From NCBI GenBank assembly GCA_049517415.1, contig JBEKSC010000019.1:1-55145 (forward strand): a DNA stretch of 55,145 bases. Reading direction: 5' to 3'. A model generated the notes under the pieces. It ran no database searches. It saw only the letters and a program-made list of their open reading frames with translations, and was not told the DNA's origin. This stretch comes from Candidatus Bathyarchaeia archaeon. Its GTDB lineage: Archaea > Thermoproteota > Bathyarchaeia > 40CM-2-53-6. Positions 1 through 55,145 of the stretch are shown here, piece by piece. Position numbers and translations under genes: made by a program. Numbering within the stretch: position 1 is the stretch's first letter; every line of letters begins with the position of its first letter.

Positions 1-91
1 TGCACGGTGTTCATCATGATCATTCTAGCGGATGACCACTACACCCTTAGCCACTGAGCGAAGGCTCAGCAGCCGCATTATCGGACGGTTA

Positions 92-129
92 GGCTTACAG
101 TCATAACTCATTTGCATTCCAGCCCGTTC
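92..129 (-). other. 3' arm of the pre-16S processing stem
   Basis: Complementary to 1749-1783 in the transcript. Confidence 0.8.
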
Positions 130-140
130 GAAGTTTACTA

Positions 141-1689
<1,549 letters not shown>

Positions 1690-1748
1690 TGGCAAGCTGA
1701 CCGATTAGCTAGGACGATTTTTTGGAAAAACAGCCGTTTAAAGAAATT

Positions 1749-1783
1749 GAACGGACTGGAATTTAGCAGAATGACTGCAAGCC
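1749..1783 (-). other. 5' arm of the pre-16S processing stem (pairs with 92-129)
   Basis: Sense GGCUUGCAGUCAU...AUUCCAGUCCGUUC pairs with downstream GAACGGGCUGGAAU...AUGACUGUAAGCC, with a BHB-like bulged centre. Confidence 0.8.
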
Positions 1784-1984
1784 AATCTTGGACCCAAACT
1801 TTCATGGGAGCCGTGAGGAACCCAAGTTTGTTTAGGCCTTCATCACTGTTCCCGCAATTGGAGGTCAACATTTCATCCAAGGGCTCTAGCCCTGCTAAGT
1901 CAAGTTGACGCCGCCGCCGGGTTAATCGCGGGAAGTCGACTCATCGAAAGGACGAGTTGACAAATTCTAGTTAGGCCTTCGGCG

Positions 1985-1994
1985 TTAATATAAG
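1985..1994 (-). promoter_or_regulatory. Putative TATA box of the rRNA promoter
   Basis: CTTATATTAA on the minus strand upstream of the 16S leader. Confidence 0.45.
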
Positions 1995-2096
1995 CATGCC
2001 GATGTTAAAGAAATGAGAATACGTTCCAAATCGTTGAATCGAAACGCATAGAACAAGCCGACCGACTCCAACTCCTAAGAAAAATGTGGTGGCTCT

Positions 2097-3368
2097 TTGG
2101 GGAAGAAAGAAGCCGACCTTATCATCGAACACGCAAAGCAGCTGATCACAGCGAAGGGGCACCGAGCGCGCCCCGCCATAGGAACTGAAATGGAAGACCT
2201 AGGAATGATTGAAGACGGCGCCGTAGCCGTCTCGAACGGTAGAATCATGGCGGCTGGGAAATCGAACGAAGTCCTCGGCGATTACAGCGCCGTTGAAAGA
2301 ATCGACGCAACCGGCAGAGTTGTCATGCCAGGGTTCGTCGACGCCCACACACACTTGGTTTTCGCGGGATCGCGTGAGCGTGAGCTCGAGTTGAAAATCA
2401 AGGGTTCAGGGTACATGAAAATCCTGGAGGAAGGAGGAGGAATTCTCAGCACCGTTCGCGATACACGCAGAGCAACCAAAGAAGACCTACTTCATATTTG
2501 CAGGGAACGCTGCAACAACCTAATGCTTCATGGAACGACAACGATCGAAGCAAAAAGCGGCTACGGCCTAACCCTAGATGACGAAATTAAATCACTTGAA
2601 GTCATTATGCAATTAGACCGGGAAGGACCAACGAACCTCGTTCCCACCTTTCTCGGCGCGCACGCAATTCCACCAGAGTACCAAGGGAAAACTGGAGAAT
2701 ACACCACCCTCATCTGCGAAAGGTGGATACCTGAAATCGCGAAACGCAAGCTCGCCGCCTTCTGCGACGTCTTCTGCGAAAAAGACGTTTTCGAGATAGA
2801 GGATTCACGCAGAATCCTCTTGGCAGGAAAAAGCCATGGGCTCGCACCAAGAATTCATGCGGACGAATTCTACCCGCTCGGCGGCGCTGAACTCGCAGCC
2901 GAAGTTGGAGCAGTCTCAGCGGACCACCTGCTACACGTTTCGTCGGCCGGACTGGAGCAGATGAGAGCAAGGGGCGTAATCGCGACATTACTGCCGGCTG
3001 CCCCCTTGACGCTCATGGTGAATGATTACGCTGACGCGAGGCGAATAATTTCCAAAGGAATTCCGATAGCCCTCGGCAGCGACCTCAGCCCAAGTTGTTG
3101 GCTAGAGAATTTCCAACTGGTCATCCAGCTCGCATGCTACAAACTGAAGATGACGCCCGCAGAAGCACTCATCGCAGCGACCATTAACGCCGCACATTCA
3201 ATCCAGAGAGCGAACGAGACGGGAAGTATCGAGGTCGGAAAGAGAGCGGACATGCTAATCCTAAGCGCCCCTGATTTCCGATTTCTCGGCTACCGCCTTG
3301 GCACAAACTTGGTCGACACGGTTCTAATAGATGGAAAAATCGTGGCTCGCGGCGGCCATCTCATTTGA
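2097..3368 (+). CDS. hutI: Imidazolonepropionase
   Basis: MPGFVDAHTHLVFAGSR, EAKSGYGL, GAHA, DVFCE, HADE, SADHL motifs. Confidence 0.95.
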   Translation: MGKKEADLIIEHAKQLITAKGHRARPAIGTEMEDLGMIEDGAVAVSNGRIMAAGKSNEVLGDYSAVERIDATGRVVMPGFVDAHTHLVFAGSRERELELKIKGSGYMKILEEGGGILSTVRDTRRATKEDLLHICRERCNNLMLHGTTTIEAKSGYGLTLDDEIKSLEVIMQLDREGPTNLVPTFLGAHAIPPEYQGKTGEYTTLICERWIPEIAKRKLAAFCDVFCEKDVFEIEDSRRILLAGKSHGLAPRIHADEFYPLGGAELAAEVGAVSADHLLHVSSAGLEQMRARGVIATLLPAAPLTLMVNDYADARRIISKGIPIALGSDLSPSCWLENFQLVIQLACYKLKMTPAEALIAATINAAHSIQRANETGSIEVGKRADMLILSAPDFRFLGYRLGTNLVDTVLIDGKIVARGGHLI

Positions 3369-3421
3369 GAGTGATAATGAAAGTTAAAATCCCGTAACCA
3401 TGGAGCTTTAGGTGAAAGAAT

Positions 3422-5080
3422 TTGCTCAAATTGAAGCCTTCAGTCGCAGATGTCGCCGGGACACAGCTTCACTGCAAGAACTGGCAGATCGAAGGCCCAT
3501 ACAGAATGATTCACAATGTTCTCGACCCAGAAGTTGCAAAGGATCCCGACAACCTCATTGTCTACGGAGGAACTGGCAAAGCCGCGCGCTCCTGGGAATG
3601 CTTTGAGAAGATAACTGAAACTCTGCAGCGGCTAGAACCGAACGAAACGCTGTTGATTCAGAGCGGCAAGCCAGTCGCCGTTTTCGAGACACATGAATGG
3701 GCCCCGCGCGTTCTCATATCAAATGCGATGCTCGTACCAAAGTGGGCCACGTGGGACTACTTCTACGAATTAGAGCAGAAGGGCCTGATAATGTATGGGC
3801 AGATGACTGCTGGATCTTGGGCGTACATAGGAACGCAAGGAATCCTGCAGGGCACTTACGAAACATTATCATCCGTGGCCAAGAAACACTTTGACGGAAC
3901 GCTCAAAGGACGCTTTGTCCTAACTGCTGGGCTTGGGGAAATGGGGGGAGCGCAGCCACTAGCGGTTACAATGAACGATGGCATTGCCCTCGTGGTCGAA
4001 ATCAATAAGGCCGCAATCGACCGCCGACTCAAGCATGGCTTCCTAGGGGAATGGACTGACGATCTCGATGAAGCAATCCAACTGGTGAACGGTGCCAAAG
4101 AATCTAAGAAGAGCCTGAGCGTCGGATTATTAGGTAACGCAGCTGATGTCCACCCGGAATTAGTGAACCGTGGAGTCATCCCAGATATTGTTACCGACCA
4201 GACCTCGGCTCATGACCCTCTCAACGGGTACTACCCCGCCGGCCTGAGTAAAGAAGAGGCCGATGAACTCCGGAAAACTGACCGTGACCTGTACCTTAGT
4301 AGGGCTAAGGAGAGTATGAAGGAGCATGTGAAGGCAATGGCTGCAATGATGCGACAGGGCGCCATCGTCTTCGAGTATGGCAACAACATACGGCAACAAG
4401 CCTACGATGCCGGTTTCAAGGAAGCGTTTGCGTTCTCCGGATTCGTACCCGAGTACATTCGCCCCATGTTCTGTGAAGGTAAGGGCCCCTTTCGGTGGAC
4501 GTCGCTAGTCGGTGTAGAGGATGACATTTTCACGATCGATGAAATGCTCAAGAAAGAGTTCGGTTACAACACGGGGCTTGTGAGATGGATCGATAAAGCT
4601 CGAAGCCAAGTGAAGTTCCAGGGGTTGCCGGCTAGGGTCTGCTGGTTGGGCTATGGGGAAAGAGCAAGGTTTGGCAAGATCGTCAATGACATGGTCGCTT
4701 CCGGAAAACTTTCTGGCCCAATTTGGGTTGGTCGGGACCATTTGGACACCGGGAGTGTGGCGTCTCCCCGAAGGGAAACCGAGAACATGAGGGACGGATC
4801 GGATGCGGTGGCCGACTGGCCAATCCTCAATGCACTGCTGAATGCCGTTGCAGGCGCAACGTGGGTTTCCGTTCACCACGGTGGTGGCGTCGGCATCGGG
4901 TACAGCATTCATGCGGGAATGTGCCTGGTCTTGGATGGGACGAAGGAAATTGAGAAACGCGCTGAACGTGTCCTAACAACTGACCCAGGTCTGGGGATTG
5001 TGAGACATGCTGACGCGGGATACGAGTCCGCCATAAAGGTGGCACGAGAGAAGAAAATTTCGATGCCTATGCTAAAGTGA
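3422..5080 (+). CDS. hutU: Urocanate hydratase
   Basis: [47 protein letters not shown]. Confidence 0.97.
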
Positions 5081-5091
5081 AGCCGCGCCTG

Positions 5092-5742
5092 TCAAGTTTG
5101 ATAAGTATAGTTGACATTGTAGCCATGTGGCCTACCCTCAGCTGAAAAGACTAAGCCGAGGACGAGGCCGCCTATCAAGCCGAACAGGTGCGCGTAGATG
5201 TTCACGCCGGGCAGCAGGCTGCTTTGAACGAAGAGTATCACGGCGTATACCAAAGCGAATCCCATATGTTGTGCTCTCCTCGCTACTGCCACATAAGAGC
5301 CTACGAGACCGAAGATCGCGCCCGAAGCCCCTCCCGAAAGCGTTGCCGGCGGCAACAAAACCAATGTCATGACACTACCCAGCAGCCCGGACGCAAGGTA
5401 GATTGTTAGAAATTTCGGAGCTGTGAAAGTGGTTTCGTTGAGCCGTCCGAAATAGTATAGGGCGAACATGTTGAAGATTATGTGAGCGAAGCCAAAGTGA
5501 ACAAACATTGAAGTGAACAGCTGCCAATAGAAACCCGCCAACACCAAGTCGTTCTCCTGCGCCAACAATTGACAGATTGACGAAGAGCAATCTCCCGGGT
5601 CTCCGCTGATCAGCATTAATATGAAAACCAGAACGTTGAGGATTATCAGAACGAATGTCGGGGACGAGAAGAAACTTCCTCGCCTCCCGTATGAGGGACC
5701 GTAACCAACGAAGTTCAAGGTTGAATTCGATTGGCTCGGCAC
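5092..5742 (-). CDS. Rhomboid intramembrane serine protease
   Basis: WQLFTSMFVH, HIIFNM, GASG and AHLFG motifs. Confidence 0.93.
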   Translation of the reverse strand: MPSQSNSTLNFVGYGPSYGRRGSFFSSPTFVLIILNVLVFILMLISGDPGDCSSSICQLLAQENDLVLAGFYWQLFTSMFVHFGFAHIIFNMFALYYFGRLNETTFTAPKFLTIYLASGLLGSVMTLVLLPPATLSGGASGAIFGLVGSYVAVARRAQHMGFALVYAVILFVQSSLLPGVNIYAHLFGLIGGLVLGLVFSAEGRPHGYNVNYTYQT

Positions 5743-5816
5743 CTTATTTAAATGGGTTTTCGCGCCCGCAACAGAATACGAAACATTTCTGTATTGCGAG
5801 GTAGGTTAGAATTAGT

Positions 5817-6115
5817 GGGTTGGCGAGTTGGTGAGCGACTCCGGGTCCTGTGTGTAGTGGGCCTGAGGAAACTCCATCCACATGGCGGACGCGTGGCACT
5901 GTGAGGTGCCAGCCGAGAGGTTGGGTTAAGGCGCAGAAAAAAACCTCTGCTAGCCGTGGACTATGATGCGCTTGCGTTGAGGAGGCTGGCGGTAAGGGTG
6001 AAATGCCTACACACGCTGTGAAAGGGATAATAGGCGCCCGTGAAAACCGCCGGAGGCGCGGGTATCCCGATTAGATGAATGTCGCCTAAAACAGAAGGTG
6101 GGTTACAGCCAACAC
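5817..6115 (+). ncRNA. rnpB: RNase P RNA
   Basis: GAGGAAACTCC (CR-I) and AACAGAAGGTGGGTTAC (CR-V); terminal GTTGGC/GCCAAC P1 pairing. Confidence 0.9.
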
Positions 6116-6332
6116 GCCGACCCGTTACATTATTTACCGCATTTTCAAAATCTCGCTTGTTTCCAGCTGTTTGCATTTCTGCTTGAACAATGTCGCTTTG
6201 TACGTGCATGTACGTACGTTTTCCAGTGGAGTCAGCGATTGCTTGCTCGGTTAGCCTGCTTGTATTAATTCCAAGAGCTTTTGCTTGCCGAACCAAATCG
6301 CTATCCACACGAAGAGTAAGCTTCTGTCTCAT
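5961..6332 (-). CDS. CcdA/RHH-like small DNA-binding (antitoxin-like) protein; the ORF tail runs antisense into rnpB
   Basis: MRQKLTLRVDSDLVRQAKALGINTSRLTEQAI resembles CcdA-family N-termini; the C-terminal part is just antisense rnpB. Confidence 0.55.
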   Translation of the reverse strand: MRQKLTLRVDSDLVRQAKALGINTSRLTEQAIADSTGKRTYMHVQSDIVQAEMQTAGNKRDFENAVNNVTGRRVGCNPPSVLGDIHLIGIPAPPAVFTGAYYPFHSVCRHFTLTASLLNASAS

Positions 6333-6339
6333 TGCATCT

Positions 6340-6567
6340 TCACCGCTTTGCTTCTATGAAAGAATCCTTGTCATATTCTGGCTCAAAGTTTGGATACTGC
6401 TTCTTTAGGGCCGCAATAGAACCATTCAACACGTCTTCTTTGCTGTGATACTGCGCATTCTTTCCAAGACTATTCATCCTTAAACTCTGGAAAAAGCCTC
6501 GAAGCATGTTCTGCTCAAAAGTCCCTCTCGGAATATGTTGCAGTTCCTTCTCCACCTTCTCTCTCAT
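6340..6567 (-). CDS. Small hypothetical protein
   Basis: 75-aa ORF co-oriented with the island genes, 7 nt from the next ORF. Confidence 0.55.
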   Translation of the reverse strand: MREKVEKELQHIPRGTFEQNMLRGFFQSLRMNSLGKNAQYHSKEDVLNGSIAALKKQYPNFEPEYDKDSFIEAKR

Positions 6568-6816
6568 CTTTCTTAGCTTCTCCGCACCAGCGAACCGCTT
6601 TACAAGAATATTTCCCAGTTCATCTTAGGGCACAAATACACAAAGCCGATCTAGAACGATTAGGCTATAGCAATTCAGCCTGGATAGGGCACAGTATACT
6701 ATTGCCCTTTTTGCAAGACGTTGAGTCAATGGGTCGATATTGGTGGTTGCTGTTAGACAGGTGGTTCTGGCACGAAAAGTGTTAGCCATACTCATTGTCA
6801 TTGAATCCGTGGCAGC

Positions 6817-7569
6817 CTAAATCTTCGACTTGACTCTATCAATTAAATCAAGTAACAATTGCGTCATTTCAGCGATCTTTAGTTTCTCCAGTTGTTTCAT
6901 CGATTCAAGATATTCCATAACCTTGTGAACTTTAGAGTTAGCATCTCGCCTGAACGGCTTGACCAGTGAGAGGAACTTAGTAATTCTCTCTTGTTGATCA
7001 ACGTCATACCCAGATCGGTTCAATTCAAGATTCTCTATTAGAACAGAGAAATCACGAGCTCTTCCGCCCAAGCGGGTGTCATAATAGATGTCGTACCTTC
7101 CAGTCTTACCGAACCCGTATTCAAGGAGATTGTAAACGAGGTTCTCGATAAGCTTCCTTGTCAGCATCAAAGCGGCATTGGGAAGGCTGGGGTTGTTATA
7201 GGCAGTATTGATTTCATTTTCGAGTCTATCGTAAAATACTTCAGGGTACTTGCCTTGAAAGTTCAAGAAGCGTTTGAAAGGAGGAGTTTTCGGTTTCCCA
7301 GAACTTTTTGATTTACCTTTGGCTTCTACGATAATCGGTATGTTCTGACTGCTCAGGTATTTGTTCAAGTCTGTGATTGTTTCAGATTTGACTGCGTAAC
7401 TTGGCTTTTGAATGTTTATCCCTTGCTCATGTGCAAGAAGTAGGAGTGCCACATCTCGATCTGCAATTCGTGCTTGAACCGCTTTGTCAGCTACTCGATT
7501 TCGTAGCTGTCGTGGTTTGATATCAAGTACCTTGCAGACCTTATCTCTAAGATTCTTCGATAGAGTCAT
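6817..7569 (-). CDS. HEPN-like (DUF4145/Swt1/Abi-like) domain protein
   Basis: AALMLTRKLIENLV helix and R-x6-H motif (RDANSKVH) in the C-terminal half. Confidence 0.6.
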   Translation of the reverse strand: MTLSKNLRDKVCKVLDIKPRQLRNRVADKAVQARIADRDVALLLLAHEQGINIQKPSYAVKSETITDLNKYLSSQNIPIIVEAKGKSKSSGKPKTPPFKRFLNFQGKYPEVFYDRLENEINTAYNNPSLPNAALMLTRKLIENLVYNLLEYGFGKTGRYDIYYDTRLGGRARDFSVLIENLELNRSGYDVDQQERITKFLSLVKPFRRDANSKVHKVMEYLESMKQLEKLKIAEMTQLLLDLIDRVKSKI

Positions 7570-7843
7570 TTGAGTCCTTTTTGCCTGTCTTTGGTTTCTT
7601 AGTCTCTTTCTTCTTGGTTTCCAATGCTAGAGCTATTGCTTGTTGAGTCTTTCCAAGGATATCACCAATTTCAGACTGACTAAGACCAAAACTCCTGAGA
7701 AACCGAGCATTTCGAGCGGTATCTTCCGACTTCAACTGGGCCGCAGCTAGGACTTTCACTAAACTGTGAAGGACATTGATCAGTTCACTAAATTGCGACT
7801 TATCGAAGGAAACACTTACCGTTTCTTTCTCTTTGGAACTCAT
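7547..7843 (-). CDS. Small HTH protein
   Basis: GLSQSEIGDILGKTQQAIALAL; overlaps both neighbours (operon). Confidence 0.7.
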   Translation of the reverse strand: MSSKEKETVSVSFDKSQFSELINVLHSLVKVLAAAQLKSEDTARNARFLRSFGLSQSEIGDILGKTQQAIALALETKKKETKKPKTGKKDSNDSIEES

Positions 7844-8091
7844 TGCTCCACTTTCTTCTTAGAATACTTTCCACTCAGTATTCTGCTGATTGTCGGCTGA
7901 GAGGTGTGAAGTATCTTTGAGATCTCAAATTGATCGTAGCCTGCAGCACTTAACAACCATGCGTTTTTCCACAGTTCATCATCTGTAATCTTTTGGATGG
8001 CTCCGATTGCCATAGCCTTGATATAGCATTGGAGTAGCGTTCGAAGCTCCTTAAACTGGGAATCAGTAAGGGTTAGTCCCTGCTTTTCCAT
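7840..8091 (-). CDS. Small HTH protein (start uncertain; ORF open to 8160)
   Basis: GYDQFEISKILHTSQPTISRIL; ATGA-type overlap with the downstream gene. Confidence 0.7.
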   Translation of the reverse strand: MEKQGLTLTDSQFKELRTLLQCYIKAMAIGAIQKITDDELWKNAWLLSAAGYDQFEISKILHTSQPTISRILSGKYSKKKVEQ

Positions 8092-8572
8092 CCAACGGCC
8101 AGCTACGTTGGGAATGAGAACTAATTCAAGTGATAAAAGTCCTTTGAAGAATGTATGCATTATCTTACGATAGTAAAACCGAAATGGCTCATTACGTAAG
8201 GAATACTCTTCCGCACATCAATCGGTAACCTTGAAGCATTATTGCACTGACTACCTAGCATTCTTGTTGTTAGGTTCTACACAAAAGATACGGAAAAGGA
8301 ACGAAAAATCGTAGTAACTCTAAGCTACAAAAACATCTGTATTATGCCGTGTACACACCACCGTCGGGTTCGCCGGCTGACAGGTCTTTAATCGGCAAGC
8401 TCGCTAAGACAGCCAACGCCAGACCGACAAGCATCTTTGCTTTGGACATGCAATTACCCCTGTTTAAGTGTTGGTATTAAATACTTTATTTTTTACAAGA
8501 AAAGGGCCCTTATTAGGTAAAGGTATTTCTTCAAGTCCGAACTGTCTGGTCGGTTCGAGAGAAAAGAGAGAC

Positions 8573-9358
8573 TTGATCAAGAGTACAATCCTTCTAGAGA
8601 CTCTCGGGCGCCTATTGACTTTCCAGGATACGCGTTCTGGTACGGTAGGACTAGTTCTGGGGGGTGTGGGAGTCGGAAAATCGGTCCTCTGTATGCAGGT
8701 GGCCCATGAGGCCCTGGCTGAAGGACGACCGGTTCTCTACCAGACCACCGACTTTTCACCGAGCCAGATCCTCGACCGGATGAACCGCTTTGGGTGGGAC
8801 GACGCCATCTACCTAAGAAAGACCCTCAAATTCGTTGACATGTACTCTTGGCAGATTGACGGAGACACGAAATTAAGTCAGACTCCATATGGGATAAGAG
8901 TTAGCCCGTTGAACGGAACAGACTTAGGCCTTGCATCTAGGGAAACAATGAAGTCTATCGAAGAACTGCGGCCCGTAACCATTTTGGATTCACTAACCAC
9001 ACTAACGAAATTCACCAGCGAGGCTGAAATGTGCAGACGCGATCAGCTATTCAACGCTCGAATCCGAGAGTCTGGAGTCGGTTTGAAGACCATGGTTCCG
9101 AGCGCTCATTCAAAGGACTACGTCAACTCCATTGCAGCATACTATGATGCTGTAGTCGAACTCAAACTGGACCTCAATGGCACAGGTCAACGAAGACTTC
9201 CTGAAGGTGAGCCGGTACGCCACCTCAGGATTCGTAAGTGGAACGGCCCACATCCGGTTGAGTCTATCCCATTCGTCATCACTGAGGCCGGTGTGGAATT
9301 GAAGACTGAGGCATCGAGCACCGTTGTTATAGAAAGCCTGAGGAAATGGCCACAGTAG
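8573..9358 (+). CDS. KaiC/RAD55-like ATPase, divergent
   Basis: Walker A GGVGVGKS, ILDSLT, RHLRIRK; lacks the EE pair (TTDF); start uncertain. Confidence 0.8.
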   Translation: MIKSTILLETLGRLLTFQDTRSGTVGLVLGGVGVGKSVLCMQVAHEALAEGRPVLYQTTDFSPSQILDRMNRFGWDDAIYLRKTLKFVDMYSWQIDGDTKLSQTPYGIRVSPLNGTDLGLASRETMKSIEELRPVTILDSLTTLTKFTSEAEMCRRDQLFNARIRESGVGLKTMVPSAHSKDYVNSIAAYYDAVVELKLDLNGTGQRRLPEGEPVRHLRIRKWNGPHPVESIPFVITEAGVELKTEASSTVVIESLRKWPQ

Positions 9359-9400
9359 TGAAAGACATCCCAATCATAGGCACGTTACAAGTGACTCGAT

Positions 9401-10174
9401 TTGAAGCAGACGGTTGCGCGGACACTTACTGGAATTCCCGGTCTGGATGAGATCACGGGAGGAGGGTTTCCCCAAGGCCGAGTATTGTTGGTCCTAGGAG
9501 AACCAGGCGCAGGCAAGACAATCCTTTGTTCCCAATTTCTCGCCGATGGAATGACCAAGTTCGCCGAAAATGGGCTATTCGTCAGCTTAGAAGAGAGTAG
9601 GAAACACTGGAATCGTGAGATGGTACAATTCGGCTGGGACTTTACTTCAGCCGAGAAGCAGGGAAAATTCGCCTTCGTTGACGCGTCTCCCATACGGACG
9701 ATTCCGGGCGAAGTAAAAATCGGAAAACTCACGATAGGAAAACAGGATTTCTCATTGATGAGTTTGCTGGAAGTCATTAGAAGCAAAGCGAAAGCAATCG
9801 ATGCTAGGCGGATAGTTGTAGACCCTGTGTCATTGTTCATCTTCCAGTATCTTGACGAAAGCCAAAGCCGAAAGGCAGTTTTGGACCTGGTAGAAGCTCT
9901 TTCCGAAACTGGCGCTACGTGCCTCCTCTCATCTGAGCTACGTCGAGTCGGAATCACTGGCCGTACACTTCAGGCAGAGGAGTATTTGGTGCATGGGGTG
10001 ATTCTAATGCAGACGGTGCCAAACGGTTCAACCATGGACCGAATAATTCAGGTCGGAAAGATGCGAGAGACTCATATCGACCATCAGCCACGACCATACA
10101 AAATCACTCAGAACGGCATCGAAGTCTACCCGAGAGAAAGCCTAGCCTGGAATCCCATAGATATGCGAACTTAG
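9401..10174 (+). CDS. KaiC-like ATPase
   Basis: TGIPGLDEITGGG, GEPGAGKT, SLEE, EEYLVHGVI, KMRET. Confidence 0.92.
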   Translation: MKQTVARTLTGIPGLDEITGGGFPQGRVLLVLGEPGAGKTILCSQFLADGMTKFAENGLFVSLEESRKHWNREMVQFGWDFTSAEKQGKFAFVDASPIRTIPGEVKIGKLTIGKQDFSLMSLLEVIRSKAKAIDARRIVVDPVSLFIFQYLDESQSRKAVLDLVEALSETGATCLLSSELRRVGITGRTLQAEEYLVHGVILMQTVPNGSTMDRIIQVGKMRETHIDHQPRPYKITQNGIEVYPRESLAWNPIDMRT

Positions 10175-10374
10175 AAACGCCCGCGAAGCCATCGTTAAGG
10201 CAACACAAATACGAACGCGGCTGCTGCGGCCTGGAAGATCTGCAAAAGCTACAATCCGGGTTACGACTGTTTCACGACTGATTCCAATTTCCAGAATGGT
10301 CTTTTCAGGCACTTTATCGCGAGTTGGAATGCTAACTTATTCCTTATCGCGACTCTACAAAAGCTCAGGATGAT

Positions 10375-13300
10375 TCAAGGATATGACCTAGGCCGATTCG
10401 ATCTAGAAATGCAAGTACACGCAAGCGGTTCAAGAACGGAAACAAATGCTTGTGACTGAGCTGAGGCCGGGGTCAGCGGAGGATCGCAAACTCCCGTAAT
10501 TCCTTCCGTGGGACACAGTGGGGGATCGGGAGGTAGCACTGGTTGTGATTGGCCCCATGCGACCTGGACGCCGGTCCTCGTTTGCGATTTGTAGAAGGCG
10601 ACGGAGAAGGTAATGTTATAGATTCCTCCGGCAGAAACAGTGCCCCTACACCTGCATACTCCCCATCCAGAGTTGGAATCCATTGAGTGAAGTTCGGGCT
10701 GGTTGCCTGAACCTGTACCCATGAAAGCGGGACCCCCGGACCAGTCGGATCGCTCGTCGCGTACCCTGTGACGAAGGGCGACCCGCCAAAGATTATGCCC
10801 ATAGTTAGAAGGCTGGCCACAATTCCCTCCTCTTGTGAGAGGTCGGTGAAGCTGACAGCCGTCGGGGGCGTAGACTGCATCAAATGAAAATTAAATCCGA
10901 ACTCCGGAACCTGAGTGGTGTAATTTCCGACGTTAAGGCCATAATCAAGGTAGCGAGCACCGTCAGGAGAGACGTAGAAGAAGTGACCTTGACCTAGGAA
11001 ACTTGTTCTACATGGCGGAGGGACGCAGCTGATGTTTTCCCAAGCCCCGAACCCGGAAATTTGTAGCGATAATGTTGGAACGTTGGCGCTTACGTTGGCG
11101 GGAAGCGCGCCTTCCAAGCCTGTTATCCCTGAGGCTTCGGCGATGGCATGATCGTGTTCAGCGATATTCGAGAGCGTATTTGGATCGTTAAAGGGGACGC
11201 CGGTTAGGTCTATATCGTTGGCAATCAGCAACGCAACGGAGGCTTGGGCAAAACTTGCCAGGTCGTTTGGAACGTTCACGGGAAGGCATTGAACGTACCC
11301 TAACGTGAAGGCTTTGATTGAGTACGTTTGATTCGTAACGTGAGTGGGTACGTAACCGTAGAACCAGATTTCGCGCGTGCTCCAGTTCTGACCTGAAAAC
11401 AAGACTGTGAATGAGTTCTGGCCGACACCACCCGGGACTCCCGTAGCCATTACCGTTTCGCTAAAGCCGACGAGAATTCCACTAGAATCATAGTAGTAGA
11501 CTCTAGCGCGGATTGGAATCGGTAGATTCAGGAAACGCCAGCGCTGTGACGATTGAATGGTGCATGTTCCGCTTGTTCCGAACCGGTTGTCAAAAGATCC
11601 GACCCCAGTCTGAAAAACTCCACCCCTGACCATTGGAACTATGATGCTCCCGCCATTACTAACACCGCCCTGCGGTACCGAGAAAGTTGGCGAAGACGCT
11701 TGTTCGTATCCCCGGATGTATATTTGCAAGTAATACTGGCCTTGCGATAGGCCATAGTCCGACTCATCCCACACCCCCGACCTAGTATGATTGGCGTACT
11801 CGCTGAAACCTATCACGTAGAAGCTGAGGGAACTCACATCACCAGACAAGGTTGGCGTAGTCCCATTGACAGCGACCCCCCGTAATGTCCCAGACTGATC
11901 GTACGCCTCAATCAGAATGTTCCCGCCGAAAAGTGGCCCGGTAACGGAACCAAGGCCCAGTTTGTCCATCGCTTGATTTGGCGTTTCAGCTTGGCAGTTT
12001 TGGCAGGGTTCGAGCTTTATCATGCCTGTAATCAGGCTACCCATCAGCATCGTGGACACTTGCCCGGGAACCGCGTTTGTCCCCGGATCCCCACAATTAG
12101 TTGGGATACTGGAACCAGGAGCACTTGAAACTGTAACACTGCGATCCGAGAATTCCTCCACATACCCGGTAACCCAGATGTTGACTGTTAACGTGTAAGG
12201 CCCAGATGAGATGGGTGGCAAACCCGCGTATTCTGTTCCATAGGGATCAGTTCCAACGTAGGTTACGTTCGAACCGGTTGTAATGCTAAAGGAATCACTG
12301 CTCGAATTGCTCGAGGTGCCCACAAAACGATACACATGCCCCTGCGAATCAATTGCTTCAACAGTTATGTTCAAGCTGATCCTCTGATCAGAGCCTGGAC
12401 CAAAAACAGTTTTCAGGTTCGCATTATCACTGAAAGAGTGACCTAAGGGTGTACCTGGCGAAGCGTCATATGAAATGGAGCCGCACACCTGAGGAGCACG
12501 ATTAAGGTTGAGAGTCACGAAAGAAGGATTGCCGTGTGTCACCGAGGTTTCCACAGGATCTGAAAGCGAGTACGCGACTCCGTCGGCGAATCCGGCGGAA
12601 CCTTGCACTTCATAATTGCCGGGCGCCAGTCCCGTCAAGTTGAATCCTCCCGTTGCCTGATTCACGTAAGCTCTTGCAATCTGCCCGGTGTCGACATTTC
12701 TTGCGTAGACGACGCCCTTGTGGTGAAGGATCGGGGGATTATCGCCGTAAGGGCAACTACTCGTAGACGGGCGGTCTGCGTCACAGATAATCCCGTTGAT
12801 AGTACCGGGGTCATCGCTCATGCTTACTGGAACGAAGAGCGTCGTGTTCCATGCGTGAACAAAGTCAGGGTATCCGACGCTATTCGTGCGGTTCGCTACA
12901 AATATAGTGAAATTGTAAATGCCCGCAACACTGGGAGAGTTCAGGTTGCGAAACCTGATAAACTTTGGAGGGGAAAAACATGAGAAGACGTATCGGGTGG
13001 GCGGTGGTATTGCACAATAATCAACATCCTCTGCCGGCGCTTTGTAGTTCGGGTCATTGAGGTAGTTCCAGATCTCAACGCACCAAGGCGCATTTGGATC
13101 CCGCAGCGAGAAGTTGGGTTTGAAGCATGGCCCATCACTCGGCGACCCACGCCAATCATATGTCCAGTGGTTCGATTCGTCTACGACATTGTAATAGTAG
13201 TAATCGTTTCGAATATCGCTCTGAATGAAATGCGTGTCGTTTTCAGTAGATATGACACCTTGCAGGAACTCTCTGGGAATTTCAACGCGAACCGCGATTC

Positions 13301-13532
13301 CAGGCTGGTTTATGTTTACCTGAACGTCACCATAAGTGCCAACGAAAGGCCCCCAATTGGTGGAAGGCGCGATTGTGCCAACATCCGAGACCGTTTGAGC
13401 ATGAACTAAAGGGAGCGTATTGGGCAAGACTCCTTGGAAAATTGCGCTGAGGACTGAAGTGATGACGAGAAAGACGACGAGCGAAACTCTGAGCCATTCT
13501 CTACCTCCTTGATTTGAGGACCGTTTGCCCAT
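10375..13532 (-). CDS. Large secreted, Cys-containing beta-rich surface protein (carboxypeptidase-regulatory-like repeats), with an apparent 1-nt frameshift near 10630
   Basis: N-terminal signal/TM segment, GGFNLTGLAPGNYEV motif; LFLP continues naturally as GGIYNITFSVAFY in the alternative frame ending at 10375. Confidence 0.75.
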
Positions 13533-13593
13533 GCTTCGCGGCTCCGACGACTGGGGCGGATCGATCCTTAGCGAGCGGAAAAAGAACCTCAGG

Positions 13594-14403
13594 TTATTTG
13601 CTCGAGAATCTTGCAGCGGGAAGAGAGTTCCAGACTCGGTCGAAGAGTTGGTCGTGCAAGTCGACGAGAAGCCTATTCGTAGTCCATATTGCCTTGTCGG
13701 CCCCTTGGTCGGTTCGGAGATCTTCGGGCTTCGTCTCTACGACGACCAACTCACGTGAATCGATGGTGACAAAATTCTCTCCGAACGGACTGTCTAGGAT
13801 CTTGAAATCTAATACTTCTGATATTTCTCGAGCCACTCCTGAGTTTTCTGAGGTTGTGGGGGAGAGGATTCGAACGCCTGTTCCCTCCTTGCTGACCTTC
13901 TCTAAAATTTCGCAATGAGCTTTGTAAGCCCGGACTAGGCCAGCTGCGGTTGTGCAGTAGTTGATCGTCTTCGAAGAGTCGCCGAATATTTGGTTCAACT
14001 TGTTGATTATACCCGGTCTTCCCTCAAGTTCCCAGAACTCCTGCGCCTCTTTTGGTATTTCGCGTTTGACGAACTTGTTTGACTCGTATGCCAAGGCGAG
14101 GTCTTGGACGACGACTTCTGCCTCGGTCAGGTCGCGGCTGAGTTTGGTGACTAGGGGCATGAGAACTTCGCCCGGTGAGGATGGGGCGTACGCTTCGGGC
14201 TTCCCTGGAATTATGCCGAGTAGCCCTTTCCGCTCAAGTTCCTTGATTGCGCCGTAGGTCTTAGTTCGGGGAATCTGGCCGAAGAAGCTGAGTTCGCTCG
14301 CTTTGATGGGGCCCATCTTGATTAGCACCAGATAGATCCTGGACTCGTATTCCGTGAGCCCCAGCCGCCGTAACGCGGTGATTTCTCCCTCTTCGACTGA
14401 CAA
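13594..14403 (-). CDS. TrmB family transcriptional regulator
   Basis: LRRLGLTEYESRIY, IPRTKTYGAIKELERKGL. Confidence 0.92.
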   Translation of the reverse strand: MSVEEGEITALRRLGLTEYESRIYLVLIKMGPIKASELSFFGQIPRTKTYGAIKELERKGLLGIIPGKPEAYAPSSPGEVLMPLVTKLSRDLTEAEVVVQDLALAYESNKFVKREIPKEAQEFWELEGRPGIINKLNQIFGDSSKTINYCTTAAGLVRAYKAHCEILEKVSKEGTGVRILSPTTSENSGVAREISEVLDFKILDSPFGENFVTIDSRELVVVETKPEDLRTDQGADKAIWTTNRLLVDLHDQLFDRVWNSLPAARFSSK

Positions 14404-14690
14404 GATGCTGTTTCACTTTTTGCTGAATTATCGACACTTATATGCAAAATCTGCTTCTCCGCTGCCTAAATAGGTACGCGTCGGAGAAGAAGCTGCTGTC
14501 ACCCTTCAATGAAAGTCCATTCTACGCAGAACGGGAAATTTGGCACCAACCTGTTCAGACCTCCATGACTAGAATGTTTCAAGATGCTCCAAAGAAGTCT
14601 AGGTGTGTAAGCATGTTCAGATGCAAGCAATTATCGCAAAAGTACTTGTTAACTGACTGGTGCATCTGCTCATCTAAGGTGTGAATTCGG

Positions 14691-15503
14691 GTGTTGGACA
14701 CTGTGCAGCTCTCGGAGTATGTGTCCGTTGCCATCACCTTACTATTCCTCACGTTCGCTGCGTTTTCAGACCTCAAAACCCGCGAAGTGTCCGACAGAGT
14801 CTGGTTGGTTTATGGGCCGATCGGCCTCGCTCTAACAGTGTACCGGACTTACGCTGAACCATCACTTCTCCTCCTTAGTGCAGCATCCATTGGACTCTCA
14901 GTTCTGATTGCATTCGGTTTGGTACTCTTCGGTTTGTCCGGAGGCGCCGACGCGAAGGCTTTGATGTGCCTTGGCCTAACCTTACCCCTCACCCCAAGCG
15001 TAGTTAGCCCGATTCTCGGTTTTGTTCACCCTTTCTACCCGCTTACCGTCCTCGTAACCGGATATATCTGTTCATTCTCAGTCGCAATCTGGATGCTAGG
15101 AAAAAACACAGTGTCCCTTGCAAGAGGTAAGTTGAACTTGTTCGGAGGACTCGAAAACGAATCGGCGTGGAAGAAAGCTCTGGCATTAGTTACAGGCTAT
15201 CCAACTAGAACCGCACGGTTGAAGTCAACCTTCTACCTATACCCGATGGAAAAGATTGTTGAAGAAGAGCACGGAGCCCGCCGTGCCCTCCAACTTTACT
15301 CGAACGTTGATGTTGACCGAGACCAAGTTGTTTCTGAGTTCATCGAATCGCTTGGAAAAGTTGGTTCGCCCGAGACCGTATGGGTTACCCCAGGATTACC
15401 GATGCTTGTTTTCATACTCTTCGCTATCGTGATAACGTTGATAGTTGGTGACCCGGTCTTCGGCGGGATCTTCTTACTGTTGAAACACCTACTGGTGAAC
15501 TGA
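14691..15503 (+). CDS. pibD: Prepilin/preflagellin peptidase (A24, PibD/FlaK-like)
   Basis: SDLKTREV, GGADAK, VWVTPGLPML. Confidence 0.9.
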   Translation: MLDTVQLSEYVSVAITLLFLTFAAFSDLKTREVSDRVWLVYGPIGLALTVYRTYAEPSLLLLSAASIGLSVLIAFGLVLFGLSGGADAKALMCLGLTLPLTPSVVSPILGFVHPFYPLTVLVTGYICSFSVAIWMLGKNTVSLARGKLNLFGGLENESAWKKALALVTGYPTRTARLKSTFYLYPMEKIVEEEHGARRALQLYSNVDVDRDQVVSEFIESLGKVGSPETVWVTPGLPMLVFILFAIVITLIVGDPVFGGIFLLLKHLLVN

Positions 15504-15584
15504 ACTGGGTGAGGAAGGCTGTTATGGCTAGAAAAACGTAGAGGGCTACGTGGCCGATAAGTGCCCTGGACGATGCAATAGACC

Positions 15585-16112
15585 TTGACGCTGCCGATTG
15601 CACTAACCGTTCTCGCCGGTCTGACGGCTGCCGTCCTAATTTATTTCCTCGTCTTGCTTGCACGGAACGAAGCGGTCTACATTCCGTTGCCGCAAGAAAC
15701 GATTGACAGCATGCTGAAAATGGCCGAGATCGGGCCTGACGACGTGCTGTTTGATTTAGGTAGCGGAGATGGAAGAGTTGTCATCGCCGCAGCCAAGAGA
15801 TATGGAATAAGGGCGGTCGGAATAGAAAAGAGCGGAATGCTCGCCTGGCTAAGCAAGAGAGCTGTCAGAAAGAACAGGTTGGAAAATAGAGTCCATATTG
15901 TGAACGGGGATTTTTTTGAGCAAGATCTATCAGAAGCCACAGTTCTCACCGTCTACCTTTCCAAGAAAATAAACGCCAAGCTCGAATCGAAATTGCGCAG
16001 GGAACTCAAGCAGGGGACAAGAATCTTATCAGCGGATCACACTTTCAATTTTGAGGAAAGAGCCAAAGTCAAGACCGGACACTTTTGGACCCATCTCTAC
16101 ATCTCCACATGA
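15585..16112 (+). CDS. Membrane-anchored class I SAM methyltransferase (FAM173/archaeal KMT-like)
   Basis: N-terminal TM, YIP..E.IDSML, DLGSGDGR. Confidence 0.85.
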   Translation: MTLPIALTVLAGLTAAVLIYFLVLLARNEAVYIPLPQETIDSMLKMAEIGPDDVLFDLGSGDGRVVIAAAKRYGIRAVGIEKSGMLAWLSKRAVRKNRLENRVHIVNGDFFEQDLSEATVLTVYLSKKINAKLESKLRRELKQGTRILSADHTFNFEERAKVKTGHFWTHLYIST

Positions 16113-16218
16113 GTTGAGCATCCCGTGCCGTGTAACGCTGGCCCGAGATTTTTAGCTCGCCTTTTCTTTATCCAAACGGGTCCTTCACTCATTCAGCTTA
16201 CGCTCCACCAAGGAGTCT

Positions 16219-16974
16219 TCATGTCTGGAGGGTTAGCTGGGTTGGCCGGGAGTGGGCGGGCGCACCTAGGCCCAGCCTCTTCAGAGTTGTCAGTAAATCT
16301 CCTTTCCTCACGCCTACAACAAGTACCGCGTTGAGCACGAAGAGACCTAGGGTTCTACCCTCGTAGGCCAGGAATGTTGCTACCGAGCCCAGATTCCCGA
16401 GCGCTAACGTGAATCCTAATTGCTCGACCAAGAAGAATGAGAAACCGATTGTGACGAAGCCTTCGGATGCTCTGTGAGTTAGAGACCAGTTCCGCAGGGT
16501 TTCATACATGAGGTAAATGGTGGCGGCGATGATAACTGCCCTCATGAATAGCTCCGCGCTCAACGCAACTGCATTCACCGCACCTACCGCCTGCGTCACG
16601 AATACGACTCCGAATAGCGCCACAGTGACTAAGATAGCGGCCAGCAGGTCCGCGAGTGTGGACCTGCCGAGTATTCTAAGCCCCGTTCGGCGGGCATAGG
16701 CGAATGCAAGGAATAATACGCCGTAAGCTTGGGTTAGCAGAGTGACGGCGGCCACAGGCAAACCGAGCAATGGTGAACCCAAAACGAGGAATGGCTCAAG
16801 AACCTGAACAGCAAAAGCAATTCCCATCAAACCGAAACCAGCTGGAATAGCGAGCAAATATGGAACCCTTGATTCACGACATGGCCGCGAGGTTAAGACC
16901 ACTAAAGCCGAAGCAGCTATGACAGAAAGTAGGTTGACCGCTGTGAGAACAAGATCTACCGCCAATCTATTCAT
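16219..16974 (-). CDS. Multi-pass (about 7 TM) membrane protein, sensor-domain-like
   Basis: Seven hydrophobic segments, no catalytic motif seen. Confidence 0.7.
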   Translation of the reverse strand: MNRLAVDLVLTAVNLLSVIAASALVVLTSRPCRESRVPYLLAIPAGFGLMGIAFAVQVLEPFLVLGSPLLGLPVAAVTLLTQAYGVLFLAFAYARRTGLRILGRSTLADLLAAILVTVALFGVVFVTQAVGAVNAVALSAELFMRAVIIAATIYLMYETLRNWSLTHRASEGFVTIGFSFFLVEQLGFTLALGNLGSVATFLAYEGRTLGLFVLNAVLVVGVRKGDLLTTLKRLGLGAPAHSRPTQLTLQT

Positions 16975-17016
16975 ACTCCTTGATGATACATTGCGGAAGC
17001 CGGCGATATCCTGAAC

Positions 17017-17616
17017 TTGAGATACGTTGACAGAGCTTTCGGAGGAACACTGGCGGCTCTCATTCTAGGCTCCTTAGCGGGCTCGTTGCTGACCGCTCTC
17101 CTTGCGCCGTTTCGAAGCTTCATGGCGTTCTTACTGAACACGCGGGCTATCATCCCAGTGCGAGCTGCAAGCGCGGTCGGCGACGTCGCGGTCACGCTCC
17201 TCATCTTTGCGAATAATTGCGTACCAGTTGTATTGTCTTTCCTGTACCCTCTGATAATCGCGAAGGTTCGATGGACTCCGCCCCTTCGCGACCAAGCAAG
17301 GAACCAGTTGCTCACGACGTTTTCGTTATTGACCGGGGGTTTGGTTGGGTTCTTCAACCTTGGGGCTACGTTGATGCTCGCGTCGGAGCTTGGAGGGTTG
17401 ACCCTCTTGATCCGTTTGTTGGAGACATCGTGGCTGCACGGCCCGTTGGAGTTCTTTTTCGTTCTCGTCTGCGTCGCAGAACCATCAAGGATTGTGGGGA
17501 GGCGATCTGAGAGTGATGGGATAGTTGGGTCAATGCGAGCGGACATGATACTCCTTCTCATCTCACTAATTGGCCTCCTTGTTTCCGCTTCGATTGAAGT
17601 TTTCGCGGGCGTGTAA
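17017..17616 (+). CDS. SpoIIM/DUF95-like membrane protein
   Basis: IFANN, LHGPLE, SASIEVF. Confidence 0.75.
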   Translation: MRYVDRAFGGTLAALILGSLAGSLLTALLAPFRSFMAFLLNTRAIIPVRAASAVGDVAVTLLIFANNCVPVVLSFLYPLIIAKVRWTPPLRDQARNQLLTTFSLLTGGLVGFFNLGATLMLASELGGLTLLIRLLETSWLHGPLEFFFVLVCVAEPSRIVGRRSESDGIVGSMRADMILLLISLIGLLVSASIEVFAGV

Positions 17617-17669
17617 CATACTTAGCGCGCCAACCGGACTCCGCACGAGTGAAGACCGTCGAAGAAAGG

Positions 17670-17924
17670 TCATTGCTGATCAGCCCCTCGCCTTACGCGT
17701 CTTGTTTGTTGGAGGGCGATTGGTGTGTTGACCCAGAAGATCCATGACTTTGTGGTTTTCTGACCACGAATTGCCCCTTGAAGAACCATTTCCAGAAGAA
17801 TCGCTTTCGTCGACTCCCAGTTCTTTAAGCCCGACTTTACCCGGACGTTTTCAACGTCCATGGGAATCTGTGATTCCTTGAGGACCTCGCTGATCTTTTC
17901 TTTAGCCGAATTTCGGGCCGCCAA
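17670..17924 (-). CDS. Small winged-helix protein
   Basis: Helix-turn-helix followed by a wing (GQKTTKSWIFW). Confidence 0.6.
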   Translation of the reverse strand: MAARNSAKEKISEVLKESQIPMDVENVRVKSGLKNWESTKAILLEMVLQGAIRGQKTTKSWIFWVNTPIALQQTRRVRRGADQQ

Positions 17925-17953
17925 TCTCCATCACGAATCTGGTCTAGACTCTC

Positions 17954-18013
17954 ACGTGGTTTCTCCACAGAGGAAGCTTATGGGCACACCACACCGAAAT
18001 AGAATGATGTAAC
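17954..18013. repeat. Copy 1 of a duplicated ~60-bp non-coding element
   Basis: ACGTGGTTTCTCCAC-N19-ACCACACCGAAATAGAATGATGTAAC. Confidence 0.7.
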
Positions 18014-18170
18014 TCGTAAGCCCCATTTCCAGTGACAGAACAAGCATATCCCCTCCACAAGTAAAGCTCCAAGTACGACACCTGTTCGGTCGTTCGGTTA
18101 GCGGCGGCTATGTTTGACGAAAAATCATATTAACGAAAACAAGCGCGTTAGGTGTCTGCGGGACGACTGA

Positions 18171-18422
18171 ATGGGTTTCTTGAAGCTGAACAGAATTATT
18201 GGGGCGGTCTCCGTGGGCATCATGTCGGGCCTGGCGTTAACCGCTGTCATGATCAGTAACTTTGCTTTACACAGCCAACTCGTGGTTCTGAACATCTACT
18301 CCAACGGAAGTTCGGACTGGACGATGGACGCAACGATTCTTCTCAAATCACTGTTTGGGCTGATGTTTGTAGCGTTCACCCTCGGCCTAGCCCTCGGACT
18401 TCTCGCCACGAGGAAAAAGTAG
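18171..18422 (+). CDS. Small 2-TM membrane protein
   Basis: Two hydrophobic helices, basic C-tail; TATA-like ATATTAA upstream. Confidence 0.65.
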   Translation: MGFLKLNRIIGAVSVGIMSGLALTAVMISNFALHSQLVVLNIYSNGSSDWTMDATILLKSLFGLMFVAFTLGLALGLLATRKK

Positions 18423-18544
18423 GACGACAAGGAACCGAAACATCCCGGACCAGAAACGTCAGCTCACCTAGTTTTCTTCCAAAACTGGCTTACAGCAAAG
18501 ACTGCCAACTTTAAGGCCGACCCAAGATCGTCAGACGAGTGGTA

Positions 18545-18604
18545 ACGTGGATTATCCACTTGACAAGCGGTCCGGCTGACCACGCCGGAATAGAATGACG
18601 TAAC
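18545..18604. repeat. Copy 2 of the duplicated element, in the leader of the pilin gene
   Basis: ACGTGGATTATCCAC-N19-ACCACGCCGGAATAGAATGACGTAAC. Confidence 0.7.
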
Positions 18605-18696
18605 CCCTGATAGGGAAACTCGGTTACAACACAACCATTACCGGCCGCTTAGCATTTGCTAAGCTCGTCAACGCGATGGGGAGGTGAAACATCGAA

Positions 18697-19185
18697 ATGA
18701 TGACCATCATGGGTAAACAATTCAGCAAGCGCGGAGTTTCAGTTATCATAGCATCGCTCCTCCTGATCGCCATCGCCGTAGCAGCCGCCGTGTTGCTCTA
18801 CGTCTTCTCAATTGGATTAATGGGAAGCTTAGGCAGCAGCGGAGGACAACAAACGAAAGACCAAGTAATCATGGAAGCATACGATTGGACTACAGCGGGT
18901 ACGCTTACTCTCAACCTCAAGAACGTTGGCTCTTCGACAGTCAACCTTGCTACCGGAACCCCCGGCGCTGACTACTTTGTGAACGGAGTCGCAATCGCAA
19001 CAGTGGCTATATCTGGCTGCGCTACTCCTAGCGCTGTGGCACCCGGATCTACGACATGCGTTGCGAAGCTAACGCTACCGACATTCACTCCCGCACTCAC
19101 TTCCGGAGCAGCGTATTCAGTTAAGGTGGTATTGCCAGACGGTGGAGTTTTCTCCTACACTGCAATCAACGGACAGGCCAGTTAA
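18697..19185 (+). CDS. Type IV pilin (class III signal peptide), probable major pilin
   Basis: SKRG|VSVIIASLLLIAIAV; strong SD GGAGGTGA; own terminator. Confidence 0.9.
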   Translation: MMTIMGKQFSKRGVSVIIASLLLIAIAVAAAVLLYVFSIGLMGSLGSSGGQQTKDQVIMEAYDWTTAGTLTLNLKNVGSSTVNLATGTPGADYFVNGVAIATVAISGCATPSAVAPGSTTCVAKLTLPTFTPALTSGAAYSVKVVLPDGGVFSYTAINGQAS

Positions 19186-19220
19186 GGAGGACACAAAAAT
19201 CCTCCCCTCTCTTTCTTTTT
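19186..19220 (+). terminator. Putative terminator
   Basis: GGAGG...CCTCC stem followed by a pyrimidine/T tract CTTTCTTTTT. Confidence 0.5.
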
Positions 19221-19353
19221 CAATCCCTTTAACGTAGAGGCGAGCATACACGCTTCAGCTACTGCCTTCCTTGAACAGTCAACGGACAAGTGGCGAAGAC
19301 TATAAATCAACCATAAGGTATCACCATCAGTAATCGGTGACAAGTCGCATAAA

Positions 19354-19968
19354 TTGAAGGAAGAAACCGGTTCTGACGTTTATTATCCTGGAAGCAGGCG
19401 CGAATTAGGGCTTGCTTCACCACAAGTTTCTCATAGTGATAGCACCGTAGGGCCAACAACATCTGCTGATTGCTCACAAAAGTGTGCTCAGAGCCTACAA
19501 AACCCTACAAGAAACCTACATTCTCCAACATCTTCCTACATTCGCAAGCCCGACGATCTGATATCATTACTCGACGCTCAAATCGCAGCCATATCCACCC
19601 AAATAACCCAGACAACTGATCCTACCAGACTTCAAGAACTAATGAAGGCCGAAAGGCTGGTTAGGAGATATAGAAAGAACGAACTCTCATCTCGCCGGCT
19701 CCGCCTACGGCATCTCCGAGACCGGCACAGGCATTCCCCCCGAAAACAAAAATTCCAAGCCGATCCCAACGCGAACCAAATTGATCTCGTGGAACTCCTA
19801 GCGTTCCTACGGCAACTAGCTGATGTAATCTCGAAACTTGGACCGGATAAGCCAACGCCCGACACCCTGCGGCAAGTGACTCCTCCGCAAGCGATGAAAT
19901 CCCCCCTCTTCGACAACAGAGTACTGCCAATCGACCCAACAAAACGTCAGGCCACTAGAAACTGCTAG
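19354..19968 (+). CDS. Hypothetical protein
   Basis: 204-aa ORF with helical and disordered segments; TATAAA upstream. Confidence 0.5.
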   Translation: MKEETGSDVYYPGSRRELGLASPQVSHSDSTVGPTTSADCSQKCAQSLQNPTRNLHSPTSSYIRKPDDLISLLDAQIAAISTQITQTTDPTRLQELMKAERLVRRYRKNELSSRRLRLRHLRDRHRHSPRKQKFQADPNANQIDLVELLAFLRQLADVISKLGPDKPTPDTLRQVTPPQAMKSPLFDNRVLPIDPTKRQATRNC

Positions 19969-19985
19969 GAGGACAGCGGAAACCT

Positions 19986-20219
19986 TTGCCGCGAAAGAGA
20001 AATCAGTTTTTCTCTGTAGGTAAAAGGAACAAGCTCATCGACTGGGTCTTCCACCCCTTAGCCAAGGAAGACCCTCGCTTTTGGTGGGTGGACGGAATAG
20101 TGCATACCCTCAACGAGCAAGATCCCATCTCATCCGTAGAAAAGTTCGTACGCTACAACGTCCCCAAGATGGTCGAACAATACCTCAAAAAGTCCGGTAG
20201 GAAACGGTACAGCCGCTAG
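19986..20219 (+). CDS. Small hypothetical protein
   Basis: 77-aa ORF with GGAGG upstream. Confidence 0.55.
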   Translation: MPRKRNQFFSVGKRNKLIDWVFHPLAKEDPRFWWVDGIVHTLNEQDPISSVEKFVRYNVPKMVEQYLKKSGRKRYSR

Positions 20220-20300
20220 TTCTGCTGGCGAGCACTGAAACTAATGCCGGTTCGTGACTGTTTCGCGCGATTTATCTAACCTGTTTGTAGAGGTCGAGTT

Positions 20301-20474
20301 ATGAAGCCGTTCCAGTGCCCGGAATGCAAAGCCATAATCACAAAAGAAGAGAATGCCAAGCGATTTAACCGCCGACTCCTCTGCCGTGACTGCGCCGAGA
20401 AGCTTGTCTCACGTGTGACACGTTCTTGCGGCACCCTTCGAAAATGCATGCGGAACGAGTTCTGTCACCACTAA
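20301..20474 (+). CDS. Small zinc-finger protein (57 aa; not in the ORF track)
   Basis: MKPFQCPECK...LLCRDCAEK; GAGGT SD. Confidence 0.6.
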   Translation: MKPFQCPECKAIITKEENAKRFNRRLLCRDCAEKLVSRVTRSCGTLRKCMRNEFCHH

Positions 20475-20529
20475 ATCACAACTTAGGGTACACCAAGAAT
20501 ATCCAAAGCAGAAGCTAAACACCCCTGAG

Positions 20530-20775
20530 TTGATTCGGTTGACTTTGAAGATTAGGCCGGTAAAACTGAACAAATCAATCTACGTCAGAGTTCCGAACGA
20601 CATCGCGGATCTGATCGGGGTGGACGGGCAGACAGACGTGACGCTGAGACTTCAGGATGCTGGAGAGGAGTTCTTTCTCATCTACTCAGTTCGTAAGGCG
20701 ATGCAACCCATGCCCAATCAACTCGCTGTAGCTTATGCTGAGCAAAGGGTAGCAAAGGCAACTGGCGGCAATTGA
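20530..20775 (+). CDS. AbrB/MazE-like DNA-binding protein
   Basis: KLNKSIYVRVPNDIADLIGV. Confidence 0.7.
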   Translation: MIRLTLKIRPVKLNKSIYVRVPNDIADLIGVDGQTDVTLRLQDAGEEFFLIYSVRKAMQPMPNQLAVAYAEQRVAKATGGN

Positions 20776-20799
20776 TTTTACAACTGAGCGACGAGACGG

Positions 20800-22389
20800 A
20801 TGAATCTTAAAGCCTCCCTGCGGATGCCCCGAACCATTAAGAACCGAGCTTCGGCACCGCAAGCAGCGCTCGTGCAGCAGCCAGTATTACCTCAGGCGGA
20901 GGTCCCTTCAAGCTTCAAGGAAGTCTATCCACTCATCGAACCCTACGCCTACGCAGGAATAGCCAAGGACACGAATACAGGCGGCATGCTCTACTTTGTA
21001 ATCGAACCCACGCTACTCGAAGAAGAAAAAGCCCTGTACGCTAAGATTCGTAGCATCTTGGTCGAAGAACTCGATGTCGATGTGCGCAAGATTGGGTCTA
21101 TAGAAGAAGCCGCGAAATTCCTGAGGGAACGCGTTGAGAAGACTGTTAAGGAGTACAAGTTCAAGATCGCAGTCGAAACTCTCGACAAACTCATGTACTA
21201 CCTCGCAAGAGACCTCGTAAACCTAGGCCCCATTGAACCACTCATGCGCGACCACATGATTGAAGACATAAGCTGCGACGGCCCCGGAGTTCCCCTCTTC
21301 GTTTGGCATCGCCAATACGAATCCATCCCAACCAACATAAAATTCGAGGCCGCTAAAGAGCTTGACAATTTTGTTGTCAAGCTAGCCTACCTCTGCAACA
21401 AGCATGTTTCAATCGCTTCGCCAATGGTTGACGGCGGTCTCCCCGACGGGAGCAGAATCCAGCTCACATACGCAAAAGAGGTCACACGACATGGTAGCAG
21501 CTTCACGATCAGACGATTCAAGGCAGATCCATTGACGATAACCGATATGATTACCTTCAACACAATGACGTCCGAAATCGGTGCTTATTTCTGGTACGCG
21601 TTAGAGAAAAAAGCCTGCATCCTAGTTGGCGGTGGCACTGCATCAGGAAAAACCACTCTACTAAACTGCATCTCAATGTTCATCCTTCCGGACGACAAAG
21701 TCGTCACGATCGAAGATACTCCTGAAATGAACATTCCCCACGAGAACTGGATATCGGCGATCGCTAGAGTTGGTTTCGGTTCGATAGGAAGCATTGCAGA
21801 AATTTCGACATTTGACCTACTGAAGGCCGCTATGCGGCAACGTCCTGACTACGTTATAGTCGGTGAGGTGAGGGGAGAGGAAGCGTTCACGCTGTTTCAG
21901 GCTATGGCGACAGGCCACGGCGGCTTATCCAGTCTACACGCGGATTCGGTTACGGCCGCCATTCGGAGGTTGGAGTCGGCTCCGCTCAATATTCCACGGA
22001 CTCTCCTGCCCACGCTTCACTTGATCGGAGTCCAATCACGGCTGAAAATCAACGATAGGCCAGCTCGCAGGTTGATCCAGCTTACTGAAATCCTTGGAAT
22101 TGATCCGAGTTCAGGTGAAATCGATCTTAACGATATATACCGATGGGAACCGAGAACAGATTCATTCACTTACTCAGGCCGCAGCCAAACCATCGAAAGA
22201 CTCGCTGAAAAGGCGGGGGTGACTCTCGAGACGGTCAAGGAGGAACTTAGTCACCGGAAGACCGTTTTGGACTACATGGTCAAGAAGAACATACGCCGCT
22301 ACCATGATGTCGGCGCGGTCATCAGAGACTACTACGCAGACCCATTGAAGACTTTCGAACGGGCCAGGTTATCGTTGCTGAGTGATTAG
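20800..22389 (+). CDS. Type II/IV secretion (pilus assembly) ATPase, FlaI/PilB-like
   Basis: IEDISCDG, GGTASGKTT, IEDTPE, RQRPDYVIVGEVRG, MATGH. Confidence 0.96.
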   Translation: MNLKASLRMPRTIKNRASAPQAALVQQPVLPQAEVPSSFKEVYPLIEPYAYAGIAKDTNTGGMLYFVIEPTLLEEEKALYAKIRSILVEELDVDVRKIGSIEEAAKFLRERVEKTVKEYKFKIAVETLDKLMYYLARDLVNLGPIEPLMRDHMIEDISCDGPGVPLFVWHRQYESIPTNIKFEAAKELDNFVVKLAYLCNKHVSIASPMVDGGLPDGSRIQLTYAKEVTRHGSSFTIRRFKADPLTITDMITFNTMTSEIGAYFWYALEKKACILVGGGTASGKTTLLNCISMFILPDDKVVTIEDTPEMNIPHENWISAIARVGFGSIGSIAEISTFDLLKAAMRQRPDYVIVGEVRGEEAFTLFQAMATGHGGLSSLHADSVTAAIRRLESAPLNIPRTLLPTLHLIGVQSRLKINDRPARRLIQLTEILGIDPSSGEIDLNDIYRWEPRTDSFTYSGRSQTIERLAEKAGVTLETVKEELSHRKTVLDYMVKKNIRRYHDVGAVIRDYYADPLKTFERARLSLLSD

Positions 22390-22391
22390 CA

Positions 22392-23312
22392 ATGGCTAAG
22401 ATTACAAAGAAAGCAACACAGGAGAACACAGTATCCGCTTTCAAGGCCCCTTGGCTTCTAGCCTTCCAGTATCTGGGAGGTCGGCTGCAGAAATATCTCC
22501 CGTATTTCTCTGACCTCGGGTCGAACATGCAGAAGGCCGGATTGAAGATCAGCATACACTCCTACGTCAGCCTAATGGCACTATTATCAGCAATATCTTT
22601 CGCCGCAGGTTTTTCAGCCACCTTGATAGTCGCGCTCGTCTTCGCAATCCCAATTCTGTTAACGATTTTGTTTGCGTTTGGAGTGAGCATTATGTCTAGC
22701 GCGTTGGTGTTCGGAGTTCTTTACGGCCTTCCAAGCTTCCTTGCAACTAGTCGCCGGCGGAGAATGGACCTTGAGCTGCCATACGTAACTACGCACATGT
22801 CAATTCTGGCTGCAGCAGGGATGCCCCCTGCACGGATGTTCAAGCTGCTGGAAGATTCTCGTACGACACCAGAGGTTGCTTCCGAAGCCAATGAGGTGGT
22901 TAGAGATGTGGAGATTCTGGGCGACGATATCATAACAGCCCTAGAAGCTGAGAGAAAGCGGTCCCCTTCGAGCGTCTTTGCTGAAATCCTCGAAGGGCTA
23001 GTGGCAACGATCCGTTCTGGGGGGAACATGAAGGGCTACCTTCAGGATTCGACGAGGATGATGATGGACCTCCGGCGAGTCGCCGCCAAGCAAATGATTG
23101 AAAGTCTCGCGGCTTTTGCGGATATCTATGTGACAATGTTAGTCGTATTTCCGTTACTTATCATCGTAATGTTCTCCGTCATGGCACTCATTGGCGGCGG
23201 CATAGGAGGCCTCTCAGTTACCACAATGATGGCGCTGGTAACTTACGGAATCGTCCCGCTTTCAGCCGCCGTCGTTCTGGTTATGCTGGATTCTATGCTC
23301 GTGGAGGATTGA
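22392..23312 (+). CDS. TadC/FlaJ-like pilus platform membrane protein
   Basis: T2SS-F pattern (RMDLELPY, SPS..FAEILEG, SGG), TM helices. Confidence 0.9.
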   Translation: MAKITKKATQENTVSAFKAPWLLAFQYLGGRLQKYLPYFSDLGSNMQKAGLKISIHSYVSLMALLSAISFAAGFSATLIVALVFAIPILLTILFAFGVSIMSSALVFGVLYGLPSFLATSRRRRMDLELPYVTTHMSILAAAGMPPARMFKLLEDSRTTPEVASEANEVVRDVEILGDDIITALEAERKRSPSSVFAEILEGLVATIRSGGNMKGYLQDSTRMMMDLRRVAAKQMIESLAAFADIYVTMLVVFPLLIIVMFSVMALIGGGIGGLSVTTMMALVTYGIVPLSAAVVLVMLDSMLVED

Positions 23313-24193
23313 AAGTGCCGAAAATCGAACCTAATGAGAAGAGACTAGTTGCGGCCGTATCCGCCGCCATATGCATCACCATAACTGTTGCGGCTATCGT
23401 AGGCCAACTCGTGTTGCGCCTCAGCCTGCCGCTGCAATGGGACCGGCTGATTGTGTTGGGCCTTATCATATCGCTGTTTCCTCCAGCGGCTGTTGAGTAT
23501 CTGGACTTGAGGTGGCAGCGTGGAATCGACAAGAATATTCCCCGGCTCTTACGCGAAATAGCCGAATCAGGAAGAACCGGCCTAACACTTACCAGAGCAA
23601 TCGAAGTCTCTGCCGATAGAGACTACGGCCCACTGACGCCGGAGTTGAAGCGTCTCTTGGCGCAAATATCGTGGGGTAGTAGCCTAGAAGACGCATTTCG
23701 AGCCTTCGCCATCCGGGCGAGAACAAAACTAGCCCAGAGAACTGCAACCCTGATAACCGAAGTCGCACGCTCAGGGGGCGACACTCAAGAGATTATGGAA
23801 CAGGTAAACCGACACATCGGCGAATTGCAATCAATCGACCGGGAAAGGTACGCGCAGATGCGGCCATACGCAGTCGTGGTTTACATTGCCTTCGGGGTAT
23901 TCCTCTTCACCGACATATTGCTGATTCAGACTTTCTTCACACAGATACAACAACTGCAGAATCAAGTGCTTCAAACTGCTGGGGGCGGTGGGAGCGTATT
24001 CGGTGGCGCAGGCAAAGTCGACATTACGCTTCTGAAGAGCATCCTGTTTCACGCTACGATAATTGAAGGAATCTTCGGTGGGCTCATCGCCGGAAAAATG
24101 AGCGAAGCCAAGATGGGGGCAGGACTCAAGCACACTCTGCTGCTTTTGTTCATCACATTCCTTGCGTTCTTTCTATTCGTTTGGAGGGCTTAG
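23309..24193 (+). CDS. Second TadC/FlaJ-like membrane protein
   Basis: IDKNIPRLLR, DYGPLT, SGG, GLIAGKM..AGLKH. Confidence 0.9.
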   Translation: MKVPKIEPNEKRLVAAVSAAICITITVAAIVGQLVLRLSLPLQWDRLIVLGLIISLFPPAAVEYLDLRWQRGIDKNIPRLLREIAESGRTGLTLTRAIEVSADRDYGPLTPELKRLLAQISWGSSLEDAFRAFAIRARTKLAQRTATLITEVARSGGDTQEIMEQVNRHIGELQSIDRERYAQMRPYAVVVYIAFGVFLFTDILLIQTFFTQIQQLQNQVLQTAGGGGSVFGGAGKVDITLLKSILFHATIIEGIFGGLIAGKMSEAKMGAGLKHTLLLLFITFLAFFLFVWRA

Positions 24194-24197
24194 AAGG

Positions 24198-24737
24198 ATG
24201 AAGAGATGGAAAAGTAGACTCGGCGTCAGCACCGTAATAGCAAACATGATAATGATTTCGATTACACTTTCTCTCGCAGCAATCCTAGTCGCATGGGCAG
24301 GCACAAGCTATGGAGCGTTCACGGGAGGAACAAACGTCTTCTTCGCCCAACGCGGCCAGGCGCTCCAAGAGAATTTCGTTATCGAGGAAGCCTTCTTCGT
24401 CAAATCCTCCAACACACTTGACATATACGTTCGAAACGTTGGTGCGATACAAATTAGCGTTGTCGCAATATACGTGAATGGGACCTCTATATCAGGCTCG
24501 AACATCCAGACCGGAGGTTCACCGCCGCTCTGCTCTCTGTCCACCTCGACCAATCCAACAAACCTAGTTGTTCAACAGGTATGTGAGTACGGTCTCACGG
24601 TAACACAAGGCAACGGCGTCGTGAGAGGTGGAGCAGCTTTGTGCACCGGTCAAACTTGGTGCACTGGATCTTTGTTCTACATCGTTGTCGCGAGCGGGCG
24701 GGGCAACCAGGCAGCTTACACTGCGAGGGGGCCATAA
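24198..24737 (+). CDS. Type IV pilin
   Basis: KSRLG|VSTVIANMIMISITL; IYVRNVG. Confidence 0.85.
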   Translation: MKRWKSRLGVSTVIANMIMISITLSLAAILVAWAGTSYGAFTGGTNVFFAQRGQALQENFVIEEAFFVKSSNTLDIYVRNVGAIQISVVAIYVNGTSISGSNIQTGGSPPLCSLSTSTNPTNLVVQQVCEYGLTVTQGNGVVRGGAALCTGQTWCTGSLFYIVVASGRGNQAAYTARGP

Positions 24738-26014
24738 TGTCTAGGATCCTCATCTTCAGGCTTCGGCGTCGGCGTGCGGTTAGCACGATGATCGGCGGGG
24801 TGATAGTTCTAACCCTCCTGCTCACGGCGCTTGGGACGATGGTTCTCGTGACTCAGCAATACGACCAATACCAAGAAACAGTCAACGAGATGGCTCAATA
24901 CCGTAATCAACAATGGTCAGAAAACCTCGTAGTCATATCCCCAGGCCTAACAATTCCATCTTCAAGCAATATTCCCGGTTGGGGGAGCGGGTGTGGTACC
25001 ACTTACAACTGCTACAATGCTACGATAAGTAACCTAGGAGTCGTCGGAGTCCAGATTACGAGGATCTACGTAAATTCAACAGGGCCCGCAGGGTCAGGAT
25101 GCTCATACCCCAACCCCCAACCTTGCATACTCAACCCAACCAGCGCAATGGCTCCCTACGCCTTCAACCAAGCAAATCGTTTCCTCAACCCCGGCGAAGC
25201 GAATCATGCTGTGCTGCTGGCGTTGCCATACGCCGTTAGCCTGCCAAACCCGAATTCCGGCTTTCCGCAGAACACGATCGTCATCGTTACAAGTAGGGGA
25301 AACGTCTTTTCTTTTCAATGGCCCTTTCAGGTTCAGGTTTTCGGTCAAAGTCAATCAGCATTCTCCTCAGGAAATATTAAGGTCGCATACACGGGAACGT
25401 TCGATAGCAAAAATGAGCCCGGACTAGGTGGCAGTGGGGGATCAGGATATTGCCACACAGAGTCCTCGCAACCATACCCGGCTGCGGCCGGTTATGCGGA
25501 AAAACTCACCGGAATAACTGGGTATGGGGACTCGGGCGTATTGTGGTTCCTAAACCCGTGGATTACTGGTGGCAATAATAACGCAGTCATAGATAACAGC
25601 GGCAATCTCCACTCCGGTACAACTCTCTACATCTACGTAGTTGTGATAAACACAGGGACCACGGCCTATAACCCCACCGCCGGGACAATAGACTTAACCT
25701 GGTACGGTTCCAACCACTTGGACGGCCCTCTCATCGGCGTTTACTACAACGGCAACTTCTACGCCACGTCACCAAGCATTGCACCTGGTACGAGTTACTA
25801 CGCAATATTCAAAATCACCATATTTACGATAGGAAACAAGCCATGGACTGTGCAGCCTGGATACCCGTCAGTCATGCTCTGGGGTGCAGCGTCAATCACG
25901 AATGGGTCTGGAAGCAATCCCGGCAATGCCGAAGACCAAAGTTACTTTTCCGGCACAATCCTTCTTTCCGGATTATGGATACGATACGAAGCATCATCGG
26001 GGAGTTGCGCATAG
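24737..26014 (+). CDS. Large minor pilin/adhesin, paralog 1
   Basis: RRRRA|VSTMIGGVIVL; SNLG; TSRGN. Confidence 0.85.
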   Translation: MSRILIFRLRRRRAVSTMIGGVIVLTLLLTALGTMVLVTQQYDQYQETVNEMAQYRNQQWSENLVVISPGLTIPSSSNIPGWGSGCGTTYNCYNATISNLGVVGVQITRIYVNSTGPAGSGCSYPNPQPCILNPTSAMAPYAFNQANRFLNPGEANHAVLLALPYAVSLPNPNSGFPQNTIVIVTSRGNVFSFQWPFQVQVFGQSQSAFSSGNIKVAYTGTFDSKNEPGLGGSGGSGYCHTESSQPYPAAAGYAEKLTGITGYGDSGVLWFLNPWITGGNNNAVIDNSGNLHSGTTLYIYVVVINTGTTAYNPTAGTIDLTWYGSNHLDGPLIGVYYNGNFYATSPSIAPGTSYYAIFKITIFTIGNKPWTVQPGYPSVMLWGAASITNGSGSNPGNAEDQSYFSGTILLSGLWIRYEASSGSCA

Positions 26015-26037
26015 CTTGGAAGCAGCGATCAGCACTC
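26001..26037 (+). repeat. Junction repeat after each large pilin (also 27297-27333 and 28564-28594)
   Basis: GGAGTTnnnnATAGCTTGGAnGnAG in all three copies; the first two continue CGATCAGCA. Confidence 0.8.
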
Positions 26038-26054
26038 AAAAGCCAGAGAGCACC

Positions 26055-27296
26055 ATGATGCTTAGGCCCCTAATCTTGGGATTTCGCCGACGCCGCGCGG
26101 TTAGCACGATGATCGGGGGGGCGATTGTTCTAACGCTCCTGCTCACGGCGCTTGGGACGATGGTTTTCGTTTCGCAACAATACGACCAATACCAACAATT
26201 GGTCAAGAAGATGGGGCAACACGATAGTCAAGAGTTTTCAGAGAGACTAGTAATCAATTCCCCAGGCCTGACACTTCTAACCTCTACCACTATTTCCGGT
26301 TGGGGGAGCGGTTGCACGACCACATACAACTGCTACAACATTACTATGAGCAACTTGGGAGGGGTTGGAATTCAGATCGCAAGAATCTACATAAATTCCA
26401 CCGGACCCGCAGGGTCAGGATGCTCTTCAATCAACCCTCAACCCTGCATACTCAACCCAACCAGCGCAATCGCTCCCTACGCCTTCAACCAAGCAAATCG
26501 TTTCCTCAACCCCGGCGAAGTAAACCATCCGGTGGTCATAGCGGTACCTATTGCCGTTAGCCTGCCAAACCCGAACCCTGCTTTTCCCCAGAACACCATC
26601 ATCATCGTTACAGGTAGGGGAAACGTGTTTTCATTCCAATGGCCCTTTCAACTTCAGGTTTTCGGTCAAAGTCAATCAGCATTCTCCTCAGGAATAATGA
26701 AAGTCGCTTATCAGGGTAGTTACGATAGCAGCCATGATTACAAGGGCGCGTCTGGCCATACTGGGGGATATTGTCATAATGAGCCTTTGCAGAATTATCC
26801 GGCCGCGTCTAATTATGCGGAAGAACTCACAGGAATAGGTGGGTTACAAACAGGTACCACATTGTACTTCCTCAACCCATGGATCACTCAGACAATTTTG
26901 CAGTCCGCAGTTAACGGGGCAACACAGATGTATATCTATGTAATTGTGATAAACACAGGGCAAACAAAGTATACCCCCACTGCGGGTTCAATAGATCTAA
27001 CCTGGTACGGTCAGAATCACCTCGACGGGACTCTTCTTGGCGTGTACTACAAAGGAACATTCTACCCGGCCGCTAGCGCGCCGAGCATAACACCGAGTAC
27101 GAACTACTACGCAATATACACAATGAATACCGCTACAATGAAACTGGGCTTATGGCCCCCGGGGTCTGGTATGACATCAGTCATGTTCTGGGGTGACGCG
27201 TCAATTACGGATGGAACTGGAAGCAATAATGAAAACCAAAATTACTTTTCCGGCACAGTCCTTGTTTCCGGATTATGGATACGATCCGGATGCTAA
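26055..27296 (+). CDS. Large minor pilin/adhesin, paralog 2
   Basis: RRRRA|VSTMIGGAIVL; long near-identical blocks shared with paralogs 1 and 3. Confidence 0.85.
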   Translation: MMLRPLILGFRRRRAVSTMIGGAIVLTLLLTALGTMVFVSQQYDQYQQLVKKMGQHDSQEFSERLVINSPGLTLLTSTTISGWGSGCTTTYNCYNITMSNLGGVGIQIARIYINSTGPAGSGCSSINPQPCILNPTSAIAPYAFNQANRFLNPGEVNHPVVIAVPIAVSLPNPNPAFPQNTIIIVTGRGNVFSFQWPFQLQVFGQSQSAFSSGIMKVAYQGSYDSSHDYKGASGHTGGYCHNEPLQNYPAASNYAEELTGIGGLQTGTTLYFLNPWITQTILQSAVNGATQMYIYVIVINTGQTKYTPTAGSIDLTWYGQNHLDGTLLGVYYKGTFYPAASAPSITPSTNYYAIYTMNTATMKLGLWPPGSGMTSVMFWGDASITDGTGSNNENQNYFSGTVLVSGLWIRSGC

Positions 27297-27348
27297 GGAG
27301 TTATGCATAGCTTGGACGTAGCGATCAGCATTCGAGAGGGAGGGCGCC

Positions 27349-28563
27349 GTGATGTTTAGGCTTCTATTCTTCAGACTTAGCCGACGGCGTGCGGTTAGTA
27401 CGATAATTGGCGGGCTGATAATACTATCACTCATACTAACGGCGCTTGGGACAATAGTTTTCGTTTCGCAGCAATACGACCAATACCAACAAACAGCTTA
27501 CAAGATGGCCGAATACCGGGACCAAGGACAGTCAGAGAATCTCGTAGCCAACTCCCCAGGCCTACAGGCTAACCCAACCTGGAGTGGTTGCGGGGGATGC
27601 AACATGTACAATATGAGCTTGAGCAACTTGGGAGGAGTTGGAGTTCAGATCGCAAGAATCTACATAACTTCCACAGGGTCAGGCTGCACATCCCTCTGCA
27701 CACTCAATCCATCGAGCTCATCCACTTCATACGCGTTTAAGCAATCAACACAGTTCCTCAACGCTGGTGAAGTAAATCATGCAGTACTCCTGTATTTGCC
27801 GAACAGCGTTACGCTACCAAGCGCTTCTCCTCCCCCGAACACCATCCTCATCGTTACAGGTAGGGGAAACGTCTTCTCATTCCAATGGCCATTCCAAATT
27901 CAAATCGGCGGTCAAAGTCAATCAGCGTTTTCCGCGGGCATCGTCAAAGTCGCATATCAGGACATATCAGGAAGTGGTTCTGGTTACGATAGCAGCCATG
28001 ACTACAATGGCGCGTCTGGCAATACCTCGCCAAACGCACCATATTGCCACAATGAGCCCTTACAGAACTACCCGGCTGGGTCCAATTATGCTGAAAAACT
28101 CACAAACATAAATAACGTTGGGGTTAGCGGTAACACGTTGTACTTCCTCAACCCATGGATCACTCAAACGATTTTTACCTCGGCGCAAACACAATCCGGC
28201 TTTAACAAAACAATGATTTACATCTACGTAAATATCACAAACACAGGGAACACACCCTATACTGTCGCCGGGGGAACATTGGACCTAACCTGGTACGGTT
28301 CCAATCACATCTCTGGAAATCTCATTGGGATCTACTACGGTGTGCCTTCGGGAGCGTTCTACCCGTTAGGTTCAACGCAAACCGTTGCGCAGGGCAAGAG
28401 TTTCTATGCGATTTTCAGAGTCACTTTGTTACAACTATCAAGCCTCCCGACTTCGTCAGTGATGTTTTGGGGCTCCGCGTCACTAACGGATAATACGAAG
28501 GATACAAGTTTCGTCGGCGGCGTGGCTCTTTCGTCTGGGCTATGGATACGATATTCATGTTGA
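27349..28563 (+). CDS. Large minor pilin/adhesin, paralog 3
   Basis: SRRRA|VSTIIGGLIIL; shared FSFQWPF, FLNPWIT, DLTWYG, SGLWIR blocks. Confidence 0.85.
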   Translation: MMFRLLFFRLSRRRAVSTIIGGLIILSLILTALGTIVFVSQQYDQYQQTAYKMAEYRDQGQSENLVANSPGLQANPTWSGCGGCNMYNMSLSNLGGVGVQIARIYITSTGSGCTSLCTLNPSSSSTSYAFKQSTQFLNAGEVNHAVLLYLPNSVTLPSASPPPNTILIVTGRGNVFSFQWPFQIQIGGQSQSAFSAGIVKVAYQDISGSGSGYDSSHDYNGASGNTSPNAPYCHNEPLQNYPAGSNYAEKLTNINNVGVSGNTLYFLNPWITQTIFTSAQTQSGFNKTMIYIYVNITNTGNTPYTVAGGTLDLTWYGSNHISGNLIGIYYGVPSGAFYPLGSTQTVAQGKSFYAIFRVTLLQLSSLPTSSVMFWGSASLTDNTKDTSFVGGVALSSGLWIRYSC

Positions 28564-28622
28564 GGAGTTGAAAATAGCTTGGAAGTAGGTTCAGAGAGGT
28601 CACGTATACCTATGCAGAAGCC

Positions 28623-29084
28623 CTAGGCTGCTTGGCCTGCGATACAAGAATAGGAAAAAATAGCACCCTCTCTCGTAGCAATTTTGACGTTGTAAGCAAA
28701 ACCGCTGCTAAGTCCAGACGGACTATTCAATGTCACCAGGCAAGAACCTTGCGGGATAAGTGTGCTTGCAGTGAATGTTCCACATGCTATAGTCGGGCTC
28801 GCGATTAGCTGGCCATTAATGAAGTATTCTGCTGCCACGATATTCAACTTCGTCACCCCCACGTTCCGGATGGTAAGTTGCAGTGTGGAGAGGGTTGCCC
28901 AGTTGTAGTAGTCCAGTGCAACCTGTTCCAAGTACGGTTGTTGAACGGCACCCCCTAGCAGACCACCCATAAGGCCCGAGGCATAGCCGTACAGGAGAAT
29001 TGCTGCAGCCACTGTTATTAATATCAAGAGCAATGCGGCTATGACTTCAGAAGCACCTTTGCGGCTGGACATCGACTGATGCAT
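28623..29084 (-). CDS. Type IV pilin, paralog of 18697-19185
   Basis: SRKG|ASEVIAALLLILITV; shared NVG, YF.NG, SG.AY.VK, FSY..I.GQA. Confidence 0.88.
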   Translation of the reverse strand: MHQSMSSRKGASEVIAALLLILITVAAAILLYGYASGLMGGLLGGAVQQPYLEQVALDYYNWATLSTLQLTIRNVGVTKLNIVAAEYFINGQLIASPTIACGTFTASTLIPQGSCLVTLNSPSGLSSGFAYNVKIATREGAIFSYSCIAGQAA

Positions 29085-29092
29085 TGAGGTTG

Positions 29093-30109
29093 CTACCCCA
29101 CGTATTCTTTCACAATACTTTTTGACTGAAAGGTATGCATGGCTTCGTTCAGTGTAGCGCCTTCCACGTAGTCTATTTTCAGATTTTTCGCTAGGCCGCG
29201 GGCGTCTTCCGCCAATCCTGGTACGGCAATCAAGCAACATCCCGAAGGCTTCGCCTCTTTCACTTTTGCGGCGAAGCTCCTAACAACGTCAGTTCCTGCA
29301 GGGATGTAGCCCAGTACCGCATCGACTGCAACAAGCTTTTCTTCGCCTCTCCAACCTTTCTTCCGCAACACCAGAACGATATCGAAAGGCTGAGGTTCGC
29401 CTGATTTCCCGGGTAGGCTGTGGGGTGCTATCACTTTCAATCCAAGATTTTCGAAGAAGGTTATCGCCTCCGCGTAGACGAGGACTTCCTTCCGGATTTG
29501 TTCAAGCGCCTCCTTGTTTAGCTCGTACTTGTAGATTGGAACGAGGCTTACGCGGTCCGGCGAAAACTTATGGTGCTTGGACCTGCAAAAGTGCAAGTGG
29601 TTTGGGTTGTTGAATGAATTCCCACATTTATTGCATTCGTACCAGACGCCAAGCGCGCGGTATTCAACACCATAGTTATGCAGCACTGTCTGGCATTTTG
29701 GACAAATGATCTGGCCGCTCTTCTTGAAGCTGTCTTCATTCCCCACTTTGCCGCACTTTAAGTGCTCGAAGAGGTAGGTGCGGGTTATGTCATATGCTGA
29801 GCACTTGGGGCAAGTGTACCTTGTGCTCAGCTGTTTTGAGCCACATTCGGGGCATGATGGAGCCTTATCAACAAGTTCAGAAACCAGCGCGCCGGCCGAA
29901 ACCATCTCGTTTAGCAAGTCAGAGACATCAGATGGCACATTCCCAAGAATCATTTCCGCCTCCCCGTAGCTGACTTCATCGTTTGGGAGGAAAACTGGTT
30001 CCAAGACAGTTCGGGTGTGTCCAAGAAGATATTGAAGAATCTTTCGTGCCTCCATGTTGGCATATATTCCGGTTGGCGTGCTCTCTTTCGCTTGGCTCAT
30101 GACAGTCAT
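29093..30109 (-). CDS. TackOD1-like multi-zinc-ribbon protein with C-terminal degenerate restriction-endonuclease (Mrr-like) fold
   Basis: CPECGS, CPKC, EHLKCG, CPKC, CNKCG, HFC; C-terminal GKSG..PFDIV..VAVD. Confidence 0.75.
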   Translation of the reverse strand: MTVMSQAKESTPTGIYANMEARKILQYLLGHTRTVLEPVFLPNDEVSYGEAEMILGNVPSDVSDLLNEMVSAGALVSELVDKAPSCPECGSKQLSTRYTCPKCSAYDITRTYLFEHLKCGKVGNEDSFKKSGQIICPKCQTVLHNYGVEYRALGVWYECNKCGNSFNNPNHLHFCRSKHHKFSPDRVSLVPIYKYELNKEALEQIRKEVLVYAEAITFFENLGLKVIAPHSLPGKSGEPQPFDIVLVLRKKGWRGEEKLVAVDAVLGYIPAGTDVVRSFAAKVKEAKPSGCCLIAVPGLAEDARGLAKNLKIDYVEGATLNEAMHTFQSKSIVKEYVG

Positions 30110-30123
30110 CTTCGTCCCACATC

Positions 30124-30861
30124 CTATGCGGATTCTTGCGGCTTAACCTCGAAACCGTCTGGCGTAATCCTGTATGCCATGACTCGCTTCGGTGTTTTAA
30201 TGCCACGAATCTTTTGAATCTCCATAGTCTGGGACGGCGCTTCTTTGGTGGAGTTGTGGAGGATGAAACATCCGCTCGCAAGTATGGATTCGACGCCGAA
30301 CTTTTCGACCGTAGGCGTTGGCGCATCAGTCAGCACGAGCGTAGTCAGTTCGAGCTCGGAGAGTGCTCGGAAAAATTGGAGAAGTTTGAATCGAAACTCG
30401 AATTCGGTCCTGTAAACTCCGCCCATAGCGTCCAAGGAGTCGATTACACACCTCTTTGCTGCTACCCTCTTACGTGCATGGGCAATCACGCCGAGCAAGC
30501 CGTCCAAATCGAAAGCCTCAGAACTCAAAACACCTCCTCGAATCTTCAACTCCGAGCCGGGACGCTCTTGAAATGGTGCCGCGTCGACTAGAACAATTTT
30601 CCCTTGGCTTTCCAAGTCGAAGAGGTTCCAATTGAAAGGCATCACGCTGTTAGCGACTGAGTGCGGTGCCTCCTCCAGGGAAGCGTAAATACCGTTCTCG
30701 GCGTATTGGGTTGCGCCTCTGAAGATGAATTGGGCCGCCATAATCGTCTTTCCGGCGCCTGGGGGCCCAATGACCGAGTACACGTGGTTCCTCAGGAGGC
30801 CGCCCTCTAAGGCCTCATCTAAGCCGGGTATTCCAGTCTTAGCTCTAGCAACCGTACTCAA
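30124..30861 (-). CDS. KaiC-like ATPase
   Basis: TGIPGLD, GPPGAGKT, SLEE, VIDSL, QKIRG. Confidence 0.92.
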   Translation of the reverse strand: MSTVARAKTGIPGLDEALEGGLLRNHVYSVIGPPGAGKTIMAAQFIFRGATQYAENGIYASLEEAPHSVANSVMPFNWNLFDLESQGKIVLVDAAPFQERPGSELKIRGGVLSSEAFDLDGLLGVIAHARKRVAAKRCVIDSLDAMGGVYRTEFEFRFKLLQFFRALSELELTTLVLTDAPTPTVEKFGVESILASGCFILHNSTKEAPSQTMEIQKIRGIKTPKRVMAYRITPDGFEVKPQESA

Positions 30862-30886
30862 ACCATTTCACACTCTTTGATTCTCA

Positions 30887-32383
30887 TCATCCAAATTCAG
30901 TTCGCAATCTTTTCGATTTGTTAGGCCTGATCTTGGCCATGATCGCCTGTTCGAATTTGGGTGAGGATACCAGCACCTCTCCCTTTCCCAGCGACGGCAA
31001 GAGCGCCCACAGGGAATCGGGCACGTTGCCCGTCGATTGCCGCAAGGCTTGGAGGTTTGGTGTTGAACCTAGTTTGTGAATGAAGCGCGTATTACAGAGC
31101 TCAATGAGCTCAGACGGCAGCAGGGCTGGCTGCTGCGATACAATGCCCAACCCAAGCCCCCTCTTCCTTCCTTGCCGCGCCATCTCGGTGAGCATAGTGA
31201 TTGTAGCGATCATCTTACTGCTCTTCCCTTTGCTAATGAAAGTATGAATCTCTTCGACGAAGAGCATCAGGGGTGATGATTGTGGGTGGTGTGTCTTGTA
31301 CGTGAAAATGTCCCGGAGATAGTGGGCTACGCAAAGGTTGCGGAGAACATCCGAAGACTCGCTCACATCAATCACTGATATTCTACCGGGGACGCAGAGC
31401 ATTTCAGGTGTGACTTTCTCGTATGGCACGTCAATTATGCCTGCGCGTTGAGCCACGGAAAGCTTCGTGAATAAGCCCATGTGGGCTTCAGCAACCATCT
31501 GAGGTACGGATGTCTTGTCAACCTGGCCCTCAATCCTCCTCCTGAGGGTGTTCATCACGCTGCTCAAATCATACGCTTGAAGGCTTCCGGACATGTCTTT
31601 GGCCTTTCGGGCGACATCGAGCAAATAGACGCGTTCGAATGGTGTTAATCCCAGAACATCGGCGAAAATCTCCAAATCAAGGTCTTGGAATGGGATTCCG
31701 AATTTTTTCGCCTTGGGGTTCAGGCTGCCATTAGGTGCGGGAACGTAAACGCGAAAGTCTTCGATGGAACCCGGTTTCTCGCCGAATTCCGAGAGTAGCG
31801 GGATAAGGTCCTCGGTCGGTTCGTTCATCCGCACAAACTCGCCTTCAATGTCAAACAATGCGATTGCACGGCCGCCCTTCGTGGCCTCTTCGGCGATTAC
31901 TTGTAGCGTGTTAGATTTCCCACTACCAGTTGTACCGAATATCCCCACGTGCCGGACCAACGTTCCGGAGTCTAAGGAAATTCCGACGTCAGGTTGTCCC
32001 AGCAGCTGGCCAAGTTTAATGTCCCCTGCGGCGCCCAGGTAACCTTGGGTAGCATCAGCGTCGAGCAAGGTAACTGGGCTTCCTGGTTGGGGTCGGCTTC
32101 GGAGCGCGGTCTTGCGTCCCTCAACCATCATGGCGCCAAGCTCCAGGCTGTAGAAGGTTGAACGCGAACCCTTCGTGAAGAACGGCCCATCAATAATTCG
32201 CGCAACGAAAGATTCCCCCGACGGGTCGGCTATGCGCACATACATACCACGCGGGGGCTTGGCATCTTCACACTCCATGCGGCAGTACTGGCTCTCGCCG
32301 CTCGAGAAAGCCTCGTCGAAGATCACGTGTCCAATCGAGCCTTGCAGCGATGCCCTTTGGGCGCTAACTGGTGCGGTTACCAT
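30887..32383 (-). CDS. HerA/DUF87 family ATPase
   Basis: HVGIFGTTGSGKS, FDIEGEF, LFVEEIH, ARQGRKRGLG..SQQP. Confidence 0.9.
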   Translation of the reverse strand: MVTAPVSAQRASLQGSIGHVIFDEAFSSGESQYCRMECEDAKPPRGMYVRIADPSGESFVARIIDGPFFTKGSRSTFYSLELGAMMVEGRKTALRSRPQPGSPVTLLDADATQGYLGAAGDIKLGQLLGQPDVGISLDSGTLVRHVGIFGTTGSGKSNTLQVIAEEATKGGRAIALFDIEGEFVRMNEPTEDLIPLLSEFGEKPGSIEDFRVYVPAPNGSLNPKAKKFGIPFQDLDLEIFADVLGLTPFERVYLLDVARKAKDMSGSLQAYDLSSVMNTLRRRIEGQVDKTSVPQMVAEAHMGLFTKLSVAQRAGIIDVPYEKVTPEMLCVPGRISVIDVSESSDVLRNLCVAHYLRDIFTYKTHHPQSSPLMLFVEEIHTFISKGKSSKMIATITMLTEMARQGRKRGLGLGIVSQQPALLPSELIELCNTRFIHKLGSTPNLQALRQSTGNVPDSLWALLPSLGKGEVLVSSPKFEQAIMAKIRPNKSKRLRTEFG

Positions 32384-32397
32384 CTGTGCGGTTCCTC

Positions 32398-33573
32398 CTA
32401 TGTTCGCATCTTCGGGGACGGCATGTCTGCTTGCGCTATGTCCAAGATCTTGCGGGCAACTTCGTCGGGCGTTAAACCTTCAGCTACGGAGATGCCATGT
32501 TTTGATGCTACGTCTCGGGCCCTGGCCGATAGTCGCGGTATGGCTCCGAAAACTGCTACATCCAGCTTGGCTTCGAGAAGTTTCACGTAGAGTTCTAGGA
32601 CCGGCTCCACTTCGACCTCGGCGTCGCTTGTACCGACATCTATTGCAACAACCTTCGGCCCTTTCTGAGCGACGATTGAAAATTGGGCTTGCTTCCCTCC
32701 GCCCTCAATTATTCCGGGTATGGTTAACTCGAATCCGTTACTCTGAAGCAATTTCGCAATCGCAGGTACACCGATGTGCGAGCGAATCTCGGGGAGCACC
32801 TTTTCGTTGATGTTGTAATTATAAACGTCCGTAATGAGGCCAGTTGTAAGGTTGAAGTCGACCTCGCATTTTCTGCAAAAGAAGCTCTGGGACGGGTCTT
32901 CAAAATGCGCTCCACACTTGTTACAGGCGCAGACTAGACCGATCAAACGTTGCTCGTCAGGCTTCTGGAGAACTTTCTTGCAGGAAGGGCACACCATACT
33001 CTTACCAACCCGAAACGCCCTCTCCTCGTGAATTGTCCCACAGGCTAGGTGCTCAACCATGCGATTAATCGAGATGTCTATGGACGCGCACTGGGTGCAC
33101 TTGAACCGCGCATATACGTTCGTTGGGGTGCCGCATTTTGGGCAGAAGGGCATCTTCTCGAACAGAGTAGCCGTGAGAAGCCTAATGTTAGCAAGTCGTT
33201 CGAGGAGTGCCGTGTCAACCGGCAGCCTCCTTCCTCCCTCAATTTCCAATGAATAGCGCGGGATACGGTCTACGCCAAATTCAGGCTCCAAGGATTTCTT
33301 GGAACCGTAAATGAAATGATTGCATACCTGCTGGACGCCTATCTCGCTGTAGGTTCGGACCCTCATTCGTTTCGCGATGGATTCGTCTGTCTTTGCTATC
33401 GCATATGCCATTGATTCCGCGTTCGAGATGCGCTCCTTGAGTTCCTTAGACATCGACTCAAATTGGTCCGGACTCAGTTTGTGGTTCGAAAATTGAGTCT
33501 CAAGGCTAGCAATCTCGCGAGTTAGCATCTCGATTTCGCCCAATGGATCAGCAGAGGGCTCTCTAGAAGGCAT
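32398..33573 (-). CDS. Second TackOD1-like zinc-ribbon protein, with N-terminal coiled coil and degenerate REase-like C-terminus
   Basis: CPKCG, CTQC, EHLACG, CPSC, CNKCG, CRKC; paralogous to 29093-30109. Confidence 0.75.
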   Translation of the reverse strand: MPSREPSADPLGEIEMLTREIASLETQFSNHKLSPDQFESMSKELKERISNAESMAYAIAKTDESIAKRMRVRTYSEIGVQQVCNHFIYGSKKSLEPEFGVDRIPRYSLEIEGGRRLPVDTALLERLANIRLLTATLFEKMPFCPKCGTPTNVYARFKCTQCASIDISINRMVEHLACGTIHEERAFRVGKSMVCPSCKKVLQKPDEQRLIGLVCACNKCGAHFEDPSQSFFCRKCEVDFNLTTGLITDVYNYNINEKVLPEIRSHIGVPAIAKLLQSNGFELTIPGIIEGGGKQAQFSIVAQKGPKVVAIDVGTSDAEVEVEPVLELYVKLLEAKLDVAVFGAIPRLSARARDVASKHGISVAEGLTPDEVARKILDIAQADMPSPKMRT

Positions 33574-33652
33574 TCGTGGTATTCTCTTTTGTTCGGACTG
33601 GTCACGCCAAATATAAGTAGTCCTTCACCGGTCCGGGCAAGTTGTCATCTCT

Positions 33653-35686
33653 ATGAAGAAAATTAGCGCAGTCTCAGCCTGCCTTGTTGCATCCATCTGT
33701 CTTACAACAATGCTCGCAAGTAGTCACCCGGTCTACGCAACGTCGGGGACAGTTTCCACTGATCAAGCAATCTATCCCATATGGAAAATCGGCGGATCCA
33801 TCACTGGAACGGCCCAAAACCTCGCAATAAACACAACCTATTACATTTGGCTGCAAAAACCCCAAACTCTCATTTCGCAGTTTCTCGGCGCTCATTTCAC
33901 AACCACAAACAGTACTACGAAAGTCCCGATCGTGTTGGCCATATCCCCAAGCGACCCTGTCGGAACGTACACCTTGAGTTTGTCAACCTCAGGAACGACT
34001 GATTCAAGGGACTCGGTTGCTCATTTTGGAGTCCTAGGCACGGACTCGCAATCATACGAAAGAACCAGAATCGTTACCATCGCGGGGGGAGGTTTCGCTC
34101 CCAATTCCCTGATCACTCTCGACGTCAGGACAAGGAACAACTCTTACCCGGCCTTCCCCGTAACCATCGCCGCGCAAGGAAGTGGGGAATTTGATTACAC
34201 CTTCAAACTGCCCCCTTCAGCGGAGACCGGAACGATCAACGCAACCATAACGGGACTAACCTACGACAAACGCCAGAAGGGGGCTGCAAGCTCTTTCTTC
34301 ACAGTCAAGCCGACCACAATCACCGCTCAAGCCTTTCGGGCGCCAGCCTCTCAAGTTCAGAGAACCGTCGAAGTGAACACCACCTACCGGATACTATACG
34401 CCGATAAATCCCCAGTGACAAACGCAAACGCAACCGCCGATATTATGGCGGCAGGACATAAGCTGACGACTGTGCCACTTGTACTTGTGAATTCGACGAC
34501 AGGCGAATGGAAAGCCGCATGGACGCCCTCGCGGTCAGCTAATGTTACGACGTACCACTTTCAATTTAGCCTAGCAAATTTCACAGACGCCTACGGCAAC
34601 ACGGGACACGGCATCCCGGTGGCTTCCTCAGACTTCAATGTGAGCCCTGCGAAGCTACAGCTTACGATTCAAACAAACCCCACATTCCAACGAACTCAGA
34701 CAGCAATCATTACTCTCTCAGCGGTCTACCCGAATGAAGCCGATGTCTCAAATGTGACTCTGGCTAACGTAATAGTCACTCAAAGCGACAGGCAGCTCTC
34801 GACCCTCACCGCTTCGGTGAATGGTACACTGGTGCCTGCACGTTACTTGATCCCCGTCAACGCGTCACTGGGAAACTACACTGTGCGTTACAGCGTTCAG
34901 GACCTATGGGGAAATTCCGGGACCAGCAAGTCCATCATCCTAATCCAAGTTGCTACCCCCACATTCCAACTCCAAACGCCCCCAAACACCGAGCGTACAA
35001 CATTCCTGAACGTCACAACCAAAATGTACTATCCTAGCGGCGCACCGATGAATTCAACAACCACGCTGATGGTTTCTCATGGAAATCGAACCTGGACACC
35101 GGAACTCAATTTCAACTCAACCACCCTCGTATGGTCCGGCTCGCTGTACATCGTGCAGAATGCAACCCTCGGCCCCTACAATATCACTTGGACGACGCAT
35201 GATTCGCACGGAAACGGCGGAATCAACAACTCCACGACTGAGGTAATACCTGCGCGTTTCAGATTCCACTTGACATCAAATAACTCAACGATGAACGCCC
35301 TGAGTAACCTGGATCTCAATATCACTATCCGGTACCCGAATGGAACCACATTGACCAACATGTTTGGAAATGTAACTGGTTCTTACACGAATTCTACGGG
35401 GAGCCTGCTCACACTCCCGCTCGCATACAACGAAACCGACACAGACTGGCACATGTACATTCAGGTACCTGAGGAAGGAAACTTAACCTTCTCCTTTAGC
35501 GCCGTTGACCGCTTCGGAAACGCCGGACTCGCAACGAACGCGTTCAACCTTAAAATCACTCCGTCCCAGCGCGTCGCAACACAGAGACTGATCATCGCCG
35601 GGGTCATAGGAGCACTAGTACCTGTAGCACTCTTGATCTGGGCAATTGCAACGATCTCAACGAGAAGAAGAAAACACCGCCCCTAA
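33653..35686 (+). CDS. Membrane-anchored cell-surface glycoprotein (Ig-like repeats)
   Basis: Signal peptide, Thr-rich, many N-x-S/T sequons, repeated YPNG / D..GN motifs, C-terminal TM plus RRRKH. Confidence 0.85.
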   Translation: MKKISAVSACLVASICLTTMLASSHPVYATSGTVSTDQAIYPIWKIGGSITGTAQNLAINTTYYIWLQKPQTLISQFLGAHFTTTNSTTKVPIVLAISPSDPVGTYTLSLSTSGTTDSRDSVAHFGVLGTDSQSYERTRIVTIAGGGFAPNSLITLDVRTRNNSYPAFPVTIAAQGSGEFDYTFKLPPSAETGTINATITGLTYDKRQKGAASSFFTVKPTTITAQAFRAPASQVQRTVEVNTTYRILYADKSPVTNANATADIMAAGHKLTTVPLVLVNSTTGEWKAAWTPSRSANVTTYHFQFSLANFTDAYGNTGHGIPVASSDFNVSPAKLQLTIQTNPTFQRTQTAIITLSAVYPNEADVSNVTLANVIVTQSDRQLSTLTASVNGTLVPARYLIPVNASLGNYTVRYSVQDLWGNSGTSKSIILIQVATPTFQLQTPPNTERTTFLNVTTKMYYPSGAPMNSTTTLMVSHGNRTWTPELNFNSTTLVWSGSLYIVQNATLGPYNITWTTHDSHGNGGINNSTTEVIPARFRFHLTSNNSTMNALSNLDLNITIRYPNGTTLTNMFGNVTGSYTNSTGSLLTLPLAYNETDTDWHMYIQVPEEGNLTFSFSAVDRFGNAGLATNAFNLKITPSQRVATQRLIIAGVIGALVPVALLIWAIATISTRRRKHRP

Positions 35687-35760
35687 AGGCTAGCAAGTCG
35701 GCCTTGTGCTATTTGGCACTCATTTAACCTCAAAGTGCCGGTTGATGTAGTATAACGGGG

Positions 35761-35925
35761 CTAGTCGATAACTAACTGGCGTTCTTGGCCGCACATACTG
35801 CAAGTCCAATTGAACACTGTAGGATGAGGGCGATCGGTAACCGGGGACCAAAGTTTTCTCAGAGCCTCACGTTGACGAGAGCAAGCCGGACAAGACTCTT
35901 CAGGTCTCAAACTCTGAATAACCAT
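35761..35925 (-). CDS. Small zinc-ribbon protein (54 aa; not in the ORF track)
   Basis: MVIQSLRPEESCPAC...WTCSMCGQERQLVID; SD AAGGAGG. Confidence 0.7.
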   Translation of the reverse strand: MVIQSLRPEESCPACSRQREALRKLWSPVTDRPHPTVFNWTCSMCGQERQLVID

Positions 35926-36108
35926 TAAACAATCCTCCTTAGCGTATATTTATGATTAATTTGCCCGCCACTTTGAGACCCGCTCCAAGTTCTTTGTTTT
36001 TGTGTAACTCGAGTTTCAATGCCAAAGTCATATTCATTCTAGTTCCGTTTCTTGAACTGTAACTATCCTGGAACCATCCTAGTGACAAGAAACGTTTTTG
36101 CGCTGCCT

Positions 36109-36636
36109 TCAGAAGAACTCCGATTCAGCAACCGCCATTTCTTCCGGAGTTTTGGCTTGGGAGTATGAGTCTAGGGGCTCGTGGTTGAGTGTGAAGAATG
36201 TGTTTCCCCACTTGAATGGTGAGAGCAATCGCTTCGCTGGCTCAACGAAGCCCGTTATGTATAGAGCAGCGGCCATGGCTTCAGCAGAGGACAGCTTATG
36301 CTGTTTGGCGTAATTGGTAGGGTTCGAGGCTAGGAGAGTCGGCAACCTTCTACCTGATCCCGGAAGGCGAGTTGCAAGCGCGGAATCAGCCTTTTCCCAA
36401 GAACAGTCGACCGCAACTAAGCCATACGCTTCAATAATCGATCCATCCTTTGGTAAGACAACCATAGATGAGAACGGGTTTAACACGATAGAACGCCGTG
36501 GAATCTGAGCAGCTCTGTACAGTGGCCTTGAGAGTCTCAATCTAGCTAGCTTGGCAGCAGTGCACTTACGCGGATCGTCCTGCCTCATCAGTACAACAAA
36601 CAATTTTGGCTCGGAAATCGTCGGTGCCTCACTCAA
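36109..36636 (-). CDS. tsr3: 16S rRNA aminocarboxypropyltransferase Tsr3
   Basis: QDDPRKCTA, VDCSW, RRLPTLLASNPTNY, FKWG. Confidence 0.93.
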   Translation of the reverse strand: MSEAPTISEPKLFVVLMRQDDPRKCTAAKLARLRLSRPLYRAAQIPRRSIVLNPFSSMVVLPKDGSIIEAYGLVAVDCSWEKADSALATRLPGSGRRLPTLLASNPTNYAKQHKLSSAEAMAAALYITGFVEPAKRLLSPFKWGNTFFTLNHEPLDSYSQAKTPEEMAVAESEFF

Positions 36637-36659
36637 TGTACAAGTTCAAAGGGCTTCTG

Positions 36660-38198
36660 TTATTGAAGCCTCTTTTCAAGAATGGCTTTGTGGCACATCG
36701 GGTCGTTCATAACCTTGGGTATATGCTCAAGTAGGTCGGTGGCGGTTAGGTGGTATCCAAGCTGTTCTTCCGCGAAATCCCCTGCGGCCCCGTTGATAAA
36801 CGCCCCTGCCACGGCAGCTCTGAATCCATCAACGCCTTGCGCCAGCAACCCAGCTACTATTCCAGATAACACGTCACCAGTCCCGCCCACAGTCATCCCT
36901 GGGTTGCCCGTATTGTTTAACTTTACTCGCATCCCATCCGAAACCACGTCCGTATGCCCCTTCAATAGAACGACACCGCCGCTTCTCGACGCGAAGTTTC
37001 TGACTTCATTCGGCCGCACCTTCATGTCCCGGGATGGGGGCTTGCCTGAGATTGCCTGAAACTCACCTGCATGCGGAGTCATAACAGTTGATGCGTCAAA
37101 CATCTTCTTCTTGACCACGCCAAGCGCTCTCAAACCGTCCGCGTCCAACAGAAGCGGCTTCTTCAACCGTAACACGAGTGCAACAATCCGGCGAACCGCG
37201 GAAACCGTCTGCTTATTCAGCCCAAGCCCAGGCCCGATGGCAACAGCATTCGCTTTCTCAATTTGTTCTCGAAGTATGCTGATGTGCGGTGGCGCGAGGT
37301 TTTGGCCGGGGAGTTTAATTGTGATGAGGTCGGGAGAAATTGATGAAATCGCTAATGCTGTCTTTTCCGGTGCGGCTACGAAGACTAAGTCAGTGCCTGC
37401 ACGGTATGCTCCTAGGGCGACGTGGGTTGGGGCTCCTGTGTAGACTTCGCTTCCTCCGATAACGAGTAACCGTCCGAATTGGCCCTTACGCGCGTCAGGG
37501 GGCCTCTCCAACACTACGGCGGCCACGTCACCCGGCCCCGCATAGGCCGCTGCCTCAAGCGGTATCCCAATACTCGCGATCTTGACTTCACCGCAGAACT
37601 CCTTCGCTTTGGCGAAGCCCTTCTTCATTGCGTGGAGTGTAACTGTGAGGTTGGCGCGCACAGCTTCACCAAGTATCTCGCCCGTATCAGAGTCTATCCC
37701 GGTTGGGACATCTACGGCGACCTTGTAGCCACGAGACGCATTGATCACCTCAACGGCTTTGAGAATGGGTTGACGCAGTTTCCCTCTGACACCGGTTCCG
37801 AGAAGTGCATCAACAACGACGTCGGAGTCCGATTCGGATAATGATGAGGAGTCATGATATTGATCTATCTTGACGGTTGTGGACATCGATTTGAGGGCAC
37901 GCCAGTTCTGAAGAACTGCGGCATCTGAGATTGAATCCTCGCTACCCACGAGCTTGAATGATATGCGGAGGCCTCCTCCGGCGAGGTGCCGCGCAACGAC
38001 CATTCCGTCCCCTCCATTCCTACCGGTGCCACTATAGATCACAACCGAGCTGCCAGCCCCAAACCGAGCAACGATTTCATCAGCCACAGAACGTCCTGCA
38101 TTCTCCATTAGTTGTAGTGTAGACACCCCTAGGTACTCGGAATTCCTGTCGAGAATGGTTGCTTCGAGGGATGTCATCGCGGAGTTTGGAGTGGTCAA
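36660..38198 (-). CDS. nnr: Bifunctional NAD(P)HX epimerase/dehydratase
   Basis: LMENAG, GRNGGDG, DALLGTG, VDVPTG, TPHAGEF, GGTGDVL. Confidence 0.95.
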   Translation of the reverse strand: MTTPNSAMTSLEATILDRNSEYLGVSTLQLMENAGRSVADEIVARFGAGSSVVIYSGTGRNGGDGMVVARHLAGGGLRISFKLVGSEDSISDAAVLQNWRALKSMSTTVKIDQYHDSSSLSESDSDVVVDALLGTGVRGKLRQPILKAVEVINASRGYKVAVDVPTGIDSDTGEILGEAVRANLTVTLHAMKKGFAKAKEFCGEVKIASIGIPLEAAAYAGPGDVAAVVLERPPDARKGQFGRLLVIGGSEVYTGAPTHVALGAYRAGTDLVFVAAPEKTALAISSISPDLITIKLPGQNLAPPHISILREQIEKANAVAIGPGLGLNKQTVSAVRRIVALVLRLKKPLLLDADGLRALGVVKKKMFDASTVMTPHAGEFQAISGKPPSRDMKVRPNEVRNFASRSGGVVLLKGHTDVVSDGMRVKLNNTGNPGMTVGGTGDVLSGIVAGLLAQGVDGFRAAVAGAFINGAAGDFAEEQLGYHLTATDLLEHIPKVMNDPMCHKAILEKRLQ

Positions 38199-38452
38199 AA
38201 CCGGTCCCGGATGGTCACTCCAAGCGGTCTGGTAAATGTTGTGGGACGAGGAGCTAGTTCCTTGAATTCAACACGGCAACTTGTTTTTTCACGGTTGCCT
38301 TGCCGTTGAAACGATTGTGATTGCTGCTTTCGTTGATTCCCTCCAGACGGCGACTCTGGGCCAACAAGGCTCGCTCTTCATTGACGCCAGTAACGAGTTA
38401 GGCAAATGTTTTTAGCGGTACCTTGAGCATCAAGCTTCCACGAGGTTCTGTA

Positions 38453-38689
38453 ATGCCACTAGCCTTCGTCCTGATTAATGCTGAAATCGGTTCGGAAGAC
38501 GAAGTAGCCGGAGAGCTGCGCAAGCTAGGCAATGTGAAGGAATCATACGTCGTTTATGGCGTCTACGATATTGTTGCGAAAGTCGAAGCTGAGTCCATGG
38601 ACAAGCTAAAAGAAATTGTCACCTGGAAGATACGCAGGCTCGAAAAGGTGCGCTCGACACTCACAATGATTGTTGTGGAAGGAACCTAA
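38453..38689 (+). CDS. Lrp/AsnC ligand-binding (RAM) domain protein
   Basis: AFVLIN..G, VYGVYDIVAKV, VRSTLTMIV. Confidence 0.9.
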   Translation: MPLAFVLINAEIGSEDEVAGELRKLGNVKESYVVYGVYDIVAKVEAESMDKLKEIVTWKIRRLEKVRSTLTMIVVEGT

Positions 38690-38742
38690 CCTATACGACA
38701 AGGAGAGTCGGTCCAGGAAAAATACCGACTAGGTTTCTATTC

Positions 38743-40068
38743 GTGGAACTGCACATAGGAATTGATGATACAGATTCGACGAAGGGCGGTTGCACCACAT
38801 ATATCGCAGCCCGACTAGTCGAAAAACTGTCTAAGCTCGGTGCCAAGTTCACAGACTACCCGAACATCATTCGTTTGAACCCAAACATCCCCTACAAAAC
38901 TCGCGGGAACGCGGCGGTATCCCTACGACTCAATATTCCTGACGAACTCTACGATTCGGTTCAAGAGGAGACTATCGAGGAGGTAGAAGAAAACACTCGG
39001 TTAGGGACCGTGGGGACTGATCCGGCAATCGTCTTCTTGAAAGGTAGACCGCCCCTCAAAATTAGAAACCTTTCCCGCAAAGCTCTGATAGATGTTGTTA
39101 GCGTGCAGGAGGCGCAGGAAGCACTCACCCGCTGCCACGTGACCGGGGTCACATACGGTTCTCGTCTAGGCTTAGTTGGCGCCTTATCGGCGACCGGCCA
39201 AGAACTCGATGGCGACCACACGTTCGAGCTGGTCGCCTACAGGGAGAAAAAGAACTGGGGAACGCCAAGGCGCGTCGACCAGATGTCCGTGAAGAGAATG
39301 GATCGGCTTACCGCACCTCAAACGTTCAACAGCTATGATTTTGATAATGAACGAACGCTGGTTACGCCACATGGTCCGGACCCAGTGCTTCTAGGTATTC
39401 GAGGAGAAAGCTCCCGCGCCGTTGTAAACGCACTTCACATGGTGAGAATTCGAGAACCAGTGGAACGATGGGTTGTGTTTAGGACAAACCATGGAACAGA
39501 CGCGCATTTCAACGCTACACGTTTGAACGGTCAAATTGGACCCTTCAGGACTGCCGTTCTTAAGGGAACCGTCGTTGACAAACCCGAACGTATTACAGGC
39601 GGCCATGTATTCTTCACGCTCAAGTGCAACAAGTTAAGAGTTCACTGTGCAGCCTTCGAACCCACTGGTAAGTTTCGGGAAATCGTGGCGAAACTGATTC
39701 CGGGAGATCAAGTCACTGTCCTAGGAGGCTTAAGAAAACATGCTGGCTTCCCGATCGCACTGAACTTGGAGAAGCTTCAGATCCACCGCTTGCAAGAGGA
39801 TGTTAGAATTGAGAATCCAACTTGCCCACGGTGTGGCAAACATTTGAAATCATCTGGCAAAGGGCAGGGTTTCAAATGTGTAAAGTGCTCGTTTAAAGCA
39901 CCAAACGCTAAGAAGAGCTCGACCCGCAGACATCGGTCCTTGGATGCAGGCCTCTACGTTCCCGACAGGAAGGCCCAAAGGCATCTGACCAAACCGCTGT
40001 CACGTTATGGATTGGAAAAGAAAAGACAGCGCAAAGGTCCCCCTGTTGGCAAATGGCACGACCCGTAG
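38743..40068 (+). CDS. tiaS: tRNA(Ile2) agmatinylcytidine synthase
   Basis: IGIDDTDS..GGCTT, RLNPNIPYKTRGN, PHGPDPVLLGIRG, GGHV, AFEPT, CPRC zinc ribbon, HLTKP. Confidence 0.95.
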   Translation: MELHIGIDDTDSTKGGCTTYIAARLVEKLSKLGAKFTDYPNIIRLNPNIPYKTRGNAAVSLRLNIPDELYDSVQEETIEEVEENTRLGTVGTDPAIVFLKGRPPLKIRNLSRKALIDVVSVQEAQEALTRCHVTGVTYGSRLGLVGALSATGQELDGDHTFELVAYREKKNWGTPRRVDQMSVKRMDRLTAPQTFNSYDFDNERTLVTPHGPDPVLLGIRGESSRAVVNALHMVRIREPVERWVVFRTNHGTDAHFNATRLNGQIGPFRTAVLKGTVVDKPERITGGHVFFTLKCNKLRVHCAAFEPTGKFREIVAKLIPGDQVTVLGGLRKHAGFPIALNLEKLQIHRLQEDVRIENPTCPRCGKHLKSSGKGQGFKCVKCSFKAPNAKKSSTRRHRSLDAGLYVPDRKAQRHLTKPLSRYGLEKKRQRKGPPVGKWHDP

Positions 40069-40234
40069 GACTAAAGAAACTGCCCCGGCGGGGGGCAATT
40101 GCTCTACATGTGGCATATACAACCTTCTGCGAAATCCATGCCGCACAAGGGAGAAGTTTGTCATAGTCAGTGGTATATGACGCGCAAGGTTTATTCGCGA
40201 TGTCGCTACGGCTCATTGCATAAGTGAATCAGAA

Positions 40235-40609
40235 ATGTCGTATTACTATGTTCCGAGACCACCGGTTCCATACGCTGTCTACGTGCCGCAGCAATGCTAC
40301 ACGACTGAGCAACGTCTAGCCCCTCAGCCTCCAGAGGTTTTCTACCAACCCCCGCCTCAGTACTACTGCTATCAGCCTCCAGCCACGATGCAAGCCTATC
40401 AACCCCCGGCCCAGGTCTACCAGCCTCCGACCCAGTACTACTTCCAGCAGACTCCGGCCCAAGCATACGCCTACCAGCCTCCAGCCGTTAGGGTGAGTGA
40501 CTCTGGCGGATATGGCGCATATGGCGGATTCGGCGGATACGGCCGATATGGCGGATACGGCGGATTCGGCGGATACGGCCGATATGGCGGATTCGGCGAA
40601 TTCTGGTAA
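40235..40609 (+). CDS. Low-complexity Pro/Gln/Tyr- and Gly/aromatic-repeat protein
   Basis: Repeated YQPP units, then 11x G-x-(Y/F). Confidence 0.6.
   Translation: MSYYYVPRPPVPYAVYVPQQCYTTEQRLAPQPPEVFYQPPPQYYCYQPPATMQAYQPPAQVYQPPTQYYFQQTPAQAYAYQPPAVRVSDSGGYGAYGGFGGYGRYGGYGGFGGYGRYGGFGEFW
40505..40603 (+). repeat. 11 x 9-bp tandem coding repeat
   Basis: GGC-(GGA/GCA/CGA/GAA)-(TAT/TAC/TTC) units. Confidence 0.85.
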
Positions 40610-40813
40610 ACACCCCATCCACCCCCCTCGCCAAAAGAAGTTGTCAGAGAGCCAAGAATTTCTTTAATTCTTTAATTCTTTGGAAGATAGATACCTGTAA
40701 GCAAGATGTTTCATGGGGATGACTTCTAAGCTCATTACCTCCTGTCTTGCAAACCTCAGGATTAACAACGGTTAACCAATCTTTAATTCCGACACGTGAA
40801 AAATTGCTTACGC

Positions 40814-41731
40814 ATGAATCGCGCCGCTGTTCCAATGTATATGCTTCTAGTTTCTGCGCTGTTGTTGCTACCCAGAGCTTCAGCTGTTCCAGCAGTGACC
40901 ACTGCTTACTCAGCTAATTGGAGTGGGTACGTGGCCACGGGTCCTAACCCATATACGTCTGTCAGCGCTAGTTGGACTGTCCCGTCTGTTTCAGCAACCT
41001 TCCCGCCTGCTTATTCCGCTGTTTGGGTTGGGATAGGTGGAGTGGACCGTAACAGCAATAGGCTGCTTCAAGCCGGCACCGAACAAGATGTTCTGAGTAA
41101 TGGCACGGCTAGCTATTATGCATGGCATGAAGTTTACCCTAGGCCTTCAATGCCTGTCGCCCACATATCTCCGGGCGATTCTATCACAGTAACTATTTCT
41201 CAAGTACTCGCAAACGCTTCGGCGTGGCGTATACTAATTGTTCGCAACTCAGGAACAATCCTAAACCTCACAGTAAACACGAGGATCAATCTCGCATCAC
41301 AGGCAACCGCAGAATTTATCGTTGAAAGGCCATCGATACTGCCTAGAAATCAACTGGCGAGATTGGCCAATTTCGGAACCGTAAAATTTTCTGGATGCAA
41401 CACGAATCAGGGCGCTCTTGCTTCGTTAACAAGCGCGTACATGGTCATTATGACGAGCAACGCTACGAGCTCAGGAACGTATCTAGCGCAGCCGGGCGCG
41501 CTGGAATTGACAGCCAACAGTTTCAGCGTGCATTACTCTGCAGCAGTCGCAGCTGTAGATGAATTCCCGACGTCTACATTAGTATTGGTTCTTGCTTTAA
41601 TCTCAAGTTTCTTCGGGGTAACTGGGCGGATTTCAAGAAATAAGGACACGAAACGATGTATCATGTGGAGGCGCAAGAACGTTTCGAGCAAAACAACGAA
41701 GAGGGATGGTCGCGATATTCTTGATGTGTGA
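40814..41731 (+). CDS. Glutamic peptidase, family G1 (peptidase A4), surface-anchored
   Basis: SANWSGY, WVGIGG, LLQAGT (catalytic Q), AEFIVERP (catalytic E); PEF-CTERM-like DEFP plus TM. Confidence 0.88.
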   Translation: MNRAAVPMYMLLVSALLLLPRASAVPAVTTAYSANWSGYVATGPNPYTSVSASWTVPSVSATFPPAYSAVWVGIGGVDRNSNRLLQAGTEQDVLSNGTASYYAWHEVYPRPSMPVAHISPGDSITVTISQVLANASAWRILIVRNSGTILNLTVNTRINLASQATAEFIVERPSILPRNQLARLANFGTVKFSGCNTNQGALASLTSAYMVIMTSNATSSGTYLAQPGALELTANSFSVHYSAAVAAVDEFPTSTLVLVLALISSFFGVTGRISRNKDTKRCIMWRRKNVSSKTTKRDGRDILDV

Positions 41732-42130
41732 TTTCATTTCTCACTAGGGTAACCGGGGGTGAGACATTAGAAGTGTACGTGGTGCCTCTTGATTTCGTAC
41801 GTTTTTCTTGTTCGATGAGAAAAAACAGCTGGATTCCCGATAGCGTTCGGCCGGTTGTCACCTTCCTTGATCCGGTCAGGAATCTCCAATCTGGTTTCAT
41901 TCTGTTGTTTGTGTGCTTCCCAGAAGCTGTCACTTCTCAACTTTTGAGGCTGCCCTTAGTACCATCTGCTTTCCTAATCAGATCTGGCAAAATCGTGATT
42001 TTCCGGATTCGCTGAAAGCCAGATTCTCCTCCAGATTTGTGCCTTCTTCCCCCAAATACTCCGCAACAGTCAAAACGTACAAACAACCGCAATCCACAAA
42101 AACCACCCCACAGTCTTTTGATTTCTTACT

Positions 42131-42277
42131 AGCGGGGTGGGGTAGCCAGGTTTAACCCGCAGAACCTTCCCGTGCGGAGGGCTCATATCCTGGCGAGAAA
42201 CCCTGAGATTGAGTTGAAAGACTCCTCAACCGGTGGTTCGAAAGGCCATAAGCCCGAACATCCACCCCCCGCTACCA
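42131..42277 (+). tRNA. Initiator tRNA-Met(CAU) with four introns (29/30, 37/38, 47/48, 59/60)
   Basis: Removing 42163-42179, 42188-42199, 42210-42230 and 42243-42260 gives AGCGGGGUGGGGUAGCCAGGUUUAACCCGCAGGGCUCAUAACCCUGAGAUCGGUGGUUCGAAUCCACCCCCCGCUACCA (79 nt; A1-U72, three G-C anticodon-stem pairs, encoded CCA). Confidence 0.92.
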
Positions 42278-42384
42278 ACCGTAATTCGGTTCTACCAGTT
42301 CGAACCAGTCATTGCGAAGACAAAAATATGCCATTCCGGAGGTTTCATAATACCCTTAGCCTAGAGTAGGAGTAGCTGAGTCCC

Positions 42385-43041
42385 TTGTACACACCCTACA
42401 TGCCCCGTCCCGGGAGACCGATTGGTGTAACCCTCCTCACTATACTGCAAGTCATCAGCGGAATCGTAGACATTGGGTTCGGAACGATACTTATCCTCGC
42501 CTACGTTGTGATTGCGGCCCTCGCAGGTGAAGGCTTCCTAGCCCTCGCGCTGCTGTTGCTTGGTATTATCGCAATCGGCCTTGGAATTCTTTCGTTCGTC
42601 TTAGCATACGGGCTATGGGCTGGGAAAGGATGGGCGTGGGGCCTTAGCATAGTAGGAGCAATCATCGGGCTTATCTTGGGAGTGCTAAGTCTAGTGTCAA
42701 GTTTGGTTTCTGGAGGATTGATTCTGGAGGAGATCGTAGGATTCGTCCCAATCATCCTCTACCTACTCATGATTGTGTACTTGAATACTCGCAATGTTAG
42801 AGCCTTCTTCGGGCGTGCTGGAGGAATCGGGCGGCAAAGGGCCCCGTGGCCAGGAGGCCCACCTTACATGCCGCAAGCTCAGCCTCCCTATTTCCAACCT
42901 TCTCCTCAGCAACCGTATTACCAACAGCAGGGAGGATATCCCCAGTCAACGCCTTCGGCAACAATCACCTGCTCCTATTGCGGTACACCTAACAATTCCA
43001 GTACAAACTTCTGTGACAGGTGCGGAAATCGCCTTCGATAA
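42385..43041 (+). CDS. 4-TM membrane protein with Pro/Gln linker and C-terminal zinc ribbon
   Basis: RPIGVT, YGLW.GKGWAW, VRAFF, CSYCG..FCDRCG. Confidence 0.8.
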   Translation: MYTPYMPRPGRPIGVTLLTILQVISGIVDIGFGTILILAYVVIAALAGEGFLALALLLLGIIAIGLGILSFVLAYGLWAGKGWAWGLSIVGAIIGLILGVLSLVSSLVSGGLILEEIVGFVPIILYLLMIVYLNTRNVRAFFGRAGGIGRQRAPWPGGPPYMPQAQPPYFQPSPQQPYYQQQGGYPQSTPSATITCSYCGTPNNSSTNFCDRCGNRLR

Positions 43042-43330
43042 ACAGTGCGTTCAGTCAGATTTCACCTTGATTCGAACTGACGCAGCATATCGCCTCGAAC
43101 CGTTTAGGCTTGTGTATTGAGAGCAGTTGGGTGCCACCGGTACCTCCCTGCGGAAACTGAAAAATTCGAATCTCAGAGCCATAATACGTTTGCGCTTGCG
43201 GAATATCAAAAGTTCTGCAGCATACTGCAATAAGCCTCATAGCCGTGGCCCATGCAGAGCCGGGGCTCGTGACTTTGAATGGCCCCGCGACCTTCGTCCA
43301 AGAATCTAATTGTTCGTAGAGTGTTCGAAT

Positions 43331-44161
43331 TTACCGCAAAGACCCGCTAAACCCTATGCGAGGAGTTTCACGGATGCTTGCAGCAATCGTTACCGCACCG
43401 TTGCCAATGTACCAGAATGGTGGTGCATATGAAGTGTCAAGGGGGTCTTTCGGTTCCTGTCCCTGGTTGAACGGCGACACTGTGTTGAACACGGCGGAGT
43501 AGACACTCTCTCCTTGGGTTAGGTAGGCAATCATTTGGATAGTGAGATCATCTATTAAGCCAAATTCAAGGGAAATCGACCCGTTGCAGTAGATCACCGA
43601 CGAAACCCCCGCTGTAACGAACATGGGTGCGATCGCATCGCCATCACTCGAGAGGAACATCAGTAGCGAGACATGGCTTAGGGTGTTTGGCGCTAAGCGA
43701 TTTGTGAAGAACTCCGCACTTGCTCCAACGATACCAGTGTTGGCATTTAGCCAGCCTTGGGCGAAATCTACGGGGTATTCGTCTTGCACTCCATCGTTGA
43801 TATTTTCTCCCACCCACCAGTATTCGGTGTGCTTCCATGTGTAACTGTCAGTTCGCCAGATCACGATGTTGTAGTTCTTAATCTGGTTCAAAATCAAATC
43901 GACCGTCACCCGGCCATCGTTTAGGTATGTTACGTTGTATCCTGCATGCGTCAAGTACCAAACAGCATCTTTGCCATATTGGCCCATAGGCTCTGTTTCG
44001 TTCAGAGAGGATAAAATCAAGGCTTGGCCCTGGGGAACAGCATACCGTGGAGGAAGAGCATTAACCCCCATCGGAACCGAGAGCATCAACAGTATCAAGA
44101 TAGCAATGATTTGTTTCAAGACCAACATACCTTTCTTTGATTTCGAGTCTTCCGAGAACAA
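43331..44161 (-). CDS. Secreted hypothetical protein
   Basis: N-terminal signal peptide, alpha/beta pattern. Confidence 0.7.
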   Translation of the reverse strand: MFSEDSKSKKGMLVLKQIIAILILLMLSVPMGVNALPPRYAVPQGQALILSSLNETEPMGQYGKDAVWYLTHAGYNVTYLNDGRVTVDLILNQIKNYNIVIWRTDSYTWKHTEYWWVGENINDGVQDEYPVDFAQGWLNANTGIVGASAEFFTNRLAPNTLSHVSLLMFLSSDGDAIAPMFVTAGVSSVIYCNGSISLEFGLIDDLTIQMIAYLTQGESVYSAVFNTVSPFNQGQEPKDPLDTSYAPPFWYIGNGAVTIAASIRETPRIGFSGSLR

Positions 44162-44268
44162 AACTGTTATTCACCGTGCCTGCAAAATTGAAGTTCGCCC
44201 TAGCAGAGAAATTGCTGAGTTTGTCTCAATTATAGTGCGAACGATCGGAACTCAACTGAAAGTTCCAT

Positions 44269-45051
44269 TCAAGCGGTCTTCATAAGGACAGCATAGTGAC
44301 GCTTGTATTTCTTCCTCGGTATCATGAAGTTGGCAATCATTTTGAATCCAGAGTGTTGTGCGAACTGTCTTATTTCTGACACTGAAAAGAACCGCACATA
44401 GGAACTGTCAACATACGTCTGAACGTGGGTGACTTTAGGGGCATGGTACCTTGACTGTTCACTTGGTGCCGTCAGCTTGGAAGACTTTGAGTAAATAATG
44501 TAGATGTCTTTTGAATATAACACGTTTGAGGCCACCTGTCCAACAGAAACTCTTACGATCAGCTTGTCACTCAGATCCCACGATTCTGTGATTGCTTTTC
44601 CAAGGTCGCTCCATACAATTTGGGAGATCCACTCATAATCAAAGATCAGCAACCCTTCCGGTCGAAGTAAGGAGTACGTGTTATCCAGAAATCGTTTCAC
44701 CTCGTCGTCCTTTACAGGAATAGACCAGTTTAAGCAAAGGGCGGCATCAAAGATTACGTCGGGACGATATTCATAGTAGCTACCCACAACAAAGCAGGGG
44801 TGAGTCTTCTCCTGCTGGGCCCTTCTTCTGGCAAACCGAATGTTCTGTTTTGAAATATCAATCCCAGCGGCTTCAAAGCCTAATTTCGCTAGCGCCCTTA
44901 CGTGGTACCCCGTCCCGCAGCCTAAGTCCACTACAGATTTTGATTCATGATTCCTCAAGAGAGAAGTGATGAGTTTAATTTCGCTCTGCCAATCCCTGCC
45001 TTCTATGGATTCGTAGTAAGTAACGAGCTGGTTGTATAGGGGACGATGCAT
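44269..45051 (-). CDS. Class I SAM-dependent methyltransferase
   Basis: VDLGCGTG, GIDIS, LRPEGLLIFD. Confidence 0.9.
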   Translation of the reverse strand: MHRPLYNQLVTYYESIEGRDWQSEIKLITSLLRNHESKSVVDLGCGTGYHVRALAKLGFEAAGIDISKQNIRFARRRAQQEKTHPCFVVGSYYEYRPDVIFDAALCLNWSIPVKDDEVKRFLDNTYSLLRPEGLLIFDYEWISQIVWSDLGKAITESWDLSDKLIVRVSVGQVASNVLYSKDIYIIYSKSSKLTAPSEQSRYHAPKVTHVQTYVDSSYVRFFSVSEIRQFAQHSGFKMIANFMIPRKKYKRHYAVLMKTA

Positions 45052-45112
45052 TAGGTCGGATGCGCGGCGGAGTTCTAATATAGATTGTTCTTATGGCAAC
45101 GCGTAGAAGTGT

Positions 45113-45859
45113 ATGTCAAGAAGTAGCCGCAAGGTATGCTTCCCTGCATCGGAATACATCGTATACGAACCTTATCTTGGATTGCATTTGGCCTATCATG
45201 CTAAGAGGTTCTGCTTTTCGGAACAGTCAAAATATCAGAAAATAGACATAATTGATAACGATGCTTATGGTAGAATGCTGTTTCTCGACAATAATCTCCA
45301 GCATACGGCGTACGATTCGCGCACTTTCAACAAAGCCCTCTGCAGTACCGCTAGAAGAAATCGAGTGGCACGCGTGGTTGTGCTCGGAGGCGGTAGCGGG
45401 CAGACGATACTGACACTGCTTGAATCACCCTCAATCAAGCATGTCCAGGTCGTTGAGATTGACGCATTGCTCGTCGAATCTTGCAGGAAGTACATCAAGG
45501 GGGCAGATCGGGCGTTCAGGGACCCGAGGGTTAGAATCTTGATCGGTGATGCTTTCAAGTATCTTCATTCCACGGACGATAAATTTGATGCCGCCATCAT
45601 CGATCTTACCGAGAGACCTTTTGGTTTCCAGAACAATTCGGCCACACTGAAACGATTGTACGCGGATATCAAAGAGAAATGCAAAGGTCGTTGCAGTCAG
45701 TACGTCGGATCGTCAGTGGGGCTAGCTTACAGCCCACAAATGAGGAGCTTGGCAGATAGGGTGAGTAGACAGTTCCTCTCGAATATGAAATATGAGGAGG
45801 TCTTCATCCCATCGTTTGGTGCACCGCATACATTCATGCATGCGGGATACGAAATATGA
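45113..45859 (+). CDS. Spermidine synthase-like protein
   Basis: SKYQKI, YGRMLFLD..LQ, VLGGGSG, VEID, GDA, IIDLT. Confidence 0.8.
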   Translation: MSRSSRKVCFPASEYIVYEPYLGLHLAYHAKRFCFSEQSKYQKIDIIDNDAYGRMLFLDNNLQHTAYDSRTFNKALCSTARRNRVARVVVLGGGSGQTILTLLESPSIKHVQVVEIDALLVESCRKYIKGADRAFRDPRVRILIGDAFKYLHSTDDKFDAAIIDLTERPFGFQNNSATLKRLYADIKEKCKGRCSQYVGSSVGLAYSPQMRSLADRVSRQFLSNMKYEEVFIPSFGAPHTFMHAGYEI

Positions 45860-45878
45860 CCCGGTCAAGTGAGAACGT

Positions 45879-45894
45879 TGATGGGGCGGGAGGG
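45879..45894 (-). repeat. 15/16-bp copy of the tRNA-Pro 3' end (att-like)
   Basis: TGATGGGGCGGGAGGG vs TGGTGGGGCGGGAGGG at 52406-52421. Confidence 0.5.
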
Positions 45895-46086
45895 CTTCAC
45901 ATCAAAGTTCATGTGGAGCCAGTCCATATGATTTAAACAGATTTTCTGAGCCGAATGCGCGTGTCATGCCTTCATCTTGGATTGGAATTACAGGTAGCTA
46001 ACCAGTTATTCATCACCATGGAACCGACCGATTCCTTCGCTTAAGCGGATACGGTGTGTTCTAGGATGTGGTGTGTGTAGGTTTGT

Positions 46087-47679
46087 CTATTCTGGTGGAA
46101 GTTCCTTGAATACTAGGCTAAAGTCGAGCCCTTGCTTCTTGAAGTACCATTTTGCGGCCGGGTAGGCTATCGCTCCCACTATCCAAATACCTAGGACCAA
46201 GCCCAGTGATGCCCACAATGTCAGTGATGGCGAAGCCCAGTTAAGGCCGAAGTATGGCAAGAAAAGATACTGGTATGTGATGTAGGCGAAGAATCCCATG
46301 ACGATCACGCCAGATAACATCAACCATGTAGACGCATTCTTCAAGTCGGCTCTCTTCTTCCAACCATAAACGATTGCGGTTATGCCAATGAATGCGAACC
46401 AAAGTGAGCCTTCAGCTGAGGTAACGAAGAGGGACAGCCAGCTCGTGAAGGAGGAGAAAAGAATCAACGGAACCGTTACAATGAATACGATAAGAATTGA
46501 CATGATTGGAGTGTGGAACCTGTCGCTGACACCAGCGAGTCTACGAGGAAGGATACCGTCAAAGGACATGGCTAGGATGTATCTGGAATCCGCAAGAATT
46601 GTTTGCTGAGCAGCCGCCAAATACCAGAACGCGAAGAAGATGTTCATTATCCAAATGAGCGCCGGGTTACTGCTAGCAGCGATGGTCGCTATGGTTAGCA
46701 TGTTCGGATACACCCCGTTACTCGAAAGGGCGGACGGCCACGACAATGGCGCCTGCATCGCGAAATTGAAACCTAAGTAACTGTAATACATTTGCAGGAA
46801 GATCATCAAGAGCGCCCCACCACCAATAACTGCGAGCACAGTCCCGTACAGAGCCGATTTCTTAATATTCTTCAATTCCCCGCCAAACGCCGCCGTGTTG
46901 TTAAAGTAAGGTAATGCGAACATGAGCCATGGAAAGAGAAGAACGATCGCACCAAAGTCAAGTCTTGAACCAGCGTATTGAGATGCTATGCCAGTGTACG
47001 TAGCATTGTTCTGCTGCAAAACTGCCGAAACGCTCGATTGAACACCACTCGGACCATTTACGACAAAAACGAGACCGACGATGATCATTCCGATTGTGCC
47101 GATTGCGGCGAAAACGGCGATGAGCCAGTAGGATCTTGCTGGCGACACGATGTTAACAGCCGTCAGCACGATCATTATCACTATGGAAACGACGGCCAAG
47201 AAAACGGGGGTTGTAAGCGAACTGGCCGCTGACGTGAGGCCCATATTGCCCGTGACCACTGCGATCGTTGAGATCGACGGCGATAACGCTAACGTGAACA
47301 TCCAATTCAGTGAGATTGCTATGAACGGAAACCCGGTGAAGAGAAAACCGTAGATTAGCACGGTTGGGATCCATGCGCCAATGTTTCTGCTCATCCATAC
47401 GTAGTCGCCTCCGGTCCGACCAACGGCGGGAATCATTCTAAAGTAAATGTAGGCTTCCAAGAGCGCTACGATAAGAAACAGCAACGTCGCAACAACAACA
47501 TCACCTCCTGGATTTCCGTTAGGGAAGAACGAGTCAACGTCATTCATGAGAAGAAGCTCGCTACCGAGACCGATCTCACCTATGCTCGCCCAAAGCATAA
47601 CCCAAGGGCTAATCGATTTCACAAGGCCTGTTGCTTCTCGGATGAAAACTGGAGCGTGTTTAGTCGTCAAGGATTCCAA
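46087..47679 (-). CDS. APC family amino acid/polyamine permease
   Basis: FIREATGLVK, RTGGDYVWMSR, GELKN, SRYILAMSFDGILP, FKELPPE. Confidence 0.92.
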   Translation of the reverse strand: MESLTTKHAPVFIREATGLVKSISPWVMLWASIGEIGLGSELLLMNDVDSFFPNGNPGGDVVVATLLFLIVALLEAYIYFRMIPAVGRTGGDYVWMSRNIGAWIPTVLIYGFLFTGFPFIAISLNWMFTLALSPSISTIAVVTGNMGLTSAASSLTTPVFLAVVSIVIMIVLTAVNIVSPARSYWLIAVFAAIGTIGMIIVGLVFVVNGPSGVQSSVSAVLQQNNATYTGIASQYAGSRLDFGAIVLLFPWLMFALPYFNNTAAFGGELKNIKKSALYGTVLAVIGGGALLMIFLQMYYSYLGFNFAMQAPLSWPSALSSNGVYPNMLTIATIAASSNPALIWIMNIFFAFWYLAAAQQTILADSRYILAMSFDGILPRRLAGVSDRFHTPIMSILIVFIVTVPLILFSSFTSWLSLFVTSAEGSLWFAFIGITAIVYGWKKRADLKNASTWLMLSGVIVMGFFAYITYQYLFLPYFGLNWASPSLTLWASLGLVLGIWIVGAIAYPAAKWYFKKQGLDFSLVFKELPPE

Positions 47680-47817
47680 TCATTGAAGCGGATTCTGGAA
47701 ATATATTAAACCTTTGTAGAAATCTGCGGCTGATGATCTTTCGCGGAATAAAGAAACAATTTGGGCTGCTCATCGTATGCGGGTAATTGGTTATCTTTCA
47801 CCGATTCTCGCTTCAAC

Positions 47818-48825
47818 TTAGATCAAACACTTCACGGCCTCTAGGCCAACTTGAAGCGCCTTGTCCTCGGCCATCCTCTTCATCTTCTCGTCTTCTACGA
47901 AAGATGAGCCCGGTAGAACGCCAACGACAGCCGAGACCATTCCGAAACGCGTCTCATGTGCTTGAGCTGCAACAGCTATTGCAGAGAGCTCCATTTCGGT
48001 CGTGCGGCAATTTTCAGTCTGGCAGAGGTGAAGGAAAATATCGGTACTGAGTTCAGCATATAGTGAGTCTTTAGTGACGTTTCCACCCTTTTGATACGCG
48101 CCCTTTGCTATTCGAGAGCCCGCGAACTCTATGGCGTCAACCACACCGCGGCTGCATTCGACTCTCGGATAGTTGCCTTTTGTAATGGTGAAATTTGGGC
48201 TGAGACTGGTCCACTTGGAGCGGAATTCCTCATAGGCTCCTGGATGCCAGAAGTCGAGTCGGAGCAGTGATTGCATGATAGCCCCTGTAGCGCCGATCGA
48301 ATGTGTCGCGTTGACAACGTCACCGAGCCGGACCGGCGGCATGCCCCCGCAGTTTATGCCACCAGCTGTGCCTATTCGAATTACAATCTTATTCGGCAGA
48401 CTGATCATTTTACCACTGATTCTGTACTCATTGCTGGTTAGCTTGTCCGAGAGAATCTCATTCATTATGATTTGAGTTGCAGAGGAGCCCATCTGCGTCT
48501 CTAATACCAGTACTGGGATCGACGCGATGGTTCCAATCACCATAGCTATGCGTCCAAACTCGGCGGTTGACGGCAGATTCTTGGTCTGAAGCTTTCGATT
48601 AGATAACTTTGCAGCAGTTTCCGGTATGAGTATAGGGTTTCGAAGCTTTCGTGCGATGGTGTACACCCGTCTCCGATCGCCGACTGCCAATACGATTGGC
48701 GGTGCGCGCCCCTCATTATCTTTCAGGTAAGGTATCCGATGCCAAACATGTGGTTTCTGATTGAGAAGCGATAGGGTCGTGTGGCGTCCTAGAAAATGCT
48801 GAGTCTCTCCGTCCAGCTGGCTCAT
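47818..48825 (-). CDS. Nucleoside (uridine-like) phosphorylase family protein
   Basis: VGDRRR, MGSSA, IRIGTAGG, DSLY, EME. Confidence 0.8.
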   Translation of the reverse strand: MSQLDGETQHFLGRHTTLSLLNQKPHVWHRIPYLKDNEGRAPPIVLAVGDRRRVYTIARKLRNPILIPETAAKLSNRKLQTKNLPSTAEFGRIAMVIGTIASIPVLVLETQMGSSATQIIMNEILSDKLTSNEYRISGKMISLPNKIVIRIGTAGGINCGGMPPVRLGDVVNATHSIGATGAIMQSLLRLDFWHPGAYEEFRSKWTSLSPNFTITKGNYPRVECSRGVVDAIEFAGSRIAKGAYQKGGNVTKDSLYAELSTDIFLHLCQTENCRTTEMELSAIAVAAQAHETRFGMVSAVVGVLPGSSFVEDEKMKRMAEDKALQVGLEAVKCLI

Positions 48826-48847
48826 CAGGTTATGCTCCTGTAAACAC

Positions 48848-49063
48848 CTAGGGTTTGAGGCCTTCGATGGTTCGAATGCCTCCCGCAGCTTTTACACCAA
48901 ACTCAGGCATGACAACTTCCCTCATGAGCCTAACGTCAGCTTCCGTTGCGCCGCTCTTGCCGAAACCGGTGGACGTCTTCAAGTAATCTGCTCTAGACTT
49001 CAAAGTCAGTTGACAAGCTTCCCTCTTCTCGCTGTCTGGTAGATAGCAGTTCCCAAGTATATG
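48848..49063 (-). pseudogene. deoC: Deoxyribose-phosphate aldolase remnant
   Basis: [28 protein letters not shown] only; N-terminal half missing, early stop. Confidence 0.85.
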
Positions 49064-49091
49064 GGCGCCTGAATTTGTGAGCTGATTTCCG

Positions 49092-50048
49092 CTACCCTTG
49101 GATGAGCAGATAGCTCTTGATTCCCTTCTCGTCCAAGTTGATAACGGCACCGCGTAAGATTCCTTGGCCATAGTCGCTTCCGGGGTTTATGCAAAGTGTC
49201 CGCCCTATCTTTACGAAACCTCGTGACTCGTGTATGTGTCCGTGAATGCCAAGAAGCGGCTGATTTTTCTCGATTGCTTGTCGCACAGCGATGCTTCCGA
49301 CGTGCACCATGCTGACGCTACTGCCACCGCTGAGCTTTGGTTTGAGAGTTTCATCAAGCTCGGGAGCGACATCTATGGGTGTATCGTAGGGCGGGCAGTG
49401 AAGGTTGAATATGCAGCTCCCCATTCGCTGAACCTTCGATGTCATTCGCTCGATGATCTCAGCGAGCTTCTCCTCCGTGGTTTCGCGTGGGCTATTCCAA
49501 GGAGTCGGGTTAGTCCAAGCGGTTGTGATCATCTCGTGCTGGTCGTCTATCCAGACCGTTTGATCCTCCGGGTACAGCACGAGAGAAGAGGATTTCAATA
49601 TTTCATCGATGTTGAATCTGTCGTCATTACCGGGGCTGATGTAGCACTTTGTGTTCGTTTCCTTCAGTCGCTCCTCGGCGATCTGAACCCAGCGCTTGAC
49701 GCCATCAGCCATAACTCTGGAGAAGAGCTCATCTTGGAGTTTCTTGTCGTTTGACAGTTTCTCCATCTCGTCAGGGTTAGTCATGTAAGGGTAGTAGCCG
49801 CTGTTACGAATGTTCTTCTCCAAACCGTCGCATTCCTCTTTCGTCTTGAGAATCTGTGTGGTTCCCAGGAACTCTGAGAAGTATGTTCCATCAGGTTGCT
49901 GCACTATTGGAACAATCATTTTCCCGGTAACATCGCCGCCCAGAATCAGGACATCAGCCTGATAGAACTTAGCGGCATTGATGAACTTCAGGAAGCAAAC
50001 ATCGGACCCGTGCACGTCAGAGGTAAAGAAAATCCTAGTTAAGCCCAT
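49092..50048 (-). CDS. Metallophosphoesterase (calcineurin-like)
   Basis: SDVHGS, GGD, PGNDD, HCPP, HGHIHES, NPGS. Confidence 0.9.
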
Positions 50049-50197
50049 AATGCGTTCACTACCTCACTCGGAATCGGCGTGCTGCGTAATTGTTCGCTCC
50101 GCTTTCTAAGCCTAATCCCTGAACCCACATTGCCAAAGAATTTGGTACGGATTCAGCTTTAATTCCTGCGCTGCTCCTCATACAAGGGGCAAGTTCC

Positions 50198-51145
50198 ATG
50201 ATTCACGAAGAGGTCTTGAAAGCCGTAGAAGACGTTCGGATTCGGCAAATGAGAGGCGGAACGATCGTCACTCACGTTGCTTTGATGGCACTGAGGTCTG
50301 CAGCTCAAGGATCAAAAGCTTCATCGCCCAAGGAATTCTCCTCTGAGCTTGAAGAGAACACGCGGTACTTGACGAACATACGAGCTGCTTCAATTCCACT
50401 CGCGAATGGCCTTCGCCATGTGGTATCTGAGGTTCAAAAGTCGATGGAACGCGGCTCAACTGTCCAAGAATTGAAGCAGGTGGTCTCGGAGGCCGCTACG
50501 ACGTTCGACAGGAAATTGGAAGAGTCGATACGGGAGATCGCAGAGATTGGCGCACGGAGGCTCAGGGACGGAGATGTGGTGATGACCCACAGCTACAGTA
50601 GCTCCGTCATAGCGATCTTAAAGAAAGCACACCAGCAAGGCAAACCCCTCAAAGTGTTTGTAACGGAAACACGTCCCGAGCTGGAGGGCCGAGATGTTGC
50701 TCGAGAACTTGCGGCGGAAGGAATCGATACAACTCTCATCATAGATTCTGCGGTTTCTCACTTCATTGAGAAAACAGATAAGGTCCTAGTTGGTTCTGAG
50801 GCCGTCGCCGCGAATGGTGCAATCGTAAACAAGATTGGTACGGCGACAATCGCAGCTGTAGCGCATGGAGCGCGCGTTCGAGTCTACGCTGCAGCTAGCA
50901 CATACAAGTTCAGCCCGGAAACGATGCTAGGAGAGTTGATCCAAATCGAAGAAAGAGATCCAGCATTTGTCTTGGATGACCAAGAGATGCGGAAGTTGCC
51001 TAACATCACAGTCAGGAACCCAGCGTTCGACGTCACTTCCCCACAAGACATTGACCTAATCATCACGGAACGTGGAGTCATTCCACCGCAGGCTGCCATA
51101 ATGATCGTACGAGAGCAGAGCGATCACCTTAGCTTTGCAGCCTGA
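50198..51145 (+). CDS. eIF2B/R15Pi family paralog lacking the catalytic Cys/Asp
   Basis: ETRP, NKIGT, NPAFDVT retained; THSYS and VGSEAV replace THCNS and VGADA. Confidence 0.88.
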   Translation: MIHEEVLKAVEDVRIRQMRGGTIVTHVALMALRSAAQGSKASSPKEFSSELEENTRYLTNIRAASIPLANGLRHVVSEVQKSMERGSTVQELKQVVSEAATTFDRKLEESIREIAEIGARRLRDGDVVMTHSYSSSVIAILKKAHQQGKPLKVFVTETRPELEGRDVARELAAEGIDTTLIIDSAVSHFIEKTDKVLVGSEAVAANGAIVNKIGTATIAAVAHGARVRVYAAASTYKFSPETMLGELIQIEERDPAFVLDDQEMRKLPNITVRNPAFDVTSPQDIDLIITERGVIPPQAAIMIVREQSDHLSFAA

Positions 51146-51212
51146 GAATCTGAATTTAAGTCAAACAAGTCTTATGTGACTCGGGGAAGGCCTTCACTGT
51201 GTGGTTGATGCT

Positions 51213-51371
51213 TTGAAGATAATCGGTAGTTCAGCGTCAGACACCCTTACTGCTAAGGTAGTGCGTGGGCTCGGGACGAATTCACTGAAGCTGGAAATCA
51301 AGAAATTTCCAGACGGAGAGAGAAATACGTCACTGATCCTGGAACAGATCAAGAAGGAAGGGTTTAGGTGA
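51213..51371 (+). pseudogene. prs: Ribose-phosphate pyrophosphokinase remnant
   Basis: MKIIGSSAS..L..KV...LG......EIKKFPDGE; an extra AG shifts the following KYV; nearly the whole gene is deleted. Confidence 0.75.
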
Positions 51372-52357
51372 AACTCCCTGACGAAGCGGACAGAATAGCC
51401 GACGGCATAAGAAGCATGCGCATCCGCGGCGCAGGTCTAATTGCACGCTCCGCGGTGGAAGCGCTCCAAATAGTGGCTCAAGATTCAAAGGCAAATGACA
51501 TCGAGAGCTTCATCAACGAACTAACGGACGCCGCCAGAATCCTGCTGCAAACTAGGCCGACAGCAGTTTCACTGCCAAATGGGATCAGGTACGTGATGCA
51601 CAGAGTCAATGCTGCACGAAACCGAGCAGGCTCAATCGAGGAGATTAGAGCTATTGCCACAAGAGCCGCGGAGGAGTTCATTGAGAACGCCAAGACCGCT
51701 GTTCAGAGGATCGGTGAGATCGGGGCGAGGAGGATTCGTGATGGTGATGTTCTTCTAACGCACTGTAATAGCGGGGCCGCTATTGAGATTATGAAAACTG
51801 CTTGGAAGGAAGGTAGAAAGTTCAAAGTTCTCGTCACTGAGACCCGGCCTAGATTCCAGGGCCATATTACTGCTCGGGAACTCGCCAAGGCAGGGATACC
51901 GGTCACCCTGATCTTGGATGATGCAGTCAGATACTTCATGCAGCTTGTTGACAAAGTCATCGTCGGTGCAGATGCGATCACGGCTAATGGCGCATTGGTG
52001 AACAAGATTGGGACTTCAATGGTTGCACTCGCTGCGCATGAAGCTCGAGTGCGCGTGTTTGTGGCGGCTGAAACCTACAAGTTCAGCCCCGAAACCATGA
52101 TTGGAGAACTGGTCACGATTGAGGAGCGGGATCCCTCCGAAATAATCTCGGATGAACAGCGAAGGCGAATAGGATCAATCAAGGTTCTGAATCCCTCCTT
52201 CGACGTGACCCCCGCTGAGTACATAGACCTGATAATAACCGAACGCGGAATAATCCCGCCACTCGGGGCCATACTGATTCTGGAAGAGGTATTCGGAGTT
52301 CTCACTCCCGAAGAACTTCGCGAATACCAAACCTACTCGCTGGAGGAAGAAGCTTAG
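51368..52357 (+). CDS. Ribose-1,5-bisphosphate isomerase (eIF2B family)
   Basis: IRGAG.IA, TRPTAVSL.N, THCNS, ETRP, VGADAI, NKIGT. Confidence 0.9.
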   Translation: MKLPDEADRIADGIRSMRIRGAGLIARSAVEALQIVAQDSKANDIESFINELTDAARILLQTRPTAVSLPNGIRYVMHRVNAARNRAGSIEEIRAIATRAAEEFIENAKTAVQRIGEIGARRIRDGDVLLTHCNSGAAIEIMKTAWKEGRKFKVLVTETRPRFQGHITARELAKAGIPVTLILDDAVRYFMQLVDKVIVGADAITANGALVNKIGTSMVALAAHEARVRVFVAAETYKFSPETMIGELVTIEERDPSEIISDEQRRRIGSIKVLNPSFDVTPAEYIDLIITERGIIPPLGAILILEEVFGVLTPEELREYQTYSLEEEA

Positions 52358-52405
52358 CCAAGTCGGTGCATCTTCGACAAACCACGGGAGCAGGCCCGGG
52401 TCGAA

Positions 52406-52580
52406 TGGTGGGGCGGGAGGGAATATCATGACCTTCCCGGTCATTTTGAACCCTCGATCACCGGTGTACTCGCTGTTCAGTATTTTTGGTCCCGAGACCG
52501 GTTTCAAGGCGAACTGTATTCGCTATCTTAGACCAAGTTGTCCCCACGATGGGTAGACTCGTGGCCTGGACCACCGCCCC
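52406..52580 (-). tRNA. tRNA-Pro(CGG) with four introns (15/16, 25/26, 37/38, 59/60)
   Basis: Removing 52538-52565, 52503-52524, 52467-52490 and 52423-52444 gives GGGGCGGUGGUCCAGCUUGGUCUAAGAUACCGGUCUCGGGCACCGGUGAUCGAGGGUUCAAAUCCCUCCCGCCCCACCA (79 nt, G37, encoded CCA). Confidence 0.9.
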
Positions 52581-52606
52581 TAGGCCAAGTAGGGACAGGC
52601 CACTCG

Positions 52607-52612
52607 CTTAAA
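52607..52612 (-). promoter_or_regulatory. Putative TATA box for tRNA-Pro
   Basis: TTTAAG about 27 nt upstream of G1. Confidence 0.55.
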
Positions 52613-52616
52613 TGCT

Positions 52617-53132
52617 TCACAGCCTGATCTTTGGCTTAACCGCAAACTTATCGGAAGAGCTTTCCCTTTTCCTGCGGATGTAACCTAGGTATTCGAAGGC
52701 GATTAACGCCGAATTGCGCACGTCCTCGTCTTCATCTTCAATCGCCTTCTTCAGATCGGGAATCACTTCATCGTCGCCTATGGAACTCAATGCTACAGCT
52801 GATTCGTGTCGAACGATTGGGCTCTCGTCATGAAGCATCGCCTCAACCAATGCGGGTACCGCAGAACGGTAACCCAACTGGCTCAGGGTAAACGCAGCCT
52901 CATGCCTTGTAAGCGGGCTTACATCTTCTGCGAGGACCATACACAATGACTCCACCATTTCCTCGCTTCCAATGTGCTCAAGCATACAGACTGAGTGGAC
53001 GCGCAGTAGGAGAGGGAGCCCCTTCGAGTTTTGGAGAAAAGATTTGAAGAATGAAAGGTCCTTTCTTTCGAACGCATCTTCCAATTTCGCTAGTATCGTG
53101 TAATCGTCGTCCCGCATTCGCATTTCATCCAT
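52617..53132 (-). CDS. HEAT/PBS-lyase repeat protein with two His-Glu motifs (DOHH-like)
   Basis: PLTRHEAAFTLSQLG, PIVRHESAVALSSIG. Confidence 0.8.
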   Translation of the reverse strand: MDEMRMRDDDYTILAKLEDAFERKDLSFFKSFLQNSKGLPLLLRVHSVCMLEHIGSEEMVESLCMVLAEDVSPLTRHEAAFTLSQLGYRSAVPALVEAMLHDESPIVRHESAVALSSIGDDEVIPDLKKAIEDEDEDVRNSALIAFEYLGYIRRKRESSSDKFAVKPKIRL

Positions 53133-53309
53133 TACCAATCCACCCGCGCAAGATTGAAAACCCTCGCATATTGAGCTAAGATAAGGATTCTCAATCATGG
53201 TAGGTGCGGAAATTTCGGGTTTCTTCGAAGGAATCACGCATAACTACAATTTTTTAAACATCGATTCATGCCTATAGTGGTTGCGAGCCACCTTCTAGGC
53301 GGTAATTGT

Positions 53310-55145
53310 TTGCTTCGTTCATCGGAGAGAGTCGGTGCGGGCATCTTCGATGCCGCGTCTGCCCCTGTTCGACTACAGATTTTGCGACTTCTATCAACGA
53401 AGGGCTCCCTTCAGTATACCGAGATAATGTTCCAACTCAAACTCGACCCTGTGCGCGACGCTGGGAAGTTTGTTTACCATCTCCGAAGCCTAACGGACAC
53501 TGGCCTAGTCACACTTGAGAAGAAAACGAAACGGTATGAAGTCACTGAACTCGGCCGAATGATTGTTTCCTTCGCCAGAGATTTGGATGAATATGTAAAT
53601 GTAAAGCGCGGAAAACTATACGTCAGATCTTCCAGGCTTGCCATAGAGGAATTTCACAGGAACAAGATCGCAAAATCACTGGTTGTCGAAGCCGGTGTCC
53701 CACAAGAGATTGCGGATGAGATAGCCGCTGAGGCTGAGGATAGGCTGATCAGGTTGAAGACAACTTATCTCACGGCACCCCTAATTCGCGAGTTCGTTAA
53801 TGCGATCTTAATTGAAAAGAAGCTGGAAGAGTACCGCCACAAGCTCGCAAGACTCGGTATGCCAGTGTACGATGTTGACCAACTCATCAAAACTGCGGGT
53901 GATAAACAACTTGGCGCGGGGTTTGTGCAACGTTCCTCGGCAAGATCGGTTCTATCGGAATATGTTTTGCTCAATTGCCTTCCCCACAAACTGGCGGACG
54001 CCCACCTATCAGGCGAAATTCACATAGCAAATTTGGAAAATTGGATTCTCACGCCAAATGAGATAATCCACGACATTCGCTACTTCCTCAAAAACAGTCT
54101 ACACGGAATGTTGCCGCCTGATTCATTTGAGGCGGCACTTACCCTAGTCCGTCAAGTGTTAGAAATCGGCGGGGGTGAGGTTTCGGGTGAGCAGACACTT
54201 GAGTTCTTCAACACTTTTCTATCCCCATACGTTCGAGGAAGAACGGCCGGGGATATTTCAAATGGGCTGTACTATTTTCTCACTTCAATGCGGAGGGATA
54301 TCCCTTCAGGTAGCCCTCAAGCCGGCATTTCAATCTCAGTCGACTTGATCGCCCCCGAATTCATTTTGCAGGAAGACGCGATCGGTCTAGGGGGTAAAGC
54401 TGCAGGAAAGTATTCAGACTATGGTGAGGAAAGCCGCCTGTTGGCGGCTGCGACAATCGAAGCCTTTCAGAAAATGTCGCAATCGAGACCCCCCATTCTC
54501 CCCCACCTGCTCGTAAGGGTTAGGCGTAAGACGCTAAGTGATGAGCGGGCAAGAGCCATTCTTGAGAAAGCGCACGAATTATCGGTCCAACGCAGCATAC
54601 CCATGTTTCAGCTCAGCGGAGATGGAGAGAAGAGCAGTTACTCCGCTACAGGGCTCAGGCTGGGCGATGAATGGACCAACCACTGGGATGCTGATTGCGT
54701 CAGGACCGGCAGCATGGACACCATCTTCCTGAATCTGCCTAGGATTGCCTACCAAGCGAAAAAGAACGATGAAAAATTCTCAGCACTACTCAGGGAAACG
54801 GTCTCGCTCACCGTTGAAGGTTTCAAAGTCAAGAAAAAATTCGTCAATGAACGTATGAAGCAACCTCTTCTGCACCTATTGGCAGGGGAGAGCGGGACCG
54901 CACCTTACTTTTACGAGAAGAATTCGTCGTACAATCTCTCATTCATTGGCTTGAATGAAGCCGTTGAAGCCCACACTGGACTTAAGATGGAACGGGATAG
55001 GGCGGCGGCCGACTTCGGCTTAAAGATAATTCAGGAAATTTCGAAGCTGCTGAAGTCTGCTTCGGAGGAATCAGAAATGCGCATCACCGCTTCGCAAAGG
55101 CCTGGAGACGAAGCCGCAGGTAGGCTCGCAGAACTTGACATCGAA
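53310..55145 (+). CDS. ArsR-type wHTH + ATP-cone + class III ribonucleotide reductase (NrdD)-like protein, runs off the window
   Basis: RLQILRLL..DAGKFVYHLRSL; VRSSRLAIEEF..KI..SL..EA; LTAPLIRE; RLGMPVYD; AHLSGEIHI; RTG..LNLPRIA; GLNEAV. Frame checked at both ends; start uncertain. Confidence 0.85.
   Translation, partial: MLRSSERVGAGIFDAASAPVRLQILRLLSTKGSLQYTEIMFQLKLDPVRDAGKFVYHLRSLTDTGLVTLEKKTKRYEVTELGRMIVSFARDLDEYVNVKRGKLYVRSSRLAIEEFHRNKIAKSLVVEAGVPQEIADEIAAEAEDRLIRLKTTYLTAPLIREFVNAILIEKKLEEYRHKLARLGMPVYDVDQLIKTAGDKQLGAGFVQRSSARSVLSEYVLLNCLPHKLADAHLSGEIHIANLENWILTPNEIIHDIRYFLKNSLHGMLPPDSFEAALTLVRQVLEIGGGEVSGEQTLEFFNTFLSPYVRGRTAGDISNGLYYFLTSMRRDIPSGSPQAGISISVDLIAPEFILQEDAIGLGGKAAGKYSDYGEESRLLAAATIEAFQKMSQSRPPILPHLLVRVRRKTLSDERARAILEKAHELSVQRSIPMFQLSGDGEKSSYSATGLRLGDEWTNHWDADCVRTGSMDTIFLNLPRIAYQAKKNDEKFSALLRETVSLTVEGFKVKKKFVNERMKQPLLHLLAGESGTAPYFYEKNSSYNLSFIGLNEAVEAHTGLKMERDRAAADFGLKIIQEISKLLKSASEESEMRITASQRPGDEAAGRLAELDIE

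Follow-up and report, generated by a model that had tools for sequence, protein, structure and literature searches.

A predicted initiator tRNA-Met gene with four bulge-helix-bulge introns in a Bathyarchaeia archaeon

We find that the initiator tRNA-Met gene of a Candidatus Bathyarchaeia archaeon is interrupted by four short insertions, each placed at a bulge-helix-bulge (BHB) type site. The gene occupies positions 42131-42277 (+) of a 55,145-nt stretch of genomic DNA (hereafter the window) and consists of five exons separated by insertions of 17, 12, 21 and 18 nt. We consider it very probable that this is a single functional initiator gene, that its four introns are cut at BHB motifs by a two-subunit splicing endonuclease, EndA, and that its exons are joined by RtcB. 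The gene would be transcribed as a precursor of ~147 nt carrying all four introns, an EndA of the two-subunit crenarchaeal type would cut each intron at its own motif, and RtcB would join the exons to leave a normal 76-nt tRNA plus CCA. This proposal rests on direct results for the anatomy of the gene, the conservation of its exons and junctions, the geometry of its BHB motifs, the enzymes encoded in the genome and the lack of a second initiator gene in the assembly.

Results

Anatomy of the gene

Exon 1 (42131-42162; tRNA positions 1-29) contains the 5' strand of the acceptor stem, the D-arm and the start of the anticodon stem, and is followed by intron 1 (I1; 42163-42179, 17 nt) at 29/30. 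The 8-nt exon 2 (42180-42187; positions 30-37) includes the CAU anticodon and ends at intron 2 (I2; 42188-42199, 12 nt) at 37/38. The 10-nt exon 3 (42200-42209; positions 38-47) precedes intron 3 (I3; 42210-42230, 21 nt) at 47/48, and the 12-nt exon 4 (42231-42242; positions 48-59), with the 5' strand of the T-stem and most of the T-loop, precedes intron 4 (I4; 42243-42260, 18 nt) at 59/60. Exon 5 (42261-42277; positions 60-76) supplies the 3' strands of the T- and acceptor stems, the discriminator A and an encoded CCA; all of these features are on the + strand. Because the D-loop is 11 nt long, the cuts correspond to Sprinzl positions 29/30, 37/38, 47/48 and 59/60.

Joining the exons by their coordinates agreed in full with the boundaries, insertion lengths and tRNA positions proposed in a first-pass annotation of the window, which had been made from the sequence alone. 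When joined in silico, the exons give a 79-nt tRNA-Met(cat) that ARAGORN folds into a cloverleaf with every stem pair formed, bearing out the perfect initiator cloverleaf expected by that annotation. Archaeal initiator tRNA-Met is identified by an A1:U72 pair together with three consecutive G:C pairs (29-31:39-41). The spliced product has A1:U72, G29-31:C39-41 in the anticodon stem, a TTCGAAT T-loop and the encoded CCA.

The gene is situated between open reading frames. Two short reading frames that overlap it (41913-42155 and 42172-42369) were rejected as coding, because conservation is confined to the exons and the changes in intron length do not come in threes, a pattern that fits an RNA gene.

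Splice motifs

With the cut placed after the second base of each bulge (marked ^), the four cores are CCGC/GCGG with bulges AG^A and AG^G (I1), CTCA/CGAG with TA^T and AA^A (I2), TGAG/CTCA with AT^T and AC^C (I3), and TTCG/CGAA with AA^A and CA^T (I4). All of the cores quoted in the first-pass annotation, and its rule for the position of the cut, were recovered. That annotation had also described three of the motifs as textbook BHBs. I1, I3 and I4 do have central helices with 4/4 pairs and bulges of 3 nt. The description holds for I3, a full hBHBh' motif with an h of 2 bp, an h' of 5 bp and a GAAA loop, and for I4, also hBHBh', with an h of 5 bp provided by the T-stem and an h' of 3 bp; it does not hold for I1, where the exon-side h is 1 bp and h' is 2 bp, an HBh'-like form. 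I2 is relaxed, as had been anticipated: 3/4 central pairs form, the fourth being an A.C mismatch, the intron helix is absent, and the outer helix, an h of 4 bp, is the anticodon stem itself (hBH-like).

Several motifs borrow bases from the mature tRNA. For its central helix, I1 takes C24, C25, G26 and C27 from the D-stem and the uppermost part of the anticodon stem. The I3 motif uses U42-G45, with C40 and C41 paired to G49 and G50; the I4 motif uses the T-loop and takes the T-stem as its outer helix; and the I2 motif requires the anticodon stem.

The cores are preserved among the relatives described below. The I1 central helix keeps 4/4 pairs in 21/21 distinct alleles that carry I1, the I3 core keeps 4/4 with h and h' each of at least 2 bp in 33/33, and the I4 core keeps 4/4 in 39/40. 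For I2, the 12-nt form found in the genus has 3/4 pairs in 14/16 distinct alleles and 2/4 in one, an 11-nt variant has 3/4, and other lineages have 15-nt introns at this site with a 4/4 core.

Intron presence and absence among relatives

We searched 40 relatives with the 147-nt gene using BLAST and then made spliced alignments of the predicted mature sequence. Twelve of the 22 genomes of the same genus carry all four insertions at identical sites with no exon mismatches, and a further two carry three insertions and are missing I3. Outside the genus, one locus from another family lacks only I2, two loci from other families lack only I1, a locus from a sister genus has just I3 and I4, and a locus from another family has just I2 and I3. 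The exons are joined exactly at the expected junction where I1 is missing (L017-L020) and where I2 is missing (L016, L019); I3 is missing from L014 and L015, and I4 from L020, L052 and L058. An exact search with the exon-1 32-mer, over one genome per prokaryote species, found the identical 32-mer in 41 loci, nearly all annotated as Bathyarchaeota or Bathyarchaeia. These have four introns (13 loci), three (9) or two (19), with 0-2 exon mismatches. When both sets are pooled, the 61 loci comprise 42 distinct gene sequences and seven combinations of intron presence and absence; for every one of the four junctions there is therefore a relative whose DNA runs through it without interruption.

A class-wide BLAST search with a probe lacking I1 and I2 matched 135 of 201 genomes. 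The 30 loci returned are biased toward few introns, because the probe has neither I1 nor I2: 19 are intron-free, three have one intron (at 59/60), five have two, one has three and two are cut by a contig end. The best intron-free ortholog differs from our spliced product at four aligned positions. Three intron-free loci, L096, L099 and L097, score 65.6, 64 and 62 bits on the Rfam tRNA model RF00005 (cut-off 29) and show 4-5 aligned differences from the spliced product, mostly compensating stem pairs.

In an alignment of 14 distinct four-intron alleles, the exons show no variation, and all of the variable columns fall within introns. The introns diverge in both sequence and length, with 11 distinct sequences for I1, three for I2, 14 for I3 and 14 for I4, I2 being conspicuously constant. 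Across lineages, pairing in the intron helices is maintained although the types of pair vary. Pairs of the I3 intron helix take 2 to 5 standard pair types across lineages, and the second pair of the I3 hairpin is formed in 33/33 alleles by five standard pair types. Within the genus, 98.6% of cells are paired, as compared to 34-47% with slid partners. Covariation at this level is weak: only two pairs vary in both partners, and the observed score is attained in 16 of 500 shuffles. Taken at the level of DNA sequence, these comparisons confirm that the locus is a genuine initiator tRNA-Met gene, interrupted four times at BHB-type sites.

Eight of the 22 same-genus genomes (G016, G015, G003, G008 and G005; also G009, G010 and G020) gave no BLAST match to the initiator gene. 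In the first five, we sought the gene with a 5' 20-mer, a 3' 17-mer and a gapped anticodon-arm pattern and found none; neither an intron-free ortholog used as query against the same five nor a look at three weak-hit regions of G016 revealed the gene. One of these five probe-negative genomes is 96% complete in 3 contigs. The Pro(CGG) tRNA gene is likewise unmatched in four of the unmatched same-genus genomes. The unmatched genomes may form a divergent subclade, or they may have an initiator gene that is in more pieces, split or permuted. In another same-genus genome (G013), two four-intron initiator copies with different intron sequences (L007 and L059) are found on two contigs, which may reflect a true duplication or a bin that mixes two strains.

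Folding of the precursor and order of splicing

We folded the full precursor with ViennaRNA, imposing the BHB cores singly or together. The I3 and I4 cores are both part of the minimum-energy fold, with ensemble probabilities of 0.7 and 0.4, respectively. Imposing the I1 core alone costs 4.7 kcal/mol and the I2 core alone 5.7 kcal/mol, each with a probability below 1e-3 in the naked precursor, and the cost of I2 falls to 2.9 kcal/mol after removal of I3. Joint costs are 5.4 kcal/mol for I1, I3 and I4, 12.2 for I1 and I2, and 13.5 for all four. By the same measure, single introns in other tRNA genes of this genome span 0.6-9.3 kcal/mol, so these costs are not disqualifying.

In these folding models, the likely order of removal is I3 and I4 first, then I1, with I2 late. 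I3 and I4 would be pre-formed substrates, and I1 would require the opening of the D-stem and of the top of the anticodon stem. I2 is probably cut late because the anticodon stem that it relies on is disturbed by I1 and I3. The ordered refolding that the first-pass annotation had suggested is plausible to this extent, in silico only, given that the I3 and I4 motifs are predicted to be pre-formed and those of I1 and I2 are costly. We also observe that I2 is complementary to the D-loop (42145-42150 with 42189-42194; GCCAGG with CCUGGC, 6 bp). This helix occurs in the predicted minimum-energy fold and is compatible with the motifs of I1, I3 and I4 and incompatible with that of I2 itself. The 12-nt form of I2 occurs only together with I1.

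The character of I2 raises an alternative in which splicing is limited to the other three introns and the 12 nt at 37/38 are not removed, or not by EndA; the RNA would then retain them within an unusual anticodon or variable region, or such molecules would be dead ends. The relaxed 3/4 core without an intron helix is in line with this, as is its cost of 4.4-5.9 kcal/mol in most splice states, and an earlier version of our tRNA finder (described below) threaded the locus with three introns, placing I2 in a 17-nt "variable arm" next to an anticodon stem of 4/5 pairs. However, L016, L019 and the 19 intron-free loci have an anticodon arm that is continuous at exactly 37/38. Were only three introns removed, the G:C-rich initiator stem would be lost and the product would be a long-arm tRNA, a form that none of the uninterrupted orthologs has. 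In addition, 37/38 is the canonical intron site, occupied in other lineages by the 15-nt introns with complete cores, and alpha-beta EndA enzymes are reported to cut relaxed motifs in the available parts of two reviews (PMC4033280, PMC4090602). We judge this alternative very unlikely, and favor the removal of all four introns.

Gene copy number, RNA data and upstream region

The assembly comprises 2.65 Mb in 59 contigs, with an estimated completeness of 100% and an estimated contamination of 6.86%. Neither BLAST with the gene nor blastn-short with the spliced product found a second initiator-like sequence in it; an intronless initiator gene elsewhere, which the first-pass annotation had named, in combination with a lack of spliced reads, as speaking against its reading, is likewise absent from the assembly by both searches. 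The other tRNA gene with a CAU anticodon (C7:89986-90092) carries G1:C72, lacks the GGG/CCC stem and is itself interrupted by two introns. In two near-closed relatives, G014 (3 contigs) and G018 (5 contigs), the initiator gene is the only strong match.

Three metatranscriptome runs (shares 0.19, 0.06 and 0.06) yielded 0, 6 and 1 matching contigs, all from relatives and with no splice joints. These are exon-1 pieces plus two unspliced stretches, one over 42097-42271 (12 other letters, 7 gaps) and one over 42126-42209. We infer RNA splicing at the four sites from the DNA.

Upstream of the initiator gene (42091-42130), we found no clear TATA-like box at the distance seen for other tRNA genes of the genome, where a TTTATA/TTTAAG-like box lies roughly 25-35 nt upstream. 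The region has a T-rich stretch between about -16 and -7 and, between about -36 and -26, an A-rich box, CCACAAAAACC. Three close relatives share the A-rich box, two of them in identical form, and other relatives have TTATCTA or CCTTTTAAAAC further upstream. Promoter and terminator scans at the gene, based on a bacterial consensus, returned nothing.

A second alternative is that the locus is a decaying pseudogene full of insertions, and that the working initiator gene lies in unassembled DNA. An assembly of 59 contigs with the above contamination leaves some room for this, tRNA genes are often missing from metagenome bins, and the metatranscriptome contigs, from relatives only, are without spliced joints. 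Against it, the exons are 100% identical over the 14 distinct alleles while the introns diverge around preserved BHB cores, and the gene is the sole strong match in the near-closed G014 and G018, with completeness estimated at 100%. We give the pseudogene little credence and retain the functional gene as our interpretation.

Splicing enzymes

The genome encodes two EndA proteins, each with the domains PF01974 and PF02778. The 190-aa protein (C10:75178 region) aligns end to end with crenarchaeal catalytic subunits, those of the Aeropyrum, Sulfolobus and Pyrobaculum enzymes (E values of 7.5e-39 to 4.9e-28). The GIDHAPF histidine lies within the aligned part, as does the lysine-rich loop before the end of the N-terminal domain. 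The 187-aa protein (C2:42070 region) is divergent and has a gap at the position of the catalytic His of the M. jannaschii enzyme. The predicted arrangement is alpha-beta, of the crenarchaeal type, with a catalytic alpha subunit and a beta subunit that lacks the His. RtcB is also encoded (C5:94022-95332; 572.9 bits). Two reviews link alpha-beta EndA with relaxed motifs and with introns that are multiple or lie at non-canonical positions (PMC4090602, PMC4033280). By analogy with these reviewed enzymes, we infer that the host EndA would accept non-canonical sites.

Detection and chance control

On the unspliced gene, ARAGORN run with and without -i found nothing, nor did Rfam at its gathering score or at E<=10 over 600 bases around the gene. 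The prediction of the first-pass annotation that standard tRNA finders would miss the locus is true of ARAGORN and of the Rfam tRNA model. Because deleting four arbitrary segments gives much freedom, we built a chance control. Our BHB-threading finder starts from a 7-bp acceptor stem with its CCA and fits a cloverleaf around candidate introns that have BHB-like boundaries. The initiator locus scores 28.4. In the control, the whole genome read backwards (5.29 Mb over both strands, 3919 anchors), the best score is 22.1 and the next 19.9. Relaxed BHB-like boundaries are common by chance and the finder yields many low-scoring multi-intron solutions, but the distance of the locus from the control maximum, the same architecture in many independent assemblies and a product colinear with uninterrupted orthologs leave the idea of a by-product of this freedom, or of an assembly chimera, effectively refuted by the relatives.

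Other multi-intron tRNA genes in the genome

Rfam detects 18 tRNA genes in the 2.65 Mb and ARAGORN 28; CCA is encoded behind 16 of the 18 Rfam-detected genes. Our finder places 22 tRNA genes above every control score, of which 21 are interrupted, by 47 introns (2.1 per gene), with one gene corrected by hand. This census is partial, because the finder requires a perfect 7-bp acceptor stem and an encoded CCA. The Leu(TAA) solution (score 24.1), which is counted among the 22, and all solutions at or below 22.7 are not trusted.

Three further genes have four introns each, a finder score of at least 28 and a spliced product that ARAGORN accepts as a valid tRNA: Tyr(GTA) at C2:37344-37542 (-), Lys(TTT) at C2:31012-31198 (-) and Pro(GGG) at C6:94952-95128 (+). 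A fourth, Pro(CGG), lies in the window itself (52406-52580, -) and was read manually; its spliced product is a valid tRNA-Pro. Its introns, all on the - strand, are 28 nt in the D-loop (52538-52565), at the same site as in Pro(GGG), 22 nt (52503-52524), 24 nt at 37/38 (52467-52490) and 22 nt at 59/60 (52423-52444). The finder had returned a five-intron solution for this gene, which we rejected, as it wrongly splits the D-loop intron in two. We count four introns, not five, because relatives show one 28-nt intron whose GTCC/GGAC core is perfect and whose 6-bp hairpin covaries. The initiator, Tyr, Gln(TTG) and Pro(CGG) genes all have an intron at 59/60 with a TTCR/YGAA core. As predicted from these sequences, the genome has at least four further four-intron tRNA genes, one of them in the window, and the four-intron state that the first-pass annotation had treated as exceptional is not unique to the initiator gene in this genome.

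The window also contains an archaeal 16S rRNA gene (141-1689, -; 1463.8 bits) and an archaeal RNase P RNA gene (5823-6117, +; 172.5 bits). No match to 23S rRNA was found within the window.

Discussion

If our interpretation is correct, every protein of this organism would start with a tRNA that requires eight endonuclease cuts and four ligations. The initiator gene would then be a stringent natural substrate for the study of how alpha-beta EndA recognizes relaxed, mutually exclusive BHBs, and in what order. Its relatives, with 0, 1, 2, 3 or 4 introns in an otherwise frozen gene, provide a clean series for intron gain and loss. There is also a practical consequence for annotation: genome bins of this group will seem to lack an initiator tRNA, because ARAGORN and the Rfam tRNA model miss such genes.

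A more speculative extension is that the four introns are not independent insertions and instead form an encoded maturation program, in which the supply of initiator tRNA is gated by a fixed order of EndA and RtcB steps. On this idea, which draws on the folding models, the pairing of I2 with the D-loop would hold the D-arm open, so that the I1 motif, which borrows C24-C27, could form beside the pre-formed motifs of I3 and I4; I2 would become a substrate only after the others were gone. We think such a program unlikely, though worth stating: if true, the fixed order of EndA and RtcB steps would gate translation initiation.

The first-pass annotation placed a four-intron tRNA at or beyond the described extreme. 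The gene does exceed the "maximum of three introns" given for archaeal tRNA genes in the available part of a 2014 review (PMC4033280), and the paper on tRNAscan-SE 2.0 speaks, in the part available, of "two or three introns" per tRNA gene (PMC8450103). The claim needs qualifying in view of an Asgard preprint of October 2026 (10.64898/2026.10.13.758758), the accessible text of which describes genes with as many as five intervening sequences and, for its focal families, ~2.2 per gene, located at BHB boundaries and in many cases missed by standard annotation. "Bathyarchae", "initiator" and "iMet" have no occurrences in the accessible text of that preprint. Our literature search, in which subscription journals are poorly covered, returned no paper that describes Bathyarchaeia tRNAs with multiple introns or any archaeal tRNA with four; PMC12918454 mentions Bathyarchaeia solely in connection with rRNA circularization. 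Together with the other four-intron genes of the genome, the initiator gene shows in a Bathyarchaeia lineage a tRNA intron load that had been described before only for Thermoproteales, where each gene has fewer introns, and for the Asgard archaea of the preprint.

Among the closest parallels are the multi-intron tRNAs of Thermoproteales (Sugahara et al. 2008), here compared through the available parts of PMC4033280 and PMC4090602. As in the Bathyarchaeia gene, their introns are short BHB introns at canonical and non-canonical sites, distributed over the D-, anticodon-, variable- and T-regions, in hosts with an alpha-beta EndA and with relaxed motifs tolerated. They differ in having at most three introns, where ours has four, and in belonging to hyperthermophiles rather than to a Bathyarchaeia host; in addition, the gene described here is the sole initiator tRNA gene. 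The Asgard tRNAs (10.64898/2026.10.13.758758) are, in the preprint text available, similar in having multiple intervening sequences at BHB boundaries and come from a different phylum. A eukaryotic counterpart is the tRNA-Ile(UAU) of the red alga Cyanidioschyzon merolae, which is interrupted in the D-arm, at 37/38 and in the T-loop; the part of that report available to us gives RT-PCR evidence that the outer introns are removed before the 37/38 intron, an order that resembles the one suggested by folding for the Bathyarchaeia initiator (PMC3728597). The C. merolae gene is nuclear, has three introns and is experimentally proven, whereas the Bathyarchaeia gene has four, predicted from DNA. Finally, the permuted initiator tRNA-Met of Thermofilum pendens (Chan et al. 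2011, as cited in the available part of PMC4090602) shares a BHB disruption of the T-arm and an EndA-dependent maturation, but that gene is circularly permuted and ours is colinear with four introns. Set beside these systems, the mechanism is already known; the novelty lies in the lineage and in how many introns interrupt a sole initiator gene. The Bathyarchaeia initiator gene is an extreme example of a known archaeal habit and not a unique one.

Follow-up and report, generated by a model that had tools for sequence, protein, structure and literature searches.

A tRNA-Pro(CGG) gene with four introns in a Bathyarchaeia genome in which nearly all tRNA genes are interrupted

The window analysed here is a stretch of 55,145 nt from a Candidatus Bathyarchaeia archaeon (contig JBEKSC010000019.1, assembly GCA_049517415.1). 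Near one end, on the minus strand, the original prediction placed a tRNA-Pro(CGG) gene broken up by four introns. Is this a working tRNA gene, how could so fragmented a transcript be spliced, and why does it hold so many introns? ARAGORN reported no tRNA gene in the raw window, and an Rfam search at the gathering score missed the unspliced Pro gene, detecting only two other RNA genes on the same contig:

141-1689, minus strand: archaeal 16S rRNA gene
5823-6117, plus strand: RNase P RNA

The Pro gene occupies positions 52406-52580 of the minus strand, 175 nt in all, with five exons of 15, 13, 12, 22 and 17 nt separated by introns of 28, 22, 24 and 22 nt at positions 15/16, 25/26, 37/38 and 59/60; intron makes up 96 of the 175 nt. 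These sizes and positions had been predicted together with the helices described below, and every feature is present in the sequence. In the direction of transcription the locus reads as follows (fractions of 19 refer to an alignment of this gene with 18 orthologues):

52617-53237, minus strand: HEAT-repeat gene (Pfam), the upstream neighbour, present at 16 of the 18 orthologue loci
52607-52618, minus strand: promoter-like site, a purine-rich BRE-like GAAG at 52618-52615 and a TATA-like TTTAAG at 52612-52607
52566-52580, minus strand: exon 1, tRNA positions 1-15, 15 nt, unchanged in 19/19
52538-52565, minus strand: intron 1 at 15/16, 28 nt, relaxed HBh' motif, loop CCC at 52553-52551
52525-52537, minus strand: exon 2, tRNA positions 16-25, 13 nt, D-loop and 3' strand of the D-stem
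52503-52524, minus strand: intron 2 at 25/26, 22 nt, HBh' motif, outer helix absent, seen in this genus only
52491-52502, minus strand: exon 3, tRNA positions 26-37, 12 nt, anticodon CGG at 52494-52492
52467-52490, minus strand: intron 3 at the canonical 37/38 site, 24 nt, hBH motif, inner stem of 1 bp
52445-52466, minus strand: exon 4, tRNA positions 38-59, 22 nt
52423-52444, minus strand: intron 4 at 59/60, 22 nt, hBHBh' motif, U.U mismatch ending the central helix
52406-52422, minus strand: exon 5, tRNA positions 60-76, 17 nt, CCA encoded, its last 16 nt one copy of the direct repeat of an island

With the inserts removed, ARAGORN folds the remaining 79 nt into a canonical cloverleaf with its anticodon and calls it tRNA-Pro(cgg), CCA encoded. 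It is the only CGG gene among the 46 tRNA genes of the genome. An intron-aware scorer written for this analysis gave it 90.4, whereas no score among 73 candidates in the reversed genome exceeded 18.6. All exons lie in cis and in order inside the 175 nt, so this is neither a split nor a permuted tRNA gene. The region had been called GC-rich; it is richer than the window as a whole, but only mildly (56% versus 51%). The predicted TTTAAG box lies 32 nt before G1, and the GAAG beside it overlaps the stop codon of the HEAT-repeat gene. Within this site AAG and TTT(A/T)A are invariant in 19/19 sequences while most of the leader varies, the A at -1 is likewise invariant across the alignment, and a similar T/A box at -28 to -36 precedes about half of the 46 tRNA genes. 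The TATA-like box and the invariant A suggest that the gene has its own promoter and a very short leader. The HEAT-repeat gene is a conserved neighbour, and any role here is putative at most. Overall, the Pro gene is a real, functional-looking new example of a known archaeal oddity, with no new mechanism.

A strict or relaxed bulge-helix-bulge (BHB) motif can be drawn at every junction (HBh', HBh', hBH and hBHBh' for introns 1-4). The central helices have 4/4, 4/4 (one U.G), 4/4 and 3/4 (U.U) pairs and the inner stems 6, 6, 1 and 5 bp. Intron 1 combines its 4-bp central helix and 6-bp inner stem with an outer helix of at most one G.U pair. Three of the four introns are thus relaxed: introns 1 and 2 are without an outer helix, and intron 3 has an inner stem of 1-2 bp. 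Shuffled introns reached the observed helix lengths 1, 0, 21 and 31 times per 20,000 (introns 1-4), in a test that is not blind since the junctions had been picked by motif beforehand. Three of the intron boundaries are unique. For intron 2 the sequence also allows a shift of one base (to 26/27), with 25/26 preferred on BHB geometry. The outer pairs of intron 2 form in 0/19 orthologues, and the end pair of the central helix is loose, pairing in 11/19 for intron 2 and in 6/19 for intron 4.

We searched the DNA of 40 relatives (22 of the same genus and 18 outside it) for orthologues. A Pro(CGG) orthologue was located in 18 of the 22 same-genus genomes, and all 18 have the same four intron sites. 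It was not found in the other four (G003, G008, G015 and G016, which are 78, 76, 92 and 96% complete); the exon-1 matches in G003 and G008 come from Pro(TGG) genes, and G015 has no more of the gene than a copy of exon 5. In the resulting alignment, whose 19 rows are all kin, only two exon columns vary and the trailer shows no conservation, whilst intron lengths range over 24-28, 18-25, 14-26 and 21-28 nt (introns 1-4). The four-motif structure is paired in 94.9% of 968 cells, and five pairs, all in intron stems and two of them in the inner stem of intron 4, have changed on both sides. None of 500 shuffles reached that number (the shuffles ignore relatedness), and controls in which the structure was slid along the alignment gave 0-4 such pairs with 44-52% of cells paired.

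Outside the genus, the Pro gene could be parsed in eight of the 18 genomes searched; among the other ten, the loci examined were different tRNAs. G023 and G024 have introns at 15/16 and 23/24, and G025, G026, G031, G035, G038 and G039 at 37/38 (one parsed as 36/37) and 59/60. In these other Bathyarchaeia genera two or three of the four introns are therefore absent and the exons are joined. A pattern scan of the genome collection, which overlaps the relatives already searched, recovered 37 loci: 19 with four introns, 13 with introns at 37(36) and 59 (the finder misplaced the anticodon-loop intron in two of these), four with 15 and 23(21), and one with 37 only. The pattern requires unbroken exon 3 and exon 4 stretches, so genes interrupted there escape it. 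Exons 3 and 4 are contiguous in L037, L044, L056 and L061, and exons 1 and 2 in relatives from other families. Since every one of the four introns is missing from at least one relative, the exon boundaries are fixed independently of the motif. Thirty of the 37 loci are titled Bathyarchaeia or Bathyarchaeota and none Asgard. The records holding L037, L041, L047 and L065 have bacterial names around an archaeal Pro gene and are probably mislabelled or misbinned.

Within one order, then, the Pro gene has one, two or four introns. By parsimony on the GTDB labels, the 37/38 and 59/60 introns would be old, the 15/16 intron gained in the family and the 25/26 intron in the genus, with both 3' introns lost in sister genera; we are unsure of this history. 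In a single-gene EndA tree the four-intron genus forms one clade (100/100) and is not joined to the two genera that GTDB places in its family.

Two separate, single-unit EndA genes (PF01974) are present, on C10 and C2. The 190-aa alpha subunit has its best matches among Aeropyrum and other crenarchaeal catalytic subunits (A. pernix-type 3p1z_B, E 7.5e-39), and its Lys43 and Lys45 lie opposite Lys44 and Arg46 of the A. pernix specificity loop. It keeps Tyr127, His135 and Lys166, which we take to be the EndA catalytic triad; the 187-aa beta subunit is without the His. RtcB is also encoded (E 3.4e-172). The available text of PMC3241643 ascribes broad specificity, with cleavage of relaxed and D-loop motifs, to Lys44 in the Crenarchaea-specific loop, and by analogy the enzyme here would be an (alpha-beta)2 heterotetramer able to cut relaxed motifs. 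Alpha subunits from the genus share 76-93% identity with the one described here. All 30 alpha subunits examined in relatives, including that of the low-load genome G039, preserve the loop and the catalytic motifs, so the enzyme permits a high intron load and does not explain it. The Asgard preprint likewise treats EndA as permissive rather than explanatory (bioRxiv 10.64898/2026.10.13.758758).

Taking these results as a whole, we are confident that the best explanation is a single functional Pro(CGG) gene whose four BHB introns are spliced by the alpha-beta EndA and RtcB and are passengers, within a family-wide intron load. A TATA promoter of its own would drive transcription of the gene, yielding a precursor of about 175 nt that already includes the CCA. 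Each intron, with its neighbouring exon, could form the local strict or relaxed BHB that is seen in the sequence and conserved. By what is known of archaeal splicing, a two-subunit (alpha-beta)2 EndA with the Crenarchaea-specific loop would cut both bulges and RtcB would join the exons, four such cycles giving the 79-nt tRNA. The introns would then be tolerated passengers held in a spliceable state, with stems that covary and loops that mostly drift, and the Pro gene would sit at the top end of the family-wide load under a broad enzyme that permits it and does not explain it.

The four central helices lie on separate exon stretches, so no intron is strictly nested or dependent on earlier removal of another. 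The precursor is nonetheless not expected to show all four motifs together: a ground state with every motif formed was rejected, as that fold lies 11-23 kcal/mol above the minimum-energy fold at 37 C in 19/19 orthologues, and the consensus fold of the alignment replaces both D-arm central helices by other pairings. The motifs would thus probably form one or two at a time, helped by the enzyme. Within the full precursor, the motifs of introns 1-4 cost a median of 3.1, 1.2, 5.8 and 3.5 kcal/mol to form (1.2, 0.9, 4.9 and 3.5 kcal/mol in this genome). These values fall inside the range for the 109 introns of the genome that were tested (quartiles 1.6/4.8/7.7 kcal/mol). Since single motifs cost energy, the enzyme must stabilise them. 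The modelled energies suggest that the D-arm introns go early and the 37/38 intron late.

The view of the introns as passengers is dented by two sets of invariant unpaired bases. Intron 1 is 27-28 nt long in 18/19 rows and has the loop CCC in 19/19; unlike this CCC, no loop column of introns 2-4 and no trailer column is invariant. In intron 3 the third base is an invariant C whose motif partner pairs in only 7/19. In silico, the CCC pairs with a GGG within intron 1 itself and exon 1 with bases spanning the start of intron 3, which weakens motif 1. The introns could accordingly be read as an ordered-splicing switch, in which the CCC-GGG helix and the pairing of exon 1 with the exon 3-intron 3 junction hide motifs 1 and 3 for as long as intron 2 (or 3) is in place, allowing only one cut-and-join at a time in the D-arm. 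The median cost of motif 1 is 3.1 kcal/mol in the natural sequences versus 0.6 with the CCC replaced, falls to 1.1 without intron 2 and 1.0 without intron 3 (lower in 17/19 each), and the exon 1/intron 3 pairing has a probability of 0.76 or more in 13/19. We nevertheless think such a switch unlikely. Its effect in this genome is just 1.2 versus 0.6 kcal/mol, and even the 3.1 kcal/mol median lies below the 4.8 kcal/mol median of the genome's introns. Internal exons of 5-8 nt are common in the genome (20/65), so a 13-nt exon needs no special guard. The alternative helices lack compensatory changes and consist mostly of invariant exon bases; the 19 rows are kin; and no such masking occurs in six sister-genus genes. 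The CCC could instead bind a protein or pair with the T-arm, a pairing beyond the reach of covariation since the T-arm is invariant. If the switch did exist, which we doubt, the order in which this tRNA is spliced would be encoded in the sequence of the gene throughout the genus; the literature searched reports no such regulatory role for short BHB introns.

Why this gene is so interrupted can be judged against the rest of the genome. A BHB-aware, genome-wide intron census combined our own intron-aware finder with hand correction of seven genes, and all spliced products were folded by ARAGORN. The finder itself uses the motif, so motif statistics on the census are circular. The 46 tRNA genes make up the usual archaeal anticodon set, three CAT genes included. 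Introns interrupt 45 of them (98%); there are 110 introns, 2.39 per gene with a median of 22 nt, of which five have at most two central pairs and uncertain ends, and inserts of 40-63 nt may hide nested introns. One gene has no intron, nine have one, 17 two, 10 three, eight four and one (Trp) five. The introns occupy 30 labelled positions, and 23 of the introns are labelled 37/38. Some of the 28 calls that ARAGORN made on the genome have the wrong isotype; one of these, on C5, is labelled 'Pro(cgg)' and parses as Ser(GCT).

The second tRNA gene of the window also has four introns, as predicted:

42131-42277, plus strand: initiator-type tRNA-Met(CAT), introns at 29/30, 37/38, 47/48 and 59/60

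Four other same-genus genomes also have an initiator-type Met gene as a neighbour of the Pro gene; three of these Met genes have four introns and one has three. From this pair of genes, genome-wide hyper-fragmentation had been proposed. The proposal holds in that nearly every tRNA gene is interrupted, but four introns represent the top of the range: nine of the 46 genes have four or more, and the chance of drawing two such genes is about 3.5%.

Loads in relatives were parsed only in Rfam-seeded regions, where seeding favours simple genes and the estimates are therefore low; the 25 Rfam-listed genes of this genome average 1.8 introns by hand count versus 2.39 overall. On this basis G023 has 76 introns in 37 loci (uncurated), G039 45 introns in 38 loci, 12 of them intronless (uncurated, with two near-duplicate loci and at least one false call), and G025 22 introns in 13 loci (partial and uncurated). 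Genome loads within the order thus run from about 1.2 to 2.4 introns per gene. The heavy load looks family-wide, and the one other family sampled in depth has about half of it.

Several other genes from the census and its relatives deserve mention in their own right. The most interrupted is:

G000:C24:5192-5420, minus strand: tRNA-Trp(CCA), five introns, which equals the published maximum

A six-intron parse of this gene was dropped, the hand parse giving five introns with one 61-nt insert at 37/38. Within that insert, one segment is complementary to its own 3' junction and a word resembles a C box; these are conserved in L027, L030, L032 and G039. A box C/D guide is known in tRNA-Trp introns (PMC4090602, available text), and the insert is probably that guide, its degenerate boxes being judged by eye. 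In L027 (G032, 1504-1778, minus strand) the Trp gene is about 275 nt long with an insert of about 90 nt near 28/29, which may contain nested introns and makes the gene a candidate for more than five. The tRNA-Glu(TTC) gene (G000:C28:31772-31921, plus strand) has a 31-nt insert near 38-40 that lacks a good motif, with 1/4 central pairs, and is possibly nested or misplaced. U is near-universal at tRNA position 33. The tRNA-Arg TCT and CCT genes (G000:C1:94777-94896 and C2:49682-49827), both AGR-reading, have C at this position as parsed, adjoining intron ends that are uncertain.

The four introns could also have arrived through recent copying between tRNA genes, as in the Thermoproteales. Some resemblances exist: intron 1 shares 10 of 11 end-anchored bases with the 21/22 intron of Gln(CTG), and intron 2 shares 9 of 11 with each of the 59/60 introns of Glu(CTC) and Thr(GGT). 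Such look-alike pairs are no commoner than expected. Among the 88 of 110 introns of at least 17 nt there were 12 pairs at a threshold of at least 9, against a null mean of 10.8 (71 of 200 nulls were as high), and 3 against 1.9 at a threshold of at least 10. The Pro and Met 59/60 introns do not align convincingly either, in agreement with the claim that they are not one recent copy. As the sites are shared over a genus whose EndA alpha subunits share 76-93% identity with the one here, they are not recent, and we regard recent copying as improbable. Older copying between tRNA genes could have taken place.

The 3' end of the Pro gene bears on another explanation for the introns. Integrative islands that target archaeal tRNA genes are bounded on either side by directly repeated copies of the tRNA 3' end. 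Here we found both such a repeat and an empty site in a relative:

45895-52405, no strand assigned: insert at the tRNA 3' end, 6,511 bp, with no such insert at this site in G014
45879-45894, minus strand: second copy of the exon-5 repeat, 15/16 nt identical, at the far end of the insert

In the sister genome G014 the tRNA gene is followed immediately by the sequence that in this genome lies beyond the second repeat copy, and G014 matches the insert in two pieces only, at 66% identity. The empty site and the flanking repeat together indicate that the 6,511 bp were inserted at the 3' end of the Pro gene. By Pfam, the six main ORFs of the island are an amino-acid permease, a member of the nucleoside phosphorylase family, a metallophosphoesterase, two IF-2B-family proteins and a 107-aa protein without family. 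No integrase Pfam family was found in the search, which covered these six main ORFs. Judged by these families, the island looks like a nucleoside-salvage cargo without an integrase.

It has been proposed for Sulfolobus viruses (PMC4090602, in its available text) that tRNA introns shield the gene from integrating elements, and the Pro introns could have been kept for that reason. The island repeat does stop at the 59/60 junction, so any longer target would be interrupted there. But the four-intron Pro gene has itself been integrated into, via exon 5 alone; its introns did not prevent this. G015 too has a lone exon-5 copy, and a BLAST search with the 46 genes gave 26 extra matches, mostly 3'-end copies, at 13 other places, one with a diverged 59/60 intron. 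Retention of the introns as a shield is accordingly unlikely. Introns may narrow the targets of integration; they do not block it. The copy with an intron lies at G000:C16:41984-42124 (minus strand). Over its 141 nt it matches the 3' half of tRNA-Leu(TAG) at 87% and holds a diverged 66-nt version of that gene's 63-nt 59/60 intron, and so is an att-like repeat with an intron. Other tRNA 3'-end copies were seen on C2, C4, C7, C9, C11, C12, C16, C34 and C35.

The weakest alternative, that the Pro gene is a decayed pseudogene or an artefact of assembly or binning and that CCG is read by tRNA-Pro(UGG), could draw on a genome contamination of 6.86%, on the failure of standard tools to call the gene and on its absence from the 96%-complete G016, but is scarcely credible given two variable exon columns in 19 genomes while intron loops and flanks diverge, a retained promoter box and CCA, covarying intron stems and its place as the sole CGG gene.

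We therefore return to the functional gene with passenger introns, which has parallels in three known settings. In the available text of two reviews the archaeal maximum is three introns per gene and the record is 71 introns in 46 genes, in Pyrobaculum calidifontis (PMC8450103, PMC4033280). As described there for the Thermoproteales, the introns here are cis-spliced BHB introns at many positions, alongside an (alpha-beta)2 EndA with the specificity loop. Unlike that account, there are four in the Pro gene and 110 in the genome, and whereas the Thermoproteales are marked in these sources by intron sequences shared between tRNAs, no such excess was found. Asgard archaea are closer. They have a mean of 2.20 introns per gene, family means of up to 2.42 and up to five per gene (bioRxiv 10.64898/2026.10.13.758758), with 228 introns in three genomes (PMC11291895); four introns in one gene is thus no record. 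The two share interruption of >90% of genes and a mean above two (here 98% and 2.39, with a maximum of five and a median of 22 nt, against 22-23 nt in Asgard), many D-arm sites, a two-subunit EndA as permissive background and almost no intron families across tRNAs. The present case differs in its lineage, an unrelated class, Bathyarchaeia being a word absent from the preprint. It also differs in that relatives without the introns establish the boundaries of one gene, and in that an island has integrated at the last exon of this gene.

The three-intron tRNA-Ile(UAU) of Cyanidioschyzon merolae similarly combines D-arm, 37/38 and T-loop introns in one gene. According to the available text of PMC3728597, the flanking introns are removed before that at 37/38, with intermediates seen by RT-PCR, and this is the order favoured by the folding energies here. 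That system differs in its eukaryotic enzyme and its total of three introns. The island resembles other archaeal tRNA-targeted islands in its direct repeats and the empty site of a sister genome, and differs from them in having six ORFs without an integrase and a repeat confined to the last exon. The literature searched, which lay mostly outside subscription journals, held no report on Bathyarchaeia tRNA introns and no statement of 'four introns' in an archaeal tRNA gene; the Asgard supplementary tables may list a four-intron Pro(CGG). New here are exon 5 as the integration site of a 6.5-kb island and the invariant CCC of intron 1, which weakens its own motif in silico.

Besides the Thermoproteales and Asgard archaea, this is a third lineage in which nearly all tRNA genes are interrupted, with a load equal to the highest in print. 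Such genes are missed by standard annotation, as the absence of any ARAGORN call in the window illustrates. That an island has integrated at exon 5 speaks against the idea that introns generally protect tRNA genes from mobile elements. With one, two or four introns in the same gene, loads of ~1.2-2.4 per gene and an unchanged EndA loop, the relatives offer a natural series for the question of how introns are gained and retained, and the 175-nt precursor, in which four motif types come together, lends itself to the question of whether multiple introns are spliced out in a set order.
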